Shown in pieces: positions 1-64,000 of a stretch of 64,000 bases of DNA. A model generated the notes under the pieces. That model ran no database searches. It had not been told where the DNA came from and saw only the letters and a list, made by a program, of their open reading frames with translations. A program made the translations under genes and the position numbers. The DNA is from Alphaproteobacteria bacterium (lineage in GTDB: Bacteria; Pseudomonadota; Alphaproteobacteria; UBA828): assembly GCA_965214705.1 (NCBI GenBank), contig CBDCCI010000001.1, positions 64,001 through 128,000 on the forward strand. Direction: 5' to 3'. Numbering within the stretch: the first letter of the stretch is position 1; the number at the start of each line of letters is the position of its first letter.

Positions 1-1443
1 CAGTCTCTCATCGCCTCGTCCATCGACCTTTTGGGCCTGCCTGCCGAAGTCGCCGAAGCGGTCGCCCAGGTGGTGGAGTTCTGTCGCGAACAGGCTGGGT
101 CTGACCCGTCTGCCGAGACGTTCGAAACGGTTGAGACGGGGCTGCGGGACGCCATGAACGGCTTGGGTTGCAAGCTCCTTGGGGCCTTCGCCGAGAGCCG
201 CGACGACGGTGCGAGCCGGATCGAGCGCGACGGACAGAGCTGGGTCCGGGTGGCGGCGACGCCGAAGACGATCATGACGACGCTCGGTCCCGTGACCTAT
301 CGGCGTGCGCGCTATCGCAGCGGCGCGAGCAGCACGTCGCTGGTGCCGGTGGACGAGAGCCTGGGCCTCATCGACGACTACCTGACGCGGCCGGCGGCGC
401 AGCTCGGGCTGATGATGATGGGCCACTGTACGCCGCGTGAAGCGGAGGAGTTCTTCGCGAAAATGGGCGGAATGACGCCGTCGGTGAGCACGCTGCAGCG
501 CCTGGCCCTGAGCATGCATGAGCACTGGGAGAGCGTCGCCCCGGAGACGCTGGCCAGCATCCGTGAAACCCAGGGCATACCGCCCGATGCGGTCACCGCG
601 TCCGTCTCCCTTGACGGCGTCATGGTGGCGCTGCGGGCCGGCGAGGACGGCCGTGCCGAGGCGTGCTGGCGCGAGGCCTCTTGCGGCACGGTCTCCTTCC
701 ACGACGCCGAGGGCCAACGGCTGAAGACCCTCTATCTCGGCCGTATGCCCGAGAGCGGCAAGGCCGCGCTGAAAGCGCAACTTGCAAGCGAGGTCGCCCA
801 TATCCGCCGTGTGAGCCCGAAGATCAGGATCGGCGCCGTCGCCGACGGGGCCGCCGACAACTGGACCTTCCTCGAAAGCCTCTCGCCCGAGACCGAGGTC
901 ATCGACTTCTGGCACGCTTGCGAGCATCTCCGCGTGGCCTCTGACCATGCGGTGGCGCGCCACTGGTTCGAGAAGCACCGCGAAATCCTGCGCCACGACC
1001 CCCGCGGCGTCGACAAGGTGATCCGGGCACTGCGCTACCTCCTGGACAGGGCAAAGGGGGACCCGGCCGAGATCGAGCGCGAGCTGGCCTTCTTCCGAAA
1101 GCACCGCCATCGGATGCGCTACCACGCCCTGAAGGAAGAGGGCATCGCCATCGGCTCGGGTGTGGTCGAGGCGGCCTGCAAGACCCTCGTCGCGCAGCGC
1201 TTGAAACGCTCGGGCATGCGCTGGCGGATCGACGGCGGGCAGGCGGTTCTGACCTTCCGCGCCCTGATCAAATCCGGCCTCTTCGACCGGGCATGGGATG
1301 CGCTCATGGACGCCCGATCCGGACCAGCTAACGACAACATCAGCCCAACCGAAGTCCTGGCACTCGCTGCTTGACCAAAATGAACCAGCCCATATCCTTT
1401 AGCGCCATCACGACTGGCATATCGCCATACGAGAATCACACCC
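1..1443 (+). mobile_element. ISKra4-like insertion sequence, right end at about 1443; left end outside window
   Basis: Sequence ends GAGAATCACACCC (1431-1443) exactly where kinase homology on the minus strand stops; a ...CACCC end fits this family as I recall it. Confidence 0.7.
31..1374 (+). CDS. ISKra4-family (UPF0236-like) DDE transposase; true start may lie left of the window
   Basis: 447-aa ORF with SLDGV, VADGAADNW, IDFWHACEHL and IGSGVVEAACK...RLKRSGMRW motifs typical of ISKra4/ISLre2-like transposases. Confidence 0.85.
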   Translation: MGLPAEVAEAVAQVVEFCREQAGSDPSAETFETVETGLRDAMNGLGCKLLGAFAESRDDGASRIERDGQSWVRVAATPKTIMTTLGPVTYRRARYRSGASSTSLVPVDESLGLIDDYLTRPAAQLGLMMMGHCTPREAEEFFAKMGGMTPSVSTLQRLALSMHEHWESVAPETLASIRETQGIPPDAVTASVSLDGVMVALRAGEDGRAEACWREASCGTVSFHDAEGQRLKTLYLGRMPESGKAALKAQLASEVAHIRRVSPKIRIGAVADGAADNWTFLESLSPETEVIDFWHACEHLRVASDHAVARHWFEKHREILRHDPRGVDKVIRALRYLLDRAKGDPAEIERELAFFRKHRHRMRYHALKEEGIAIGSGVVEAACKTLVAQRLKRSGMRWRIDGGQAVLTFRALIKSGLFDRAWDALMDARSGPANDNISPTEVLALAA

Positions 1444-3389
1444 GATCGCCGGCTGACCAGGGTGAGAGTCGGCTCGTAAGCGCCCCCCTCTGAACCATCG
1501 GGACCGGGATCCGCTGCGTCCGCGGCTTCCTCGGCGCGCCGTCTCTCGGCAGTCGCCTGGCAAGCGTTGCTGACCAGATTGAGGAAGACGCGGCCCACGT
1601 CCTGAGTGACGACGTCGAGCGATCCGACCGCCGGATCGAAGTCCTGGACGATGTCGAGCTGAAAGCCCTCATCGCTTGCCCGGGCGCTGTGGTAGGCAAG
1701 CCGCACATGCTCGTCGAGCAAGGCATTGATGTCCGTCGGTTGCCGGCCGCCCGAATCGCGCCCCATGCTGAGCATGTGCTGTACGATCTGGTTGGCGCGC
1801 TCGCCGTGCTCCCGAATTAATCTGAGGTTTTCCGTGATGTCGGCGCTGATCTCTCGGATCAGCGCACTGCTCTCGTCCTCCTTCCCGTCGACCGGCTCAG
1901 GGAGGACCGTTTGCAGCTCTTCCAGGAGTTCTTCCAGCAACTGCTCCGTTACGTCTGAAAAGTTCTTGACGAAGTTCAGCGGGTTCCGGATTTCGTGCGC
2001 CACGCCGGCAGTGAGCTCGCCAAGCGCCGCAAGCTTCTCCTGCATGACGATCTGATCTTGTGCTCGCTGAAGGTTCGCGAGTGCGTCCTCGAGCTGCTCG
2101 TTCTTGCCCTTGAGCTCCTCTGCCAGCTTCTCGACCAAGTTAAGCCGTTGGACTTCGAGCGCGTGACGGCGAAAGACCTCCAACGCCGCGGCCATGTCCG
2201 CGACCTCGCCTCGTCCGTCGACCACCACTTCCGCTTCGATATCGCCCTCGGCCATCCGGCGCATCCGATCCGAGAGCCGCCCGAGACGCCGCATCAGCAC
2301 GCGGCCGACGAACAGCCATGAGATCAGCACCGCCCCGACGATGCTGGTCACGCTAATCGCAAGCAGCAGATTGCCGCCGGTACTGATCGCCGTCGAGGAC
2401 GCCTGAGCCGCGTCTTGGACGCTCTCACGCGCCGCGCTGACCAGCCCCTCTGCCTCGGCGGCGAGTTCGACAGCAAGATTGTTGTTGGACGCGAGCAACG
2501 CCGTCTGACGCTCATCGAGAGAAAGTTCGTGAGCCCGCAAATCGAAGCCTTGATCCTGGCCCAGACCCAGATCGACGAGACGGGACAAGGCGGGTGCAAT
2601 CCTGGCATGGAGGGGCGTGGCGCCCAGGGCCGACAGGCCGCGCTCGATCTTGCCGGCGGAGGCCTCGAAGCGCTCCCGGAGCGGTTCCAGCAGGGCGACG
2701 TCTGAGAGGTCGAACGCGCTCGCCAGAAGCTGGATCGCAATCGTGGCATTTGCCTGCAATCCCGCCATGTGGCGGTAGCGGTTGATCTCCTCCTCCGACA
2801 TGTGCACCGCGCGGGGCGCCGGCGTCTCGCCGAGTGCCCGATAGCCCGTCATCGTGTAGAAGAGCTGGTCGTCGATGGCCGGAATTAATGCTGCGGCAAG
2901 CTCCCTTTGCAGGGCTGCGATTTCGGCACGCAACGCCTCGCTGCGCTCGGCGAGCAGGAAGCCTTCAGCCACCGACTCCTCGATGGCGCCGACATTCGCG
3001 AGCAAGGCATTGCCTTGGGCGCGAATGCGCTCGAAGCGCGGCTCCTCCGCTCCTTGATCCGGCAGCGCCGCCACCTGGGCTTCGAAGGCTTGGCGGTCAT
3101 GTGAGATATCCGCGACGGTGTGGGCGAGTTCTTCCGGCGTCGCTGCGGCGGTCAGCCGCGGCCCGGCGGCGACGAGAGCACCGCTTTGCTGCGCCACGCC
3201 GAAGGCCGTCACCATCTCTGGCACGCTGCCCTCGTTGACGCGGCGCTGGACGTCGCCCACATGATCGAAGGAGACCAGACCGACCAGACTGGCGACAACG
3301 GTGAGCGCGACGGCGCCCCCGATACCCAGATAAAGCTGGGTCGAGAGTCGAAAACGACTGTCAAGCAGCCGTCTTGCCAACGTGGTCAT
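1444..3389 (-). pseudogene. Sensor histidine kinase (TorS-like periplasmic domain, HAMP, HisKA) truncated in the HATPase domain by the IS
   Basis: Two TM segments, HAMP (GEVADMAAALEVFR), H-box AGVAHEIRNPLNF, N-box NLVSNACQA; G1/G2 boxes missing and the frame runs into IS sequence. Confidence 0.85.
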
Positions 3390-4573
3390 GGCTGCACGGC
3401 GAGCCGAAGTGTGTCGATGGGATGGTAGCGGCCGTCCCCACCGATCACGGTAACGAAGACGGCGTCCGACCCCTGATTGTCACCCTCGCCATAGCGAAGC
3501 CCGAAGCCATCGAGGTCGATGACTTCAGCGCGGCGTAAACTGTCCAATAGGCAGGACCGGTCGATCTCACGTCCACAGCGCTCGAGACCCTCGATCGCGA
3601 GGCGGCCCGCCAGGTAGCCCTCGAAGGAGACGAAACCCGGTGAGGCTTCTGGTGAATTGGCCGCCAGCGCCCGGCGATACGCAACAGTGACCGCAAGCTC
3701 GTCGCCGTCAGGAAAGGGCACCACCTGGGTCACGAAGACGCCGGTCCCTGCGGTGCCAAGCTCTCTTGCCAGAGCGTTGCTGCCCACGAAAGAAATGGTC
3801 AGAAAGACCGGATCGAAGCCGATGTGCCGCGCCCAGGCGATCAGCGCGGCGACCGGCTCATAGGCCCCGATCAGGATGACGGCTTCGGGATCCAGACGCT
3901 GCACGTCGAGCAGTGCCGTTTTCACCGCGGTCGTGTTGCGCGGATAGACCCCGATCACCACCGGCTCCAGCTCGCGCCGCTCGAGCGCCCGGCGCACCCC
4001 GCGATAGCCGGCCTGCCCGAAGGAATCGTCCTGATAGATCACCCCGACCCCGTCGATTCCCAAGTCTCCGATCAGGCGGGAGACCATTGCCTCGGTCTCC
4101 TGGTAGTAGGACGCGCGCAGATTGATCACGTTCCGCCACTTGGCATCGCGCAGAAACTCGGCACCGGTAAATGGCGCGAGATAGGGAACGCCCATATCGG
4201 CAGCGATAGGGGCGGCGGAGCGAGAGGTCGGCGTGCCGACCGCGCCGATCAGGGCGAAGACACCATCCTCCACGACCAACCGGCGCGTATTGACGATCGC
4301 GGCCTCCGGCTCGTACGCGTCGTCGAGAGACCGAAGCGCCAGCGTGCGCCCGTGCACGCCGCCGCGCTGGTTTGCTTCCTCGAACGCCGCCTGGATACCG
4401 AGCCGCAGGTTCTTACCCAGGTCCTGCGCGGGACCACTGAAAGCCGCCGATTGTCCAAAGAGGATCTGCTGGTCGGTCACTCCGGGCTCTTCCGCCTGCA
4501 CCGCCGCGGCACCCGGAAGTGTGAACCAGACGGCCATGAGGAGGGCCGAGGGCAAACCACTTGCCCACCTCAT
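3386..4573 (-). CDS. Periplasmic ligand-binding protein (type I, LivJ-like), orphan; overlaps the kinase start
   Basis: Signal peptide, FGQSAAFSGPA, DDAYEP, GAVGTPT, NLRASY motifs; ATGA overlap with kinase; start at 4573 chosen from the signal peptide. Confidence 0.85.
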   Translation of the reverse strand: MRWASGLPSALLMAVWFTLPGAAAVQAEEPGVTDQQILFGQSAAFSGPAQDLGKNLRLGIQAAFEEANQRGGVHGRTLALRSLDDAYEPEAAIVNTRRLVVEDGVFALIGAVGTPTSRSAAPIAADMGVPYLAPFTGAEFLRDAKWRNVINLRASYYQETEAMVSRLIGDLGIDGVGVIYQDDSFGQAGYRGVRRALERRELEPVVIGVYPRNTTAVKTALLDVQRLDPEAVILIGAYEPVAALIAWARHIGFDPVFLTISFVGSNALARELGTAGTGVFVTQVVPFPDGDELAVTVAYRRALAANSPEASPGFVSFEGYLAGRLAIEGLERCGREIDRSCLLDSLRRAEVIDLDGFGLRYGEGDNQGSDAVFVTVIGGDGRYHPIDTLRLAVQP

Positions 4574-4722
4574 CCGCTTCCCTGTTGTATCGTTGCGGGT
4601 TGGACGCTCTAGCGCTCGCTCTGCGGGCGCGGCGGGGCCACCTCGCTTGCACGAGACGGGAACGCGTCGAAGCTCCGCCGCTTGTCGCTCAGCCGCGTCG
4701 AAGCGGGAACAGAGCCTAACAC

Positions 4723-5925
4723 CTATCCGCATGGCTCGTCGCGATAGAGCGTTATGCAAGTGATGTCGTCGGATTGCGGCGTGTCGCCTGCAAATGCGCT
4801 CACGGCCTCGAAAACCGCCTTGTTGGCTTCTTTCGCGTCTTTCGGGGGCACTCCGTTGAAGACCAGCCGCAGCCGCTCCATATCGAACAACTCTGCCTTG
4901 GCATTCTCGGCTTCCGTGACGCCATCGGTGTAGAATACGACTGCTTCGCCTGGCGCGACCTGTAGCGTGTCTTCCGCAAAGTCGACGTCGGCCATCACCC
5001 CGAGCGCGATCCCACTCGTTACAGGAATCTCGCTGGAGCTTCCATCGGCTTGAACAATGATTGGCGGATTGTGGCCCCCGTTTGCATACACCATTTCCCC
5101 GCTTTCCGGGTCGAAAATTGCGTAGAAGAGCGTGACGAACATCATCGCTTCGTTATCGTCTTGAAGAACTTGGTTGACCTCCTTCAGCACCGCGCCAGGG
5201 CGAGCGGTGCCGATGGCTGCGCCTTTGAGAAGAGTACGGCAAGACATCATGAAAAGGGCGGCGGGAACGCCCTTGCCGGAGACATCCGCGACCGCAATAC
5301 CGATACGTCCCTCTTCCAATTTCATAATGTCAAAAAAATCCCCGCCTACTTCCCGGGCAGGTGACATACTACCGAACACCTGATACCGAGAATCTGCGGG
5401 AAAAACGGTCGGAAGGATCGACTGTTGCATTTTACTAGCTACATCGAGTTCGCTTTGTATTGCCAGAAGCTTTTCGCGCGATTCTGTTGCCTCTCTCCAC
5501 GAAATCAGGTTGCGCAATGTTCGTTCGATCGTGACCTTCAAGTCTGCAAAGTCGATGGGCTTGGTCACGAAATCGAAAGCGCCCCGGTTCATCGCAGTGC
5601 GAATGTTCTTCATGTCACCGTAAGCTGACACGATCACGGAACGCACGTCCGCATTGACTTCAGCAATATTTTCGAGGAGCGCAAGACCGTCCATCTTGGG
5701 CATGTTGATGTCCGAGACCACCAAATCGATGTTCTGATCCTGGCTGAGCCGTTCAAGAGCTTCGATACCATTGTGAGCGAAGACGAACTCATACTGCTGG
5801 CGGCGAATCTCCCGGCGCATCTGCTGTAGAACGAGACGTTCCAAGTCAGGTTCGTCGTCTACGACGAGAATCTTGTAGGGAGTCGAACGCATTTCTAGTG
5901 TCTCAGCGCTTGGCTCTTGCGTCAT
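4723..5925 (-). CDS. Response-regulator receiver fused to SpoIIE/RsbU-type PP2C phosphatase
   Basis: ILVVDDE...SDINMP...TKP receiver; VGGDFFD, ADVSGKG, NGGHNPP, YTDGVTE, DDIT PP2C motifs. Confidence 0.92.
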   Translation of the reverse strand: MTQEPSAETLEMRSTPYKILVVDDEPDLERLVLQQMRREIRRQQYEFVFAHNGIEALERLSQDQNIDLVVSDINMPKMDGLALLENIAEVNADVRSVIVSAYGDMKNIRTAMNRGAFDFVTKPIDFADLKVTIERTLRNLISWREATESREKLLAIQSELDVASKMQQSILPTVFPADSRYQVFGSMSPAREVGGDFFDIMKLEEGRIGIAVADVSGKGVPAALFMMSCRTLLKGAAIGTARPGAVLKEVNQVLQDDNEAMMFVTLFYAIFDPESGEMVYANGGHNPPIIVQADGSSSEIPVTSGIALGVMADVDFAEDTLQVAPGEAVVFYTDGVTEAENAKAELFDMERLRLVFNGVPPKDAKEANKAVFEAVSAFAGDTPQSDDITCITLYRDEPCG

Positions 5926-6139
5926 TGCTCAACTCGTTTTTTGCGATTCGTGAAACCGCCTGTGGTGTAGCGCTCTTCATACGCCTTAGAGAGGCGCTCG
6001 TGTAGCGATGTTCTTGACTCATCTGGGCGTGATCGTTTGACAATTAGGTCTGATCCCAAACTTCATTTACGGCCGGACGATTAGCACCATCACACTTGTG
6101 AACGATCCCTTGCTTCCTTCGGCAAGTCTTCGACAGACC

Positions 6140-6796
6140 TCAGTAGGCTCCGTGTGCACGCGTTGTGACGATTGCGCGTTCGATGTCGGCGACGGCGTTG
6201 AACACGTCGCGGCCAACAAGGTCCATGTTGCGGAGCTGTCTTATTCGTGCGCCGGCGTTCTTGAACTCGCCTCCGGGGTAAATGTCGGGCAGAATGCCGC
6301 AGGCATCCAGCAGAGAGAGCAGCGCGGTATCCCGGGGATCGGGTATGTCATCCGAGAGAATGAGTGTCTTTATGCGGTCCTTGATCTCGCGCGCCGCCTC
6401 GCCATTGACGGTGAGATAACGGCGTCTGCGGAAACCCAAGAGAGACCTCTTATCCTGCTTCTCTAGAATGCCTCGCTCCACGAGTCGGTCGAGTGCCTGT
6501 TGTTGAATGGCTGCCGACTCGTCGGCGGACAACGTCTTGATCCAAGTGCCGGTATCGGAAGTTTCCCCCTGTTCGCCAATCTTGGCCAGGATACGGTCGA
6601 GCATGGCCTCGCCGATCGGCGTACGGTCCATGACGGTCAGCGTCTTAGGATCGGTGTCAATCCGATAGGCGAACGCCAGATCCACAAGCACGGCGCCAGC
6701 CAGGGCGCACTCCACAATGTTGGGGTGTATGGGCAGGAACTCGCTGCCTTTCTCATCCAGAAGCAAGAGACAGGTCTCTTCAACGAACGTCAGCAT
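6140..6796 (-). CDS. GPP34/GOLPH3/Vps74-family protein
   Basis: LTFVEE.LLLLLD, ALAGAVLVDLA...RID, LVERGIL, PDPRD.ALLSL..AC pattern. Confidence 0.8.
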   Translation of the reverse strand: MLTFVEETCLLLLDEKGSEFLPIHPNIVECALAGAVLVDLAFAYRIDTDPKTLTVMDRTPIGEAMLDRILAKIGEQGETSDTGTWIKTLSADESAAIQQQALDRLVERGILEKQDKRSLLGFRRRRYLTVNGEAAREIKDRIKTLILSDDIPDPRDTALLSLLDACGILPDIYPGGEFKNAGARIRQLRNMDLVGRDVFNAVADIERAIVTTRAHGAY

Positions 6797-7054
6797 TGTG
6801 CCGTCCTACTCAGGTGTTGACGATGGGCGGAAGCAGTGGGTCGCCGCCAAATGGTGGGAATTGTGCGGTTGTTACCCTTTCTCGGATTTCGATTCCACCG
6901 CGGTCCGAACGCGACGAAAGACTTTGAGAAGGCCCAACGCAGTCAGTCACCCACTGCGGCGCTACGTCCCGCCCGCCACCGCGGCATCGGCCTAGCAACC
7001 TCGTTGCTCGCTGCCAAATGCAGTGGCGACCGGGGTGGGGGTGACCTTCAAGCC

Positions 7055-7235
7055 TCATCCAGTTGTCGCGCCGTCAGTGTAGAGGAAAATTGCGTCTCCT
7101 AGCGCCAGCGTCAGCAAATCTTCAAGCACATCTTCATTGTAAGGGAGGCCCGGCTTGGCGCCTATGGTCGTGCCACCAGTCATCGGTAGCGGCGTAACCG
7201 AGCCGGGGCGCCTATCCACATACGGCGGTTTGCCT
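7055..7235 (-). pseudogene. Remnant of a second PP2C/SpoIIE phosphatase gene
   Basis: KPPYVDRRPGSVTPLPMTGGTTIG...LTLALGDAIFLYTDG aligns by eye with NPPIIVQADGSSSEIPVTSGIALG...LQVAPGEAVVFYTDG of 4723-5925; no start, early stop. Confidence 0.7.
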
Positions 7236-7266
7236 GCACGGCGGCCGGCGGCTGCTCTCCGACACT

Positions 7267-8295
7267 TCAGCGGAACGGCGGCGAATAGAGGGCGCCGCCT
7301 TCCGAATAAAGCGCGCTGAGGCCGCGCGGCAGGCCGAGCGGGCTGCCAGCGCCGAGGTTTTTCTCGAAGATCTCGGCGTAGTTGCCTTCCGCCGCAATCG
7401 CACGCACGGCCCATTGCGAGTCGAGGCCCAGCATCTCACCCAGAGAGCCTTCCGAGCCCAGCATCCGGTTGATCTCCGGGCGATCCGTTCCCTTCGCCAG
7501 CTCCATGACGTTGGTCTGGGTTACGGCAAGCTCCTCGGCGGTGATCAGCGCGTTGAGCACCCAGCGCCCGATGTCCGCCCACTGGTCGTCACCGTGGCGC
7601 ACCAGCGGTCCCAACGGCTCCTTCGAGATGATCTCCGGGTAGATCATGTGCGCGTCCGGGTCGTCGAAGGTCGATTTCGTCGCCGCCAGGCCGGAAACGT
7701 CCGTCGTGTAGACGTCGCAGCGCTCCGCCTTGTACGCCGCACGGGCTTCGGCGTTGGTCTCGAGCGGCACCGGCTCGTAGGTGATCCCGTTGACGCGGAA
7801 AAAGTCAGCGAGGTTGAGCTCGGTGGTCGTGCCGGTCTGGATGCAGATCGAGGCGCCGTCCAGCTCGGTGGCGCTCTCCACGCCGAGCTCCCGGTGGCCG
7901 AGGAAGCCCTGGCCGTCATAGTAGTTGATGCCGACGAAGGTGAAGCCCAGGTCGACATCGCGCGAGAAGGTCCAGGTCGTGTTGCGCGACAGGATGTCGA
8001 CTTCGCCGGAGGCCAATGCCGGGAAGCGCGTCTTGCCGGTCAGAGTGACGAAGGAAACCTTGTCTGGATCGCCCAGCACGGCCGCCGCCAGCGCCCGGCA
8101 ATAGGCCGCCTCGAAGCCGGACCATCTGCCCGTATCGTCGGTATGAGAAAAGCCCGGCAGGCCCGGATTGATGCCGCATCTGAGCGTGCCCGCCGCCCTT
8201 ACGTGATCGAGAGTGCTTGCGTAACCGTCCGCCGCAAGGACGGTGATCGATACACAGAGGGTAGTCAGGATGCCGACGATTGCGTTGAGCTTCAT
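7267..8295 (-). CDS. aapJ: General L-amino acid ABC substrate-binding protein (AapJ/BztA-like), orphan
   Basis: LSRNTTWTFSRD, YYDGQGF, QTGTTTELNLADFF, ISKEPLGP, YSPPFR. Confidence 0.88.
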   Translation of the reverse strand: MKLNAIVGILTTLCVSITVLAADGYASTLDHVRAAGTLRCGINPGLPGFSHTDDTGRWSGFEAAYCRALAAAVLGDPDKVSFVTLTGKTRFPALASGEVDILSRNTTWTFSRDVDLGFTFVGINYYDGQGFLGHRELGVESATELDGASICIQTGTTTELNLADFFRVNGITYEPVPLETNAEARAAYKAERCDVYTTDVSGLAATKSTFDDPDAHMIYPEIISKEPLGPLVRHGDDQWADIGRWVLNALITAEELAVTQTNVMELAKGTDRPEINRMLGSEGSLGEMLGLDSQWAVRAIAAEGNYAEIFEKNLGAGSPLGLPRGLSALYSEGGALYSPPFR

Positions 8296-8612
8296 TTGCT
8301 CGTCCCTGTATCGACGATGAACAGAAGCCGATAGGAGCGACCTTGCCAGGGAAGATCGGCAGCGCTGAATTGCCGCAAAAGCGGTCGTAACCGATCTTCG
8401 TGGGATGATCCGAATCGCCGAGTAACGCAAGCCTATGCTGGATGTTTTCTCCTCTCAGAGCGACCACAAATTTCTGCACCGCGCCGCCTTCCGAGCGGGA
8501 CGCGAGGCATTATCGTCGCATGGCCGCAGTTATGGAGTGGGCCCTGGGCCCCTGGGATCGGACAATGACGTCAGCGCGGTGATCGCGGCGTGGGAACGGC
8601 TGCCCCGGCGCG

Positions 8613-9035
8613 TCAAGGATTCCTGCGCTTGATCAGGACCACCCTGTTCCTGCCGTCCTCGCGCCGATAGTGCGCTTCGTCCACCAGCCTCCGCACGAGA
8701 TGGATGCCGAGGCCACCTATGGGGCGGTCCGCGACCGAGGAGTCGAGATCGGGCGGCGGTGCGTCGGAGAACGGATCGAAGGGCTTGCCGTCGTCGACAA
8801 TTTCCATAGTGAGGGATTGGCCTTCGGAGGTGAGTGTAATGCGGATGTCCTTCTCCCCTGCTTCGTCGTATCCGTACTGCACGATGTTGGTGCCGATCTC
8901 CTCCAGCGCGAGCCTGATCTGAAACATGAAATCGGGCTCCCAGCCATCGGCCACCGCCAGGATGTCGACTGCCGTGTGAATGCGCTCGAATTCGTCCAGC
9001 GGCGCTTCCAAATTGAGTGTAAAGGTCGCGCTCAT
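8613..9035 (-). CDS. RsbW-like anti-sigma factor / Ser kinase (HATPase_c_2)
   Basis: LALEEIGTNIVQYG, DDGKPFDP, RPIGGLGIHLV. Confidence 0.9.
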   Translation of the reverse strand: MSATFTLNLEAPLDEFERIHTAVDILAVADGWEPDFMFQIRLALEEIGTNIVQYGYDEAGEKDIRITLTSEGQSLTMEIVDDGKPFDPFSDAPPPDLDSSVADRPIGGLGIHLVRRLVDEAHYRREDGRNRVVLIKRRNP

Positions 9036-9109
9036 TTTCCTGTTCTCGCTCGATTGGTCGTCTGCCGGTTCCCTCCGGACAGCCTCGCCGGCCTCGCTGG
9101 ACCGGGCGC

Positions 9110-10000
9110 CTACTGCCGCGTCGCGCCGAAGGCGCCGACGATGTCGGATTGTTCGAATATGCCCGCCGCCTCGGCGTGTCCGGTGCCGTAGAAGCCGCCC
9201 TGGATGCGCGTTCCGGACTCGCCGGTCGCGAAGGTCCCGTCCGGACCGACCGCGAGGTTGGAGAAGATCACCGTCTCAACGTCGTGCGCCGTCCCGCGGT
9301 CGATGTTCTTGATACCGCTGAATGCCGCATCGAGGCCGCCGACGGCCATGTCGTAGTTCAGCGCCGCCGTCCCCACGAGCCGCTCGCCGTGCGCGTCCCC
9401 GTCGACGGGCGTTCCCACCATGATGCCGAGCCAGGTTGCGCTCCCGGCCGGAGGGGTTCCCGTGAGCTCGCCCAAGGTGATCCCGTACCAGACATCCACC
9501 GTGCCCTCTTCGCTCGTCTGGCGCTCGTTCAGGATCGCGAACGAACCGTGCTCCAGCCATGCGCCGAGACTGGCAAGGTCCGCTCCCGTATGCGTCGAGG
9601 ACTCCGACAACAGGGTGATGCCGTGCTTCGAGCCGATGGCGGTGGCGGCGCCCTGCCTGAGAGGCGTATTAGCAAGCTCGATGGTATCGACGGCGCCGCT
9701 CAGGGGCTCGGTCACGGTGCACTGCGTTCCGCTGCACCGCGTCAGGAGACGGAAGGTCGGAATCTCCGCGTTGCCGGTCTCCCCGTGCATCGTGGACAGG
9801 ATCAGGGAATCGGCGCGGGCGAAGACGTCCAGGCTGCGTTCCTGCTGCGCCTCCGCCGTCTCGATCGGCGCCGACAGGCCGGTCAGCTCCCGGATCTCGG
9901 CGGTGGTGAGCGCCCGTTCGGGCGCGGAATCGCCGCCGCCGCAAGCCGCGAGCGAGAGGACGGCGGCCATCGCCAGACCGCAGGCAGAAAATGATCTCAT
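9110..10000 (-). CDS. Lipoprotein with C-terminal TbpB-like beta-barrel (paralogue 1)
   Basis: Lipobox LAAC; GSATWLG.MVG...GGFYG..HAEAAGIFE...GAFGA C-terminus. Confidence 0.75.
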   Translation of the reverse strand: MRSFSACGLAMAAVLSLAACGGGDSAPERALTTAEIRELTGLSAPIETAEAQQERSLDVFARADSLILSTMHGETGNAEIPTFRLLTRCSGTQCTVTEPLSGAVDTIELANTPLRQGAATAIGSKHGITLLSESSTHTGADLASLGAWLEHGSFAILNERQTSEEGTVDVWYGITLGELTGTPPAGSATWLGIMVGTPVDGDAHGERLVGTAALNYDMAVGGLDAAFSGIKNIDRGTAHDVETVIFSNLAVGPDGTFATGESGTRIQGGFYGTGHAEAAGIFEQSDIVGAFGATRQ

Positions 10001-10039
10001 GTCGATCTCCTCCTGTTGCCGCCGACGGGCGGGCAGTAG

Positions 10040-10891
10040 TCAGTCGGCAGCGCGCCTGCCGCCGAACGCCCCGGCGATGCCGTCGCGTTCGAAAATGCCG
10101 CCAACCTCCTCCTCGTTGGGGCCATAGAACCGACCCGAGATGGTATCGTCGAGGGCGTTGCGCTGGGCGAAGCCGCCCTCCTCGACCGCCATGCCGCGCC
10201 AGGTCATGTCGTCCCGCCGTTCGCCGGTCTCGGTATTGGCGATATCGGTGAATTCGACATCGGCCGTCACGGCGCCCGTTCCGAACTCCACCGTCACGTC
10301 GGCATCGCCCCGGATCACCTGGCCGCGGCTGGGCGAGGCGCTCATGTCGCGGCCGAGCATCAGGCCTTCCCAGCGGGCCGAGCCCTCGGCAGCGCGGGGA
10401 TTCTCCCCCGTCGAAAAGCCGAACGAATAGCTCAATGCCACCGTCGCGCCCTGGTCTGGGAAGCGGTCGCTCTTGAGAAAGGCGGATTCCGTGGCGAACA
10501 GGCTGTGGTCGAGCCAGCCGCCGTACACATGGGCGTCCACGTTATCGGTCGATGCTTCCTCCACGACCAGGCTTGCGCCGCGGCGCTCACCGAGCAAGTT
10601 CAGCTCTGCGATACCAACGGTTGCTTCGCTCGACCGGAAGAACCGCGTGAACGCGGCCGCACAGGTATCGTCCAGGCACCTGACGCCCACCCGCTCCACC
10701 GTGTCGTCGGTTCCGAGATAGCCGAGATGATCGCCCATCAGGAACGTATTGGCGCCGCTCGCGATCCTTGCATAGGAGGCCCGCGCCAATTCATCTGCCG
10801 TCGGCGGCGGTGACTCGGAGGAGCCGGTACAGGCCGCCAGTGCCAGCGTGACCGCAGACGCCGCCAACGCGATCGAGAACCCTCTTCTCAT
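10040..10891 (-). CDS. Lipoprotein with C-terminal TbpB-like beta-barrel (paralogue 2)
   Basis: Lipobox LAAC; GSARWEGLMLG...GRFYGPNEEEVGGIFE...GAFGG. Confidence 0.75.
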   Translation of the reverse strand: MRRGFSIALAASAVTLALAACTGSSESPPPTADELARASYARIASGANTFLMGDHLGYLGTDDTVERVGVRCLDDTCAAAFTRFFRSSEATVGIAELNLLGERRGASLVVEEASTDNVDAHVYGGWLDHSLFATESAFLKSDRFPDQGATVALSYSFGFSTGENPRAAEGSARWEGLMLGRDMSASPSRGQVIRGDADVTVEFGTGAVTADVEFTDIANTETGERRDDMTWRGMAVEEGGFAQRNALDDTISGRFYGPNEEEVGGIFERDGIAGAFGGRRAAD

Positions 10892-11301
10892 TGGACCCTC
10901 TCCGGGATATTCCGGCGCCGGCGGGGACGGAAACGGGATGCAACGGGTCATGGCGCGGACGTCCGCCGCCCGCCGAACGCGCCCGCGATGCCGTCGCGCT
11001 CGAACACGCCCCCGACCTCCTCCTCACCGGGTCCGTAAAACCGACCCGAGACGGTGTCGTCGGGGGCGTTCCGCCGGGCGAAGCCGCCATCTTCCACAAC
11101 CATGCCGCGCCAAGCCATGTCGTTCTGCGCAGCGCCGGTCTCGATGTTGACGATGTCGGTGAACGCGACATCCGCCGTGATCGCGGCCGCTCCGAATTCG
11201 ACCGTCACGTCGGCGTCTCCCCGGATCACCTGGCCGCGGCTGGCGGATGCGCGCAGGTCGCGGCCGAGCATCAGGCCTTCCCAGCGGGCCGAGCCCTCGG
11301 C
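10346..11301. repeat. Identical 45-bp direct repeat (10346-10390 and 11257-11301) inside a longer high-identity block of paralogues 2 and 3
   Basis: GTCGCGGCCGAGCATCAGGCCTTCCCAGCGGGCCGAGCCCTCGGC read at both positions. Confidence 0.9.
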
Positions 11302-11787
11302 GCTGGGGTTCTCCCCGGTCGAAATGCCGAGCGAGTAGCTGGAGATGACCGACGCCCCCTGGCTGGGGCCGGCTTCGTCGGTGAACCGGGCTAGCCGGGT
11401 GCCGAAGAGGCTGTGCTCGAGCCACCCGCCATAGGCCTCGTAGCCGCGGTCGGTCCCCGATCTTTCCTGGCGAACCAGGGACACGCCGCGGCGCGGGCGA
11501 AGCAGCGTCAACTCCGAGTCCTCGACGCCGAAGTTGCTCGCCCCGCTCAGAGATATGAATCCGGCCGCGCAGGTGTCGCCCCGACAGGTTGTCTTGGTCC
11601 GTTCCACCGCGTCGTCCGTTGCGAAATAGCCGAGCCGATCGCCCATGAGCAGCGTGTTCGCGTCGCTCACGATCGCGCCGTGCGTCTCCCGCGCCTGCTC
11701 TTCTGCCGTCGGAGGATCGAGCGTGCGGGTACAGGCCGCGAGTGCTACCGCGCCCGCCAGCACCGCGATCGTGAGTCCTGTCCTCAT
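10948..11787 (-). CDS. Lipoprotein with C-terminal TbpB-like beta-barrel (paralogue 3)
   Basis: Lipobox LAAC; GSARWEGLMLG...GRFYGPGEEEVGGVFE...GAFGG; very similar to paralogue 2. Confidence 0.75.
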   Translation of the reverse strand: MRTGLTIAVLAGAVALAACTRTLDPPTAEEQARETHGAIVSDANTLLMGDRLGYFATDDAVERTKTTCRGDTCAAGFISLSGASNFGVEDSELTLLRPRRGVSLVRQERSGTDRGYEAYGGWLEHSLFGTRLARFTDEAGPSQGASVISSYSLGISTGENPSAEGSARWEGLMLGRDLRASASRGQVIRGDADVTVEFGAAAITADVAFTDIVNIETGAAQNDMAWRGMVVEDGGFARRNAPDDTVSGRFYGPGEEEVGGVFERDGIAGAFGGRRTSAP

Positions 11788-12111
11788 CGCGTCTTCTCCC
11801 CTTCACCGGAGCCAGGACGGGCGGCCTCCTGGCCACCGTGCCGTGCACGCGTTCCATGTATGACGAGAAGGCTTCGGACCGCGTGCGACCCGGTCCTGGG
11901 CACGAGCAGTTTGACCGGGGTTTCGTCCCCGAACGGGGGGTGCCCTTCCGGCGCGCAGTGCGCGACGGCACCCAGCCCGGATCTCCAGCAATGCCGTCAC
12001 ATTGCCGACCCAACGGGCCAGGGTCGAGGGATCGAAATCGTCCCCCTCTCGCGCGAAAGTCGGGGAATGGCGATGGACCGGGTGCCGAGCCTCGGGAGCA
12101 CTTCGCGCATG

Positions 12112-12245
12112 TCATTTGCGCCTGCTGGTCGCCGGAGGTCTTCGCCCCGTTGTTGGCCGCGTCCTACAACCGACCGCTGTCCGGCTTGGTGTGGCGCACC
12201 GTGACCATGTCGGTGCCCGTCACCGCCAAGGCCAAGGTCGTCTGG
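12112..12245 (-). pseudogene. Possible remnant of a SwmB-type repeat domain
   Basis: Minus frame reads TLALAVTGTDMVTVRHTKPDSGRL*DAANNGAKTSGDQ, resembling the repeat pattern TLASAV..GDTVTVSYTKP...LQDAAGN with TAG at the Gln position. Confidence 0.45.
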
Positions 12246-12669
12246 AAACACAAGACTCATTATGAGATTCTTACGGCAATAGAAATAAATTGTGTGTATT
12301 TACATTGACTGTAATAGTGCCTTTTCCATAAATATTGTGGCAAACTCGTTACATCGCCGTTGGGCCGACAGCACCGCCGCCGGGGACGATCAAAGCCTGA
12401 CGCGGCCACCCGAACGCCGTCGCCCTTGGACGTCCATCCGCCGCGCAGATTGGACTCCAGATCGCAATTCCTGAGCCCACGCCGCGGACTCCGCAGCGAG
12501 GCGACGAAGCCAATGCGCTGTTTACAAAAAGAGCACCATTATCGTGAGTATTGGCACGTAAAATCATTCTCCATTGAGTAGAGTTCTACCATCTTAACGA
12601 CTCGCCCGAGTGGACAGCGAGGAGGTCGCGCTGGCAGCACAACGTGAACCTGGCAGGAGAGATGGAGCC

Positions 12670-13437
12670 GTGAAGCTACCTTTTTCAGTCGGACCGCTGC
12701 GTTGGGTTGCGGCCGTCATTGGCCTCGCTTTGATGGCAGCGAGCGCGGATGCCGCAGCGAACAACCTTCGCATCGCAACCACAGGCGACTATCCGCCGTT
12801 CAGCTACGTCGACGATGCGGGCAAGCTCGGCGGCTTCGACGTCGATATCGCACTGGCACTCTGCGAGCGAATGGGCGTCGAGTGCGAGCTCCGGCACCAC
12901 GAGTGGGAGACGTTGATTCCGGAGCTGCGCGCCGGGACCTTCGACGTGATCGCCGCCAGCATGTCGATCACCGAGCCGCGCCGGGAGTTGGTCGCCTTCA
13001 CCGACCGCTACTACAGCAACGTCGCCCGTTTCGTCGCGAACAAGGATTCCGACTTCCACCCCGACCGGCCGGCCGGAACGACGATCGGTGTCGCGCAAGC
13101 CACAGTTTCGTCAGACTGGCTCGAGGACAATCTGGCTGACGTGGCGACCATCAAGCTGTACCGCAGCCAGTCGGAACTGCTGGGCGACCTCGCCGGCGCC
13201 CGCCTGGACGCGGTTCTCGGTGATGGCCTCGGCCTGTACTCCTGGCTCCAGAGCGCAGACGGCGCCGCCTTCCGCTACGTCGGGCACGGCCTCAGGCTCG
13301 ACGAGGGCATCGGCCTCGCCGTGCGCCACGAAGACGACGCCTTGCGCCGGGACCTGAACCGCGCACTCGCGGAAATCCTCGCCGACGGCACCTACTTGGC
13401 AATCAACGGCCGCTACTTCCCGTTCAGCATTTACTGA
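12670..13437 (+). CDS. Polar amino acid ABC substrate-binding protein (HisJ/ArgT-like), orphan
   Basis: YPPFSY, GFDVDIA.ALC, ASMSITEPR, FTDRYY, YFPFSIY; GTG start after a purine-rich RBS. Confidence 0.88.
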   Translation: MKLPFSVGPLRWVAAVIGLALMAASADAAANNLRIATTGDYPPFSYVDDAGKLGGFDVDIALALCERMGVECELRHHEWETLIPELRAGTFDVIAASMSITEPRRELVAFTDRYYSNVARFVANKDSDFHPDRPAGTTIGVAQATVSSDWLEDNLADVATIKLYRSQSELLGDLAGARLDAVLGDGLGLYSWLQSADGAAFRYVGHGLRLDEGIGLAVRHEDDALRRDLNRALAEILADGTYLAINGRYFPFSIY

Positions 13438-13612
13438 GGCCGAAAGGAACAACATAACGCCTGCTATTGACAACGAAGTGGCCTGGAAACGTCTTTAGGA
13501 CCATGCAGGCTAGGAGTTTCGCACCGTCACCGGCCTAGCGTTCACCTCCGAGACCAACCGTGCGGTGCTCTACCCGAGCCGGACGCGCGGCACCCACGCT
13601 TGCCATCTATTC

Positions 13613-14434
13613 TCAATCTGTCGAGCCTCCGATGCGTTCGGTCAGATCGGCAGCAGCCTTGCAGACCGCGGTGCTGAAGAGGGAGATAACCTGCTCGGTG
13701 AAGCGGGCCGTCGGGCCTGAGACCGAAATCCCTGCCACCGTGCCGCCGTAGGCATTGAACACGGGCGCCGCGATGCAGCGCATGCCCGCATATCGTTCCT
13801 CGTCATCATAGGCCCAGCCGCGGGTTCGAGTGGTTTCGAGCTCGGCGAAGAGGAGATGCGGATTGGTAAGGGTCTTGGGCGTGAACTCGGGCAATCCCTT
13901 CCTCCGAAGCAGTCTCTCGATGTCCTCCTGCGCAAGCTGTGCGAGCAGCGCCTTTCCGGCGCCGCAGGCATGCATCGGGCTGCGGGCGCCATGGCGGAAG
14001 AAGGCCCGGATCGGATTGTGGGTCTCGACCTGGCTGACGAAGACCATGTCTCCGTCTTCGGCGATGGCAAGGTTGGCGGTCTCACCGGTCTCGCTCATCA
14101 GGCGCTGCAAGATGTCCCGGCTCGCTTCCACCAGATCGATCCGATTCAGGAATTCAGAGCCGACGCGGAACGCCTCGACCCCGATCATCCATTCCTGCGC
14201 GTCCTCGTCGAACGCGGCGAACCGATGTCTCTGAAGCGTCGTCAACAATCGATGGGCGGTCGATGGCGGCATCCCGGCCTGCATGGCGATGTTAGAGAGC
14301 GTGATCCTGTGTTCCCGCGCGAGAAGGCGGAGAAGTTGCAGTCCACGGTCGAGGGCACGCACCGTGCCTGCGTCGGCGTCGGCTACGGGCTTGCGCGGGC
14401 GGCCACGCGAGCGTTTCGGAGAGGCCCTGTCCAT
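13613..14434 (-). CDS. bhcR: IclR-family regulator, BhcR-like
   Basis: RGRPR N-terminus, VRALDRGL, PPSTAHRLL, TGETANL, SQVETHNPIRAFF, DDEER..GMRCIAAP match the BhcR subfamily as I recall it. Confidence 0.75.
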   Translation of the reverse strand: MDRASPKRSRGRPRKPVADADAGTVRALDRGLQLLRLLAREHRITLSNIAMQAGMPPSTAHRLLTTLQRHRFAAFDEDAQEWMIGVEAFRVGSEFLNRIDLVEASRDILQRLMSETGETANLAIAEDGDMVFVSQVETHNPIRAFFRHGARSPMHACGAGKALLAQLAQEDIERLLRRKGLPEFTPKTLTNPHLLFAELETTRTRGWAYDDEERYAGMRCIAAPVFNAYGGTVAGISVSGPTARFTEQVISLFSTAVCKAAADLTERIGGSTD

Positions 14435-14483
14435 GGAAGGCGCATCCTCTTTCCGAATCAAGCGGAGGTGCACAAGTGTAGCA

Positions 14484-14600
14484 AAATAAAATTTTCCAGT
14501 AAATTTTCATTTGTAAGATATGAAAAATTATAACTATCGGAAGTAACGCGATATTCTTAATTTCGAAAAATAATGGAAAATAGTTCCGACAAAATGGACA
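14484..14600. promoter_or_regulatory. AT-rich divergent promoter region with IclR-type palindromes
   Basis: TTTTCAT-N9-ATGAAAA (14504-14526) and GGAAAATAGTTCC (14575-14587). Confidence 0.6.
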
Positions 14601-14937
14601 AACGTTAGAGGACGGTCTAATCTCCCACCCGCGACGATGTGGGGGACGTGCAATGACCGGTCAGAACGTACAACGACGTCATGTCGTCGCGGCGGAAACC
14701 GCGGGCATCGATGCTGACCGAAGTGAGCGTTCCTGTCCGCAGAGTGTGCGGTGAGTGGCGCGGACGCCGGACGTCGCTGCGTCCGCTGCGGTACGGGGCT
14801 TCTTTGACCACACACCACCAGCTACCTCGGCCGGATACGTAGGAAGTCTGGCCGACTGCCCCGATCCCCTTCCATGGCCGCCGCCATTCCCTCCAATGCG
14901 CAGGCTGGCGGCGGCACACCCAACAACGGAGATTGTC

Positions 14938-15945
14938 ATGCTCGAGAAGCCACAAACATCCACACGGGATATCCCCCATCTTCCGTCACTCCGGCATTTG
15001 CTCACGGTCGCGGCCGTGCTGCTGGTGATCGGCCTTGCGGCCTGTTCATCGACCTCCGAATCCGGTCGAGAGGGCAGCGGCGGCGAGGGCCTGGGCCACG
15101 GTGAAGGCGGAGAAGGAGGTGAGGGTGGCGAAGGCGGAGAGATGGGCGAGGGCGGCGGAGAGGAATCCGCCACGCAGTACGGCCCAGGAGACACCTTCTA
15201 CATGACCCGGGCGGGTGCCCGCCTCATCCTGAGCTATGATGCCGCCAGCCAGGCCTTCACCGGCACCGTAACCAACGTTACCGGCGCCACACTGAGCAGC
15301 GTGCGGGTCGAGGTGCATCTGTCCAACGGCGTGGAGCTTGGGCCGACGACGCCGATGGATCTCGCGCCCGGTCAGACGATCCCCGTCAGCCTCCCGGCGC
15401 CTGGTCAGAGCTTCGCCACCTGGGGTGCACACCCGGAGGTGGGAAGCGGCGGCGAGAGTACGAGCATGGCGGCGTTCACCCCCTCGCTTGGAGCTTGGGC
15501 TGTCGTCGATGGCGTCCCTCTCGGCATCGAGCACCCGGAACATCAAATGAGCGCGTGGTACACGTCGTCGGGCGGCACCTGGACGCCGCACCTTTCCCTC
15601 GATCCCGCCCCGGAACACCAGCCGACCGGAGCTGCGACATGGACGGGCGAATGGGCCGGCTACTACGGGTCCAGCTCGGCCATCAGTACGGGCGCTGCGA
15701 ACGTCACCGTGACACTTGGCACGGGCGCCCCGGAGGCGGACCTATCCCTCCAGAGCGTCCCGACCCTCGGCACGCTGCAGTGGGACAACATGCAGGTCAC
15801 CGGCGGGCGGTTCATGGGCAGTACCACGGCCAATTCCCAGACGTACGACGCCGTGGGGCAGTTCGGGGGCGCCAATCAGGCCGGGGTCGTTGGTCACGCC
15901 GCGGGCTCTGATTTCCGCTCCGTGTTTTACGGAGAGAAGCCCTGA
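14938..15945 (+). CDS. Lipoprotein with (E/G)-rich linker, Ig-like/FxLYD-like domain and C-terminal beta-barrel-like region
   Basis: GGAGA RBS; lipobox LAAC; GEGGEGGEGGEGG; RVEVHLSNGVELGPT; GAATWTGEWAG...GQFGG...GVVG...SVFYGEK. Confidence 0.7.
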   Translation: MLEKPQTSTRDIPHLPSLRHLLTVAAVLLVIGLAACSSTSESGREGSGGEGLGHGEGGEGGEGGEGGEMGEGGGEESATQYGPGDTFYMTRAGARLILSYDAASQAFTGTVTNVTGATLSSVRVEVHLSNGVELGPTTPMDLAPGQTIPVSLPAPGQSFATWGAHPEVGSGGESTSMAAFTPSLGAWAVVDGVPLGIEHPEHQMSAWYTSSGGTWTPHLSLDPAPEHQPTGAATWTGEWAGYYGSSSAISTGAANVTVTLGTGAPEADLSLQSVPTLGTLQWDNMQVTGGRFMGSTTANSQTYDAVGQFGGANQAGVVGHAAGSDFRSVFYGEKP

Positions 15946-16079
15946 GACCTGGCGGAGCATGCCCGCGGCGGTTTCCTCTCGGATCGCCGCGGGCGGACGG
16001 TGCGGAGAGCGCCACGACCGATGCGTCCTTCCCGACGGGAAAGGCGAACCGGTTGCCAGGATGCCGCGAATCGGTCTAG

Positions 16080-17198
<1,119 letters not shown>

Positions 17199-17208
17199 AG
17201 TTTGGACG

Positions 17209-17553
17209 CTACCTGCGCTGCCCCTCCCACGGCAGCCGCTGCAGCGTCACTCGGTTGTCCCCCGGCAGCCATTGTGGCGGTGTCGGGCTTCCGATCTGAA
17301 AGGCTGGCTGCCGATCCCCCGCAGGCTTTTCGTCGCATGGTTCCTTGCGGCGGCCGACTCCCGTGCCCGCGCGCCGCCAAGGGGCAGAAGCCGACCGCGA
17401 GGTGCGGCGGGCGATCGCCCTTGCGATGCGCCCGTCGCCGTCTTGGAAGGGGCGGATCGAGACGAGCCAAAAATGAGCCATGCCCGCGGCGAGAACGGGG
17501 TCCATCGAGTGCGATCCTTCGAGCCATCCGAAGAACGCGGACAGGATCGCGCA
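17209..17553 (-). pseudogene. Fic-family gene remnant
   Basis: DPVLAAGMAHFWLVSIRPFQDGDGRIARAIA is a decayed HPFxDGNGRxxR motif; homology is lost on both sides. Confidence 0.75.
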
Positions 17554-17633
17554 ACGATGGTGTGCTCGGCCTGCGTCGAGTCGGCCCTGGGTTAGTATGG
17601 GCGCGGGGTCGTCATCTGGTGGGGGAATGGACG

Positions 17634-18890
17634 ATGGTGGATGCGTTGGGGGCTGTCGCCAGTCTCGTCAAGCCGGTCGCCATGCAGGTGCTGCTCGCCT
17701 ACGAGCGGCTTGAATCTGGGGTCGCCTACAATCCCCTCTCCGACGAGGTCGCGCGAGATCCCTACGCGGTCTATCGCCGGATCAGGGATAAGGATCCGGT
17801 CCACCGCATGAGGCTGGTCGATGCCTGGGTCCTGACCCGCTACGAGCACGCCGACGCCGTGCTACGCGATCACAAGCGCTTCTCCGCCGAGGATCGCCGC
17901 TTTCACGATGTCGGGCTGACTACCATGCTGGACATCGATCCCCCGGACCACACGCGGCTGCGCTCGCTGGTCTCTCGGGCGTTCACGCCGCGCTCGGTGT
18001 CGCGCTGGCACAGACGGGTGCAGGAGATCGCCGACCGTCTTCTGGACGCGGTCGCCGGCCACGACCGCTTCGACCTGATCTCAGCCCTCGGCTACCCGCT
18101 GCCGGTGACCGTGATCGCCGAGATGCTGGGTGTGCCGGCAGAGGACATGGACCGCTTCGAGGGCTGGTCCAACGACATCGCGCTCATCGTCGAGCCGATC
18201 CTCACGCCTGCGCAGGTCGAGGGCGTGCGGCGTGCGACAGAAGAGTTGTTCGCCTATTTCGAGACCATCGTGGAGGCGCGGCAGCGCGAGCCACGGGAGG
18301 ATATCGTCAGCGCCCTGCTGGCGGCTAAGGAGGAGGGCGACACGCTGACTCGCGAAGAGCTTCTGTCCACCATGCTGTTGATCCTGGTGGCCGGCAACGA
18401 GACCACACGCAATCTCATCGGCAACGGCATGCTGGCCCTGCTCCGCCATGCCGATCAAGTGCAGCGGCTGCGTGACGAACCCGGCCTGTTGGAGCCGGCC
18501 GTCGACGAGCTGCTGCGCTACGACAGCCCCGTCCAGCTCGACGGACGCGTCGTCCGCGAGGACCTGGAGTTGGGCGGCAAGCGCCTGCGCGCGGGCGAGA
18601 AGGTGATCGCCCTGCTCGGCGCGGCGAACCGGGACCCGGCCGCGTTCGCGAACCCCGATGCCCTCGATATCAGTCGCACGGAGAAGAGCCATTTGTCCTT
18701 CGGACGCGGCATACACTACTGCCTCGGCGCATCGCTGGCGCTCTTGGAGACGCGCATCGCCTTCCGGGGTCTGCTCGATCGCTTCGCGTCGATCCGCTTG
18801 GCTGCCGAGCCCCGGTACAGGGACGGCATCGTTCTACGCGGCGTCGAGAGTTTGTGGATCGAGGTGGAGCAACGCGACCACCCCGCTTGA
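17634..18890 (+). CDS. Cytochrome P450
   Basis: DPPDHTRLR, AGNETT, ELLRY (ExxR), HLSFGRGIHYCLG heme motif. Confidence 0.95.
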   Translation: MVDALGAVASLVKPVAMQVLLAYERLESGVAYNPLSDEVARDPYAVYRRIRDKDPVHRMRLVDAWVLTRYEHADAVLRDHKRFSAEDRRFHDVGLTTMLDIDPPDHTRLRSLVSRAFTPRSVSRWHRRVQEIADRLLDAVAGHDRFDLISALGYPLPVTVIAEMLGVPAEDMDRFEGWSNDIALIVEPILTPAQVEGVRRATEELFAYFETIVEARQREPREDIVSALLAAKEEGDTLTREELLSTMLLILVAGNETTRNLIGNGMLALLRHADQVQRLRDEPGLLEPAVDELLRYDSPVQLDGRVVREDLELGGKRLRAGEKVIALLGAANRDPAAFANPDALDISRTEKSHLSFGRGIHYCLGASLALLETRIAFRGLLDRFASIRLAAEPRYRDGIVLRGVESLWIEVEQRDHPA

Positions 18891-19172
18891 ACCGGAGACC
18901 AGGAGCCCTCAACAAGCCCGAGAAACGATGGATGATGAAGCATCCATTCTGGCCCACCTCCACGGCAGGGTATCCGTTCGACGCCGTGGGCGACAGAGTG
19001 GAACGTGCCAAAGGCCAGGCGAGCATTCGCGAATGAGGAGACTGGTGCCAGCGTCGGCGACAGAGTTTGGCGTATAAGGGGCGTTTGCTGAAACGATACC
19101 GTCAATCGATAGTCCGCGTGGAGATTTTTCAGGGAGATTTGGGACGGTTTGGGGGTGCATGAAAGAGAGGGG

Positions 19173-19248
<76 letters not shown>

Positions 19249-19395
19249 ATTGCGGCGGCCGGTCGCCCCGGCCGAAGGGGGCCGGATCATGCGGCGGCAC
19301 AGGCTCGCCTGTCAAGCGGATGTCCCCGCCTTGACGCGGCCGGAGCGCTTGGTTATTCAGCGCCGCAGGATCGTTGATCGAAGGCCTTGCAACCC

Positions 19396-19560
19396 ATGCC
19401 CTGGGACCTTGGACTGCCGCTGCTGGTCGCGCTCGCCACCCTCATCCTGTCGATCGGGATATTCTGGTCGGCGAAGACGCTGCTCTTCGATGCGCGCCGG
19501 CGCGAGGGCACGGATGACGGTCCCGGCGAGATCGACGGCGGAGCGCGAGACTCTCACTGA
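19396..19560 (+). CDS. Putative 54-aa single-pass membrane protein (below ORF-track cut-off)
   Basis: MPWDLGLPLLVALATLILSIGIFWSAKTLLFDARRREGTDDGPGEIDGGARDSH; hydrophobic helix then charged tail, GC3-rich codons. Confidence 0.5.
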   Translation: MPWDLGLPLLVALATLILSIGIFWSAKTLLFDARRREGTDDGPGEIDGGARDSH

Positions 19561-19579
19561 TCCCCCGTAGAGGGCGCCG

Positions 19580-20434
19580 TCAGCCGGCGGGGCTCACCGG
19601 CACATTATCGATCAATCGCGTCTCGCCCAGCCAGACGGCGGCGAGCACCCTGGCCAGCCCGTCCACCCGCGTGACCGGCTCGAGCGTCTCTGCATCGCAG
19701 ACTGCGAGATAGTCGATACGGGCGAAGCCTGCGTCTCTGAGCGCGGTCGTGCCCTGGGCGATGCTATCGGCCGACGCCGTGCCCTCGCCCAATGCCGCCG
19801 CCATCCAGCTCAGCACCTCGAAGATTTTTGGCGCGACCCGGCGTTCGTCCGCCGAGAGATAGGCGTTGCGCGAGGAGAGCGCGAGACCGTCCGCTGCGCG
19901 CACGGTCGGCACCGCCTCGATCCGGCAGGGGATATCGAGGTCGGCGACCAGGCGGCGCACCGTGACGAGCTGCTGATAGTCCTTCTCACCGAAGAGCGCG
20001 ACATCGGGCAGGCACTGGAGCAGGAGCTTGGTGACGACCGTCGCAACCCCGTCGAAGAAGTGGGGCCGGGAGGCGCCTTCCAGCCCGGCGGTGACGCCCT
20101 CCACCCGCACCGAGGTGGCGAAGCCGGGCGGGTAGATCACATCGGTGGGCGGCATGAACGCCGCTTCGACCCCCGCCTCGGCCAGCTTCGCGAGGTCATC
20201 CGCCTGCGTACGCGGATAAAGGGCGAAGTCCTCGTCGGGAGCGAATTGGGTCGGGTTGACGAAGAGGCTGACCACCGTGCGCCCGCCATGCGCACGCGCG
20301 GTCCGGACCAGTGCCATGTGGCCCTCGTGCAGCGCCCCCATGGTGGGGACGAGGGCGACTGCCAGGCCATCTGCACGCCAGGCGGCGACGGCCTCGCGCA
20401 GGCCGGCGACGCTGTCGATGACCGAGGGCGCCAT
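19580..20434 (-). CDS. panC: Pantoate--beta-alanine ligase
   Basis: VPTMGALHEGH, FVNPTQF, FGEKDYQQ, LALSSRN, RLIDN. Confidence 0.97.
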   Translation of the reverse strand: MAPSVIDSVAGLREAVAAWRADGLAVALVPTMGALHEGHMALVRTARAHGGRTVVSLFVNPTQFAPDEDFALYPRTQADDLAKLAEAGVEAAFMPPTDVIYPPGFATSVRVEGVTAGLEGASRPHFFDGVATVVTKLLLQCLPDVALFGEKDYQQLVTVRRLVADLDIPCRIEAVPTVRAADGLALSSRNAYLSADERRVAPKIFEVLSWMAAALGEGTASADSIAQGTTALRDAGFARIDYLAVCDAETLEPVTRVDGLARVLAAVWLGETRLIDNVPVSPAG

Positions 20435-20482
20435 CGGCCGCCCGCGCCCCGGGCCAGCGTCTCCCGAGGCGCGTAGCCCGCG

Positions 20483-20953
20483 CTAGATGATCTGCCAGCT
20501 GCCGTCGGGCTGGCGGCAGGCGGTGCCGTAGGCTTCCTCCGTGCGGTTGCCGATCGTCACGGTCTGGGTGAACTCGCGACAGTAGGTCCCGTCGCTCTGC
20601 TGGTACGTCTGGGTCGGCGTGAACGTGCCCATGTTGCCGCTGTCCGGGTTGTGCCACGTGCTCGTCGTGCCTACAGGGGCCGTCTCCAACGTCTGTTGCG
20701 CTGAATGCTCCATCGCCAGCTGATCGGCGCGGTCGAGCGACTCGCCGATCTCGCTGCCGATCATGGCACCGAGGAGCGCACCGACGCCGGTGGCGACCAG
20801 CTTGCCGTGGCCATCGCCGACCTGCGAACCGGCGACTCCGCCCGCCACCGCGCCGAGCAGCGTGCCGAGGCTCTGCTTCTGGCCGGTGGTTTCGGTGCAG
20901 GCGGCGAGCGCCAGCGCCGCCAGACCGAGCATCGCGAACTTGAACCTGTGCAT
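20483..20953 (-). CDS. 17-kDa surface antigen-like lipoprotein (RT0821/Lpp0805; glycine zipper)
   Basis: LAAC lipobox, glycine zipper, [24 protein letters not shown]. Confidence 0.9.
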
Positions 20954-21127
20954 GGATCGTCTCCTCACGTCCCTACCGCCGAAGCTGGGTGCGCAACGGC
21001 CGGAGCGCCGACTCCAGCCAAACGCTCGAGCCCATGCAGCATGATCTGTGCATGAGCGCCGGTCTTGTCAAATCTTTGTGTCCGGAATGTGGCGAAGCCG
21101 GCCCTCGCACCGAGCCTCTCGACGCCC

Positions 21128-21967
21128 TCAGGCCTCGGATTTCGCCTTGGGCACCGTCAGGTTGGCCGTGTGCTCAGGCCCGGGGAAGCGCCGGCCGCGC
21201 ACGTCGGCGGCATAGTCCCGCACGGCACCGGCAAGCCCGTCACCGAGTTCTGCGTAGCGCTTGACGAAGCGGGGTGTAAACGCGCCGGCGAGGCCCACGA
21301 TGTCCTCTGTAACGAGTATCTGGCCGTCGCAGGCCGGCGATGCGCCGATTCCGATGGTGGGCACCGCGAGCTCCTGCGTCAGCGTGCGCGAGAGCAGCTC
21401 GACCGTGTTCTCGATCACGACGCCGAAGGCGCCTGCGGCTTCGACCGCCCGCGCATCGGCCAGGATGCGCCGTGCGCTCTCCTCGGTCCTGCCCTGAACC
21501 TGGAAGCCGGCTGCATTCACCGATTGCGGCATCAGCCCGATATGCCCCAGCACCGGCACGCCACGTGCCGTGAGGAAATCGATCGTCTCTGCCATCTCCT
21601 CCCCGCCTTCGAGCTTGACCGCCGCGCAGCCGGTCTCCGCCATTATGCGCGAGGCCGTACCGAAGGCCTGGGCAGGCGATTGCTCGTAGGAGCCGAAGGG
21701 CAGGTCCACGACGATACAGGCCCGTCGGGTGGCGCGGACTACCGCACGGCCGTGGGCGATCATCATCTGGACCGTGACGCCGACCGTGGAATCCATCCCG
21801 TAGAGCACCATGCCGAGCGAATCGCCCACGAGGATGAAATCGCAGGCTTCGTCGACTATGCGAGCGACGGGCGCCGTGTAGGCGGTGAGGCTCACGATCG
21901 GCTCGCCCCCCTTGGCGCGGGCGATATCGCGGACGGTGAGCCGCCGGACTGGGCGTTGGTTGGCCAT
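21128..21967 (-). CDS. panB: 3-methyl-2-oxobutanoate hydroxymethyltransferase
   Basis: [34 protein letters not shown]...CDGQILV. Confidence 0.97.
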
Positions 21968-22023
21968 GTCGCTGCCTCCTTGGTGAGGCCCTGCGGGCGA
22001 CCTACGGCCGCCCTGGCGCGTTA

Positions 22024-22093
22024 TGCTGCGCCGCAACAACAACCGATTGTAACAAACTCAACGCTAAAGTGAACATCTTGCTGCAACGCAGCA
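22024..22093. promoter_or_regulatory. Two PhaR-like boxes upstream of panB
   Basis: TGCGGCGCAGCA (minus, 22024-22035) and TGCAACGCAGCA (plus, 22082-22093) both fit TGCRNYGCASMA, the rhizobial PhaR motif as I recall it. Confidence 0.55.
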
Positions 22094-22109
22094 TAATCCT
22101 GCCTGGGTC

Positions 22110-22427
22110 TCAATTGATGGCGCGAACGGTACGGTAGCGGCCGTTCTCGAAACCGCCGAAGAGCTGGGCCAGCAGCCGGTGCTGGATGGGGCCGCCCTCC
22201 CGGTCAGGCTCCAGATGGCGCTCGGCGACATAGGTGGTGTGCGCCGCATCGTGAACCAGCACGTGATACCAAGGCTTTTCCTTGGGCGGGCGCGAGCGCG
22301 CGACCTGCTCGTACCATTCCTCGGTACCCTGGAAGCACGGATCGACGTCGAAGACCACGCCGCGATAGCCGAATTTCAGGTGGTGGACGACCTGGCCGAC
22401 CTCGAACTTCGCGGCGCTGACCGTCAT
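22110..22427 (-). CDS. hspQ: Heat shock protein HspQ (YccV-like)
   Basis: KFEVGQVVHH..FGYRGVVFDVDP.F, PWYHVLV, TYVAE. Confidence 0.92.
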   Translation of the reverse strand: MTVSAAKFEVGQVVHHLKFGYRGVVFDVDPCFQGTEEWYEQVARSRPPKEKPWYHVLVHDAAHTTYVAERHLEPDREGGPIQHRLLAQLFGGFENGRYRTVRAIN

Positions 22428-22681
22428 GGCTGGTCTCCTCCGCCTGCAGCTCCCGCCCGTAGCGCGCTGCCCGACTCCGCCGGGGCGCAACTATAGTGCG
22501 TGCCGGCCGCTGCGGACAATCGACCCCGCGCCCGACGAGAGCGTTTCCATTTCATACGGAAACGCTCTCGCGATTTGTCGCTCACGGCAGCCGGCCTACG
22601 GCCGGAGCCTCCGCGAGGGCGCCGCTGACGCGGCGGGCCGCGGTCGCGGCCTGTCGCGTATCCGTCAAAGACGGACACGCT

Positions 22682-23094
22682 CTAATGCGCACTCGCTCGC
22701 ACCGTCGCGCCGGGAAGGCGGTCCCGATCGTGAGGGCGCGTGAAGTCGAGCACAGGCCCCTTGGGAACGATGCGGGAGGGATTCACACTGACGTGGCTCC
22801 CGTAATAGTGGCCCTTGATGTGCGCCATGTTCACCGTGTCCGCGACCCCTGGATACTGGTAAAGCTCCCGCAGGTAGTTGCTCAGATTGGGATAGTCCTC
22901 GATCCGGCGCTTGTTGCACTTGAAGTGCCCGACATAGACGGCGTCGAAGCGCACCAGGGTGGGGAAGAGCCGCCAGTCGGCCTCGGTGATGCTCGCGCCA
23001 GCCAGATAGCGATGCGCGCCCAGTCTCTCTTCCAGGTCGTCCAGGGTCGCGAAGAGTGCGTCGAAAGCGTCCTCGTAAGCCGCCTGCGACCGGG
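22682..23094 (-). pseudogene. yqjG: Glutathionyl-hydroquinone reductase (omega-class GST), C-terminal half
   Basis: RSQAAYEDAF, TEADWRLFPTLVRFDAVY.GHFKCN, HIKGHYYGSH..VNP. Confidence 0.92.
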
Positions 23095-23101
23095 AAAGGT
23101 T

Positions 23102-23143
23102 AAGGGTTGGGCAGGCTCTCTCTCGAGAGCCTGCCCAACCCTT
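23102..23143. repeat. Perfect 19-bp-stem hairpin at the downstream end of the element
   Basis: AAGGGTTGGGCAGGCTCTC-TCTC-GAGAGCCTGCCCAACCCTT. Confidence 0.95.
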
Positions 23144-23405
23144 TTGAACGAAGCCGCGGGCCACGAGAGGCGAAGTTGAGCTATGTGGAAAGTGCGCTGA
23201 TGTCAGCGTCAGGCGGCATCCACCGGCAGCAGAGTTGCGCATAAAATCGACGCTCGCGCCGGTCTTTCGGCAGGCATGCGGGCGCACGCTGCGAGGACTG
23301 AGCGGGGTGTGAGCCGAGGGCTGTCAGCCCGGCTCAAGCGGAGACAGGTTCGGTCGTGCGTCGGCGCTTTGGCGCCGTTGCGCGGGGCCGAAGCGAGCGG
23401 GCGTC

Positions 23406-24647
23406 TCACGGTTTCCCCCTGTGGGTCGGCGGCAGCGCCGGCGGGCCGCGCGTCGAGCGGGGCTCATGGCGGCGGCGGATTTCGCGGACGAGGCGCATGA
23501 CGCCGCCGCAGTGGGGGCAGGCCACGGGCGCGGTGCCGATCTCGGGCTCTTCGTCGGGCTCGGCCCGAGCGCCGTCCACGCTTCCCTCGGGGGCGGCGCA
23601 GCCGAGGGCGCCGAGAGCCTGGCGTGCTCTCTCCAGCGTGCTGGCGCGGCAGCCGTTGGCGAGGATGCCGAAGTAGCGAATGCGGTGCATGCCGTCCGGC
23701 AGGACGTGCCTCAGGAAGCGGCGGATGAACTCGTCGGCGCTCACGGTGGCGATGCCGTAGCGCGGCTTTCTCTGCCCCGGCGCCTTGGGCTTTCGGTGGC
23801 GGAAGGAGACCGTCTCGCCGTCGAAGGAGACGATGCGGCTGTCGGAGATGGCGATCCTGTGCGTGTAGTGCGAGAGGTACCGGAAGACCTGCTCAGGCCC
23901 GCGGAAGGGCCGCTTGGCGTAGACCACCCAGTCCCTGGCCCGGGCGGCGGCAAGCGTGGCGTGGAACTCGCCGGGATTGGCGAGGTGGGCGAGGGTGCCG
24001 TGGAACTCCAGGTCCCCCCGGCCGTGGGCGCGGGCGAGCTCCTCGAGGAAGAGGCGGCGGAACAGGCTGCCGAGGACCTTGACGGGGGCGAGGAAGGTGG
24101 TGCTCCCCGTCTTCCACTCGCCACTGTCTACGTCGAAGCCCGCGTTGGGCACGACCACGTGCAGGTGCGGGTGGAAGCGGAGCTTCTGATCCCAGGTATG
24201 GAGGACCGCGGTGCCGCCGATGCGCATGCCGCCGTGGCGGGGATCGGCGGCGATGGTGCGCAGGGTCTCGGCGACGGCCCGGAAGAGGATGTCGAACACC
24301 ACCCTGCGGTTGCAGAAGGCAATGGCGGCAACCTCCTTGGGCAGGGTGAAGACCACATGGAAGTAGGGCACCGGCAGGATGTCCCCGGCGCGCTCCTCGC
24401 TCCAGAGGTTGGCGGCGAGACCCTGGCAGGTGGGGCAGTGGCGGTTGCGGCAGGAGTTGAAGAGCGGATGCTCGCGCCCGCAGCCCTCGCAGGCGTACAT
24501 GTGGCCGCCGAGCACGGCGGTGCGGCACGCCTCGATGGCGCCCATGACCTTGAGCCGGGCGGCGTCGATGCGCCCTTTGTGGCGCTCACGGAAAGCGGCG
24601 CCGGCGCGGCGGAAGATCTCCGCCACGCCCGCGCGTTCGGCCTCCAC
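23406..24647 (-). CDS. IS91-family rolling-circle transposase
   Basis: Zn domain CRT..LGG...SCRNRHCPTCQ, YFHVVFTLP, LHTW...HPHLH (HUH), YLSHYTHR (Y2), C-terminal CPHC. Confidence 0.95.
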   Translation of the reverse strand: MEAERAGVAEIFRRAGAAFRERHKGRIDAARLKVMGAIEACRTAVLGGHMYACEGCGREHPLFNSCRNRHCPTCQGLAANLWSEERAGDILPVPYFHVVFTLPKEVAAIAFCNRRVVFDILFRAVAETLRTIAADPRHGGMRIGGTAVLHTWDQKLRFHPHLHVVVPNAGFDVDSGEWKTGSTTFLAPVKVLGSLFRRLFLEELARAHGRGDLEFHGTLAHLANPGEFHATLAAARARDWVVYAKRPFRGPEQVFRYLSHYTHRIAISDSRIVSFDGETVSFRHRKPKAPGQRKPRYGIATVSADEFIRRFLRHVLPDGMHRIRYFGILANGCRASTLERARQALGALGCAAPEGSVDGARAEPDEEPEIGTAPVACPHCGGVMRLVREIRRRHEPRSTRGPPALPPTHRGKP

Positions 24648-24653
24648 GCGCCG

Positions 24654-25532
24654 TCAGTTGCGCAACGCTGCGAAGCCTGAGATCGGGTGGTCGAGGCCCT
24701 CGAACATCTTGCCGGTGACGCGGGCGTAGTGACGGGTCGTGTTCGCGCTTCGATGGCCGAGCATGTCCCGGATCACCTCGATATCGCCGCCGCGCTCGAG
24801 GAGATGGGTCGCCGCCGAATGGCGCAGGCAATGGAAGGTGTAGCTGCGGTCGAGCTCGGCAATGTCGCGCGCCCTCCTGAAGGCGGCCTGCAAGGTCTCC
24901 GTTGCGATGGGCCTGTCGAGCGAGACGCCGTAGAAGAGCCAGCTCGTCGGACGCGGCCAGATGTTCCTGTAGTAGACGCGCAAGTAGTGGATGACGATGT
25001 CCGGCAACGGTGCCATTCTCTCGGTGCCGCCTTTGCCGGAGGGGATGTGCAGCAGCTTCTTCTCCGACAGGATGTCGCCGACCTTGATGGCCAAGGTCTC
25101 GGAGATGCGGAGCCCGCCGCCATAGCCGGTGACAATGGCAGCACGGTGGCGGAGGTCGGGTGTCGCAAGGATGAGGTGCTCGACCTCCTGCTCCGACATG
25201 TAGCGCGGCAGCTTGCCGGGCTTCTTGCGGGAGCGCAGGCCGGCGACATGGTCAGGCCAGCCGAGTGTGTCGATGTAGAGGAAGTTCAGCGCGGCGAAGG
25301 AGACGTTGGTCGTGCCCGGACTGAGCCCCTTGTCGATCCGCCCCAGGTACCACTGGCGCACCTGCTCGGCGTCGAGCTCGTCCGGCGAGGCGTCGTAGTA
25401 CCTGGCCAGGTTCTTGATCTCGCAGATGTAGGCCTTGGACGTGCTCGCGGCCAGATTGGCGATGCGGAGCTGCTCCTCCATGCGCTGGCGAAGAGGGGTG
25501 ACGGTGTTCGTGTCGCACGCGGTCCCGGTCAT
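24654..25532 (-). CDS. Tyrosine recombinase/integrase associated with the IS91 transposase
   Basis: TPLRQRM N-terminus, YGGGLRISE, GKG, HCLRHSAATHLLE, LGH....T.HY. Confidence 0.93.
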   Translation of the reverse strand: MTGTACDTNTVTPLRQRMEEQLRIANLAASTSKAYICEIKNLARYYDASPDELDAEQVRQWYLGRIDKGLSPGTTNVSFAALNFLYIDTLGWPDHVAGLRSRKKPGKLPRYMSEQEVEHLILATPDLRHRAAIVTGYGGGLRISETLAIKVGDILSEKKLLHIPSGKGGTERMAPLPDIVIHYLRVYYRNIWPRPTSWLFYGVSLDRPIATETLQAAFRRARDIAELDRSYTFHCLRHSAATHLLERGGDIEVIRDMLGHRSANTTRHYARVTGKMFEGLDHPISGFAALRN

Positions 25533-25760
25533 TATCGATCTCCCTGGATCGCGACGGCGCGCCGCCGGACCGATCCGGCGACGGTCCGTCGCAGGGGTCG
25601 ATGCTAACCACTGGTGATCGGGAGGCTGCTGGGGATCCGCCACCCGACGGGCGGAGCGCCACTGACGCAACCGGGAAGCGAACGCACAGAACAAACGGCA
25701 CCCGCGACGCCTCGGAAATGAATGAACTCTACGCCGCTAACTCCGCGTAGCGGCTTCGTT

Positions 25761-26334
25761 CAAAGCCGGTCTTGTAGACGCCATTGTTGACGTGCTCGTA
25801 GATCGGCTCGTTGACCGCATCGATCTCGTCCCTGAGCGCCGCTGGGTACAAGTCCGGCTCGCCGTCGCCCCAGCCATTGAACGCCGTGTTGAGCATCCGA
25901 ATGATTTCGGCGGATTCGTTGTTGACTATGGTTCGCTCCCGCTTGTCCCAGAGCACGGGCACCGAGACCCGCCCCGTGTAGTCGTCCCGCGCCAGCTTGT
26001 AGACCTCCCGCAGAAACCGGGTGCCGTTGACGCTGTCGGGGATGCAGCCGGGGCCCTCGCTGAAGTGCCAACCGTCCTCACCCATGTAGGGGTCCACCAC
26101 CGAGACCGAGATCGCATCTTCGAGCCTGCACAGCGCGCGCACGATCATCGTCCGGTGCGCCCAAGGGCAGGCGTGCGAGACGTAGAGGTGGTAGCGCCCC
26201 GGCTCGGCCTTGAAGCCTGAGGAGCCGTCGGCGGTGACGGCGTTGCGGAAGGAGGTCGTGGCTCGCACGAAGCGCCCATCGGCTTCAGTCCTGTTGTCCT
26301 CCTTGTGCCACTCGCCGTCGATCATCGTGCCCAT
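25761..26334 (-). pseudogene. yqjG: Glutathionyl-hydroquinone reductase (omega-class GST), N-terminal half
   Basis: GRYHLYVSHACPWAHR, VPVLWDK...IVNNES, NNGVYKTGF then element sequence. Confidence 0.92.
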
Positions 26335-26410
26335 AGGTCGGTCTCCGGATACATGTGATTGCTTGAGATGGTGGGGTGGATGGCGCCCGGCCCGCGCGGT
26401 TGCTGCGCGC

Positions 26411-27463
26411 TCAGAGAGCTTCCCGCGAGCGGCTGGCGGGAGAGGCGGCGGGGGCCGGTGGCTCCGGCGCGCACGCTGCCGCCGCGCGCCGCGCGCTACG
26501 GCTCAGCAGGTTCTTGCCCTCGGCCACTTGCCAGGCAAGGAGGCCGGGGACGCCGATCACCAGCTCGCGCACCCGCTTGACCAGCGAAAGTGCCAGCGCC
26601 ACCTCGGGCCCGAGGCCGATCATGCCGCCAAGCAGCACCAGCACACCCTCTTGCACGCCGAGCGCGCCCGGCACGAAGAACGCGGCGGTGCGCGTCGCCA
26701 GGATGAGGCTCTCGATCAGCAACGCATCGGCGATGCTGACCTCGTAGCCCATGAAGTAAAGCGCGGCGTAGACCTCAGCGGCGCCGAGCATCCAGGCTGC
26801 GAGCTGGCCGGCAGCGTTCCCCGCCAGCAGCCAGCGGTGTCGGTAGAGATCCAGGATCGCCTCGTCGAGCGCCTCGGCGCCGCCGACGGCGTTGTCCCAC
26901 GCCTTGCCCCTGGCGAACCGCGCCGCCAAGCGGATGATCCAGCCGAAGAAGCCGCGTTGCTGGACGACGCAGAGCAGGACGACGACCACGAACCCGCCCG
27001 CAACGCAGTAGCCAATGGCGCGCGCGATATCGCTTTCGCCGTGGTGGGCCATCAGCAGGCCAATGCCGACCAGGGTAAAGAACAGCAGGGTGATCGTGCT
27101 GAGGGTGAGGTCAACGACGACGCTGGCACCCGCAATCCGGCCAGGCACGCCGCGCATGACCAAGAGCCGCGAGCGCACCACGGCGCCCCCCACCTGGAAA
27201 GCCGGCACCAGCGTATTGACAGCCTCGCCGATCCAGCGTGCCCAGAGCGCCGTCAGCACCGGCGGCCGATGGCCTTCCAGGAAAAGGAGCCGCCAGACAT
27301 AGCCGTCCAGCATGATCGGCACGAGACGCACCAGGACCACCACGACGATACCCCAGCTCACCGCGGCGACAGTGGCCGCCACGTCCCCGGCGCCCTGGAA
27401 GCACACCAGGCCGATGACCAGCGCAATGCCGACGATGAGTGCGATGTAGCCCCAGCGCCTCAC
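26411..27463 (-). CDS. Lysylphosphatidylglycerol-synthase TM / HpnL-like flippase-domain membrane protein
   Basis: Multiple TM segments; GEAVN.LVP..QVGG, FFVPGALGVQEG, ALSLVKRVRE. Confidence 0.8.
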   Translation of the reverse strand: MRRWGYIALIVGIALVIGLVCFQGAGDVAATVAAVSWGIVVVVLVRLVPIMLDGYVWRLLFLEGHRPPVLTALWARWIGEAVNTLVPAFQVGGAVVRSRLLVMRGVPGRIAGASVVVDLTLSTITLLFFTLVGIGLLMAHHGESDIARAIGYCVAGGFVVVVLLCVVQQRGFFGWIIRLAARFARGKAWDNAVGGAEALDEAILDLYRHRWLLAGNAAGQLAAWMLGAAEVYAALYFMGYEVSIADALLIESLILATRTAAFFVPGALGVQEGVLVLLGGMIGLGPEVALALSLVKRVRELVIGVPGLLAWQVAEGKNLLSRSARRAAAACAPEPPAPAASPASRSREAL

Positions 27464-27618
27464 CGGCGATTCCTTCTTCCACCATGAGCGCGAGAGACCC
27501 CCGGCCGCACCGGGGGACGTTCCATTATACCGGCGCGCCCGCAAATCGGCCCGCCCATAGATCGAAGCGCTCGTGTTGCCCGAATCTTCGCTGCTGCCGC
27601 GTCGGGCCAGCGGCGGCG

Positions 27619-28845
27619 CTACGACGGCCCGAGGAGTTCCGCCGGCGGGCGCCGGAAGGTCATGCGTCCGCGCTTGAAGCCGTAAAGCGGCGGCGCAATC
27701 GCTGCCACCGCGTCTGCCGGATCGGTCGCGTCCAGCACCACGAGGTCGGCTGGGTTGTCGACCGCGATCCCGTAATCGTCAAGGCCGAGGATGCGGGCCG
27801 AGCGCCGCGTGATCATGTCGAAGCAGTCCAACATCTCCGACCGCGCGCCCACGTGGCAGATATTGGCGTAGAGGTTCGCCATGCGCACCAGCGAGCAATC
27901 GCCGAAGGGCGTGAACGGGTTGAGCACGTTGTTGGACGAGAGCGAGCAGTTGACGCCGCGGCCGAGCAGCCGGTGGGCGGGTGTGACCCCGCGCCGCACG
28001 TTGGCCTCGTCGCCCCGCCCCATGAGGAAGAGGTCGGTCGCGGGCAGCACGGTGCAGGCGACGCCCGCGTCGGCCATGCGATCCGCCACTTGCGCCAGGT
28101 GCTCGGGGCTTGCGGCCGAGAGCTTGGTGACGTGGCCGACCGTGACCCGCCCGCCGTAGCCGAAGCGCTCGGTCAGTCGGCAGACCTGGTCGAGGTCGAG
28201 CGCGTCCGCGCTTTCGCCGAAATCGAGGTGCATGTCGATATCGACGTCGAACAGGCGCGCAAGCTCGAATACGCGGTCGATCTGGCCGGCGGGGTCACTG
28301 TCGGTATAAGGCGCAGCACCGACCACGCGGGCGCCCCGTTCCAGCGCCTCGACCATCAGCTCGTCGGTGCCCGGATTGTTAAGCAGCCCTTCCTGCGGGA
28401 AGACGCAAATTTCCAGGTCGATCGCCCAGCGGTAGGCCTCGATCAACGGCAATACGCCGTCGAAGCCGCGCATGCCGATGCCGGGATCGACCTCCAGGTG
28501 GGTGCGCATGTGGGTGGTGCCTTGGGCAATACAGGCATCGAGCACGCGCCTCGCGCGGGCGTTCACGTCGTCGGCCGTGAACTCCCGCTTGACCCGCGCC
28601 ACCTCGTCGATGGCCTCGGCGAGGTCGCCCCGCTCCGCGCGGCAGCGGTCGAGAATGCAGGCCTTGTCGAGATGGATGTGGGTCTCGATAAAGCCAGGCG
28701 CCACTAGGCGGCCACCCACGTCGAGCACCGGCGCGTCGGCCTCGATCGTGGGCGCAATCTCGGCGATGCGCCCGTCTGCGATGCCGATGTCGAACCGGGT
28801 GCCGTCGCCGCCGGCGATCAAGGCACCGCGCAGGATTTGCTCCAT
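27619..28845 (-). CDS. Metal-dependent amidohydrolase, cytosine/creatinine deaminase-like
   Basis: ETHIHLDKA, GTT.MRTH, FPQEG, DMHLD, GHVT, NV.NPFTPFGD; SSNN where CodA-type enzymes usually have an Asp metal ligand. Confidence 0.85.
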   Translation of the reverse strand: MEQILRGALIAGGDGTRFDIGIADGRIAEIAPTIEADAPVLDVGGRLVAPGFIETHIHLDKACILDRCRAERGDLAEAIDEVARVKREFTADDVNARARRVLDACIAQGTTHMRTHLEVDPGIGMRGFDGVLPLIEAYRWAIDLEICVFPQEGLLNNPGTDELMVEALERGARVVGAAPYTDSDPAGQIDRVFELARLFDVDIDMHLDFGESADALDLDQVCRLTERFGYGGRVTVGHVTKLSAASPEHLAQVADRMADAGVACTVLPATDLFLMGRGDEANVRRGVTPAHRLLGRGVNCSLSSNNVLNPFTPFGDCSLVRMANLYANICHVGARSEMLDCFDMITRRSARILGLDDYGIAVDNPADLVVLDATDPADAVAAIAPPLYGFKRGRMTFRRPPAELLGPS

Positions 28846-28887
28846 ATCCCGGCTCCTGCGCGTGCCCCGGCTCCCTCGCGGCGCGCC

Positions 28888-30600
28888 CTAGCGCAGCATG
28901 TAGCGCTGGGCGAGCGGCAGCTCGTCGGCCGGCTCGCAGGTCGCGAGCTCGCCGTCGACGCGCACCTCGAAGGTCTCGGGGTCGACAGTCACCTCCGGGC
29001 AGGCGCCGTTGTGCAGCATGTGGCCCTTGGCGAGCTTACGCGTGCCCTGCACGGGCACGGTGCGGCTCTCCAGCCCGAGGCTGCCGGCAACGTCGGCCTC
29101 CATCGCCGCCTGCGAGACGAAACTCAGGCTCAGCGCCTCCTTGGCCCGGCCGAAAGCGCCCCATTGCGGGCGCATCAGCAGCGGCTCGCAGGTCATCAGC
29201 GATGCGGCGCTGTCGCCCATCGCGGACCACACGATAAAGCCGCCTTTGATCACCAGCTCCGGCTTGATGCCGAAGAAGGCCGGGCGCCAGAGCACCACGT
29301 CGGCGAGCTTGCCCGCCTCCAGCGAGCCGATGTGGCGGTCGATACCGAAGGTGCGGGCCGCATTGATGGTGTACTTCGCGATGTAGCGCTTGATCCGCTC
29401 GTTGTCGCCCTTGGCGGTCTGTTCCGACGCGAGTCGGCCGCGCTGGCGCCGCATCTTGGACGCAAGCTGCCAGGTGCGGCAGATGACCTCGTTGATCCGC
29501 CCCATCCCCTGGCTGTCCGAGCCCAGCATCGAGATCGCGCCGATGTCGTGCAACACGTCCTCGGCGGCGATGGTCTGGGCCCGAATCCTGCTCTCGGCGA
29601 AGGCCACGTCCTCGGGCACCGCCGGGTTCAGGTGGTGGCAGACCATGATCATGTCGAGGTGTTCGTCGAAGGTGTTCCGCGTGTAGGGGTTGGTGGGGTT
29701 GGTCGACGACGGCAGGCAATTGGGCTCGCCGGTGATGCGGATGATGTCGGGCGCGTGCCCGCCGCCGGCGCCCTCGGCGTGGTACATGTGGATGGTGCGG
29801 CCCCTGATCGCGGCCAGCGTCTCCTCGAGAAAGCCGCTCTCGTTGAGCGTGTCGGTGTGGAGCTGGACTTGAAAGTCCATCTCGTCGGCGACGTCGAGGC
29901 AGGTATCGATGGCCGCCGGCATGGCGCCCCAGTCCTCGTGAATCTTGAGCCCCATGCAGCCGCCGGCGATCTGATCGACCAGCGAGAGAGGCTTGGCCGA
30001 ATTGCCGCGCCCGAGGAAGCCGAAATTGATCGGCCAGGACTCGGCCGCCTGCAGCATCTTGCCGACGTTCCAGGCGCCGCCGCAGTCGATACCGACGGTG
30101 ATCGGCCCGAGCGAGCCGCCCAGCATCGTCGTGACGCCGCTCGAGATCGCGTGCTCGCAAAGCTGCGCGCTGTCGAAATGGACGTGGACATCGATGCCGC
30201 CGGGCGTCGCGATCAGCCCTTCCGCATCGCGCACCGTGGTCGCGGCACCGCAGAGCAGCGCGGGGTCCACCCCGTCCATGACCGCCGGGTTGCCGGCCTT
30301 GCCGACACCGGCAATCAGGCCCTCCTTGATGCCGATATCGCCCTTGACGATACCCAGGACTGGATCGATGACGACCGCGTTGGAGACCAGCATGTCGAGC
30401 GAGCCGGCTGCGCTGTCGAGCCCGGCGACGAGGCCGATGCCATCCCGCAGAGTCTTGCCGCCGCCGTGCAGGCACTCCTCGCCTGGCACGCCGTGGTCGT
30501 GCTCGATCTCGGCCAAGAGCTCGCTGTCGCCGAGACGCACGCAGTCGCCGGTCGTGGGCCCGTAGAGCGCCGCGTACTCCGCCCTGCTCATCTGTGCCAT
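28888..30600 (-). CDS. ureC: Urease alpha subunit-like protein (divergent)
   Basis: [50 protein letters not shown]. Confidence 0.92.
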
Positions 30601-30603
30601 TGC

Positions 30604-31299
30604 TCAAGCCCCCTTGAAGCCGCGGGCGCGGGCACGGGCCAGCGCCTCCTGCTTGACGCTCTCGGAGCGCCGCGAGCCCTGAGTGAGGTCGTTGAGCCCC
30701 ACCATCTCGCCGCTGCCGCCGAATTCGACCAGCGTCACCTCCTTCGTCTCGCCCGGCGCGAAGCGCACCGCCGTGCCGGCCGGGATGTCGAGGCGCATTC
30801 CGAAGGACGCGGCGCGGTCGAAGTCGAGATGCCGGTTCACCTCGAAGAAATGGTAGTGGCTGCCGATCTGCACCGGCCGGTCGCCGGTGTTGGTGACGGC
30901 GACCGTGGCGGTCGGCCGGCCGGCGTTGATCTCGATCTCCCCCTCCGCTGGGATGACCTCGCCCGGCCTAACGCTCTCGTCCCGCGCCTTCTTGCCGGGG
31001 CGGATCGGCTCGTGAACCGTGACCAGCTTGGTGCCGTCCGGGAAGGTGCCCTCCACTTGCAGCACCGGCATCATCTCGGCGACGCCGGGCATGACATCGT
31101 CGGTGGTAAGGATTGTGGCGCCATGCTCGATCAGCTCGGCTACCGAGCGTCCGTCGCGTGCGCCCTCCAGGATCTCGTCGCTGATCAGCGCCACCGCCTC
31201 GGGGTGGTTGAGGGCGAGCCCGCGCGCACGGCGCTTTCGCGCGAGCTCGGCGGCGGTATAGATCGTCAGCCGCTCCATCTCGGTCGGTGTCAACAGCAT
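30604..31299 (-). CDS. ureAB: Fused urease gamma/beta subunit
   Basis: MLLTPTE...LNHPEA...[14 protein letters not shown] then [19 protein letters not shown]...GTAVRF. Confidence 0.93.
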
Positions 31300-31314
31300 C
31301 GTGGGCCACCCTGG

Positions 31315-32019
31315 TCAGTTGCTGAAGAGTCGGACCGCCGCTTCCTCGTGGCGGGCGGCGGCGACATCGGCGAGCGGCGCATAGGAGCGCGCTTCGTCGA
31401 GGCCGGGCGCCGGCTGCGCCAAGAGCGCTGCCATGCGGGGCCGGAGCCCGCGCAGCATGATCTGCCCGTCGAGGTGGCCGATCAAGCCGAGCCTGAGCGC
31501 GGCACCCAGGATCATCGCGCAGTGCCCGTGCAGACTCACCGCCTCGGCACGGGCGAGGGCGAGGCCGGCGCCCTTGAGCACCACGCCCTGGACCACGGCG
31601 AGATGGCCGTGCGCCTCACCGGCGCGAAGCCGCGCGCGATAGGCCTGGGCACCCGGCGTCTCCATGCGCGCGTGGACACCGAGCAGCGCGGCACCACCCT
31701 TGCGCGAGCCCTCGCGCAGCTCGCGCGGCAGGGTCATTGCCTCCTGCAGGGCGTCGATCTCGGCGACCGCCGGCCAGTCCGGGCAGGCTTGATGGGCGGC
31801 GGCAAGGAAGGCACGTTCGGCCGTGGCCCAGCGGTCCAACACCTGGTCGGTGAGGAACTCTTCGAGCGAAGCCGCGTCCGTCACGATCCCGTCGGCATGG
31901 AGGGTCTCCAGCCCGAGCGAGAACGACACCGCACCGCTCGGGAAGAAGCTGTCGCCGAACTGCAGCGCCGCGAGATCGGCCCCCGCGCCGGTCTCCGCCT
32001 CCGTCATCGAACCGCTCAT
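31315..32019 (-). CDS. ureF: Urease accessory protein UreF
   Basis: LQFGDSFFPSGAVSFSLGLE N-terminus and RHE....RLFSN C-terminus. Confidence 0.9.
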   Translation of the reverse strand: MSGSMTEAETGAGADLAALQFGDSFFPSGAVSFSLGLETLHADGIVTDAASLEEFLTDQVLDRWATAERAFLAAAHQACPDWPAVAEIDALQEAMTLPRELREGSRKGGAALLGVHARMETPGAQAYRARLRAGEAHGHLAVVQGVVLKGAGLALARAEAVSLHGHCAMILGAALRLGLIGHLDGQIMLRGLRPRMAALLAQPAPGLDEARSYAPLADVAAARHEEAAVRLFSN

Positions 32020-32438
32020 GTGACCGTCCAGGGATTGATTAGGTCAATGCCCATATCTTCGAAGTCCCGGACGTTCCGCGTTGCGATCGCCATGCTGTGC
32101 GACCGCGCGATCGCTGCAATTTGACCGTCTGACTGAGAGATAGGGCGCCCGGCGGCGCGGCGGGCCGCCGCGATCTCCGCATAAGCGTGCGCCGCGGCGC
32201 TGTCGAAGGGCAGGACCCGACCACCCATCAGCCGGTCGAACGTGCGCTTGGCCGCGTCGGCAAGAATGCGCTTCCGTCGTCCCTCGGGAAGAAACGCAAT
32301 GCCGGTCAGCACCTCGGCCTTTGTCACCGCCGTCACGAACAGTGCACGCGCAGGCTGCTCGTCAAGCCACGCTAGAACGTCCGCTCGCGGTCGATCACGC
32401 ATTAACTCCGAAACGATGGGGGTGTCCAAAACGATCAT
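32016..32438 (-). CDS. vapC: VapC/FitB PIN-domain toxin
   Basis: MIVLDT..VSELMR, AE, DGQIAAIA, ATRNVRDFE...INPW. Confidence 0.92.
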   Translation of the reverse strand: MIVLDTPIVSELMRDRPRADVLAWLDEQPARALFVTAVTKAEVLTGIAFLPEGRRKRILADAAKRTFDRLMGGRVLPFDSAAAHAYAEIAAARRAAGRPISQSDGQIAAIARSHSMAIATRNVRDFEDMGIDLINPWTVT

Positions 32439-32445
32439 TGTTAAA

Positions 32446-32691
32446 TCACGAGAATTTGGGCGGCTCCCGCATAGGCTCGCGCGGCGGCAACTCAAGCTCT
32501 ATGCCTCCGAGGGGCTTGAAGAGCTCGTGAATTGCCGTTCCCAAGCCCTTGGCTGGCGACGGCTCCCGGTCGACCGCCTCGGCCAAAATCAGACGTGCTT
32601 CCTCTTCCATCGAGCGGCTGTTGCCGGCTGCCCGCATGCGCAGACGAGTCTTCACGCCATCATCCAGATTGCGAATTGTAATGCTCGCCAA
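32446..32691 (-). CDS. FitA/StbC-like ribbon-helix-helix antitoxin
   Basis: ASITIRNLDDGVKTRLRMRAA.N.RSMEEEAR.IL; TTG start after GGAGG. Confidence 0.9.
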   Translation of the reverse strand: MASITIRNLDDGVKTRLRMRAAGNSRSMEEEARLILAEAVDREPSPAKGLGTAIHELFKPLGGIELELPPREPMREPPKFS

Positions 32692-32728
32692 GTTCAAACC
32701 CTCCGATATGCATTTAGACGCTACACTA

Positions 32729-32745
32729 TGATTGCAATGCAATCA
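32729..32745. promoter_or_regulatory. Probable TA autorepression operator
   Basis: Palindrome TGATTGCA-A-TGCAATCA about 40 bp upstream of the antitoxin. Confidence 0.7.
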
Positions 32746-32876
32746 AGCTGGTTTGCTCCTCCTTGTCGTCCTTCTTGTAATCCAGCCGCTGACCCGCTTT
32801 GGCTTCATACCATGCATGCTTTCGGCGCGATCCGATATAGTCCCGCACTGAAGGCAGGCGAGAGCGAGAGGCGGCG

Positions 32877-34322
32877 ATGGCGGCGGCGGGGCAGCGATAC
32901 GACGTCCTTTTCACGGGCGGCACGGTGATCGACGGCACGGGCGCGCCGCGCGTGCGCGCCGATGTCGCCGTCGCGGGCGACCGCATCGCTGCCGTGGGGG
33001 ATCTGGCAGGCGCAAAGGCCGCACGCACCATCGATGCGACCGGGCGCATAGTCTCGCCGGGCTTCATCGACGCCCACACCCACGACGACAACCTGCTGCT
33101 GGTGGACCCGGACGTGACGCCCAAGACCAGCCAGGGCGTCACCACGGTGATTGCCGGCAACTGCGGGGTGAGCCTTGCGCCCCTTACACCCGGCCGACCG
33201 GTGCCGCCGCCGCTCGACCTGCTCGGCCCGCCCGCCGACTTCCGCTACCCGCGCTTCGCCGACTATGTGGCGGCGCTGGACGAGACCCCGCCGGCCGCCA
33301 ATGCGGGCCTGCTGGTCGGCCATTCGGCGCTCCGCCTCGACACCATGGACGACGTCGACCGCCCGGCCACGACCGGCGAGATCGACGCCATGCGCGAACG
33401 GCTGGCCGAAGGGATGGAGGCCGGGGCGCTCGGCTTCAGCACCGGGCTCATCTACGGCCCCAACAAGGCAGCGACCACCGACGAGGTCGCGGCTGTGGCC
33501 GAGGTCGCGGGCGCTGCCGGCGGCCTCTACGTTACCCACATGCGCAACGAGCACGACGGCGTCGAGGAGGCGATGGAGGAGGCCTTCGAGATCGGCCGCC
33601 GCGCTGGTGCCGGTGTCGTCATCTCCCACCACAAGTGCGCCGGGCGGCAGAATTTCGGGCGGAGCCGCGACACGCTCGCGCTGATCGAGAAGACCCGCGA
33701 GAGCCAGGCGGTCGGCCTCGACGTCTACCCCTACACCGCAGGCTCCACGGTGCTGCTGGCGGACATGGTGGAGAAAGCGGAGCGCGTAATCGTCACCTGG
33801 TCCGAGCCGCATCCGGAGTATGCGGGCCAGGACCTCGAAGAGGTGGCCGCCGCGCTCGGCCTCGATCCGGTGGCCGCCGTGCCGAAGCTGCAACCGGCGG
33901 GCGGTATCTACTTCATGATGGACGAGGCGGACGTCCGCCGCATCATCGCCTACGAGCACAGCATGATCGGCTCCGACGGCCTGCCCCACGACCGCCACCC
34001 GCACCCCAGGCTCTGGGGCACCTTCCCGCGCGTGCTCGGCCACTACGCACGCGAGCTCGGCCTGCTCGCTCTGGAGGATGCGGTGCGCCGCATGACCGGG
34101 CTCACCGCCGCCCAGTTCGGCCTCACCGATCGCGGCGAGGTGCGCGCCGGCGCGTTTGCCGATCTCGTGATGTTTGACGCGGAGACCATCGCGGACCGGG
34201 CGACCTTCGAGGCGCCGACCCGGCCCGCCGCCGGCATCGACATCGTCATGGTGAACGGCACCATCGTGCGCGAGGCGGGCCAGACCACCGGCGAGCGGCC
34301 AGGCCGGGCATTGCGGCGGTAG
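32877..34322 (+). CDS. N-acyl-D-amino acid deacylase (D-aminoacylase)
   Basis: PGFIDAHTHDD, QGVTTV..GNCG, THMRNE, ISHHK, GSDG...PHPRLWGTFPRVLG. Confidence 0.92.
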   Translation: MAAAGQRYDVLFTGGTVIDGTGAPRVRADVAVAGDRIAAVGDLAGAKAARTIDATGRIVSPGFIDAHTHDDNLLLVDPDVTPKTSQGVTTVIAGNCGVSLAPLTPGRPVPPPLDLLGPPADFRYPRFADYVAALDETPPAANAGLLVGHSALRLDTMDDVDRPATTGEIDAMRERLAEGMEAGALGFSTGLIYGPNKAATTDEVAAVAEVAGAAGGLYVTHMRNEHDGVEEAMEEAFEIGRRAGAGVVISHHKCAGRQNFGRSRDTLALIEKTRESQAVGLDVYPYTAGSTVLLADMVEKAERVIVTWSEPHPEYAGQDLEEVAAALGLDPVAAVPKLQPAGGIYFMMDEADVRRIIAYEHSMIGSDGLPHDRHPHPRLWGTFPRVLGHYARELGLLALEDAVRRMTGLTAAQFGLTDRGEVRAGAFADLVMFDAETIADRATFEAPTRPAAGIDIVMVNGTIVREAGQTTGERPGRALRR

Positions 34323-34342
34323 GTGGCGCCTGCGCCGGGCGT

Positions 34343-34921
34343 TTAGATTGCGTGGCGGCCAAGCCGGTCGCGTAGCTCCTTAACGTTCCGCTTCACGCCC
34401 TGCATGTGGGGGTTGTGGATCAGCGCCTGCTCGAACGCGTCGAGCGCCTCCTCCTCGTTGCCGAGCCTGAGCTGGCAAAGACCCAAACCAGAGAGAGCGC
34501 CGAAGTGGCGCGGCTCGCGCTTGAGAGTCTCAGCGATGTCGGCGATCGAGCCCTCGTAGTCGCCTATCAGGTAGCGCAGCGTCGCGCGGCGGTTCCAGCC
34601 TTCGGAAAGGTCGGGCCGGAGTTCGATGACTCCGTTAAGGATTGCGTACGACCGATTGTACTGGCCCGTGGAGAGCGCGATATCACCGGCACGAAGCATG
34701 CGATCCATCTTTTCGGAGCCGGTGTCGAACCAGCGCGCCCAGATCTGCGCCTCGATCTGGCGGACCAGCTGCGGGCTCTGTGCGGCCTTGAGGTCGCGGA
34801 AGAGGCCGTCCAGCGCTGGGTCGTTCTGATCCGCCAAGGCAGTCCCCGTAGCGCCGAGCGCCAGCAGCAGCGCGAGTGCCAGCGCAGGCAGGCATCGCAG
34901 GCAGCGTCTCCAGGGCACCAT
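34343..34921 (-). CDS. Exported TPR-repeat protein
   Basis: Signal peptide; EGWNRRAT, EPRHFGALSGLG. Confidence 0.85.
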   Translation of the reverse strand: MVPWRRCLRCLPALALALLLALGATGTALADQNDPALDGLFRDLKAAQSPQLVRQIEAQIWARWFDTGSEKMDRMLRAGDIALSTGQYNRSYAILNGVIELRPDLSEGWNRRATLRYLIGDYEGSIADIAETLKREPRHFGALSGLGLCQLRLGNEEEALDAFEQALIHNPHMQGVKRNVKELRDRLGRHAI

Positions 34922-34986
34922 GCGCCAGCGTAAACCCGCAGCGCCTGACGCGCCAAGCAACTTATCGTTATTCGCTCCAATCCAGG

Positions 34987-36189
34987 CTACGCCGCACCGA
35001 CCTCCTGCCGCACCAGCGGCCGGTCGCGGATCGGCCAGTGTAGCACCGCCGCCGCCACGCCCAACGCCACCGCAGCCATCCACACCGCGTCGTAGGAGCC
35101 GGTCGTGTCGTACACGTAGCCGCCGAGCCAGGCGCCGAGGAAGGAGCCGAGCTGGTGGCTGAAGAACACGATGCCGAAGAGCGCGCCCAGGTAGCGGGGT
35201 CCGAAGATTTGAGCGACAAGGCCGCTGGTGAGCGGCACGGTGCCAAGCCAGAGCAGGCCCATCAGCGCGGAGAACACGAGAACGCTCGCCTCGGTTACCG
35301 GCGCCACGAGGAAGATTCCGAGGACCGCCGCGCGGCCAAGGTAGAAAAGCGAGAGCACGTACTTCTTGCGGTGCCGGTCGCCGAGCCAGCCGGCGGCGAA
35401 GGTGCCGACGATGTTACCGAGCCCGATCACCGCGATCGCCGTTGCTCCCACCATCGGCGCAAGCCCCGCGTCGGTGATGAAGGGCGGCAGGTGGGTCGCG
35501 ATGAAGTATACGTGGAAGCCGCAGACGAAGAAGCCGCCGCAGAGCAGCCAGAAGCCGCTGTGGGCGCGGGCCTCGGCAAGCGCTTCGCTCAGCGTCTGGG
35601 CGCTGCCCTCGGGCGGCCTGTGGCTGCCGCGCATGCCCACGAGACACGGCACCATCATCGCCGCGATCCCGCAGTAGGCAATCAGCGCCATGGACCAGCC
35701 GACGCCGTCGATCAAGGCGCCGCCGACCGGGGCTAGTGCGAACTGTCCGAAGGAGCCGCCGGCTGCCGCGATGCCGAGCGCCATGCTGCGCCGCTCCGGC
35801 GGCACGGCGCGCCCCACCGGGCCAAGCACCACCGCGAACCCGGTGGCGCTGATGCCGAGGGCGACGAGCACGCCCTGGCTCAGGTGCAGCCCAAGCGCGC
35901 CGTCGGCCCAGGCCATCCACAGCAGGCCTGCGACGTAGATCACGGTCCCGAGCAGGACGACCGGCACCGCCCCGTGGCGGTCGGCGAGCGCGCCGAAGAT
36001 GGGCTGGCTGATGCCCCAGACGAGGCCCTGGATCGCGATAGCCATCGCAAAGGTCTCGCGGGAAATGCCGATGTCGAGGCTCATCGGCGTGAGGAAGAGA
36101 CCGAAGCTGCTGCGGAGCCCGTTGCTGATGGTCAGCACCAGGGCCGCGCAGAGGACGAGCGCGACTACGCCTGCGGTGGGCCTGCTCAT
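34987..36189 (-). CDS. MFS transporter
   Basis: 12-TM pattern; GALADRHG, GFFVCGFH, LLWLGTVPLT. Confidence 0.92.
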   Translation of the reverse strand: MSRPTAGVVALVLCAALVLTISNGLRSSFGLFLTPMSLDIGISRETFAMAIAIQGLVWGISQPIFGALADRHGAVPVVLLGTVIYVAGLLWMAWADGALGLHLSQGVLVALGISATGFAVVLGPVGRAVPPERRSMALGIAAAGGSFGQFALAPVGGALIDGVGWSMALIAYCGIAAMMVPCLVGMRGSHRPPEGSAQTLSEALAEARAHSGFWLLCGGFFVCGFHVYFIATHLPPFITDAGLAPMVGATAIAVIGLGNIVGTFAAGWLGDRHRKKYVLSLFYLGRAAVLGIFLVAPVTEASVLVFSALMGLLWLGTVPLTSGLVAQIFGPRYLGALFGIVFFSHQLGSFLGAWLGGYVYDTTGSYDAVWMAAVALGVAAAVLHWPIRDRPLVRQEVGAA

Positions 36190-36243
36190 GTGCGAGCCCT
36201 GCCGGCCGATCGGGCCAAGCCGCGAATCAACACCATCGCTGAC

Positions 36244-37548
36244 TCAGCCGTGGCGCGCGAGCGCGCGTTCCAGGATCGCGACGGCGCGGTCGATCTGCGT
36301 CTCGCTGGTGCAGAAGGGCGGCACGAAGCGGAGCACGTTGCGATGCTGGCCGCGTACCGAGAACAGCAGCCCCTCGCCCAGGCTTTCGCGGTAAATCTCC
36401 TGTGCCTCTTCGCTCGCGGGCTCCTTGGTTGCGCGGTCGCGCACCAGCTCCACGCCCTGCAGGCAGCCCTTGCCGCGCACGTCTCCGATCATGGGGAAGC
36501 GCTGCTGCAGGCTTTCCATGCGCGCCTGCCAGTAGGTGCCGATGGCCCGCGCCTTGGCGGGCAGATCCTCGATCAGGATTTCGTCCAGGCTGGCGAGGCC
36601 CGCCGTGCAGGCGATGGGATCGGAAGAATGCGAGTGGCCGAAGGTGAGCCCGCCCGCAAGCGCGCGCTCGGCGATCGCGTCCGTCGTCACCATGGCGCTG
36701 ATGGGGAGGCCGCCGCCGAAGTGCTTTGACAGCGTCATGATGTCCGGCACCACGCCGTGCTGCTGGTAGGCGTAGAGGGTGCCGAGCTTTCCGAGCCCGG
36801 TCTGCGCCTCGTCCAGGATCAACAGCGCACCGCGCGCCTCCAGCCCCGCCTTCAGCGCCTCGAGGTAGCCGGGCGGCATCTCGATCACCCCGCCCGCGCT
36901 GATCAGCGGCTCGGCGATGACGGCCGCGAGATTGTTCGGGCATTCGCGGTCGAGCAGGTCGAAGGCGATGGCGAGCAGCGGCGCCCACCAGTCATCGCCG
37001 TCGGCGCCCACCGGTGAGCGGTAGGCGTAAGGCGCGGGAATCGCATGCACGTCCGGGATGGAGGGGCCGTTGCCGGCGGTGGTCGCAGCGAAGCTGATGG
37101 CGCGGGTGACGTCGGTGTAGCCGTGGAAGGCCAGATGCAGCGCGCCGACGCCGCTGCGCCCGGTCGCACGCCGGGCGAAGAGCACCGCCGCCTCGTTGGA
37201 ATCGGCGCCGGACTGGATGAAGAGCGAGCGGCTGAGCGGCGCATCGAAGGTCTCGGCAAGCCGGGCGGCAAGCCGCAATTGCGGCTCGTTGAAATAGACA
37301 GAGCTCGCGTGGGTCAGCGTGCCCAGACCCTCCCGCACCGCCTGGGTCACGCGCGGGTTGTTGTGGCCGATCGCGGAGCACATCTGGCCCGAGTTGAAGT
37401 CGAGATAAGCTTGGCCCTCGGAATCGAAGATCTCCGCACCGTCAGCGCGGACGAAGACCGGCCCGTCCGCCGCCGGAACCACGTCCGAGAGCAGCTCGCC
37501 CTGGATCAGATGACGCGCGCCGGCAGCGCGCAGCGCCGCGATGTCCAC
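36244..37548 (-). CDS. Class III PLP aminotransferase, 2,2-dialkylglycine decarboxylase-like
   Basis: LDFNSGQM, LILDEAQTG, TLSK, HSSDP; GTG start after AGGGAGG. Confidence 0.8.
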   Translation of the reverse strand: MDIAALRAAGARHLIQGELLSDVVPAADGPVFVRADGAEIFDSEGQAYLDFNSGQMCSAIGHNNPRVTQAVREGLGTLTHASSVYFNEPQLRLAARLAETFDAPLSRSLFIQSGADSNEAAVLFARRATGRSGVGALHLAFHGYTDVTRAISFAATTAGNGPSIPDVHAIPAPYAYRSPVGADGDDWWAPLLAIAFDLLDRECPNNLAAVIAEPLISAGGVIEMPPGYLEALKAGLEARGALLILDEAQTGLGKLGTLYAYQQHGVVPDIMTLSKHFGGGLPISAMVTTDAIAERALAGGLTFGHSHSSDPIACTAGLASLDEILIEDLPAKARAIGTYWQARMESLQQRFPMIGDVRGKGCLQGVELVRDRATKEPASEEAQEIYRESLGEGLLFSVRGQHRNVLRFVPPFCTSETQIDRAVAILERALARHG

Positions 37549-37605
37549 CGTTGCCTCCCTTGCGGAATCGTCGGGCGCGATCCTAGCTTGCAAGCCCTAC
37601 CTGGG

Positions 37606-38364
37606 TCACGTCGGCGAGCGCTCGGCCCAGCCAGCGAAGATGCGCTCCAGCACCACGACAACGTAGAAGAGCAGAATGCCAAGGGCCGCGAGCGCAATGA
37701 GCACGGCAAACATCAGGGGATAGTCCGCGCTTATCTTGCCGCTGTCGAATAGATGGCCGAGGCCGCGTCCATGCGGTTCCACGATCTCCATCAGGTTCGT
37801 GCCGATGAAGGCGAGCGTGACCGCAACCTTGAGGGCCCCGAAGAACTCCGGGAGCGTCTTGGGAAGCGCAATCTTCCAGAAGATCGTGAATCGGGACGCG
37901 CCGAGCGCGGCGAGGATGTCACGGTATTCCGGCTCGAGAGTGGAAAGCCCGATCGAGACGGAAACGGCGATGGGAAAGAAGGAAATCAGGAACGCGATCA
38001 GGATCGTGTTCATGTCGTGCGCGCCGACGAACAGCAGCGCGATGATGGGGACGACGGTCGCCTTGGGTATGGCGTTGAAGCCGACGAGCAGCGGGTAAAG
38101 CGCATCCCGCATGGTCCGGTTCAACCCCATGATCATGCCGAGTAGCACGCCGACGGCCACGGACAGAAGGAGCCCCGCCACGGTTCGCCACAGCGTGTCC
38201 CATCCGTACTCGAGGAAGAGCCAGCGGAACTTCCAGAAGGCAGGTCCAAGATCCGAGGGTGAAGCCATCTTGTAGTTGGGCCAGTCGTTCACCCAAACCA
38301 CGGCCTCCCAGAGCAGGGCGAACACGATGATCGCGATAACCGGCGCAAAAAGGCGCCAGTTCAT
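37606..38364 (-). CDS. NitT/TauT-type ABC permease
   Basis: GFNAIPK, SFFPI, KIALPKTLPEFFGALKV. Confidence 0.9.
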   Translation of the reverse strand: MNWRLFAPVIAIIVFALLWEAVVWVNDWPNYKMASPSDLGPAFWKFRWLFLEYGWDTLWRTVAGLLLSVAVGVLLGMIMGLNRTMRDALYPLLVGFNAIPKATVVPIIALLFVGAHDMNTILIAFLISFFPIAVSVSIGLSTLEPEYRDILAALGASRFTIFWKIALPKTLPEFFGALKVAVTLAFIGTNLMEIVEPHGRGLGHLFDSGKISADYPLMFAVLIALAALGILLFYVVVVLERIFAGWAERSPT

Positions 38365-39230
38365 TCGCCCTCCTCCCGTGGGGCTCTGCCCTGCGCGATC
38401 TGTATCTGGTCCCGAAGTTCTCCCAGCATTTCTGTCCCCTCCGGGGTGTAGAGGAGGCCGAGATCCCGTTCGCCCTTCCACGGGACATCCATCGTGTATT
38501 GCGTGAATGCTGGACGGCCTGAAAGCACGATCACCTGATCCGCCAGAAAGATCGATTCCCGTAGATCGTGCGTGATCATGACGCCGGTGAACGGCTCCTC
38601 CGACTTCACCTTCTGCATCGTCTGCCAGAGGTCTTCGCGCGTGAACGCATCCAGCGCCCCGAACGGCTCATCGAGGATCAGCACTTCCGGCTTGTGCACG
38701 ATTGAACGGCACAGCGAGGCGCGCTGGCGCATGCCGCCCGAAAGCTCACTCGGTCGCTTGCGCTCAAATCCCTCGAGGCCGACGAGGGTCAGAAGCTCCA
38801 GCGCGCGCGCCTCTTTCTCCCGCTTGGGCATGCGCGGGGCCACGAGCTCAAGCGGCAGCGTCACGTTCCGCAGTACGGAACGCCATTCAAGCAGGACAGG
38901 GTTCTGGAACGCCATGCCGACCGAGGACTTCGGGCCCGTGACCCGCTCCCCGTGCAGCCAGACTTCGCCCGCATTCGGCTCCAGCAAACCGGCGATCAGG
39001 CGCGTGAGTGTTGACTTGCCGCAACCGGACGGGCCGACCACGGCCACGAAGCCTCCCTCGGGAACCTGCATGTCGACGCCGTCGAGGACGGGCAGCCGTC
39101 CGTCCTTCGTCTCATAGGTAAGCTTGACGTCTCTTATGTCGATCAGGGCATCCGTGGGAGGCTGCCCGCCGACAGGCCGACCTTCCTCTGACCCCTGCGT
39201 TTGGCCGCCGGCCGGAGAGGTTTTATTCAC
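38361..39230 (-). CDS. NitT/TauT-type ABC ATPase
   Basis: GPSGCGKS, LSGGMRQR, LDEPFGALD. Confidence 0.93.
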   Translation of the reverse strand: MNKTSPAGGQTQGSEEGRPVGGQPPTDALIDIRDVKLTYETKDGRLPVLDGVDMQVPEGGFVAVVGPSGCGKSTLTRLIAGLLEPNAGEVWLHGERVTGPKSSVGMAFQNPVLLEWRSVLRNVTLPLELVAPRMPKREKEARALELLTLVGLEGFERKRPSELSGGMRQRASLCRSIVHKPEVLILDEPFGALDAFTREDLWQTMQKVKSEEPFTGVMITHDLRESIFLADQVIVLSGRPAFTQYTMDVPWKGERDLGLLYTPEGTEMLGELRDQIQIAQGRAPREEGE

Positions 39231-39280
39231 CGAAACCGACTCCCCGGCCGGCGTATGTAGAAAACTCTGCCGCGGTCAGA

Positions 39281-40291
39281 CTACTGGAGCATTCTCATTT
39301 CAGCCGCGGGCAGATAGGCATCCGTGAAATAGAGCGAAGCGTCCGGCTCGTTCTGGAACTCGTACGTCTCCGCGATCTGCATCAGCGCCTTCTCCATGCG
39401 CACAGCATCGATGCCGCCGATTCCGTTGGCGCTCGTGTAGTCCGTCAGCACGTTGGCGTCGATGGAAAGCTGAAGCCGACGAGTCTCGAGCGCCGCATCG
39501 GCGGCGGGGTTCCGCTCGATCAGCGACTCGATGGCCTTGGCCGGATTGGCGATGGCATCCTTCCACCCTTTCGCCACCGCGGTGATGAACCCCGTGACGT
39601 TGTCGGCGTTGTCGGCCGCATAATCGGTGTTCACAATGACCGCGTTGCCGTAGAGCGCGAGACCGTAATCCGCCATCAGGATGGTCGAAATGTCGTCCTC
39701 CGGCACGCCGAGGCGGACGAGATTCAGGAAGGACGAGAAGGAATAGCCTGTCACGGCATCCACGTTGCCTTCTGCAAGCATCGGCTCGCGGGTCGGGAAG
39801 CCGACGGGCTCGACGGTGATTTTGCCCATATCGAGGTCGTTGGCGGTGGCAAAGGCCGGGAATTGGGCCCAGGCACCATCCGGCGGAGGTGCTCCAAGCA
39901 CCCGTCCCTCGAGATCCTTCGGTACGCTGACGCCGAGGCTCTTGCGACCGACGACGGCGAACGGCGGCTTGTCATAGATCATCATGACCGCGATGACCGG
40001 TGCACCGGGATTCTGGTCCAGGAACTTGACCAGAGAGTTGATGTCCGCGAAGCCGACCGGGAAGGCACCGGTGGCGACCTTGGGAATGGCATCCAGTGAG
40101 CCCTGGCCGGCGGAAATCTCGACGTTGAGGCCAGCGGCTTCAAAATGGCCATTGTCGATGGCCGCGAAATACGGCCCAGAGGGACCTTCGAACTTCCAGT
40201 CAAGCGCGAAGGGCATGTCCTCCTGGGCGCTAACAGGCCCTGCCACAGCCAGGGTGGCGGCGGCCAGAATTGCGAGAGCAAATTTTCTCAT
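39281..40291 (-). CDS. NMT1/THI5-like ABC substrate-binding protein (possibly pyrimidine/nucleobase)
   Basis: Signal peptide; LDWKFEGP, GFADINS, LGAPPPDGA, LYGN. Confidence 0.85.
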   Translation of the reverse strand: MRKFALAILAAATLAVAGPVSAQEDMPFALDWKFEGPSGPYFAAIDNGHFEAAGLNVEISAGQGSLDAIPKVATGAFPVGFADINSLVKFLDQNPGAPVIAVMMIYDKPPFAVVGRKSLGVSVPKDLEGRVLGAPPPDGAWAQFPAFATANDLDMGKITVEPVGFPTREPMLAEGNVDAVTGYSFSSFLNLVRLGVPEDDISTILMADYGLALYGNAVIVNTDYAADNADNVTGFITAVAKGWKDAIANPAKAIESLIERNPAADAALETRRLQLSIDANVLTDYTSANGIGGIDAVRMEKALMQIAETYEFQNEPDASLYFTDAYLPAAEMRMLQ

Positions 40292-40468
40292 GGAATACGA
40301 CCTCCTCCTTTTCGGATTGCTTGGCACCCTACTGGAATCCAATGCCGCCGAAAACCAGGGACGGCTTTCTGCAACGGGCGGAGGCACGGCTTTGGCCGCA
40401 GCATCCTGAACGGAGTGGGCGCTCGCCGCGGGCCGTAGCCCGTACCATGGTCCGGAGTGCCGATAGGT

Positions 40469-41011
40469 TCAGCCCCGGACGGGAAGCGCCACGACAGGCG
40501 GCACGCGGAGACACGTGCGTTTACCCACGCCGGCAAGGATCGTCAGCAAGTCGCCCGCTGCCACGGCAACGCAGCCTGCGGTGGGCGCGTAGTCCGGCTG
40601 GGCGACGTGCAGGAATACCGCACTACCGAGCCCCGGAACCACGGGCGCATCGTTGTGGCCGAGGATGACGATCAGGTCGTACACATGATCCGCCCGCCAG
40701 AGCTCCTCATGGCGGGCCTCGTGCGGCTGGCGCAGCGGCCGGTTGTAGAGTGGGTGGCCGGGGTCGTCGCACCAGCCGTCCCGCGGGCTCAACGGCGTGA
40801 TGGGGAGCGCTGTGCGCGGCGGCGCCATGCGGTCGGGTCGATAGAAGACCCGGCGGAGGGGAAAACGGCCGGCGGGGGTCGCGCCGTCGCCCTCGCGCTT
40901 GTTCGAGCGAACCCCGCCCCAGCCGATAGCGCAGGCGAACTGGCGCCCGCGCCAGCGGAGACCGTTCGGCGGATAGACGACAAGATCGTCGTTGGGCGCG
41001 CGGCTGCTCAC
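40469..41011 (-). CDS. L,D-transpeptidase catalytic-domain protein
   Basis: [22 protein letters not shown]...TAGCVA. Confidence 0.85.
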
Positions 41012-41646
41012 GGTGCGGTTTCCAGGAGTTCGCGGATCGGACGAAAGGAGCGCCGATGGTGCTTGCAAGGCCCCAGCCGCGCGAGCGCCGCCTGGTGCTC
41101 GGCAGTGCCGTAGCCGGCGTTCCGCTCCCAGCCGTAGCCCGGATAGTCCGCCGCGAGGCGCGCCATCAGCCGGTCTCTCGTCACCTTGGCGACGATGGAG
41201 GCCGCTGCGATCGAGAGACTCTTGCGGTCACCGCCCACCACCGTCCTCACCGAGCAAGGCAGATGCGGCGCGCGGTTGCCGTCCACCAGCGCCAGATCGG
41301 GGGCATCGACGAGGCGGGCGACGGCACGGCGCATGGCGAGCAGCGTGGCCTGGAGGATGTTCATGCTATCGACCTCGGCGACCGAAGCGACCCCGACGGC
41401 GGCATCGGCGCAGGCCAGAATCGCCGGCTGCAGCGCTGCGCGCCGCTCCGCCGAGAGCAGCTTGGAATCGGTGATTGCAACCCGAAGCTTCGGCGGCGGG
41501 TCACCCCCTCGGAACACCACCGCCGCCGCGACCACCGGCCCGGCCCACGGGCCGCGGCCGGCCTCGTCGATGCCGGCCACGCGCCCGCCGGCTGCTTGTT
41601 CCAGCGAAAAATCAGGCTGCTCCTGCTGCTTGCGCCTCACTGCCAT
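41008..41646 (-). CDS. rnhB: Ribonuclease HII
   Basis: [39 protein letters not shown]. Confidence 0.97.
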
Positions 41647-41684
41647 GAAGCCGTTCTAGCACGCCTGGCGTGCGCGCCGGCGGC

Positions 41685-42749
41685 TCAGAACAGCTCGAGT
41701 TGCGCCGGGTCGCGGGAGGGCGGGTGGAAGCGCTCGATGTCGAGGTCGGGCCCGCGCCGAGCCAGTCCGAGGCGCTTCGTCGCCGCAGCGAAGCGCGCGG
41801 CCAGCAGGTCGGCGTAAGGGCCGGCGCCGGTCATGCGCGAGCCGAAGTTGGGATCGTTGAGACGGCCTGCGCGCATCCCTTGCAACAGGGAGACCACGCG
41901 CTTGGCCTTGTTGGGCGCGTGGACCGAAAGCCATTCCAGGAAGAGCTCCCGGACTTCTAGCGACAACCGCAGGAGGACGTAGCCGGCGCGGTCTGCACCG
42001 GCCTCGTTGGCGGCTTCGAGGATCGATTCCATCTCGTGGTCGGTGAGGCCGGGGATGATGGGCGCCACCATCACCCCCACGGGCACCCCCGCTTCGCTGA
42101 GCGTGCGCATTGCCCCCAACCGCTTTGTGGGCGTCGATGCGCGCGGTTCCATGGTGCGGGTGAGGTCGCGGTCGAGCGTCGTGACCGAGAGCGCGACCGT
42201 GGCCAGGCGCCTCTGTGCCATGCGGGCAAGGATGTCCGCATCGCGCGTGACCAGCGCAGACTTGGTGACGATCCCGACGGGATGCTCGTACCGGTCCAGC
42301 ACCTCGAGCACACCCCGCGTAAGAGCGAGACGCCGCTCGGTCGGCTGGTAGGGATCGGTGTTGGTGCCCATCGCAATCATCCGGCACTCGTAGCCCGGTC
42401 CGGCCAGTTCGCGCTCCAGCTGGGCCGGCGCGTCGTGCTTGGCGAAGATGCGGCTCTCGAAGTCCTGGCCGGGCGAGAGTCCGAGAAAGGCGTGCGTGGG
42501 GCGGGCGTAGCAATAGACGCAGCCGTGCTCGCAGCCGCGATAGACGTTGATGGAGCGGTCGAAGCCGAGATCGGGGGAGTTGTTGCGGGTGATCACCGTG
42601 CGGCTGGCATCGGGCCGCACCTCCGTGCGAAGGGGCCGCGGTTCCTCGTCGATGGTGTCCCAACCGTCGTCGAACGCCTCCCGTTCGTGCCGCTCGTAGC
42701 GCCCGCTTCGGTTGCTCGCCGCCCCCCGCCCCTTGCGCACGTCCCTCAT
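41685..42749 (-). CDS. PA0069/Rv2578c-family radical SAM protein
   Basis: YRGCEHGCVYCYARPTH, GTNTDPYQ, C-terminal QLELF clamp-binding-like motif. Confidence 0.92.
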   Translation of the reverse strand: MRDVRKGRGAASNRSGRYERHEREAFDDGWDTIDEEPRPLRTEVRPDASRTVITRNNSPDLGFDRSINVYRGCEHGCVYCYARPTHAFLGLSPGQDFESRIFAKHDAPAQLERELAGPGYECRMIAMGTNTDPYQPTERRLALTRGVLEVLDRYEHPVGIVTKSALVTRDADILARMAQRRLATVALSVTTLDRDLTRTMEPRASTPTKRLGAMRTLSEAGVPVGVMVAPIIPGLTDHEMESILEAANEAGADRAGYVLLRLSLEVRELFLEWLSVHAPNKAKRVVSLLQGMRAGRLNDPNFGSRMTGAGPYADLLAARFAAATKRLGLARRGPDLDIERFHPPSRDPAQLELF

Positions 42750-42773
42750 CGCCACAGCATAGGTGGCGCATAA

Positions 42774-42788
42774 GAACAATACAAGAAC
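42774..42788 (-). promoter_or_regulatory. Alphaproteobacterial LexA (SOS) box
   Basis: GAACAATACAAGAAC = GAAC-N7-GAAC, about 25 bp upstream of the radical SAM start. Confidence 0.85.
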
Positions 42789-42814
42789 ATTCGCAGGTGC
42801 GCCGCTATGTGGCG

Positions 42815-43663
42815 TTACGAGCGAATCCCGCGCAGCCGCTCGCTCCGCCGCCGCAATAGCTCCACCATCGTCAACAAAATGATCGACACGACCACCAGGA
42901 GCGTGGCGACCGCCAGGATGGTCGGGCGGATCTCCTCGCGAATCCCTGAGAACATCTTCCAGGGGATCGTTCGCTGTTCCACCGAGCCCACGAACAGCAC
43001 CACCACCACCTCGTCGAAAGAGGTGATGAACGCGAGCAAAGCGCCCGATATGACGCCGGGCAGGATGAGCGGCACGATCACAACGAAGAAGGTACGGGTC
43101 GGGCTCGACCCGAGGCTTGCGGCCGCACGGGTCAGCGAGTGGTCGAAGCCCACCAACGTCGCCGTCACCGTGATGATGACGAACGGGATGCCCAACGCCG
43201 CATGGGCAAGAATGACGCCGACGTGCGTCGAGGCGAGTCCGATCCGCGCATAAAAGAAATACATGCCCGCGGCCGAGATGATGAGCGGCACGATCATCGG
43301 CGATATCAACAGCGCCATGATGGTTTTTCTGAAGGGCATTTCGGGTCTGCTTAACCCGAGCGCCGCCAGGGTGCCGAGGAATGTGGATATCAGCGTGGCA
43401 AATACCGCGATGAGGAAGCTGTTCTGTACCGCTCTTTGCCATGAGTCCTCGGTAAAAAACTCTTGGTACCACTTCGTGCTGTAGCCTGCTGGATCGAAGG
43501 CGAGCATTTCGGGCGTGAAAGTAAAATAAGGAAGCTCGTTGAAGCTGAGCGGAATAATGACGAAAATCGGACCGACCAAGAAAATGAAAATCAGCACGCA
43601 CAGCGTCCGGAACGTATAGTACCAAGCGCGTTCCGAGTGTGTGGCGTGCAGCGGCGGCGGCAT
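42815..43663 (-). CDS. PotC-like ABC permease
   Basis: SPMIVP.II, AAASLG, FITSFDEVV. Confidence 0.92.
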   Translation of the reverse strand: MPPPLHATHSERAWYYTFRTLCVLIFIFLVGPIFVIIPLSFNELPYFTFTPEMLAFDPAGYSTKWYQEFFTEDSWQRAVQNSFLIAVFATLISTFLGTLAALGLSRPEMPFRKTIMALLISPMIVPLIISAAGMYFFYARIGLASTHVGVILAHAALGIPFVIITVTATLVGFDHSLTRAAASLGSSPTRTFFVVIVPLILPGVISGALLAFITSFDEVVVVLFVGSVEQRTIPWKMFSGIREEIRPTILAVATLLVVVSIILLTMVELLRRRSERLRGIRS

Positions 43664-43668
43664 GTGCG

Positions 43669-44931
43669 CTATCCGAGCTTCATGTTGGCCACGCCCACGA
43701 TCCTGTCATAGAGGAAGTAAAGCAGCAGGACGAGCGCCAACAGAATCACGCCTAGAGCTGCGGCCAGACCCCAGTTCAGAGTCTCGCTGATGTGAAGGGC
43801 GATAATGTTCGAGATGAACGTGCCGGTTCGCCCTCCGACAAGAGCCGGCGTGATGTAATAGCCGATCGAAAGAATGAAAACCAGAATGCAGCCCGCGCCG
43901 ATTCCCGGCACGGTATTGGGCATATAGACCTTGATAAAGCCAGTGAACGGCGATGCCCCGAGCGAGCGTGCGGCCCGCATATACGAAGAGGGAATCGTTT
44001 TCATGACGGAATAGAGGGGCAGAATCATGAAGGGTAAGAGAATATGCGTCATCGCCACGAACGTACCGATCTTGTTGTGAATCATCTGCAAACGACCGTC
44101 TTCGGAAATAATTCCCAGGAAGACCATCAGGTCGTTCAACACGCCCTCGGACTGCAGCAGCGCGATCCACGCGGTCGTCCTGACCAACAGAGAGGTCCAG
44201 AATGGCAACAAGACGAGAATCAGCAGGAGATTGCTATGGCGTGGCGGTAACGTCGCCAGGAGGAAGGCAATCGGATAACCGAGTAGCAAGCAGAATATCG
44301 TGATGAGCGCACTCATCCACAACGTGCGATAAAATAGGAACAAGTATATTCGTCGTTCTTCTGCCTTCCAGGAAATTTTGCCCTTGTAGTCAACCCGAAG
44401 GTCGACAGCCGACAAGAAGTAGCTTTCGGTTACGTTGCTCGATTCCTGATAAATCAGTTGCCAGGTTGCAAGGTCTGCCCAGCGTTGATCAATTGCTATA
44501 ACCTGGTCCTTGAAGGGGGCCTCGGTTATACGTTTGGCTCGTCGTCCCGATTTCCGGAACAAGCTCATCACTCCGGACTTTTCGTAATTCAAGCGCCGTC
44601 CGGCACGGCCTAACGTCTTATCCTTGAATGACTCCTGAATATCCAGCACCAGGGCTTCGTACACGAATTCCGGCGGCAACTCCTCGCTCCCCGGATCCCA
44701 GCTTTGAATGGCCAGCGTTGTACGGGGAAGAACGGATGAAACGATTTGGTTGTCGACGCTTCTAAACAACATGTCGATGACGGGAAAAACGAATGTAATC
44801 ATCAAGAACGCCAGAATAGGGACGACCAACAGGAATGTGCGAATGCGCCTGCGAGCCATCGCCCGCCGTAGGCTCGTCTTCAATGGCACGCCATCGGCGG
44901 TTCGCAGGGTGTTATCGGCGACCGTCGACAT
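43669..44931 (-). CDS. PotB-like ABC permease
   Basis: LLPFWTSLLVRT, LPFMILPLY, GYYITPALVGG. Confidence 0.92.
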   Translation of the reverse strand: MSTVADNTLRTADGVPLKTSLRRAMARRRIRTFLLVVPILAFLMITFVFPVIDMLFRSVDNQIVSSVLPRTTLAIQSWDPGSEELPPEFVYEALVLDIQESFKDKTLGRAGRRLNYEKSGVMSLFRKSGRRAKRITEAPFKDQVIAIDQRWADLATWQLIYQESSNVTESYFLSAVDLRVDYKGKISWKAEERRIYLFLFYRTLWMSALITIFCLLLGYPIAFLLATLPPRHSNLLLILVLLPFWTSLLVRTTAWIALLQSEGVLNDLMVFLGIISEDGRLQMIHNKIGTFVAMTHILLPFMILPLYSVMKTIPSSYMRAARSLGASPFTGFIKVYMPNTVPGIGAGCILVFILSIGYYITPALVGGRTGTFISNIIALHISETLNWGLAAALGVILLALVLLLYFLYDRIVGVANMKLG

Positions 44932-44971
44932 GCGCGCTGGCCTACGTCTCGCTCAGGTGCCTTGAAGTAAA

Positions 44972-45003
44972 GGGGGCAGGACGCAACGATGCGCCCCGCC
45001 CCT
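44972..45003 (-). terminator. Stem-loop between binding-protein and permease genes (attenuating or stabilising)
   Basis: Minus strand GGGGCGGGGCGCA-TCGT-TGCGTCCTGCCCC followed by CTTTAC. Confidence 0.55.
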
Positions 45004-45014
45004 CCTAAGCTCTG

Positions 45015-46118
45015 CTACTTGGCGAGCCAGGTGTTGAACACCTCGTCGAGCTCCGCCCGGTGGTCGGCCCACCAGACGTAGTCGAAGTCGAAGAGGGTCT
45101 CGGCGTTGTTGGGATCGGTCGGCATGTGGGGCTTCATGTCGATGCCGAGATCGGCATGGTTGCCCACGAGCGGCGCCGACGAGTAGCGCGCCGGACCGTA
45201 GGAGATGAACTTCGCCTGGTCCGCCAGACGCTGCGTATCGGTGGCGAAGTAGAGATACGCCTTCACCGCATCGAGATCCTTGACGCCGACCGGCACGACC
45301 CAGCCGTCGAGATCGAAAATCTGCCGGTCCCACAGCATGGCGATGGGCTGGTTCTTCTCCGCGATGGCCGAGAAGAGGCGGCCGTTGTAGGCCGAGGCAA
45401 TGACGACCTCGCCGTCCGCCAGCAGCTGCGGCGGTTGGGCTCCCTTGGTCCACCAGACCACCTGATCCTTGATGGTATCGAGCTTTGCCAAGGCACGGCT
45501 CACGCCCTCGGACGTGCTGAGCATGCCGTAGACATCTGCAGGTGCCACGCCATCGGCGAGCAGCGCCCATTCGAGATTGTTGATGGGCCGCCTCTCCAGC
45601 GAGCGCTTGCCGGGGAACTTCTCCAGGTCGAACACGTCGGCAATGGTGGACGGCTGCTCACCCTCGAAGACATCGGTGCGATAGCCGAAGGTCGTGGAAT
45701 AGACGATCTGCGGGATGAAGCAGTTGGTCCCGCCCGGTGACAGCGTGCCGGCGAAGAAATCCTCCGACGCAGGGGTCCCGTCCGGCGCGGGAGCCAGCCA
45801 CGTGTCGGGATCGATTTCCATGATCAGGCCTTCGTCGCACGCGGTAATCGCATCGGCTGCGACCATGTCGACGATGTCCCAAGTGACGTTGTTCGACTCC
45901 ACCTGTGCCCGAACCTTGGCCAGCCCTTCGGCGGCGTTGTCGTCATTGATGATGTTGATGTCGGGGTTCGCGGCCATGTAGGGGTCGTGATAGGCCTTCT
46001 GCTGGCTCGCCGTATAGGCGCCGCCCCACGACACGATCGTGAGGTCAAGTGCCTGGGCACTGCCAACCGCCAACGCGACGCCGGCGGCAACGACAGTCGT
46101 ACTCAATAGCCATCTCAT
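45015..46118 (-). CDS. Polyamine-type ABC substrate-binding protein
   Basis: Signal peptide; VSWGGAY..SQ, FDLEKFPGKR, LEWALLADGV, AYNGR. Confidence 0.9.
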   Translation of the reverse strand: MRWLLSTTVVAAGVALAVGSAQALDLTIVSWGGAYTASQQKAYHDPYMAANPDINIINDDNAAEGLAKVRAQVESNNVTWDIVDMVAADAITACDEGLIMEIDPDTWLAPAPDGTPASEDFFAGTLSPGGTNCFIPQIVYSTTFGYRTDVFEGEQPSTIADVFDLEKFPGKRSLERRPINNLEWALLADGVAPADVYGMLSTSEGVSRALAKLDTIKDQVVWWTKGAQPPQLLADGEVVIASAYNGRLFSAIAEKNQPIAMLWDRQIFDLDGWVVPVGVKDLDAVKAYLYFATDTQRLADQAKFISYGPARYSSAPLVGNHADLGIDMKPHMPTDPNNAETLFDFDYVWWADHRAELDEVFNTWLAK

Positions 46119-46202
46119 CTCGCTTACTCCCCTCTCGTTTGCCGGACACACCGGCGGGTTCTCAAGTCTCGCATCGGCAACACCGATACGTCTTGATCTG
46201 CT

Positions 46203-47125
46203 CTAACCGGGCTCGGCTGCGTCAACCGGAGCGTCCAGCGCCCGGCAATCTTCTGCAGCCCAGCCCAGGTTGACGTCCGTTCCCTCCCGCAACGCTGCAT
46301 GCCGATCTGTGTTGGGAATCTTCACAACGAACTCGTCAGCTCCCGCGACCGACAGGCGCGCACGGATATGATCTCCCAGATAGATCAACTCCTCGACGCG
46401 ACCGACAATCGAGTTATCCGCCTCTCCGTCTTCGCATGCGACGATAACGCGCTCAGGACGGAGCGAAAGGGTCGTGCGTGCGCCCGCTCCCTCGACCTTC
46501 ACATTGAGGGCTCGAATGGTGCCACCACCATCCAAATTCACCTGGCAATGGTTCCCTTCAACGGAATTCACCTTGCCGCACAAACGATTGTTCTCGCCGA
46601 TAAACTGCGCAACGAAGGCGTTCTCCGGTTGCTCGTACAGCGCGCTAGGACTTGCTAATTGCTGAATTACACCATCATTAAAGACCGCAATCCGATTGGA
46701 CATGGTCAATGCTTCGGACTGATCGTGCGTGACGTAGACGATCGTGACGCCGAGCTCTTCGTGAAGATGCTTGATTTCGTACTGCATCTCCTCCCGCAGA
46801 TTCTTGTCCAAGGCGCCGAGAGGCTCATCCATAAGCACCAAGTCAGGCTCGAATACCAATGCCCGTGCCACCGCCACGCGTTGCTGCTGGCCGCCCGAGA
46901 GTTGACCGGGCCGGCGGCCACCGAAGTCCGGCAGGCGAACCATGTCCAGCGCGCGCTTGACTTTCGCCTCGACCTCCGATCTCGGAATCCTTCGAACTTT
47001 CAGAGGAAACGCCAGGTTCTCCGTGACTGTCATGTGCGGAAACAGCGCGTAATCCTGGAAGACCATGCCGATATTTCGTCGATGCGGCGCAACTTTATTG
47101 ATCGGACGGTCGTTCAAATAAATTT
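46203..47125 (-). pseudogene. PotA-like ABC ATPase, C-terminal part
   Basis: VFQDYALFPH, LSGGQQQR, DEPLGALD, TOBE-like tail; Walker A lies at 49582-49794. Confidence 0.92.
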
Positions 47126-47221
47126 GTAACTGCCCAGGTCTGATTCCGCCGAGCACTCACGCGTGATGGACTGATGCCTCTGGCCTGGTGCCGCTGACGT
47201 GGAGCGGAGCGGCGGGGGATT

Positions 47222-48763
47222 TCAGAAGCGCAGTACCGGGATTAGCTGCATGGGATCGGGGTGCGCCAGGGTTTCGAGGACATTCCAGCGCTGTTTTCGA
47301 GCGGTGGCGATGACGGACCGCAGGTTGGCGAAGTCGCAGGCACCTTGCATCGAGCGGAAGCCGCCTGAGATTTTCTGACGCAGCTTGCCCATTCGCAGAT
47401 CGCGCTCCGCCTCATTGTTCGAGAACGGGGTTCGCGGGTCGGTGAGGAAGCGCAGGCAGCCCTCCTTGTACTTCTGGAGCCGGAGCGCGAGGTTGTGACC
47501 GATGCGGCGCTTTTGTCGTCCGCGCTTTCCGGTCTGGAGCGGCGGCATCTCTTCGTGAGCGGCGATGGCACGTTCGAGGATGCGGTCCCAGGCTCGCGAG
47601 ATGCGGGCGACCAGCGATGCGGGCACGTCGCGATCATTCTTGCGGGCGAAGCGGGCGGCTCTGTTGGCACGGGAGAGCAGCTGGTGCATGCTCGTTGCCC
47701 AGTCTTCCTTCTCGATCTCGATCAGGGCCTGGAGCTCACGCAGGTGATGGGCGTTGCAGGCCCCGTGGCGCACGCCCTCGAGAGCGAAGTAGGTGGCATA
47801 GTCGTCATGGATGACGATGCCGTTGAGCTTCTCGTCGAAATGGCCGCGCCCGCTGGCGACGCGCAGGATGGTCAGCAACGGGGTGCACAGCACGTGGAGC
47901 CAATGGGTCCGGGCGGCGATGCGGATGCCGGTCTCGTCGAGGTGTTTGACCGGGGCTTCGGTGCGGATGATCTCTGCGACACGATCGAGGAAGCCCTCGA
48001 AGCGCCGGGCGGTGCGCCTGCCCATGGCGGCGATGGTGGCCGTTGAGATCTTGACCGCGAAGAGATCGCTCATGACCTCGGCGACGCGCTTCTCCGGAAT
48101 GAACTGAGCGTGCAGCAGGTAGGTCACCCACGCGGTGATGCGCGGCCCGTACTGGACCGGGGCGCTCACGCCGTTCGGGAAGGCGGCTGTTGTCATGGTG
48201 CCGCAGGCGGCGCAGAGGCAGCGATGGCCGCGATGCTCGGTGGCCTCGAGGGGCTGCGGCTCGGGCACATCGAAGACCTGCCGGCAGACGGGGGCTCCGT
48301 GACGGTCGGCGTCCGACAGCGGCGCGCCGCAGCCCTCACAGGCGGACGGATCATGATCCACGACGTGGTCCGGGTTCTCGGTCCGCTCCAGGGTGGTTCC
48401 CTTGTGGCCCGGCTGACCGCCGCTGGGCCTGTCGGATTTGCCGCGCCGGCTCCGGGTGCGCTTCTCCTGGTCTGCGCTCTTCTTCTTCAGGCCGTCGCTG
48501 GCCGGCGGCCTGGAGCTGGTGGTGCTGTCGAGCGCGGCGCTGCGCTCAAGTTCGGCGATCCGCTCGCGCAAGCGGGCGTTCTCCCGCTCCAGCGCGTCGT
48601 TCTCCTTGACCAGCGCCGCGCTCAGGCGAAGCAGCCCCTGGCCCCATTCCCGGATGGCTTTGACGGCGGTCATCGCGAAGGATTGTGGGGTGAAAAGGTC
48701 CTGCAGGCACGCGAAAGCCTCGTCGTGAGCGGCGAGGTCCGCGTGCCAGCGCGACACTGTCAC
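47222..48763 (-). CDS. IS66-family transposase (single-ORF, ISBst12-like)
   Basis: Coiled coil then SSRPPASDG, GGQPGHKG, CxxC pairs, HLDETG, HDDY, CNAHHLREL, NNEAERDLR..K.RQKISG. Confidence 0.93.
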   Translation of the reverse strand: MTVSRWHADLAAHDEAFACLQDLFTPQSFAMTAVKAIREWGQGLLRLSAALVKENDALERENARLRERIAELERSAALDSTTSSRPPASDGLKKKSADQEKRTRSRRGKSDRPSGGQPGHKGTTLERTENPDHVVDHDPSACEGCGAPLSDADRHGAPVCRQVFDVPEPQPLEATEHRGHRCLCAACGTMTTAAFPNGVSAPVQYGPRITAWVTYLLHAQFIPEKRVAEVMSDLFAVKISTATIAAMGRRTARRFEGFLDRVAEIIRTEAPVKHLDETGIRIAARTHWLHVLCTPLLTILRVASGRGHFDEKLNGIVIHDDYATYFALEGVRHGACNAHHLRELQALIEIEKEDWATSMHQLLSRANRAARFARKNDRDVPASLVARISRAWDRILERAIAAHEEMPPLQTGKRGRQKRRIGHNLALRLQKYKEGCLRFLTDPRTPFSNNEAERDLRMGKLRQKISGGFRSMQGACDFANLRSVIATARKQRWNVLETLAHPDPMQLIPVLRF

Positions 48764-49429
48764 AAACCCTCGTCAGCCTCGACGGCCATGATCGCGGCCA
48801 GCACCGCCAGGCGTTCGCCCGCCGGCATGGCCTCGTAGCGCCGGCCCCAGTTGGCCGCCTTGCGCTTGATGCGCTGGCGGTCGGTGAAGTTGCGGCCCGC
48901 GTAGCTCGCCCAGTGCACCCGGTCGGGCGCGAAGTTGAACCACACCGCCTCGGTCCGCACCTGGGCCTGGGTCGTCACCTGCAGCGCCAGCCGGCGCCAG
49001 CCCGCCAGCAACTCGTCATAGAGCGCAGACGGGTGGCCCGAGACCATCACCTGGCAGGGCAGACCCTTGAGCAGTTCGAGGAGCGCGACGTGGTCGGCCT
49101 CCTCGTACTCGAAGCGGTAGCGCTGCGACGAACGCCGGGTCGCGTGCAGATAGGGCGGATCGCTGTAGACCAGCTCCGGGCCCAGGAACGGGAACGAGGC
49201 CAGGAAGGAGTGGGCGCAGCCGTGCACCAACTCCACCGGGTAGCCACAGTCGAAGGACTCAAGCGCCCGCTCGTCGCGGTCAATCCCGATCGAGCGCACG
49301 GCCGCAGGCTTGCGCTTCATCAGCGCCCCGCCCCCCCAAGTGGCTCTCGATATAGACAGAGTGCGGGGGCATCAGCGCAATCAGCGCCTGGCTCAGACCG
49401 GTCGTCGCCTTCGATCCGAAATACCCCAC
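48760..49429 (-). pseudogene. Dam-like (D12 class) N6-adenine methyltransferase, about 222 aa, with a +1 frameshift in a G7 tract
   Basis: GAGGAG RBS, GTG; GYFGSK, MPPHSVYIESHLGG|GALM, GID, YSDPPY; tract at 49331-49337; GTGA overlap with the transposase. Confidence 0.85.
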
Positions 49430-49581
49430 CGGCTGCTCCTCTCATGCGAGAGAGCAACCCATAGGCGAGCGTGCCTATACAGTCAAGGGCAGATCATCGA
49501 CGCGCCGACGGACAAACGGCACCGGCGGCGACCAACATCAGCACGCACTCAGATCTGGCGGCGGGGTACCTGGGTAGTTAC

Positions 49582-49794
49582 ATAAATTTCTCCATGAGTA
49601 GCCGGCTCAAAGCCAGCCAACATCATCAAGCACGTTGTCTTGCCAGATCCCGAGGGACCCAACATCGTCAGGAACTCACCGGTCTTGATGCTTAGATTGA
49701 GGTCCTTGACGACCAGGATCTCGCCGTCGTAGCTCTTCTGCACGCGGTCGAAGACCACGATATCCGGGGTATCGGTCGTCATCAAAACACCCAT
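49582..49794 (-). pseudogene. PotA-like ABC ATPase, N-terminal part
   Basis: [23 protein letters not shown], ending GEIY at the IS junction. Confidence 0.92.
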
Positions 49795-50725
49795 CCCCGT
49801 CTAGACAAACGCCCGTTCGAACCTGAAACAGGGCCGCGTTCTTCCAACACGGGATTCAAAATTATGGACTTCAGAAATTCAAGCCTTACTCCCTCTCTAT
49901 TCTGTAGCCTTTGAGAATATCTTGGCATCGTCGTGGCTATAGAGTGCATTTCATCGAAGCCACGGACAGCCTACTTTAAGGTACCGAACATTGGCGTACA
50001 AACGCAGCTCGCAGGATCGCTGACAATCGCTGAACGCCACGTCATGCTTGTTCGAACCGACGCCTTTTCGTTGCAAATCAGCAGGATACAGAACACTCAT
50101 CATACCCTGTTCGGCTTCCTCCTCAGCAACGCCGCCCGTAGCGGCTCAAGCCACGGTTCCAGGACTCAATGTTCGCGAAAGAGCGCATATCAAGCATCAT
50201 AGTCAGTTCGGTTGACGAAGAGTTGCCGCTGACTATCGGATGTCGATTCAGCCTCTCAAACCTCCCCAATTTATTGTCAAGCACCATATCGAGGCACTTG
50301 GTGGCTCTTGAATTGACCGATCCACGGGCAATCCTGTGGTCAGGGAATTGGCTTGTCAACGGTATTTTGGGTGTTGTCACGGACACTTGAGGCGTTGATT
50401 GGTCCGACCAAGAATTATTCGGCTCAGCGGTTCGATAAAGGGCGGTCGCGGCGAGCCTGGTGACCGCAGGACGGTACGCAGACACGAAGGAACGCGCCGG
50501 GTACCGCCGGTGTACGCCAGGGGCCGGTTTCGCCTTCGGTACCCTGCCTTTCCGTCCGACCCGAACCGGTACGCGGGATTGTTTGGCATGCCCAAACCAG
50601 TCATCATGCCTCCACCCGCTGGGCCTCGTCCCGCCTGCCGGCGTCATCCTGCGGATGCGCTGCGGCCGGTCGGCGAAGGCGTGCGGTCCGCGGGTGCGCG
50701 CAAATCCATGCAGGGAGGCATCGCC

Positions 50726-51931
50726 ATGCGGACGAGCAAACATCTCTACTTCCACCTTTCGCGACGCAACTTCATCAAGTGCGCGGCCGCGGGTACGGCC
50801 ATCGTCGGCGCGCCCGCCATTCTCAAGGGGCTCACCCGCAAGGCGATTGCCCAGGACGAAAACACCATCCGGCTCCTGATCACCGGCCCCACCCTCATCC
50901 CCGGCGACTGGAGCGCGTTCGAGAGGGAAACCGGCTTCAAGATGGAAGACACCGTGATCAAGGACGATCCCGGCATCTTCCTGACCGAAATTCTGGTGAA
51001 CGACGGCGGCGACCGCTTCGACATCATCGCCGCGCTCACGGGCGCCGAGCAGGACTTGATCGACGGCGAGGCGATCAAGCCGATCGAGACCTCGGCAGTC
51101 CCGAACTGGGGCGGCATTCCCGAGAGCATCACGCAAATGCCCTATCTCCAGCGCGACCTCGCGCCGGAAGGAGGCTACGTGTGGGGCGTTCCGCTGGCGA
51201 TGAACGCGGACAGCTTCGGCTATCTGCCCGAGAAGCTGAACGAGCCGCGCCCGCCGGAGGAAGCCTCCTGGTCGCTGGTCTACGAGAGCGAGAAGACCCT
51301 GGGCCGGTCCTCCACCGGCGACAACTACATCTACCTGTGGGAGGCGCTGGCTTATCTCAAGAATACGGGGCAGCTGGAGGTCGGTGACCTCCTCGATCCG
51401 TCACCGGAGGAGGCTGCGGCGACTGCGGACTTCCTGATCGAGCGCAAGCAGGCCGGGCAGTTCCGCAACTTCTGGAAGATCTTCGACGACCAGGTCTCCG
51501 ACATGAAGAACGGCGAGGTCGACGCCATCCGCTGCTGGGAGCCTGCGGTGCGCGAGGCCAACAAGGCTGGCGGCGACTGGGTCTATGCCAACGCCACGGA
51601 GTTCTACACCAAGTGGATGCACGCCTGTTACATCCCGACCCAGGTCCACGACCGCGGCAACCTCGAGCAGGTCCACGCGGCGCTCAACTGGATCCTGAGC
51701 GGCAGCTACGCCGCCGGGATCACGCCGTTGCGCGGCTACGTCACGGGTCGGCCCGATCTCGCCCCGCAGTACGCCGAAGAGAACGGCATGGGGCCTGAGG
51801 TGGGCGTTGCGATCGACGAGGCCTTGGCCAAGGTCAAGTTCAAGTTCGCCAAGGAGGACTTTTGGTTCAGCGCGGTGCCGTCGAACCTGCAGGAAATGCA
51901 GGCGCAGATGGACCGCGTGCTCAACGCCTAA
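50726..51931 (+). CDS. Tat-exported PotD/PotF-like substrate-binding protein
   Basis: SRRNFIK twin-arginine signal, GGGAGG RBS, NADSFGY, CWEPAV; first gene of an ABC operon. Confidence 0.82.
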   Translation: MRTSKHLYFHLSRRNFIKCAAAGTAIVGAPAILKGLTRKAIAQDENTIRLLITGPTLIPGDWSAFERETGFKMEDTVIKDDPGIFLTEILVNDGGDRFDIIAALTGAEQDLIDGEAIKPIETSAVPNWGGIPESITQMPYLQRDLAPEGGYVWGVPLAMNADSFGYLPEKLNEPRPPEEASWSLVYESEKTLGRSSTGDNYIYLWEALAYLKNTGQLEVGDLLDPSPEEAAATADFLIERKQAGQFRNFWKIFDDQVSDMKNGEVDAIRCWEPAVREANKAGGDWVYANATEFYTKWMHACYIPTQVHDRGNLEQVHAALNWILSGSYAAGITPLRGYVTGRPDLAPQYAEENGMGPEVGVAIDEALAKVKFKFAKEDFWFSAVPSNLQEMQAQMDRVLNA

Positions 51932-52011
51932 CGTTCGGCGCGCATTCGGGCCGGGCCCGTCCCGCTCCACGAGAGGGCGGGGCGGGCCTCGCCCATTTTG
52001 CCTTAGCCAGG

Positions 52012-52929
52012 ATGGCCGCCACGCTCACCGCCAACGACGACGTCCTGCGCCGCCTGCTGCCGCGCTTGCCGGCAGGCGTCTGGTCGCTCTCGGGCTTCAC
52101 CGTCGTCTGGTTCGGCGGCATCGTCATCCCACTGCTCGCCATCATCCTGGTCTCGTTCTTCCAGGGCCGCGGGATCAGGATCAACCTCGACCCCACCTTC
52201 CTGCAATACGAGCGATTCTTCTCCTACGGCGGCAGCGATCTGCTTGCGCGTTCGGTGCGCATCGCGGCAACGATGACGTTCATCGAACTCATGATCGCGT
52301 TCCCCTTCGCGCTTTGGCTCGCGAAGGGCTGCAAGAACAACATGGTGCGCCTCCTCACCTTCACCGCGCTCACCGTGCCGTTCTTCCTGAGCCCAGCGGC
52401 GCGCGTCATCGTCTGGCGCTCGGTCTTCGGCATCAACGGTGTGGTGAATCAGGCGCTGCTCGCGACCGGCGCGGTGGACGAGCCCGTGACCTGGCTGATC
52501 TTCTCCGAGTTCGCCGTGCACTTCGGCTTCCTCGGCGCCTTCTTCCCTACCATGGTGTGGCCGATCTTTCTCTCCATCAGCCTGATCGATAACGACTTCC
52601 TTGAAGCCAGCAACGACCTCGGCGCCAATCGCTTCAGGACGCTCGTGCACGTCATCTTCCCGCTCGCGCTGCCGGGCGTCGTCGCCGGCATCGTCTTCAC
52701 CTTCATCCCGATGCTGGGCGACACGGTGGTGGCGCAGCACATGGGCGGCAACAACGTGCTGATGTTGAGCGCGCAAGTTCAGAGTCTGATCGGAGTCTCG
52801 AACTTCCTGGTCGCGGCGGCGCTCGCAGCGGTTGTGCTCGGCATCATGCTAGCCTTCCAGGTCCTGCTCTGGACTGCGCTTAAGCCAGTGGGCGGGCTCA
52901 ACGAAGTTTTCGCGAACCTGCGCCGATGA
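52012..52929 (+). CDS. PotB-like ABC permease
   Basis: VPFF, EASNDLGA, PLALPGV. Confidence 0.88.
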   Translation: MAATLTANDDVLRRLLPRLPAGVWSLSGFTVVWFGGIVIPLLAIILVSFFQGRGIRINLDPTFLQYERFFSYGGSDLLARSVRIAATMTFIELMIAFPFALWLAKGCKNNMVRLLTFTALTVPFFLSPAARVIVWRSVFGINGVVNQALLATGAVDEPVTWLIFSEFAVHFGFLGAFFPTMVWPIFLSISLIDNDFLEASNDLGANRFRTLVHVIFPLALPGVVAGIVFTFIPMLGDTVVAQHMGGNNVLMLSAQVQSLIGVSNFLVAAALAAVVLGIMLAFQVLLWTALKPVGGLNEVFANLRR

Positions 52930-53828
52930 CGATGACCGCGCACGCCTCCGAAACGATTACCTATGCGCAGGTGCGCCCGCCGTTCTGGCGGCGTTTCATG
53001 GACGGCCTGCCGCGGGGCACCGGCCTCTTCTTCGGCTACGGGGTGCTCTTCATCCTCTATCTGCCGATCGTCTGGCTGATGATCCTCTCCATCAGCGGCG
53101 AGCCGCTCACGGGTATTCCCGGTGAGTGGACGCTCACCTGGTACGAGGACGTGATCTACGCCGACATCGCCCAGCGCGACGGCGAGGCCTACGGCAGCAA
53201 CTTCCGGGTCGGCAATCCGCTGCTGCTCTCGATCGGGCTTGCCTTCGCCACCTCGGCGGCGTGCGTGATCGGCGCACTGATCGTGGGGCCGGTGCTGCCC
53301 CGGGTGAAGCGGCGCGGGCCGCTGCTCATCGGCTTTCTCATGCCGCTGATGGTGCCGGGCATCGTCGCCGGCGTCGGGCTCTTCATGTGGTACCGGCTGG
53401 TGATCAACGTGAAGATGGGCGTGTGGTCGCTGGCGCTGGCCCATTTCGTCTGGGCCTTTCCTTTCGCACTGCTGGCGATGCTGGTGGTGGCTTCGCGCTT
53501 CGACACGCGGCTGATGGAGGCCGCCGAAGACCTTGGCGCGAGCCGCTGGCAGCGCTTCTGGCAGATCGAGGTGCCGATCCTGAAGCCCGGCATTTTCGCG
53601 GCAGGCTTCTTCGGCTTCCTGCTGTCGTTCAACGAGCTGCCCTTCAGCATCTTCATGCGTGCGGGACAGGACACACTGCCGCTCTATCTGTGGATACAAT
53701 CGGGCGCGCACAACACGACCGTGCCCCTGATCTATGCGATGAGTACGCTGGTGACGATCGTGAGCATCGGGTTGACCTTCCTCGCGATCAAGCTTGCCTT
53801 CGGAGGAGGCAAAGATGGCAAACAGTGA
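52926..53828 (+). CDS. PotC-like ABC permease
   Basis: LYLPI, EAAEDLGAS, LLSFNE, TLPL. Confidence 0.9.
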   Translation: MTMTAHASETITYAQVRPPFWRRFMDGLPRGTGLFFGYGVLFILYLPIVWLMILSISGEPLTGIPGEWTLTWYEDVIYADIAQRDGEAYGSNFRVGNPLLLSIGLAFATSAACVIGALIVGPVLPRVKRRGPLLIGFLMPLMVPGIVAGVGLFMWYRLVINVKMGVWSLALAHFVWAFPFALLAMLVVASRFDTRLMEAAEDLGASRWQRFWQIEVPILKPGIFAAGFFGFLLSFNELPFSIFMRAGQDTLPLYLWIQSGAHNTTVPLIYAMSTLVTIVSIGLTFLAIKLAFGGGKDGKQ

Positions 53829-54984
53829 CGTGACCGCGCCGCGCGCCGCCGTCGGCAATGGCGATCAGATCCTGCATGTGGAGCACGCGACCCACCGTTT
53901 CGGCGATGTGGTCGCGCTCGACGACGTGTCGATCACGGCGCGGCGGGGCGAGTTCCTCACCCTGCTGGGAGAAAGCGGTTCAGGCAAGACGACGCTGCTC
54001 AGAATCGTCGCCGGACTCGAGCGCCCGACCCGGATCGCGCGTATCGCCATCGACGGCGAGGATGTCTCCGCTATCCCGGCTTCGCGCCGCAACTGCACCA
54101 CCGTGTTCCAGCACTACGCGCTCTTCCCCCACATGTCGGTCGGGCAGAACGTCGAGTACGGGCTCCGCGTGCGCGGCATCGACAGGGATCAGCGCCGCAA
54201 GCGGGCGGAAGACGCCCTCGCCCTGGTCCGCCTGCTGGACAAGTACGGCCGCCGCGTCCACCAGCTTTCCGGCGGCGAGCGCCAGCGGGTGGCGCTGGCG
54301 CGCGCGCTGGTGACGCAGCCCGCGATCCTGCTGCTCGACGAGCCGCTCGGCGCGCTCGACGAGAAGCTGCGCGTCGACATGCAGGTGGAGCTCCTCGACC
54401 TCCACGAGAAGCTCGGCCTCACCTTCATATACGTCACCCACAGTCAGGAAGAGGCGCTCACCATGAGCGACCGGATCATCCTGATGCGGCGCGGGCGCAT
54501 CGTGCAGGAAGGGCCACCCACCGACCTCTTCGACCGGCCTGCGAGCCGCTTCGTCGCGGACTTCATGGGGGTGGAGAACCTGCTGGAAGGGACCATCGAG
54601 AGCGTGCGGAACGGCACGGCCAGCGTGCGCATCGGTGGACACGTGATCAGCGGCGCCTGGAGCGGCACCGGCTTGGCCGAGAGAGGCGCGCCCGCCTGCG
54701 TCGCTGTGCGGGCGGAGCGAATCAGGCTCGCACCGCGCGGTGCGACCGTCGACGAGCCCGGCGTCAACGCGCTGCCCTGCACCAGCGGGGCAACGATTTA
54801 CAAAGGCAAATATCTCGACCAGACGCTCGATACCGACATCGGCCCGGTCAAGGCGCGGATCTGGGATCGCGGCGTCGACGTCACCGATCTGGAGGCGCTC
54901 TGGTGGCGGGAATCGGAATGCGCCATCACCTCGGCCGAGAACGGGGCGGGCGCCGAAGCAGGCGAGGAGGCCGACGCCGCCTGA
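53815..54984 (+). CDS. PotA-like ABC ATPase
   Basis: GESGSGKT, VFQHYALFPH, LSGGERQR, DEPLGALD. Confidence 0.93.
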   Translation: MANSDVTAPRAAVGNGDQILHVEHATHRFGDVVALDDVSITARRGEFLTLLGESGSGKTTLLRIVAGLERPTRIARIAIDGEDVSAIPASRRNCTTVFQHYALFPHMSVGQNVEYGLRVRGIDRDQRRKRAEDALALVRLLDKYGRRVHQLSGGERQRVALARALVTQPAILLLDEPLGALDEKLRVDMQVELLDLHEKLGLTFIYVTHSQEEALTMSDRIILMRRGRIVQEGPPTDLFDRPASRFVADFMGVENLLEGTIESVRNGTASVRIGGHVISGAWSGTGLAERGAPACVAVRAERIRLAPRGATVDEPGVNALPCTSGATIYKGKYLDQTLDTDIGPVKARIWDRGVDVTDLEALWWRESECAITSAENGAGAEAGEEADAA

Positions 54985-54995
54985 CCGATCCCCGA

Positions 54996-55385
54996 TCAGG
55001 CCTCGGCGGCGGCCAGCGCCTCGATCTCGATCAGCCAGCGCTCATCCGCGAGGCCGGCGACGATCAATAGCGTCGAGGCCGCCTGGTGGCCTTGCAGGTG
55101 ACGGTCCCTGATCTCCCGGTAGGACCCGAGGTGGGCGCGGTCCACCAGCAGCGCCCGCACGATCACCAGATTCGCCATGGTCATGTCGGCGGCGGCGAGC
55201 AGAGCTGCGATGTTGCGCCAGACCTGATCGCTCTGCGCCTCGAAGCCGTCTGCGAGCGTGCCGTCCGGCGCGGCGCCCACCTGGCCTGAGATGTGGAGCC
55301 AGCGCTTGCCGGGCCCCACCTCCGCCGCCTGGCTGTAGAACGACGCGGGCGCCACGACCGTATCCGGATTGTGTAGCGTAATCAT
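54996..55385 (-). CDS. Rid (YjgF/YER057c/UK114) family protein
   Basis: YSQA, ISGQVG, ASTLLIVAGL...LIEIEA. Confidence 0.9.
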   Translation of the reverse strand: MITLHNPDTVVAPASFYSQAAEVGPGKRWLHISGQVGAAPDGTLADGFEAQSDQVWRNIAALLAAADMTMANLVIVRALLVDRAHLGSYREIRDRHLQGHQAASTLLIVAGLADERWLIEIEALAAAEA

Positions 55386-55566
55386 TGGGTTCTCCTTGGT
55401 AGGCGCCGCAGCGGCGCGACGAGTGATAGTGCCACGGTGGATGAGGTCCGGAGAAGGCACAGCAAATTCGAAGGAAGAAGGGCAGCGCCGGTCATTCGCA
55501 GTTCACTGAACCTCCGTCTCCCGGTATCGTTCACTCGGAGGGCGCGTTGTTTGCAACGTCCATCAG

Positions 55567-55839
55567 GTGATGGAGATGAAAATCACGGCAGCCAACATCG
55601 AGTCGGCGCTGGGAACGCTGCGGAATCTTCCGACCCCGGTCAGCGGCTGGGAAGTGGAAACAGGAATCGATTCAACGGACAAGCCCGCCGTGTGGGTGTG
55701 GGGTTATCTCACGGACGAAGAGGTGGATTTCGAGACTCGATCCCGGCTGCGGGACATGGTGCGCGATCTCGTCCGCCGCGAAACCGAGTCTGCAATCTGG
55801 GTCTATGTTCGCTTCCGAGGGGCTTCGGAGGCAGCCTAA
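55567..55839 (+). CDS. Small hypothetical protein, probable partner of the HEPN protein
   Basis: 90-aa ORF ending 5 bp before the HEPN gene; G.DSTDKPAVWV...YVRFR..SE. Confidence 0.65.
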   Translation: MMEMKITAANIESALGTLRNLPTPVSGWEVETGIDSTDKPAVWVWGYLTDEEVDFETRSRLRDMVRDLVRRETESAIWVYVRFRGASEAA

Positions 55840-55844
55840 GTCTC

Positions 55845-56354
55845 GTGAGCCTGCATGTTGATTTGTTGCGTCAAGCCCGACAGCTCGCCGTCAAGGAACC
55901 GCGGCGGCCGTTGCAAGCGAGCCTGCGCCGAGCGATTTCGGCGTCCTACTACGCCCTCTTTCATCTGCTGGTCGACGAAGCGACAAAGCGCATGCTTCGC
56001 GGCAGCGACCGGGTCGCTCTCCGACGCTGCCTAGCGCGAGCGTTCGGCCATGCCGCAATGAGACAAGTCGCCCAGCAGTTTTCCGATTGCAACGTGTCGC
56101 CAAAGCTCTCTCCCGCGTTGGGTGGCCAAGCGTTGCAACCGGAACTCGTCCGGGTTGCGGGCGCGCTCGTCGAACTTCAGGAGGCCCGCCACCAAGCGGA
56201 CTACGATCCGGGGCATCGCTTTACGCGCCGCGAGGCTCTCGACTTGATTGGCCAGGCAGAACAGGCGTTTTCGGACTGGTCCAGTGTCCGCAGGAGTGTT
56301 CAGGCGGATACCTTCCTGACGGGTCTTCTTGCCTTTGGAAACATGCGCGGCTGA
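55845..56354 (+). CDS. HEPN-domain protein
   Basis: LRRAISASYYALFH and LQEARHQADY motifs. Confidence 0.78.
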   Translation: MSLHVDLLRQARQLAVKEPRRPLQASLRRAISASYYALFHLLVDEATKRMLRGSDRVALRRCLARAFGHAAMRQVAQQFSDCNVSPKLSPALGGQALQPELVRVAGALVELQEARHQADYDPGHRFTRREALDLIGQAEQAFSDWSSVRRSVQADTFLTGLLAFGNMRG

Positions 56355-56398
56355 CGGATTTGCGAGGGCCGCTCCTCATTTGGCGCGGACCGCCCCGT

Positions 56399-57592
56399 TC
56401 ACACCATCGCGATCGCGTAGATCTCGTGCAGGTAGCCTTCGAGGTAGAGGCCGGTGCAGCCGATCGGGGTCCAGGCCGGGCAGCGGCCAGATTGGAACAG
56501 CTCGCTGCCCACCGCCATCACGGTCTCCCAGGCTCTGGGATCCTTATGGAATGAGACGATTTCCACAATGTCGTCGAGGCCTGCGCCGTGCTTCTCCAGC
56601 ACGCCCCGTATCTGGCCGAAGCAGTAGTGCGCCTGGGAGGCGACATCGCCGCGGGCGATGATGTTCTGCTGCCCGTCCGAGGCGACCTGGCCGGAGATGC
56701 CGATGAGCCGCCCGTGCGCCTTGCGGCTTGCGCCGGAGATACGCTGGTCGTGCCAATGGATGCTCGGCAGGTTGTAGGCGACCCGGGGGCCTTCACTAAA
56801 GTCCGCGATGGCCCGGTAGCAACCGACCTGGCCCATCCGATGCAGGCCGGTCATGCCGATCGCGGTGTAGGACGTGGCCTCGCCGATGGGGAGCCCCTCG
56901 ACGGTCTCGTTGCACCAGGTATCGACGGCGGCGTCCATGCCGCGGGCATCGTGGTTGAAGCAGATCATGTCGACGATATCGTCGAGCGAGCTGCCCGCCG
57001 CCTGCATCACATCCTTGAGCCGATCGTAGCAGAAACGCGCCTGCGCCATGTGGTTGGCGGGCGCCACCACCGCGCCGCCATCGTCGGCCGCCACGATGCC
57101 GCTGGTGAAGAGGTAGTCGCCCTTGCGACAGGCGGCCGAAATGGGAAGGTTCGCCATCCAACCGAAGCCCGCCGGGATCACGCCCTGCTTCTCGCCGGCA
57201 CCCACGTGGGCGACCACCCGCACGACGACCTCGAGACCGGGATCGTGCGCGCCCACCATGCCGAGGGCAGTCCACGCCGGGTAGGGCGTGGAGAACACCT
57301 CGCGGCCCACGGCGAAGACGGCGTCCATTGTGCGCGGGTCCTTGTGGAAGGTCATCACGTCGAGCACGTCGTCGATGCCCGCGCCCGCCGCCTCCAACAC
57401 CGCGCTGGCCCTGGCGAAAGCGTTCCGTGTCTGGGCCTGAACGTCGCCCGCGTCCGTCACCCGGCCGTCGTCGGTCGCGCTCCCCTGGCCCGAGAGGAAC
57501 AAGAGGTCGCCGACCCGGACCGCTGCCGAAGCCGGCCGGCCACTCATCCAGGCTTCGCTCGCGGGCGTGAGGTAAGTGCGATCGTCGGCCAT
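56399..57592 (-). CDS. Protein with three tandem Rid-family domains
   Basis: Three repeats of about 130 aa: LFLSGQ/LFTSGI/IGISGQ, F.H.DPR-like segments, PAWTALG/TSYTAIG/PAWTPIG. Confidence 0.85.
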   Translation of the reverse strand: MADDRTYLTPASEAWMSGRPASAAVRVGDLLFLSGQGSATDDGRVTDAGDVQAQTRNAFARASAVLEAAGAGIDDVLDVMTFHKDPRTMDAVFAVGREVFSTPYPAWTALGMVGAHDPGLEVVVRVVAHVGAGEKQGVIPAGFGWMANLPISAACRKGDYLFTSGIVAADDGGAVVAPANHMAQARFCYDRLKDVMQAAGSSLDDIVDMICFNHDARGMDAAVDTWCNETVEGLPIGEATSYTAIGMTGLHRMGQVGCYRAIADFSEGPRVAYNLPSIHWHDQRISGASRKAHGRLIGISGQVASDGQQNIIARGDVASQAHYCFGQIRGVLEKHGAGLDDIVEIVSFHKDPRAWETVMAVGSELFQSGRCPAWTPIGCTGLYLEGYLHEIYAIAMV

Positions 57593-57614
57593 CGGTGAAT
57601 ACTCCTCTCGGCGG

Positions 57615-59336
57615 TCAGGGGCGCCGGATGAACGGCAGCTCGATGAAAGAGGGGCGGGCCCCGTCGTGGAACACGGTCTGGTGCGCGGGCTGGAGGTCGA
57701 AGGCGTGCTCGCCGCCGATCGGCCCGCCGGTGTTGGGGTTGCGGTCGAAGGCCGGGTAGTTGCTGCTCGACACCTCGACCCGGACGCGATGCCCGGCGCG
57801 GAAGACGTGGCAGATCACGCCGACATCGATGGCGAATTCGTAGACACGGTGGGGCTCCAGCGGCACCTCGCGCTCCCGGCTCTCGCGGAAGCGGCCCCGG
57901 ATCACGCCCTCGAACAGGTTGATCGAACGCCCGTCGGGCTCCACGTCGCAGAGCTTCACCGTGAAGTCGGTGTCGGCGGCGCTGGTCGCGGCACTCAGCC
58001 GCGCGGTGACAGCGCCGGCGGCGAAGCAGGGCGCATCCAGCGGCACCGACGTATAGACCAGCACGTCGTTCCGATACTCCACCGGGCGCTGGTCCATCGG
58101 CCCCATGGGTGCGGTCTGCGGCAGGCAGCAGGAATGGCCGCCCATGCTCGGCACCGGATCGAACGGGTTGTAGATGAAGAAATCTGGCGCCTCGTCGCCC
58201 GGCGGCTCCCGGTCCAGCGTCCCGTCCCCGCTCAGCGAGTTGGCGCGGCCGCCGCTACGCAAGTACCAGCGCTCGGAGCCGGTGCCGGCGAGCGGCCAGG
58301 CGTCGGCATCGTGCCAGCGGTTCTCCCCCGTGATGAAGACGCGCACGGGCGGCAGCGCCTCCAGCGCGGAGCGGTCGTCCTTCAGCCAGGCGTCGAACCA
58401 GGCACGCTCGTAGACGCTGACGGTGTTCTTCGCCTCGTCGCCGAAGTCGATGGCGCCGACCTGCTGGGTCCACGGGATGTGATACCAGGGGCCGACGATC
58501 AAGCGGTGCTCGGTGCGGCCAGCGGCGCTCAGCGCCTCGTAGGCTGCGATGGTCTGGGGGATGAAGCTGTCGTACCAGCCGCTGACGTGGAGGCAGGGCA
58601 CGTCGATCTGCCCGAGCCGGGGCGCAAGCTCCCATTCCTGCCAATACGCGTCGTGGGCGGGGTGGTCTACGTAGTCCTTGAGGAAGGGCATGAGGTCCGG
58701 CGTCTCGAGGAAAGGGATGTCCCTGAGCCCGAGCGCCGCCGGCCAGCGGCCGCAGGCCGCCTGCGCCGCGCCGAGGGCACCGAGCACTTCCCTGTCGTTC
58801 CGCCTACGCGCTGCGTCGCCCGCGAGGATGAGCGCCCAGTCCATCACCGCTGCAAGCCCGAAGGTGCCGCCCACATGGGTGAAGCCCTCGTACATGCCGC
58901 CCGGATAGAAGCCAGGCACGGCGGCGGCGAGGTGCGGGGGCTTGAGCGCGGCGGCGAGCAGTTGATTCACGCCGGGAATGGAGAATCCGAAGCTCCCCAC
59001 CCGGCCGTTGCACCAGGACTGCGCCGCGCACCACTCGATTGTGTCGTAGCCGTCCTCGGCATCGAGACGGAGCGGGTAGAACTCGCCCTCCGAGGCGTAG
59101 CGTCCACGGGTGTCCTCGATCACCACGGCATAGCCGTGCCGCGCATAGACCGCAGGGTGGTCGTAGACGTAGGTTTGGGCGACGCGCTTGTCGTAGGGCT
59201 GGCGCTGGACCAGGGCTGGAACCGGCCCGCCCGAGGCCGGCCGGTAGATGTCGCACGCGAGATGCACGCCGTCCCGCATCCGCACCATGACATCGGTCTC
59301 GACCACGATGCCTGCGGCCTCGCGCGCGTCCATCAT
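57615..59336 (-). CDS. CocE/NonD-family serine hydrolase
   Basis: MRDGVHLACDIYRP, RQPY, DTRGRYASEG, GFSIPG, GWYD, GPWYH, SSSNYP.FDRNPNTG. Confidence 0.92.
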   Translation of the reverse strand: MMDAREAAGIVVETDVMVRMRDGVHLACDIYRPASGGPVPALVQRQPYDKRVAQTYVYDHPAVYARHGYAVVIEDTRGRYASEGEFYPLRLDAEDGYDTIEWCAAQSWCNGRVGSFGFSIPGVNQLLAAALKPPHLAAAVPGFYPGGMYEGFTHVGGTFGLAAVMDWALILAGDAARRRNDREVLGALGAAQAACGRWPAALGLRDIPFLETPDLMPFLKDYVDHPAHDAYWQEWELAPRLGQIDVPCLHVSGWYDSFIPQTIAAYEALSAAGRTEHRLIVGPWYHIPWTQQVGAIDFGDEAKNTVSVYERAWFDAWLKDDRSALEALPPVRVFITGENRWHDADAWPLAGTGSERWYLRSGGRANSLSGDGTLDREPPGDEAPDFFIYNPFDPVPSMGGHSCCLPQTAPMGPMDQRPVEYRNDVLVYTSVPLDAPCFAAGAVTARLSAATSAADTDFTVKLCDVEPDGRSINLFEGVIRGRFRESREREVPLEPHRVYEFAIDVGVICHVFRAGHRVRVEVSSSNYPAFDRNPNTGGPIGGEHAFDLQPAHQTVFHDGARPSFIELPFIRRP

Positions 59337-59484
59337 TTCACCCCTCCCTGCTGGCGCGGGAGCGTAGCCCATCTTGGGCTGCCGGTCGAAACGGGCCGCA
59401 ATTGACTCGTCCCGGCTGCGGGCGGCACACTCTAAAGACGAGGATCATCCGGTGATTTGCAATGCGAACAAGGGAGGGAGACAG

Positions 59485-60624
59485 GTGAGAATCAGGGCAA
59501 CGAAACGCCTCGCCCGCTGGGCGATTGCCGCCGGCGCGGGCATAGCACTCGCCGCCAGCGTGACCGCCGACAAGGCCGAGGCCAAGACCGAGGACGGCAA
59601 GTTCCTCGTCTATTACAGCATGAGCTATGTCGGCAACGCCTGGCAGACGGAGGCCAAGAACACCGTCATCGCCATGGCCAAGGCGCCGCAGTATCGCGAT
59701 CGGGTCGAGCTCCGGGTCCAGGCGTCCGGCCCCGACGCCCAAAAACAGATCCAGCAGATGAACGCGATGATCGCGGCCGGCGCGGACGCCATCGTGGCCT
59801 TCCCGATCTCGCCGACGGCGCTCAACAAGGTCATCAGGAACGCGTGCAACAAGGGCGTGGTCGTGGCCGTGATCAACGGCGTGACCGAGCCCTGCGCCTA
59901 TGTCGTGAAGATCGACGGCGTGGCGCTCGGCGACTACCGCACCCAGTACGTGATCGACCAGATGGGCGGCAAGGGCAACATCGTCGCGATCACCGGCGTG
60001 CCCGGCGTCTCCTACGGCGAGGATCACCACAAGGGCTTCAAGCAGGCCGTAGAACGGCACCCCGAGGTCAATGTGCTGGCCGAGCTCGTGGGCATGTGGA
60101 GCCACTCCGAAGCCCGCCTCAAGATGCGCGAGCTGCTGGCCACCAAGAGCTGGGCCGACATCGACGGCATCGTGGCGCAGACCGGCTGCTACACGGTCTC
60201 CCAGATGCAGGTGGAGGACGGCTGGTGGCCGGACAATCCGATCATCCCGTGCGCGGGCGAGTCAGCGAACGGCAATCGGCTGCAGATGCTGCCGGTCGAT
60301 TCCGGAATCGAAGGCGCGCTGGGCAAGAAGGGCCAGTCCATCGGCTCCGGCCTCTGGGCGGTTTCCTACACCTTCAAGACCGCCATGGAGGTGCTCGACG
60401 GCAACGAGGACGTGCCGCATCTCAGGTGGTACACCGGGGTCGAGGTCACGCAGGACAACGTGAAACTCTGCGAGAACGGCACGGCGGAGGAGTTCGCGGC
60501 GGGCTGCAACACCATCAAGCCCGGCATCGTCCCGCCTGACTATGCCATCGATTTCTGGTCGCCCCAGGTGCCCGAGCTCGGCTTCCGCGCGGCCACCGAA
60601 GGGATGCTGGACGACGAAACCTGA
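59485..60624 (+). CDS. Sugar-type (CUT2) ABC substrate-binding protein
   Basis: Signal peptide; SMSYVGNAWQ, QIQQMNAMIAAGADAI, PISPTALN. Confidence 0.85.
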   Translation: MRIRATKRLARWAIAAGAGIALAASVTADKAEAKTEDGKFLVYYSMSYVGNAWQTEAKNTVIAMAKAPQYRDRVELRVQASGPDAQKQIQQMNAMIAAGADAIVAFPISPTALNKVIRNACNKGVVVAVINGVTEPCAYVVKIDGVALGDYRTQYVIDQMGGKGNIVAITGVPGVSYGEDHHKGFKQAVERHPEVNVLAELVGMWSHSEARLKMRELLATKSWADIDGIVAQTGCYTVSQMQVEDGWWPDNPIIPCAGESANGNRLQMLPVDSGIEGALGKKGQSIGSGLWAVSYTFKTAMEVLDGNEDVPHLRWYTGVEVTQDNVKLCENGTAEEFAAGCNTIKPGIVPPDYAIDFWSPQVPELGFRAATEGMLDDET

Positions 60625-60725
60625 GGGATCGGCGGCTCGTCCGCCATGATCCATGACGACTGCTGCGCCGGGGCCGGCCGCGAGTCTGGCAGAGCCCCGG
60701 CGCACATTTCTTCGCGCGGGCACGC

Positions 60726-62300
60726 ATGAACGATGCGGCGCCCGCCATCGCGGTCGACGGCCTCTCCAAACGGTTTGACGCGACCGTCGCCCTCGACGAC
60801 GTCACCTTCTCCATTCCGCAGGGCGAGATCCGCGCGCTGATCGGCGAGAACGGCGCCGGCAAGTCCACCCTCGTCAAGATTCTGGCCGGTCTGGTCCGGG
60901 AGGATACCGGCGACATCCACGTCTTCGGCGACGACGTGACCATCGGGCGCCCCTCCCGCGCGCACCGGCTCGGCATTCAGACGGCGTTTCAGGAAATGAC
61001 CCTGATCGACGATCTGACCGTTATCCAGAACATGCTGCTGCCCTACGAGCCGCTGGTGGCAGGCCAAATCGACCGGCGCGGCAGCAAGCGCGCCGTCGTG
61101 CAGCACTTCGCCCGTCTCGGCCTGGACGACGTGGACCCCAACGCGCTGGTGAGTGACCTCGCGCTTTCCACCCGCCAGAAGATCGAGATCGCGAAGGCGG
61201 TCGCGCGCGAGCCCCGGGTGCTGCTGCTGGACGAGCCAACCTCCACGTTATCGGCCTCCGACGTTGACTGGCTTGGGGACCTCATCGACAGCCTCAACGC
61301 AGAGGGCGTGACGATCGTCTTCATCTCGCACCGCATGGCCGAGGTGCGCCGCTTCTGTCAGAGCCTCACGGTGCTCCGCAACGGTAGGCACGTGGGCTCC
61401 TACGGGATCGACGAGGTGACGGACGACGAGGTGGTCAGCCTCGTGATCGGCCGCTCTCTCGGCGCGATCTATCCGGAACGCGAGAACTACCGCCAGGCCG
61501 GTGCTTCCGTGCCTGCCTTCTCCGGCGAGAGTCTCACCATCGGCGGCACGCTGGACGATCTCTCCTTCGAGCTCTGGCCGGGCGAGGTGCTGGGCATAGG
61601 CGCGCTACAGGGCATGGGCCAGCGCGAACTGTTCGAGGCGCTTTTCGGCGAGCGCGGCGTGGATAGCGGCACCATCGCCCTCGGCGGCCGGGCGCTCACG
61701 CTCGCCTCGCCCGCCGATGCGGTGCGCGCCGGCATCAGCATGGTGCCGGAGGACCGCAAGACCGAGGCGCTGTTTCTCAGGCTCACCGGCGGCGCCAATG
61801 CGTCGATCCCGATCATCGACCGCTTCGCTGCGGCGGGCTGGATCGACCGCAAGGCCGAGGCCGCCGCAGTGGACGAGGTGCTGAACGACCTGCAGGTTCA
61901 CCCGCGGGCGCTCTACAAGACCGTCTCATCCTTCTCCGGCGGCAATCAGCAGAAGATCGCCATCGCCAAGTGGCTGCTGGCGCAGAGCCAGGTGCTGCTC
62001 ACCTTCGACCCGACGCGGGGCGTCGATATCGGCACCAAGCACGAGATCTACGTGCTGATCCGCGCGCTGGCCAAGGCTGGCGCCGCCATCCTCTATTACA
62101 CGACCGAGATTCCGGAGCTTGTGAACATCTGCGACCGGGTGCTGGTCATGTACCGCGGGCGCATGGTCAAGGAGCTGATCGGCGAGGAGATCACCGAGCA
62201 GGCGATCATGGGCTACGCGCTAGGCGCCGAGGGTCCGGAGGACGCTGCCGAGGCCGCACAAAGGGCGCAGCCGGCCGCAGAGGCGGGAGCGGCCCCTTGA
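60726..62300 (+). CDS. RbsA-like double-domain ABC ATPase
   Basis: GENGAGKST, LDEPT, ISHR, PEDRK, SGGNQQK, DPTRGVDIG. Confidence 0.93.
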   Translation: MNDAAPAIAVDGLSKRFDATVALDDVTFSIPQGEIRALIGENGAGKSTLVKILAGLVREDTGDIHVFGDDVTIGRPSRAHRLGIQTAFQEMTLIDDLTVIQNMLLPYEPLVAGQIDRRGSKRAVVQHFARLGLDDVDPNALVSDLALSTRQKIEIAKAVAREPRVLLLDEPTSTLSASDVDWLGDLIDSLNAEGVTIVFISHRMAEVRRFCQSLTVLRNGRHVGSYGIDEVTDDEVVSLVIGRSLGAIYPERENYRQAGASVPAFSGESLTIGGTLDDLSFELWPGEVLGIGALQGMGQRELFEALFGERGVDSGTIALGGRALTLASPADAVRAGISMVPEDRKTEALFLRLTGGANASIPIIDRFAAAGWIDRKAEAAAVDEVLNDLQVHPRALYKTVSSFSGGNQQKIAIAKWLLAQSQVLLTFDPTRGVDIGTKHEIYVLIRALAKAGAAILYYTTEIPELVNICDRVLVMYRGRMVKELIGEEITEQAIMGYALGAEGPEDAAEAAQRAQPAAEAGAAP

Positions 62301-64000
62301 GCGACGTCCCGCTCGCGCGGATGCCGCGGCTTTCCTGGCAGCAGGGGCTGGCGCGCAACCGGCGGCTGCTGGTCGCGGTCACGGCCTTCATCGGCATCTT
62401 CGTCTGCCTGGACGTGATCTCGCCGGGCCCGATCAGCTACTTCGAAATCAACTTCCTCTCGTCCAACACCGGGCCTTTGGCCTTCGCCGCCATGGGCCAG
62501 ACGGTGGTGTTCCTGATCGGCGGCTTCGACCTCTCCTGCGGCGCCGTGCTCTCGCTGGTCAACGTGATCATGGCGCTGCACACCACCGATTCCCTCTGGA
62601 GCCAGGTCCTGATGTGCTTCGCCGGCCTCGGCATCGGCGCGTCGGTCGGCGCCATCAACGGCTTCTTCATCGCCTACATGCGGCTGCAGCCGGTGGTGGT
62701 GACGCTGGCGGTGATGTTCATCATCCTCGGCCTCAACCTGCTGCTGATGCCGGATCCGGGCGGCTACATCCCCTACGGCCTCTCGATGGTCTTCACCGGC
62801 GACCTGATCCCTGACGGCTTCCCCGCCGCGCTGCTCGTCATCCTGCTGGCGCTGGGGCTCTGGGCGCTCATCAAGCGCTCGCGCTTCGGTACCGCGCTCT
62901 ACGCCGTCGGCAGCAACGAGGACGCCGCCTTCGCCAACGGCATCAACGTCGCGCGCACCAAGTTCCTCGGCTACACGCTGGCCGGCACCTTCTACGGCGC
63001 GGGCGGGGTCTTCCTCAGCGCGCAGACTAGCTCTGGCGACCCGCTGGTGGGGAGCGGCATGCTGCTCCTCATCTTCGCCGCGACGATCCTGGGCGGCACC
63101 CGGATCGGCGGCGGCGAGGGCGGCTGCCTCGGCACGGTGTTCGCGGCGTTCACGCTGATGCTGATCTCGAACGTGCTGATCGTGCTCAACTGGTCGCCGC
63201 ACGTCATGCCGATCACCGAGGCGGTGATCCTGCTGCTGGCGGTGATCGGCGCCTCGATCGGCCGCGACACGTCCCTCGCCGAATACTGGCGAGTCACCGG
63301 CCTCAAGCTATCCGGGCTCAGGCACAGGAGCCTGCCCTCCTTCCACGGCGGCGCGCGAGCCAATACAGGCAAGCTCAACACGAGCTGGACTCCGCGGGCG
63401 AGCGACGAGCTCTCCGGGCCGCAGCTCTGGCAATGGACCACCAAGAATTGGGACGTGCTCCGCCTGATGGTGCCGGCGTGGACCCTGCTGGTCGTGGTCT
63501 ACATCCTCGTGGTCGCGGTCATCGGCGGCGAGAGCGTGAGCGTCCACTACCTCAACTCGCTGCTCACGCTCGGGCTCTTCCTCGCCGTCCTTGGCCTCGG
63601 CCAGGGCGCGGTGGTGCTGACCGGCGGGCTCGATCTCTCGGTGCCGCACACGCTTGCGTTCACCGGTGTGGTGCTGGCCGCGCTCTGCAACGGGATGGAC
63701 GGGCCGGCCTACTGGGCGGTGCCGCTGGTGCTGGCGATCGGCATCGGCGTCGGCCTCTTCAACGGCATCGGCGTGGTGCTGTTCGGGATGCCGGCCATCG
63801 TCGTCACGCTGGCGACCAACGGCATCATGCAGGGCGCCGGCCTGCTTTTCACCGGCGGCATCCCCACCGGGCGCTCGCCGCCGGCGCTGGTGTGGTTCTT
63901 CACCGAGCGGCTCGCCGGGCTAGCGCCCGCCGCCTGGTTCCTTATCGGCTTCGCCGGCGTGGCCTACGTCGTGCTGCATCGCACCACCTTCGGGCGGCGC
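62297..64000 (+). CDS. RbsC-like ABC permease with two fused permease domains; runs off the window end
   Basis: Frame from TTG 62297 contains GQTVVFLIGGFDLS and a second GQGAVVLTGGLDLS at about 63600, with no stop in the linker. Confidence 0.85.
   Translation, partial: MSDVPLARMPRLSWQQGLARNRRLLVAVTAFIGIFVCLDVISPGPISYFEINFLSSNTGPLAFAAMGQTVVFLIGGFDLSCGAVLSLVNVIMALHTTDSLWSQVLMCFAGLGIGASVGAINGFFIAYMRLQPVVVTLAVMFIILGLNLLLMPDPGGYIPYGLSMVFTGDLIPDGFPAALLVILLALGLWALIKRSRFGTALYAVGSNEDAAFANGINVARTKFLGYTLAGTFYGAGGVFLSAQTSSGDPLVGSGMLLLIFAATILGGTRIGGGEGGCLGTVFAAFTLMLISNVLIVLNWSPHVMPITEAVILLLAVIGASIGRDTSLAEYWRVTGLKLSGLRHRSLPSFHGGARANTGKLNTSWTPRASDELSGPQLWQWTTKNWDVLRLMVPAWTLLVVVYILVVAVIGGESVSVHYLNSLLTLGLFLAVLGLGQGAVVLTGGLDLSVPHTLAFTGVVLAALCNGMDGPAYWAVPLVLAIGIGVGLFNGIGVVLFGMPAIVVTLATNGIMQGAGLLFTGGIPTGRSPPALVWFFTERLAGLAPAAWFLIGFAGVAYVVLHRTTFGRR

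Follow-up and report, generated by a model that had tools for sequence, protein, structure and literature searches.

The window analyzed here (the whole 64,000-nucleotide stretch, positions 64,001 to 128,000 of contig CBDCCI010000001.1 from Alphaproteobacteria bacterium, assembly GCA_965214705.1) holds a Xi-class GST gene interrupted by a 2666-bp insert, which is best read as an intact IS91-family insertion sequence with a great deal of recent activity, from a subgroup that carries a tyrosine recombinase (YR) gene directly upstream of the transposase gene. In the genome as a whole, we counted 94 ends of the inverted repeat (IR) type and, by means of an internal anchor, 91 ends of the hairpin type; 58 of the 84 canonical hairpin ends pair at intact length, and both reading frames are open in every copy of exactly 2664 nt (54/54, median identity 99.92%). 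In public contigs from runs X1 and X5, the depth of the element is about 50-60x that of its flank.

Borders of the Element within a Split GST Gene

The insert spans window positions 23098-25763, and the GST gene that it splits is uninterrupted in all seven same-genus relatives examined (7/7). The closest of these reads ...CGACCGGGAAAAGCCGG... at the insertion point, and the window has the same sequence with 2666 bp added, made up of a 2664-bp core (GGTT...GTTC) and one AA. It follows that the insertion caused no target duplication and that its borders are fixed to within a 2-nt AA ambiguity, in keeping with an earlier, sequence-only reading, according to which the split gene set the boundaries to about 1 bp without duplication. 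The features of the region are as follows.

22682..23097, - strand: C-terminal half of the GST gene (GST_C_2, 9.3e-19, in 22682-23095), continuous in relatives
23096-23097: target dinucleotide, the GST bases adjoining the element, AA on the + strand
23098..23101, + strand: GGTT, the element's first four + strand bases (AACC tail on the coding strand), constant in 91/91 copies
23102..23143, no strand assigned: hairpin, putative oriIS palindrome (arms 23102-23120 and 23125-23143, 19 nt, 100% complementary, 4-nt loop)
23144..23157, + strand: inner IR copy TTGAACGAAGCCGC, complementary to the final 14 nt at the opposite end
23406..24647, - strand: IS91-family HUH/Y2 transposase, 413 aa (Y2_Tnp, 2.7e-54; Zn_Tnp_IS91, 4.3e-30)
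24654..25535, - strand: Xer-like tyrosine recombinase, 293 aa (Phage_integrase, 4.5e-33; SAM_4, 4.9e-12)
25733..25754, + strand: small palindrome on the putative terIS side (GCCGCTA, 8-nt loop, TAGCGGC), 9 nt before the end, from sequence reading and folding
25750..25763, + strand: terminal IR copy GCGGCTTCGTTCAA, putative terIS end, its closing AA being the element's own
25764..26334, - strand: N-terminal half of the GST gene (GST_N_2, 3.4e-12, in 25729-26334), continuous in relatives

A Transposase and a Tyrosine Recombinase Encoded Side by Side

The presence of a YR in an IS91-type element, as the sequence-only reading had it, is borne out by Pfam matches for both genes and an NCBIfam match for the transposase. 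The transposase scores 382.5 bits against NF033538 (cut-off 125), and its H159/H161/H163 and Y257/Y261 residues, together with its cysteines, are invariant across three families, while its identity to IS91 members from Escherichia coli plasmids is only 23-28%. When the element was searched with Pfam for a helicase domain, none was found, the only matches being Y2_Tnp, Zn_Tnp_IS91, and a sub-threshold one to TrwC.

The stop codon of the YR lies 6 nt ahead of the transposase start, and its residues R143, K168, H235, R238, H261, and Y270 are invariant in three families. The best solved relatives of this protein are a XerC-like recombinase, XerD, and IntI4, and its scores against equivalog models all fall below the cut-offs (XerA 143.6 vs 220, XerC 134.4 vs 335, XerD 118 vs 330), as does that against the integron integrase model TIGR02249 (130.1, cut-off 265). 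The alignment with IntI4 is split, query residues 182-213 (32 residues) facing chain residues 174-245 (72), and the YR lacks about 40 residues at the extra segment of IntI4; its C-terminal tail nevertheless aligns (query 277-286 to chain 309-318). By these sequence comparisons, the YR appears to be Xer-like without being a Xer orthologue. It is a conserved partner with intact catalytic residues, and its dN/dS relative to family 2 is 0.38-0.64, hence below 1.

This gene pair is widespread. Of the 79 transposase relatives, which belong to many phyla, 76 have a YR immediately upstream, and a Mesorhizobium plasmid bears the adjacent annotations "tyrosine-type recombinase/integrase" and "IS91 family transposase." The same two genes, in the same order, are known from IS91-family entries of ISfinder with an upstream tyrosine recombinase, such as ISAzo26. 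Among the titles and abstract openings that we surveyed, no paper dealt with the role of the recombinase, the IR and hairpin design, or the target rule in IS91-type elements.

Unlike Ends with a Hairpin and an Inner Repeat

The two ends differ in build and are linked by an inverted repeat of 15 nt at 100% (23143-23157 and 25750-25764), of which 14 nt are intrinsic (23144-23157 and 25750-25763), the 15th base being GST DNA. The inner copy begins 46 nt inside the hairpin-side end. These figures agree with the 11-15 bp repeat, the second copy about 50 bp inside the other end, and the perfect 19-bp hairpin that had been described from the sequence. The terminal AACCTTT of that description has to be divided, since only AACC is constant element sequence; the TT after it represents the target dinucleotide, and the final T comes from the GST gene; in line with this division, the two bases preceding GGTT vary among copies. 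When the joined ends are folded, GGTT forms an unpaired 4-nt bulge beside the putative cleavage point.

The sequence-only reading had suggested aligning the ends of other copies, and had left room for the IRs being recombinase sites, a role that they may have, with the hairpin as captured flanking DNA, or for the hairpin being a repeat found independently of the element. In all 91 anchored copies (91/91), GGTT, hairpin, and IR stand together at the same distance from the end, next to unrelated flanks; the hairpin with its AACC tail is thus an intrinsic terminus, and the alternative of captured flanking DNA is contradicted. The hairpin pattern has 94 matches in the genome, in line with the copy number of the element. 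Its loop is inverted in 9 of the 91 copies, and one diverged copy (C1:465171) shows stem changes on both arms of the hairpin.

The same design recurs beyond this element. A sister family in the same genome (family 3, 40% transposase identity) has ends of the form 5'-TTGAACTGAGCCGCG ... CGCGGCTCAGCTCAA-T-hairpin-CAATTCA, with a comparable small palindrome ahead of ...TCAGTTCAA, and diverged families carry their own hairpin at the same place. The IR arrangement is also present in distant relatives: a repeat of the GxAC[GT]AA..CCGC type comes out as the best IR at about 30 of the 64 loci that could be assessed (as read from the table), and the strict motif occurs at both places in 12 of 52 relatives, against 0 of 52 on the wrong strands. 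Given some 90 occurrences in one genome and this recurrence in diverged families, the IR and hairpin ends exceed what chance would produce. In the one canonical YR-less tandem examined (L108), we saw no end-pairing IR, and a large hairpin lies on the terIS side, 3 nt before GTTC.

A Target That Resembles the Element's Own End

The inserted unit is 5'-GGTT...GTTCAA-3' on the + strand. The dinucleotide preceding it is AA in 62 of 75 unique flanks, and at the other end AA comes next in 90 of the 94 terIS-type ends, four lacking it. For 17 insertions, the genome itself holds a near-identical empty site, and 13 of these read L-AA-R; the four that depart from the rule include gains of core + 4 nt and of core + 3 nt and one GA in the empty site. 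In two insertions the left side reads AG and the right side AA, and the matching empty sites have AG, from which it follows that the left dinucleotide belongs to the target and the right AA to the element. A 2-bp AA target duplication can accordingly be rejected, for the left dinucleotide varies, the right one stays AA, and empty sites hold the left one. For one TC insertion, the closest relative has GGTTTC|AAGACG, which indicates that the core plus AA was inserted after TTC; flanks ending in TTC are rare (3/75 unique). A "CG" class of left ends, at first sight a carried-along flank, proved to be another IS (2102 bp, DDE_Tnp_1) lodged in GTTAAG at the tip of the element. Two foreign inserts gave no match in Rfam.

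Measured against all 447,436 AA sites of the genome, the AA flanks are enriched in C at -7 (36/62), G at -6 (43/62), and C at -3 (37/62), with p from 2e-5 to 2e-7. The enriched bases are those found at equal offsets in the terIS sequence CGTTCAA, so that the target, CGnnCAA, resembles the element's own terIS end. Some copies even follow directly on a terIS end, either that of another copy or that of family 3 (GTTCAA-GGTT). The chromosomal tandem has an additional AACC, and its loop is inverted. At the GST target itself, the bases about the insertion point form a small palindrome. As a general rule, a target hairpin was nevertheless rejected, the flank tables showing none in common.

The orientation of copies seemed at first related to local GC skew (34/11 vs 18/31, unmasked, p 2e-4), an association that came from the element's own skew (0.112) and vanished once all copies were masked (four window sizes, p 0.29-1.0); the weak skew of the genome also makes a comparison with replication direction uninformative.

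A Proposed IS91-Type Mechanism

The anatomy, borders, copy number, target rule, and conservation of gene pair and end design are directly established; which strand moves, which enzyme cuts where, and what the recombinase does are inferences. The element is probably a member of the YR-carrying IS91 subgroup that obeys ordinary IS91 rules, its hairpin end serving as oriIS and its IR end as terIS. The moved strand would be the one antisense to the genes (the + strand of the window), a choice suggested solely by likeness to canonical terIS and oriIS. The HUH transposase would nick just 5' of GGTT at oriIS, downstream of tnpA, the nicked strand would be displaced via replication, and a second cut after GTTCAA at terIS, upstream of the genes, would yield a single-stranded circle. 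While the DNA is single-stranded, the 14 nt that close terIS may base-pair with the inner IR copy next to the hairpin, thereby bringing the cut site to the foot of a long stem with the 4-nt GGTT bulge, and the circle would insert 3' of AA at CGnnCAA-like sites, in one orientation and without duplication. Our preferred guess for the YR is that it acts on the palindrome of the joined ends, where it could resolve head-to-tail multimers or circles, or else aid termination as Orf121 does in IS91.

This scheme stays close to canonical IS91 as set out in PMC13181058: terIS lies upstream, with a palindrome and the GTTC cleavage site, oriIS lies downstream, where one or two palindromes border on the target, a bottom-strand circle alone inserts, and no duplication is made. 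Four IS91-type elements only have been shown to transpose, the tested members targeting GTTC, CTTG, or GTCC, and in IS91 the upstream coupled gene orf121 is required for precise cutting at terIS (PMC13181058). Like IS91, IS801, IS1294, and IS1294b, the present element has an HUH/Y2 transposase with a zinc-binding N-terminus, and at the sequence level it matches the canonical scheme in its unlike ends, having a small palindrome and ...GTTC in the upstream terIS and a palindrome in the downstream oriIS. It also shares the absence of duplication, the fixed orientation, a likeness between target and terIS cleavage site that holds in kind but seldom for the tetranucleotide itself and, with IS91 itself, a short upstream gene coupled to tnpA. 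The contrast with classical IS91 drawn in the sequence-only reading was overstated in this respect, as canonical members do have subterminal oriIS and terIS palindromes and the terIS GTTC (PMC13181058).

Three differences from canonical IS91 stand out: a 293-aa tyrosine recombinase with catalytic residues takes the place of orf121; terIS closes with GTTCAA, and insertion is usually at AA (CGnnCAA) instead of the GTTC/CTTG tetranucleotide of the family; and the last 14 nt of terIS are repeated in inverted form next to the perfect 19-bp oriIS hairpin, a pairing not seen in the one canonical tandem examined. The second and third of these count against the proposed scheme, the design here departing from that of L108, with its large hairpin on the terIS side and no end-pairing IR seen, as do the 4 of 17 empty sites that deviate and the four terIS ends without a right AA. 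Moreover, a comparison of all copy pairs gave no clear one-ended transposition product that would mark the terIS side, and the contigs of four public runs, searched for circle joints and empty sites, contained no joint, although contigs drop rare forms and are uninformative either way. A model in which the transposase does everything also leaves the full catalytic set of the YR, kept across phyla, unexplained.

Other Readings of the Element

In a second, rather doubtful reading, the part of the HUH transposase ends with the single-stranded circle, and insertion falls to the YR. By analogy with the binding of attC by integron integrase, the YR might bind the structure into which the joined ends fold, with its IR stem, GGTT bulge, and hairpin, and exchange one strand at AA^ with a CGnnCAA-like half-site of the target. 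Tentatively generalized, the YR-IS91 clade would consist of two-enzyme transposons, HUH copying out the circle and a Xer/IntI-like YR inserting or resolving an attC-like folded site at half-sites that mimic the end. Speaking for such a division are the retention of R-K-H-R-H-Y in three families, the upstream position in 76/79 relatives, and the dN/dS below 1 (0.38-0.64, vs family 2); once joined, the ends form a long stem that has its bulge at the cut site, and on the strand that is cut, the target bases that are conserved are confined to the 5' side of the cut, next to arm-like sequence, as expected of a YR half-site. The IR design is also missing from the sole YR-less canonical element examined. 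As in integrons, a YR gene lies by DNA that folds single-stranded into two stems parted by unpaired bases, the crossover would follow AA on the folded strand, and the C-terminal tail of the YR aligns with that of IntI4. Unlike an integron integrase, however, the YR lacks about 40 residues of the IntI-specific segment and scores 130.1 against an NCBIfam cut-off of 265, and the targets are neither attC nor attI sites and share no hairpin. The same facts also fit an HUH enzyme, which likewise reads sequence 5' of its cut, and canonical IS91 elements insert by the transposase alone at targets equal to the terIS cleavage site (PMC13181058). If the two-enzyme clade were real, the end pairing of Helitron2/Helentron elements would mark a general way for Y2 rolling-circle transposons to join their ends.

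Those eukaryotic-style ends underlie an unlikely third reading, with Helitron2-like polarity, in which it is the coding strand that moves, with its origin at the IR end upstream of the genes and its terminator in the hairpin, 4 nt short of the 3' end. On the coding strand, the layout does equal that of Helitron2/Helentron as given in PMC5148889: an asymmetric terminal IR whose inner copy lies 20-40 bp from the 3' end, an end hairpin, and insertion at TT without duplication by a Y2 rolling-circle transposase. The large hairpin of L108, just 5' of the terIS cut, is in keeping with a big hairpin as terminator. However, the IR end on the + strand resembles a canonical terIS, with its small palindrome followed by ...TTCGTTC, and, like the terIS of IS91, IS801, and IS1294, it is placed upstream of the genes; canonical oriIS ends have palindromes as well (PMC13181058). 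We also found no flank carried past the hairpin end, the single copy pair that shares a hairpin-side flank only lying in a repeat with empty copies. Helitron2/Helentron elements have a Rep-helicase (RepHel) transposase, joined in Helentrons by an endonuclease, whereas the present element has neither domain; it also resides in a bacterium, carries its recombinase as a separate gene, and probably has the opposite polarity relative to its gene. As the element maps onto the canonical IS91 scheme and has no helicase domain, the "Helentron-style" ends of the sequence-only reading hold as a resemblance of form (PMC5148889), implying neither a different mechanism nor kinship.

That the hairpin lies outside the element, as captured flank, a free REP-like repeat, or the mere transcription terminator of a neighboring gene, is hardly credible: T-rich bases do follow it on both strands (TTTT on the + strand, TTAACCTT on the coding strand), but as a sole explanation this is refuted by its constant distance from the end in 91/91 copies with unrelated flanks, by 94 pattern matches that agree with the copy number, and by the diverged families with their own hairpin there. 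The same T-rich bases suggest that the intrinsic hairpin may also stop transcription.

Implications for the IS91 Family

IS91-type elements mobilize neighboring genes. Here, a natural burst of about 90 near-identical copies, with dozens of matching empty sites, gives base-level rules for a branch of the family unstudied at the bench, namely its exact ends, a target that mimics terIS, and an end-pairing repeat beside the hairpin. With its defined ends and two small genes, the copy in the GST gene lends itself to transposition assays with mutants. The question that it frames is why a rolling-circle transposase keeps a coupled YR with intact catalytic residues across many phyla.

Split GST Gene and Its Insertion

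A 2666-bp insertion (window 23098-25763) interrupts a Xi-class glutathione S-transferase (GST) gene, and carries a recombinase gene followed, 6 bases after its stop, by a transposase gene.

Features of the split GST locus (window positions)
22682-23095, C-terminal half of GST (GST_C_2 match)
23102-23120 and 23125-23143, hairpin with 19-nt arms
23143-23157 and 25750-25764, inverted repeat (IR) of 15 nt
23406-24647, minus strand, transposase, 413 aa (Y2_Tnp 2.7e-54, Zn_Tnp_IS91 4.3e-30)
24654-25535, minus strand, tyrosine recombinase, 293 aa (Phage_integrase 4.5e-33, SAM_4 4.9e-12)
25729-26334, minus strand, N-terminal half of GST (GST_N_2 match)

The C-terminal GST flank was searched in 20 relatives, and the seven best same-genus loci, inspected at the junction, all hold an uninterrupted gene of equal length. 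In the closest same-genus relative the junction reads ...CGACCGGGAAAAGCCGG..., from which the window locus differs by the addition of one AA and a 2664-bp core (GGTT...GTTC). No target was therefore duplicated at this site, and the borders are ambiguous only as to which of the two AA next to the insertion is part of it.

Copies in the Genome and the Hairpin Terminus

The source genome (7.92 Mb, three contigs) contains 94 IR-type ends and 84 canonical hairpin-type ends of the element, 58 of the latter lying at intact-copy distance from an IR end. Both frames are open in all 54 copies of exactly 2664 nt (median identity to the window copy 99.92%). In two public runs, contig depth over the element is ~50-60 times that over the GST flank. 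This element was not found above 81% identity in any of 20 other species of the genus. With regard to the ends, the sequence-only reading had considered that the hairpin might be captured flanking DNA. A search with an anchor from immediately within that end retrieves 91 copies in unrelated flanks, and GGTT, hairpin, and inner IR copy are present in 91/91, so the hairpin and its AACC tail (on the coding strand) are an intrinsic terminus; neither ending at the IR nor the hairpin as an independent repeat was observed. The element, its ends, and the split GST gene, as first described, are thus confirmed by the intact relatives, by these copies, and by hairpin arms and IR that are exact at 19 and 15 nt.

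In 9 of the 91 copies, the 4-nt loop of the hairpin reads GAGA in place of TCTC, an inversion seen, for example, at G000:C1:325747, C1:1688163, C2:493264, and C3:1787519 (G000 being the source genome and C1 to C3 its contigs). In a diverged copy (C1:465171), stem changes match on both arms, which argues for constraint on hairpin structure. At 7.9 Mb, the genome exceeds in size that of every one of the 20 other congeners searched (2.8-6.3 Mb). Nested insertion sequences are abundant in it, many element copies lie inside other repeats, and its GC skew is weak.

At least 17 copies of the element are split at one identical base of the transposase gene (e.g., G000:C1:1393187-1394837), corresponding to window position 24458, where the window copy is intact; in 10 of 84 paired copies the split is made by a 1650-bp insert with an IS110-family (DEDD) transposase gene, and loose ends at 24458 also occur in three public runs. 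The shared split point suggests that one insertion sequence homes into the other with strong site specificity. Another insertion sequence, 2102 bp long and encoding a DDE_Tnp_1 transposase, occurs at G000:C1:3002173-3004274 and at 14 further places and duplicates ~6 bp of NTTAAN type; of its 15 listed copies, 8 occupy GTTAAG at the extreme tip of the IS91-type element, in both orientations.

Moving Unit and Target

On the + strand, here the strand antisense to both element genes, GGTT is preceded by AA in 62 of 75 unique left flanks (AG 5, AT 5, TC 3), and GTTC is followed by AA in 78 of 81 unique right flanks; the right AA is missing from four element ends. Because many copies lie in other repeats, empty sites are present in the genome itself. 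Near-identical ones are available for 17 insertions; in 13 cases the empty site consists of left flank, AA, and right flank, the exceptions including one core + 4 nt, one core + 3 nt, and one GA empty site. In two insertions the left dinucleotide is AG and the right one AA; all their empty paralogues, which are less similar, have AG. One insertion of the TC class has GGTTTC|AAGACG in its closest relative, so that core and AA went in directly after TTC. The moving unit is thus 5'-GGTT...GTTCAA-3' (5'-TTGAAC...AACC-3' on the coding strand), placed 3' of a target dinucleotide.

When 62 unique AA-type sites were compared with all 447,436 genomic AA sites, targets were enriched in C at -7 (36/62), G at -6 (43/62), and C at -3 (37/62), with p from 2e-5 to 2e-7, and likewise in T at +8 (27/62). 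The three enriched bases upstream coincide with those in the corresponding positions of the element's own end, CGTTCAA. Consistent with this likeness, some copies follow immediately on the terIS end of another copy, or on that of a sister family, to give GTTCAA-GGTT.

Fit to the IS91 Family and the Recombinase

PMC13181058 describes IS91-family elements as bounded upstream of their genes by terIS, which has a subterminal palindrome and a tetranucleotide at which cleavage occurs (GTTC in IS801 and IS1294), and downstream by oriIS, which contains one or two palindromes and abuts the target tetranucleotide; nothing is duplicated, and the bottom-strand circle alone inserts. At the sequence level, the element fits this map: its IR end (putative terIS) is on the upstream side of the genes, where TTCGTTCAA follows a small palindrome (25733-25754), and its hairpin end (putative oriIS) is on the downstream side; NCBIfam also names its transposase an IS91 family transposase (382.5 bits against a cut-off of 125). 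The element differs from the family in its end, GTTCAA, in its usual target, AA, and in that the last 14 nt of terIS recur, inverted, next to the hairpin. When the joined single-stranded ends are folded, the IR copies pair and the hairpin is extended to a long stem, in which GGTT forms a 4-nt bulge where the cut is inferred to lie. In the one canonical tandem compared (an E. coli plasmid, 1713-bp period), the large palindrome instead belongs to the terIS side, with 3 nt between it and the GTTC that follows; such end pairing was not seen.

Outside the window, a head-to-tail tandem of two element copies (G000:C2:646525-646666) has a junction that is a perfect palindrome with 37-nt arms, in which the GGTT bulge is filled by an additional AACC and the loop sequence is reversed in orientation; the loose end AACCTTGAAC is likewise found in a public run. 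This looks like quasi-palindrome correction by template switching.

ISfinder contains IS91 members with such a recombinase gene. The recombinase scores under all NCBIfam Xer and integron-integrase cut-offs, its best solved relatives being a XerC-like protein, XerD, and IntI4. The IntI4 alignment is split, 32 residues standing opposite 72 in IntI4, which indicates that the integron-specific segment is absent, and the C-terminal tail aligns; the protein is Xer-like and not an integron integrase. It may act in insertion of a folded circle, in resolution of tandems and circles, or as an aid to termination, and the target and junction data fit transposase or recombinase, because both read DNA 5' of the cut. 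A literature search (titles and abstract openings) found no paper on the role of this recombinase. In IS91, precise terIS cleavage needs the upstream coupled gene orf121 (PMC13181058).

Conservation across Families and Phyla

Two more families of recombinase plus transposase are found in the genome: in family 2 the transposase is ~80% identical, and in family 3, which has about a dozen copies, it is 40% identical. The ends of family 3 have the same design and other sequence: 5'-TTGAACTGAGCCGCG ... CGCGGCTCAGCTCAA, T, a hairpin with a 13-bp stem, and CAATTCA. Across all three, the transposase HUH histidines, Y257, and Y261 are invariant, as are recombinase R143, K168, H235, R238, H261, and Y270. 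Relative to family 2, the transposase has a dN/dS of 0.29-0.35 and the recombinase one of 0.38-0.64, a range inflated because non-coding columns upstream were included.

Family 3 copies (G000:C1:1526488-1529101 and ~11 others) often adjoin a repeated palindrome of type TATGTTGAGCTCAACATA, which may be their preferred target.

A scan with one genome per species gave 593 confirmed loci, the best 79 of which (41-78% identity) span Alpha- and Betaproteobacteria, Acidobacteriota, Planctomycetota, Gemmatimonadales, Syntrophomonas, Ignavibacteria, and others. Among these 79, the recombinase is directly upstream in 76, and two of the three remaining loci begin at a contig end. By our reading, the best IR between the two non-coding ends is of G-x-AC-[GT]-AA-x-CCGC type in ~30 of 64 assessable loci; the strict motif occurs at both expected places in 12/52 loci, against 0/52 on wrong strands, and a hairpin follows the inner copy in all 12. 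The end design is real and conserved.

Likeness to Helentrons

In its coding-strand orientation, the element has the same end form as Helitron2/Helentron, for which PMC5148889 describes an asymmetric terminal inverted repeat, the 3' copy lying 20-40 bp inside the end, together with hairpins and, for Helentrons, a TT target. A domain search found no helicase domain in the element, and its ends match IS91 polarity, so that we take the likeness as one of design, perhaps a common way of bringing together the ends of a single strand, and not of membership. The initial interpretation is thus supported in part: the intrinsic hairpin and the conserved end design hold, but the element behaves as an IS91-family member.

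Follow-up and report, generated by a model that had tools for sequence, protein, structure and literature searches.

Insertion sequences of the IS66 family have inverted repeats that start with GTAA, and their accessory genes hold the slot upstream of the transposase gene. To our knowledge, no function has been assigned to the accessory genes tnpA and tnpB. Other insertion sequences encode repressors of their own transposition, such as InsA of IS1 and OrfA of IS911, which are helix-turn-helix proteins related to the transposase that bind the terminal repeats. IS10, IS50, and IS903 are under the control of the Dam methylase of the host, as also cited in PMC9296519.

The closest described relative of the protein considered here is Upf31, whose family is described, in the accessible part of the published record, as nearly confined to IncP-1beta plasmids. 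According to the accessible text of Elg et al., Upf31 consists of a globular domain and a C-terminal dimerisation domain. Upf31 of pBP136 represses its own promoter from 4.76 to 0.09 XylE units, and inverted CAGCATCG repeats are named as the likely operator; the repression was shown with a full-length hybrid R751/pBP136 Upf31. The same text reports no GATC methylation in GATC-sensitive digests of DNA from cells with the whole plasmid pBP136Km. It also reports no SMRT signal with cloned upf31 in E. coli ER2796, an experiment for which it describes no palindrome-bearing plasmid, and its authors leave methylation by Upf31 open. Their survey of homologues was a BLASTN search of PLSDB, and the terms “transposase” and “insertion sequence” are absent from the portion of the text that was searched.

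A two-gene element of the IS66 family

The window, which is the whole 64,000-nucleotide stretch of alphaproteobacterial DNA that was analyzed, contains a complete IS66-family element at positions 47126–49581. The element is 2456 bp long and has two genes between inverted repeats. The features of the element and its surroundings are as follows.

46203–47117, minus strand: C-terminal part of an ABC-transporter ATPase (potA/ugpC-like; ABC_tran E 3.6e-19, TOBE_2 E 1e-18)
47118–47125: left copy of the target-site duplication, ATAAATTT (direct 8-bp repeat read from the sequence)
47126–47141: inverted repeat at the transposase end, GTAACTGCCCAGGTCT (paired repeat of 15 nt, 93% complementary; end kept in related elements)
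47222–48763, minus strand: IS66-family transposase, 513 aa, GTG start (NF033517, PF03050, DUF6444)
48760–48763, minus strand: GTGA stop/start overlap of the Dam-like gene and the transposase gene (4-nt overlap also in 73 of 80 related genome loci)
48760–49429, minus strand: gene assigned by sequence to the Upf31 family, with a predicted Dam fold that lacks the target-recognition domain; frameshifted here into pieces 49280–49429 and 48760–49320
49150–49161, minus strand: DPPY motif codons (conservation among 56 aligned relatives)
49331–49337, minus strand: G7 run (C7 on the plus strand), the frameshift site (G6 in intact copies; alignment column 246)
49418–49464, minus strand: predicted 5'-leader hairpin (-28.1 kcal/mol, z -2.4)
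49457–49486, minus strand: TTGACT promoter-like box overlapped by the 8-N10-8 repeat CTGTATAG-N10-CTATGGGT, a candidate operator (conservation)
49566–49581: inverted repeat at the Dam-like-gene end, minus strand GTAACTACCCAGGTAC (repeat pairing and conservation)
49582–49589: right copy of the target-site duplication, ATAAATTT (direct 8-bp repeat read from the sequence)
49590–49794, minus strand: N-terminal part of the ABC-transporter ATPase (ABC_tran E 3.2e-9)

A sequence-only reading of the window had described a complete element with GTAA-starting inverted repeats, an 8-bp target-site duplication, and a split potA-like gene, and all of these are present. The inverted repeat GTAACTGCCCAGGT lies at 47126–47139 with its complement at 49568–49581, and the GTAA-starting GTAACTRCCCAGGT is found at both termini; the B-type elements discussed below also start with GTAA. 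Removal of the element together with one copy of the duplication rejoins the ABC-ATPase gene into a single 377-codon frame containing Walker A and LSGGQ. The overlap of the two genes by GTGA, noted in the same reading, is confirmed on the minus strand.

The transposase matches NF033517 with 285.1 bits (cut-off 180), PF03050 with 135.3 bits (cut-off 23.1; E 3.5e-39), and DUF6444, a leucine-zipper region, with E 2.5e-10 in profile searches. The DDE transposase, 8-bp duplication, and GTAA-starting ends are those of IS66. The tnpA and tnpB (PF05717) genes of the canonical tnpA–tnpB–tnpC group are absent, with only two genes between the repeats, and the upstream protein has PF02086 as its sole match in the profile search, a weak one. 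The transposase is of the single-gene (ISBst12-like) kind; it is 53–55% identical to single-gene relatives that are not linked to a Dam-like gene, and its IS66 sister elements elsewhere in the genome have one gene each. The transposase is the sole gene in ISBst12-like elements, whereas a second conserved gene is present here.

The genome contains 12 full-length copies of the element, each of the 12 with its own 8-bp duplication, and all of the 8-mers are different. The Dam-like frame of 222 aa is intact in 7 of the 12 copies. In the window copy, one extra G (G6 to G7) breaks the gene, and this copy and four sisters form a frameshifted sub-lineage of five near-identical copies. The sub-lineage has thus reached five copies, which indicates that the gene is dispensable in cis, and the protein could come in trans from the intact copies. 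In contigs of four other public runs (X1, X5, X15, and X18), the G run is one base shorter and the frame at this site is intact. The contigs of run X15, an RNA library, cover the element at high word depth, which is no proof of transcription.

The Dam-like protein and the Upf31 family

The first gene is, by structure prediction, a Dam core that has lost its target-recognition domain and gained a basic two-helix tail. The AlphaFold2 model has a pLDDT of 93.2, and the predicted core superposes on E. coli Dam, T4 Dam, and DpnM with Z scores of 16.8–17.7. Residues 1–167 of the model match residues 8–270 of E. coli Dam (2g1p) at 147 positions (Z 17.7, rmsd 2.2) and residues 5–259 of T4 Dam (1yf3) at 151 positions (Z 17.5). 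Because 147 residues are matched across Dam 8–270, about 100 Dam residues have no counterpart in the model. The basic tail is modeled as two C-terminal helices, residues 181–200 and 203–221. The predicted structure therefore supports the sequence-only reading in calling the protein TRD-less and in giving it a basic helical C-tail. The Dam-like motifs listed there, including DPPY, are present and near-invariant in 56 aligned relatives. D90, P91, P92, and the motif-I glycine G32 are invariant in 56 of 56, and conservation is at least 90% at K7, E28, G34, and Y93.

Compared with D12 enzymes, the protein has the catalytic core fold with motif X, motif I, and DPPY, but neither the target-recognition domain nor a qualifying family score. 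It reaches 14.6 bits for PF02086 and 25.6 bits for TIGR00571, below the curated cut-offs of 22 and 114.85. DpnM is the sole entry returned by a sequence search of the PDB (E 0.55). Retention of a target-recognition domain in close kin was considered and dropped, as the insert of the longer relatives is low-complexity sequence. Fusions to C5-cytosine methyltransferase domains occur in some relatives, and the source records call homologues “DNA adenine methylase” or “phage DNA methylase”.

Upf31 is 43% identical to the Dam-like protein over the full length (222 residues, E 3e-61), and by this sequence comparison the insertion-sequence protein is a member of the Upf31 family. The predicted Dam core and two long C-terminal helices match the domain description of Upf31 given in the accessible text of Elg et al. 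Among plasmids, the Dam-like protein matches 198 PLSDB records, all at less than 60% identity, and 134 of these are conjugative plasmids. A megablast search of PLSDB with the element found no match, and in none of four PLSDB records inspected does an IS66 transposase stand next to the plasmid homologue.

Pairing with transposases and the promoter region

The Dam-like gene belongs to the element as a genuine, conserved part and was not captured by chance. An IS66 transposase accompanies it at all 80 of the 80 related loci in 14 genome assemblies and at 77 of 80 loci in metagenomes, many of the loci being near-identical copies from the same genomes that are not independent. Such pairs in other genomes are what the sequence-only reading had proposed to look for, and with 12 copies in this genome besides the related loci, the arrangement is more than a one-off capture. 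Since the Dam-like protein itself served as the query for these loci, the count of intact genes (77 of 80) is biased upward. The pairing is widely distributed among environmental bacteria. A metagenome scan with a single query protein (P0126) matches at least 575 stretches, and the family amounts to 513 clusters (50% identity) at E values up to 1e-30. Its distribution is patchy, as shown by a sample of 400 genomes drawn evenly from the phylum, in which only two besides the genome of the window have full-length relatives. A literature search, with ISfinder, TnPedia, and the supplements of Elg et al. outside its scope, found no published description of an IS66 element with a Dam-like gene, in line with the sequence-only reading, to whose author no description was known.

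The partner transposases fall into two lineages, A-type and B-type, which are 27–35% identical, while the Dam-like proteins are 65–74% identical. In every lineage pair, the Dam-like protein is more conserved than the transposase. Between lineages, dN/dS is 0.19–0.30 for the Dam-like gene (0.08–0.37 when the closest pairs are included) and 0.25–0.40 for the transposase gene, and purifying selection on the former is at least as strong as on the latter. The co-phylogeny that the sequence-only reading had suggested checking is apparent in the protein distances of the two genes, which co-vary with a Mantel r of 0.77 (0 of 999 permutations as high). In a quick tree, which serves as a lead only, A-type proteins nest among B-type proteins with weak support (83–88). 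The two genes overlap by 4 nt in 73 of 80 A-type loci and are mostly separated by gaps of 3–30 nt in B-type loci.

The plasmid and insertion-sequence genes share a promoter architecture in which TTGACA is overlapped by the palindrome CAnCATAG-N10-CTATGnTG. The arms are TTGACTGTATAG-N10-CTATGGGT in window-type elements, TTGACAGCATAG-N10-CTATGCTG in B-type elements, TTGACAGCATCG-N10-CGATGCTG upstream of upf31 in pAKD31, and CAACATAG-N10-CTATGCTG at a Xanthomonas plasmid homologue of 54% identity. The palindrome stands at a fixed 56–58 or 61–69 nt from the start codon and occurs in 73 of the 80 A-type loci and 58 of the 79 B-type loci (131 of the 159 with sufficient upstream sequence). It is specific to this position, with 2 of 133 matches elsewhere in 1.9 Mb. 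The arms are constant and the 10-nt spacer is variable, occurring in 53 versions among B-type loci. A CAT whose adenine is conserved is retained in both arms, in the plasmid as well as the insertion-sequence versions. In the window lineage the palindrome is imperfect, and its arms have ATAG/CTAT and little else in common. The Dam-like protein is the only protein common to the plasmids and insertion sequences that bear the palindrome, and the presence of the same promoter-overlapping palindrome at upf31 and the insertion-sequence genes points to a DNA-binding autoregulator.

A strict sigma-70 scan of 47000–49700 returned no promoters; the promoter in the window is called from conservation and from the better B-type hexamers (TTGACA-17-TATGCT). 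The leader hairpin is predicted to pair the -10 box/right operator arm with the Shine–Dalgarno sequence and start codon. Of 48 distinct leaders, most fold into hairpins, and the consensus of 20 B-type leaders has 14 pairs, of which 5 show compensatory changes.

Proposed control of the transposase and comparison with known systems

We lean, if only slightly, toward an autorepressor cassette that is encoded by the element and drives its transposase. The gene brings its own control region, consisting of a TTGACA-type -35 box, the 8-N10-8 palindrome across it, and a leader hairpin that spans both ribosome-binding site and start codon. Directly behind it, within one operon, comes the transposase gene, with an overlap or a gap of a few bases. 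The protein would bind the palindrome as a dimer, and binding would shut off the promoter for both itself and the transposase. Through such a shut-off, transposase synthesis would be subject to negative feedback, exerted in trans on every copy. Expression would be highest on entry into a cell free of the protein and low after copies have built up. We infer by analogy that the insertion-sequence protein may bind the palindrome, repress, and limit transposition, the autorepression being that of a homologue of 43% identity. The imperfect palindrome of the window, the sigma-70 scan, and the spread of frameshifted copies count against an autorepressor. Furthermore, the invariance of D90, P91, P92, and G32 would be more readily understood if the protein still depended on catalysis, or at least on binding of cofactor and base, and the fusions of relatives to C5-cytosine methyltransferases fit a methylation role and go against a pure repressor.

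These considerations keep methylation in view as a possible, though distinctly less probable, function. The protein would then be an active, highly site-specific N6-adenine methyltransferase that targets the palindrome of its own promoter, and possibly other sites of the element, with the methylation state setting the activity of the promoter or the binding of a repressor. The invariant and highly conserved residues, the superposition on three Dam enzymes, the conserved adenine in both arms of plasmid and insertion-sequence palindromes, and the fused relatives all favor such an enzyme, and the authors of the Upf31 work leave the question open in its accessible text. The SMRT test described there had no palindrome-bearing plasmid, so a target restricted to the palindrome would have gone unseen. 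Against an enzyme are the loss of the domain that reads sequence in every solved Dam relative, the scores below the Pfam and TIGRFAM cut-offs, and the methylation that went undetected in Upf31 by GATC-sensitive digests and SMRT. With Upf31 repressing its own promoter and giving neither signal in the published tests, the epigenetic writer proposed by the sequence-only reading is unproven. If the methyltransferase reading is true, the element has its own epigenetic switch, which would link expression of the transposase to replication or to entry into a new host. A narrower version, which we regard as doubtful, is a private epigenetic mark. Here the protein would recognize only the palindrome of its own promoter and methylate the conserved adenine of each arm, and the cassette would have been exchanged between conjugative plasmids and at least two divergent IS66 lineages. 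The methylation state of the element would in that case open the transposase gene after replication or entry into a naive cell and close it otherwise.

The remaining explanations are weaker. A transposition cofactor that binds the transposase or the ends and assembles or restrains the transpososome, in place of TnpA/TnpB, is unlikely. It would suit a protein that occupies the upstream slot of IS66 accessory genes and is made in tight coupling with the transposase, and about 45 conserved residues extend the N-terminus of the linked transposases, an extension missing from the closest transposases without such a link (53–55% identical). However, B-type linked transposases start differently and have no such extension, the conserved palindrome is at the promoter and not in the terminal repeats, and the plasmid homologues function without an IS66 transposase. 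A complex prediction for the Dam-like protein and transposase residues 1–200, run without controls, scored 0.00 and is evidence neither way. Still less probable is a generic orphan methyltransferase carried as cargo to protect element or host DNA from restriction after horizontal transfer. The many homologues on conjugative plasmids and the methylase names in the source records are in its favor, but a protein without a recognition domain has no evident way of covering a restriction site, and a fixed operator and an operon with the transposase would be unexpected. An insertion sequence also moves inside a cell where the DNA is already modified. The shield from restriction suggested in the sequence-only reading is likewise unproven, with no methylation by Upf31 detected in the accessible report. 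A decaying or neutral passenger with no function for the element is very improbable. The frameshifted window copy and its four sisters have spread nonetheless, but a dN/dS of about 0.2, conservation above that of the transposase, and frames intact in most loci and genome copies and in the other public runs all speak against decay.

The Dam-like gene is a third kind of IS66 accessory gene, one with a testable mechanism and a defined candidate DNA site. It also gives the Upf31 family a wider home than IncP-1beta plasmids, with one conserved branch tied to transposases. More generally, mobile DNA would here be regulated in a sequence-specific way by a methyltransferase fold that has been reused, or is perhaps still in use. 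The label “DNA adenine methylase” is common in the records of the family, and the Upf31 evidence in the accessible publication argues for caution with it.

Of the known systems, Upf31 (upf31.0 of pBP136, R751, and pAKD31) is most alike. It has the same motifs including DPPY, a similar size (~220–225 aa), the same predicted build of a globular Dam-like domain and a C-terminal helical domain, and the same promoter layout, an 8-N10-8 inverted repeat lying across the -35 box. In contrast to the insertion-sequence gene, upf31 belongs to the plasmid backbone, where its neighbors are parA and the trb genes, and has no transposase behind it; its operator arms are CAGCATCG and those of the insertion sequences CAnCATAG. 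KorB, the proposed partner of Upf31, has no counterpart in the insertion sequence. The D12 (alpha-class) enzymes E. coli Dam, T4 Dam, and DpnM share the Rossmann core, N-terminal GxK, motif I, and DPPY with the window protein. Unlike them, the latter lacks the ~100-residue target-recognition domain, has an extra C-terminal helical hairpin, scores below the cut-offs, and has one tested relative, Upf31, in which methylation was undetected according to the accessible report.

On the transposase side, the ISBst12-like group of IS66 likewise has an IS66-type DDE transposase with DUF6444, 8-bp duplications, and GTAA-starting ends. Relative to that group, the window element has an extra conserved first gene and its own putative operator, and no tnpA/tnpB. 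The nearest named relatives in PLSDB, the ISGst1 and ISGka4 family transposases, are only 34–37% identical to the window transposase. In IS10, IS50, and IS903, methylation-related control of the transposase promoter is an established tie of transposition to replication. That control uses a host methylase and a GATC site, whereas the window element brings its own Dam-derived protein, for which methylation is putative. IS1 InsA and IS911 OrfA are similar in that a small, upstream, co-expressed DNA-binding protein limits the transposase, a role that the insertion-sequence protein described here would probably share. It differs from InsA and OrfA in having an enzyme-derived fold and in binding, as proposed, an internal palindrome.

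Anatomy and copies of the element

The IS66-family insertion is a complete element that carries a Dam-like gene and a transposase gene in tandem. Its features are as follows.

47126-49581: complete element, 2456 bp
Ends: imperfect terminal inverted repeats with GTAA at the start, GTAACTGCCCAGGT on the left and its complement on the right (15-nt pair, 93% complementary)
Flanks: 8-bp direct repeat ATAAATTT, read from the sequence
49457-49486: candidate operator block, with less symmetrical arms
Minus strand, upstream of the transposase: Dam-like gene, whose stop overlaps the transposase start as GTGA
47222-48763, minus strand: downstream gene, IS66-family transposase of 513 aa, matching NF033517, PF03050 and DUF6444

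Excision in silico of the element with one repeat copy gives one continuous frame of 377 codons that includes Walker A and LSGGQ, and the two halves of the interrupted frame match ABC_tran and TOBE_2 in a profile search. The transposase scores 285.1 bits against NF033517 (cut-off 180) and E 3.5e-39 against PF03050, with the DUF6444 match at its N-terminus. The Dam-like gene of this copy is split into two frames.

In the window's genome (7.92 Mb, 3 contigs) there are 12 full-length copies with 97-100% identity, another two that are 82% identical, and fragments. Each of the 12 has its own, differing 8-bp duplication, and the element is active and multi-copy in this genome. Five copies, including that of the window, form a sub-lineage with mutual differences of 0-1 bases; they share a G6 run lengthened by one G (window 49331-49337), which breaks the Dam-like frame. 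The remaining seven full copies keep an intact 222-aa frame, and contigs of four other public sequencing runs are one base shorter at the G run, which is the intact form. The frame break is therefore a lineage-specific mutation. The frameshifted lineage nonetheless reached five sites, so the Dam-like gene is dispensable in cis; the seven intact copies could provide the protein in trans.

Several variants accompany these copies. Four genome copies, and a contig of public run X5, have a 21-nt in-frame insertion at window 48474, in the basic linker of the transposase. The 82%-identity relatives are an identical inverted pair (C1:1549935-1552294 and C1:1553980-1556339) whose Dam-like ends face a 1.7-kb spacer containing a 177-aa frame. 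In each copy the Dam-like frame (226 aa) is intact, the transposase frame is shifted near the C-terminus, and the outer ~85 bp at the Dam-like-gene end are unmatched. At C1:3368541-3373798, two inverted copies of canonical IS66 tnpA/tnpB-like frames (151 and 116 aa) enclose an IS66 relative with one gene (496-aa transposase), apparently a nested or rearranged insertion. Contigs of a 90-99% identical relative cover window 47126-49500 in the coral metatranscriptome run X15 at a word depth of ~1000-3400, one terminating exactly at the element end, 47126. They suggest that the relative is expressed; DNA can occur in such libraries.

Pairing with two transposase lineages

The sequence-only reading proposed a search for methyltransferase and IS66 pairs elsewhere, and the pairing proves not to be a one-off. 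A protein search with the Dam-like protein returned 3057 clusters at E <=0.001, the best 120 of which range from 71 to 96% in identity and from 185 to 264 aa in length. A close relative is encoded at 324 loci of a species-genome collection. Of these, 80 were kept, spread over 14 assemblies labelled Alphaproteobacteria, Dehalococcoidia, Binatia and Tectimicrobiota; one genome often contributes many copies. In all 80, a same-strand homologue of the transposase (70-95% identity to the window's) lies behind the Dam-like gene, twice interrupted by insertions, and the 4-nt gene overlap is retained in 73. The Dam-like frame is intact in 77/80 and the transposase uninterrupted in 57/80, a comparison that favours the former because the loci were retrieved with the Dam-like protein.

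A metagenome scan with P0126, a more distant member, gave at least 575 stretches. Among the 80 kept, the Dam-like protein is 65-74% identical to the window's, and 77 have an IS66 transposase behind it that is only 27-35% identical. This second kind of element is termed B-type, the window's kind A-type. The B-type transposase is a clear PF03050 protein (E 1.1e-39). The closest A-type transposase relatives without the Dam-like gene have 53-55% identity, and those in the window's genome lie within 1.7-kb single-gene elements. The same gene thus accompanies two transposase lineages, and these are more distant from each other than from unlinked kin.

Ten of the eleven loci L032-L042 come from one genome (OZ219790/OZ219791), L038 being from another assembly. 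These ten copies have an intact Dam-like frame of 219 aa and a transposase frame broken early (first frame 97-172 aa), mostly at the same place. They could represent a non-autonomous lineage using a foreign transposase; alternatively, the break may be a site of recoding or a systematic error in assembly. Many metagenome contigs (L114-L193) are 2.2-2.9 kb long and end at or a few bases from the element's TTAC end, as expected because assemblers break at repeated ISs. The transposase stop codon of B-type elements lies inside the terminal repeat.

The Dam-like protein and its candidate operator

Similarity to the Dam family is marginal by sequence (PF02086, E 0.028; TIGR00571, 25.6 bits, cut-off 114.85), and the only PDB match by sequence is DpnM at E 0.55. 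A confident AlphaFold2 model based on 56 relatives (pLDDT 93.2, pTM 0.87) aligns over residues 1-167 with E. coli Dam 8-270 (Z 17.7, rmsd 2.2, 147 aligned), with T4 Dam 5-259 (Z 17.5, 151 aligned) and with DpnM (Z 16.8). As modelled, the protein keeps the catalytic core without roughly 100 residues of target-recognition domain, and two long Arg/Lys-rich helices follow (181-200 and 203-221). The sequence-only description of a Dam lacking this domain, with a basic helical tail, was thus correct. G5, H23, G32, D90, P91, P92 and H113 are invariant in the 56 relatives; K7, E28, G34 and Y93 are kept in at least 90%. The insert of longer relatives is low-complexity rather than a recognition domain. 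A few relatives are fused to C5-cytosine methyltransferase domains, such as P0248 (573 aa) and P0191 (484 aa), both with PF00145.

Upstream of the IS genes is a conserved block, TTGAC(A/T)-nn-ATAG-N10-CTATG(C/G)TG, at 56-58 or 61-69 nt upstream of the start codon. The pattern occurs in 73/80 A-type loci and in 58 of the 79 B-type loci having enough upstream sequence; only 2 of 133 matches lie elsewhere (1.9 Mb, both strands). B-type elements often show it as a perfect palindrome, CAGCATAG-N10-CTATGCTG, with the left arm overlapping a TTGACA box and the right arm a TATGCT box 17 nt on. The arms are constant and the spacer variable (53 different B-type versions). A strict promoter scan gives no call at the window's block. 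Between block and start codon, nearly all elements can form a leader hairpin in which the -10 region is paired to the ribosome-binding site and start codon. It folds at -28.1 kcal/mol (z -2.4) in the window and is predicted in most of 48 distinct leaders; the consensus of 20 B-type leaders has 14 pairs, 5 with compensatory changes.

Plasmid family members (42-54% identity) reside mostly on conjugative replicons and, in the four records inspected, do not adjoin IS66. Among them, upf31.0 of IncP-1beta plasmids is 43% identical over its full length and retains all motifs. The same layout, TTGACAGCATCG-N10-CGATGCTG, lies ahead of upf31 in pAKD31. For a Xanthomonas plasmid homologue (54% identity), CAACATAG-N10-CTATGCTG precedes the gene and another palindrome follows it closely. 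Outside the promoter of the gene, further 8-N10-8 palindromes of this type occur: CATCATCG-N10-CGATGATG at pAKD31 positions 1440 and 2136 (L096), and CAGCATAG-N10-CTATGCTG at Xanthomonas plasmid position 4668 (L093). These extra palindromes fit dispersed repeat groups described for IncP-1beta plasmids.

Judged from these sequences, gene, promoter and operator are one cassette common to plasmids and ISs, with the transposase put behind in ISs. The co-phylogeny check proposed from sequence alone finds correlated distances between the two proteins (84 unique pairs, Mantel r 0.77, 0/999 permutations as high), a signal overstated by related rows. The relation has a step, transposase distance jumping to ~0.70 at a Dam-like distance of 0.25-0.35. 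In a quick tree, the IS-linked proteins form one clade (SH-aLRT 100) separate from plasmid-type relatives, and the A-type group (100) is nested among B-type with weak support (83-88). Together this would fit a second IS66 lineage having captured the cassette, the tree being quick and unrooted.

Proposed function and relation to known systems

Upf31 was characterised by Elg et al. (bioRxiv 10.1101/2024.02.05.579024; Mol Biol Evol 2025, PMC11997246). In that work, full-length Upf31 represses its own promoter (4.76 to 0.09 XylE units), inverted CAGCATCG repeats are the obvious candidate operator, and the C-terminal domain is required for the phenotype, with dimerisation predicted. On the simplest reading, drawn from homology and conserved anatomy, the Dam-like protein is more likely than not an autorepressor that would restrain its own promoter and the transposase. 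It would bind the palindrome, probably as a dimer via the C-terminal helices, and switch off the promoter serving both genes, while the leader hairpin would hold translation down. The outcome would be restraint in trans that scales with copy number, and a burst of expression upon entering a naive cell.

What weighs most against a purely structural role is how strictly the cofactor and DPPY pockets are conserved. In the chief rival, which is clearly less probable, the operator arms would have their conserved adenine methylated by the protein. For pBP136 Upf31, Elg et al. report no detected Dam-type GATC methylation and no SMRT signal, and leave possible methylation open. That SMRT test, as described in the sections consulted, expressed cloned upf31 alone; operator-limited methylation would escape it because no palindrome-bearing plasmid was present.

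It is improbable that the protein acts as a cofactor contacting the transposase. A role as anti-restriction cargo is rated lower still, and a neutral passenger gene is very hard to credit. Between lineages, the Dam-like gene has a dN/dS of 0.19-0.30 (0.08-0.37 with the closest pairs) against 0.25-0.40 for the transposase, and the Dam-like protein is the more conserved in every lineage pair.

Transposase family, 8-bp duplication and GTAA ends place the element in IS66. It does not fit the canonical group, which has three genes, or the ISBst12-like group, which has one, and the nearest named transposases, of the ISGst1 and ISGka4 families in plasmid records, are 34-37% identical to its own. The element represents an IS66 lineage whose accessory gene and control region are both new. 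No description of this arrangement was found in the literature searched, a search that lay outside ISfinder. The homologue survey of Elg et al. was a BLASTN of plasmids, and "transposase" and "insertion sequence" are absent from the text searched. The window protein is related to the Dam family by fold, and falls outside it by family score and by recognition domain. Sequence and operator both assign it to the Upf31 family, whose range is thereby extended far past IncP-1beta plasmids.
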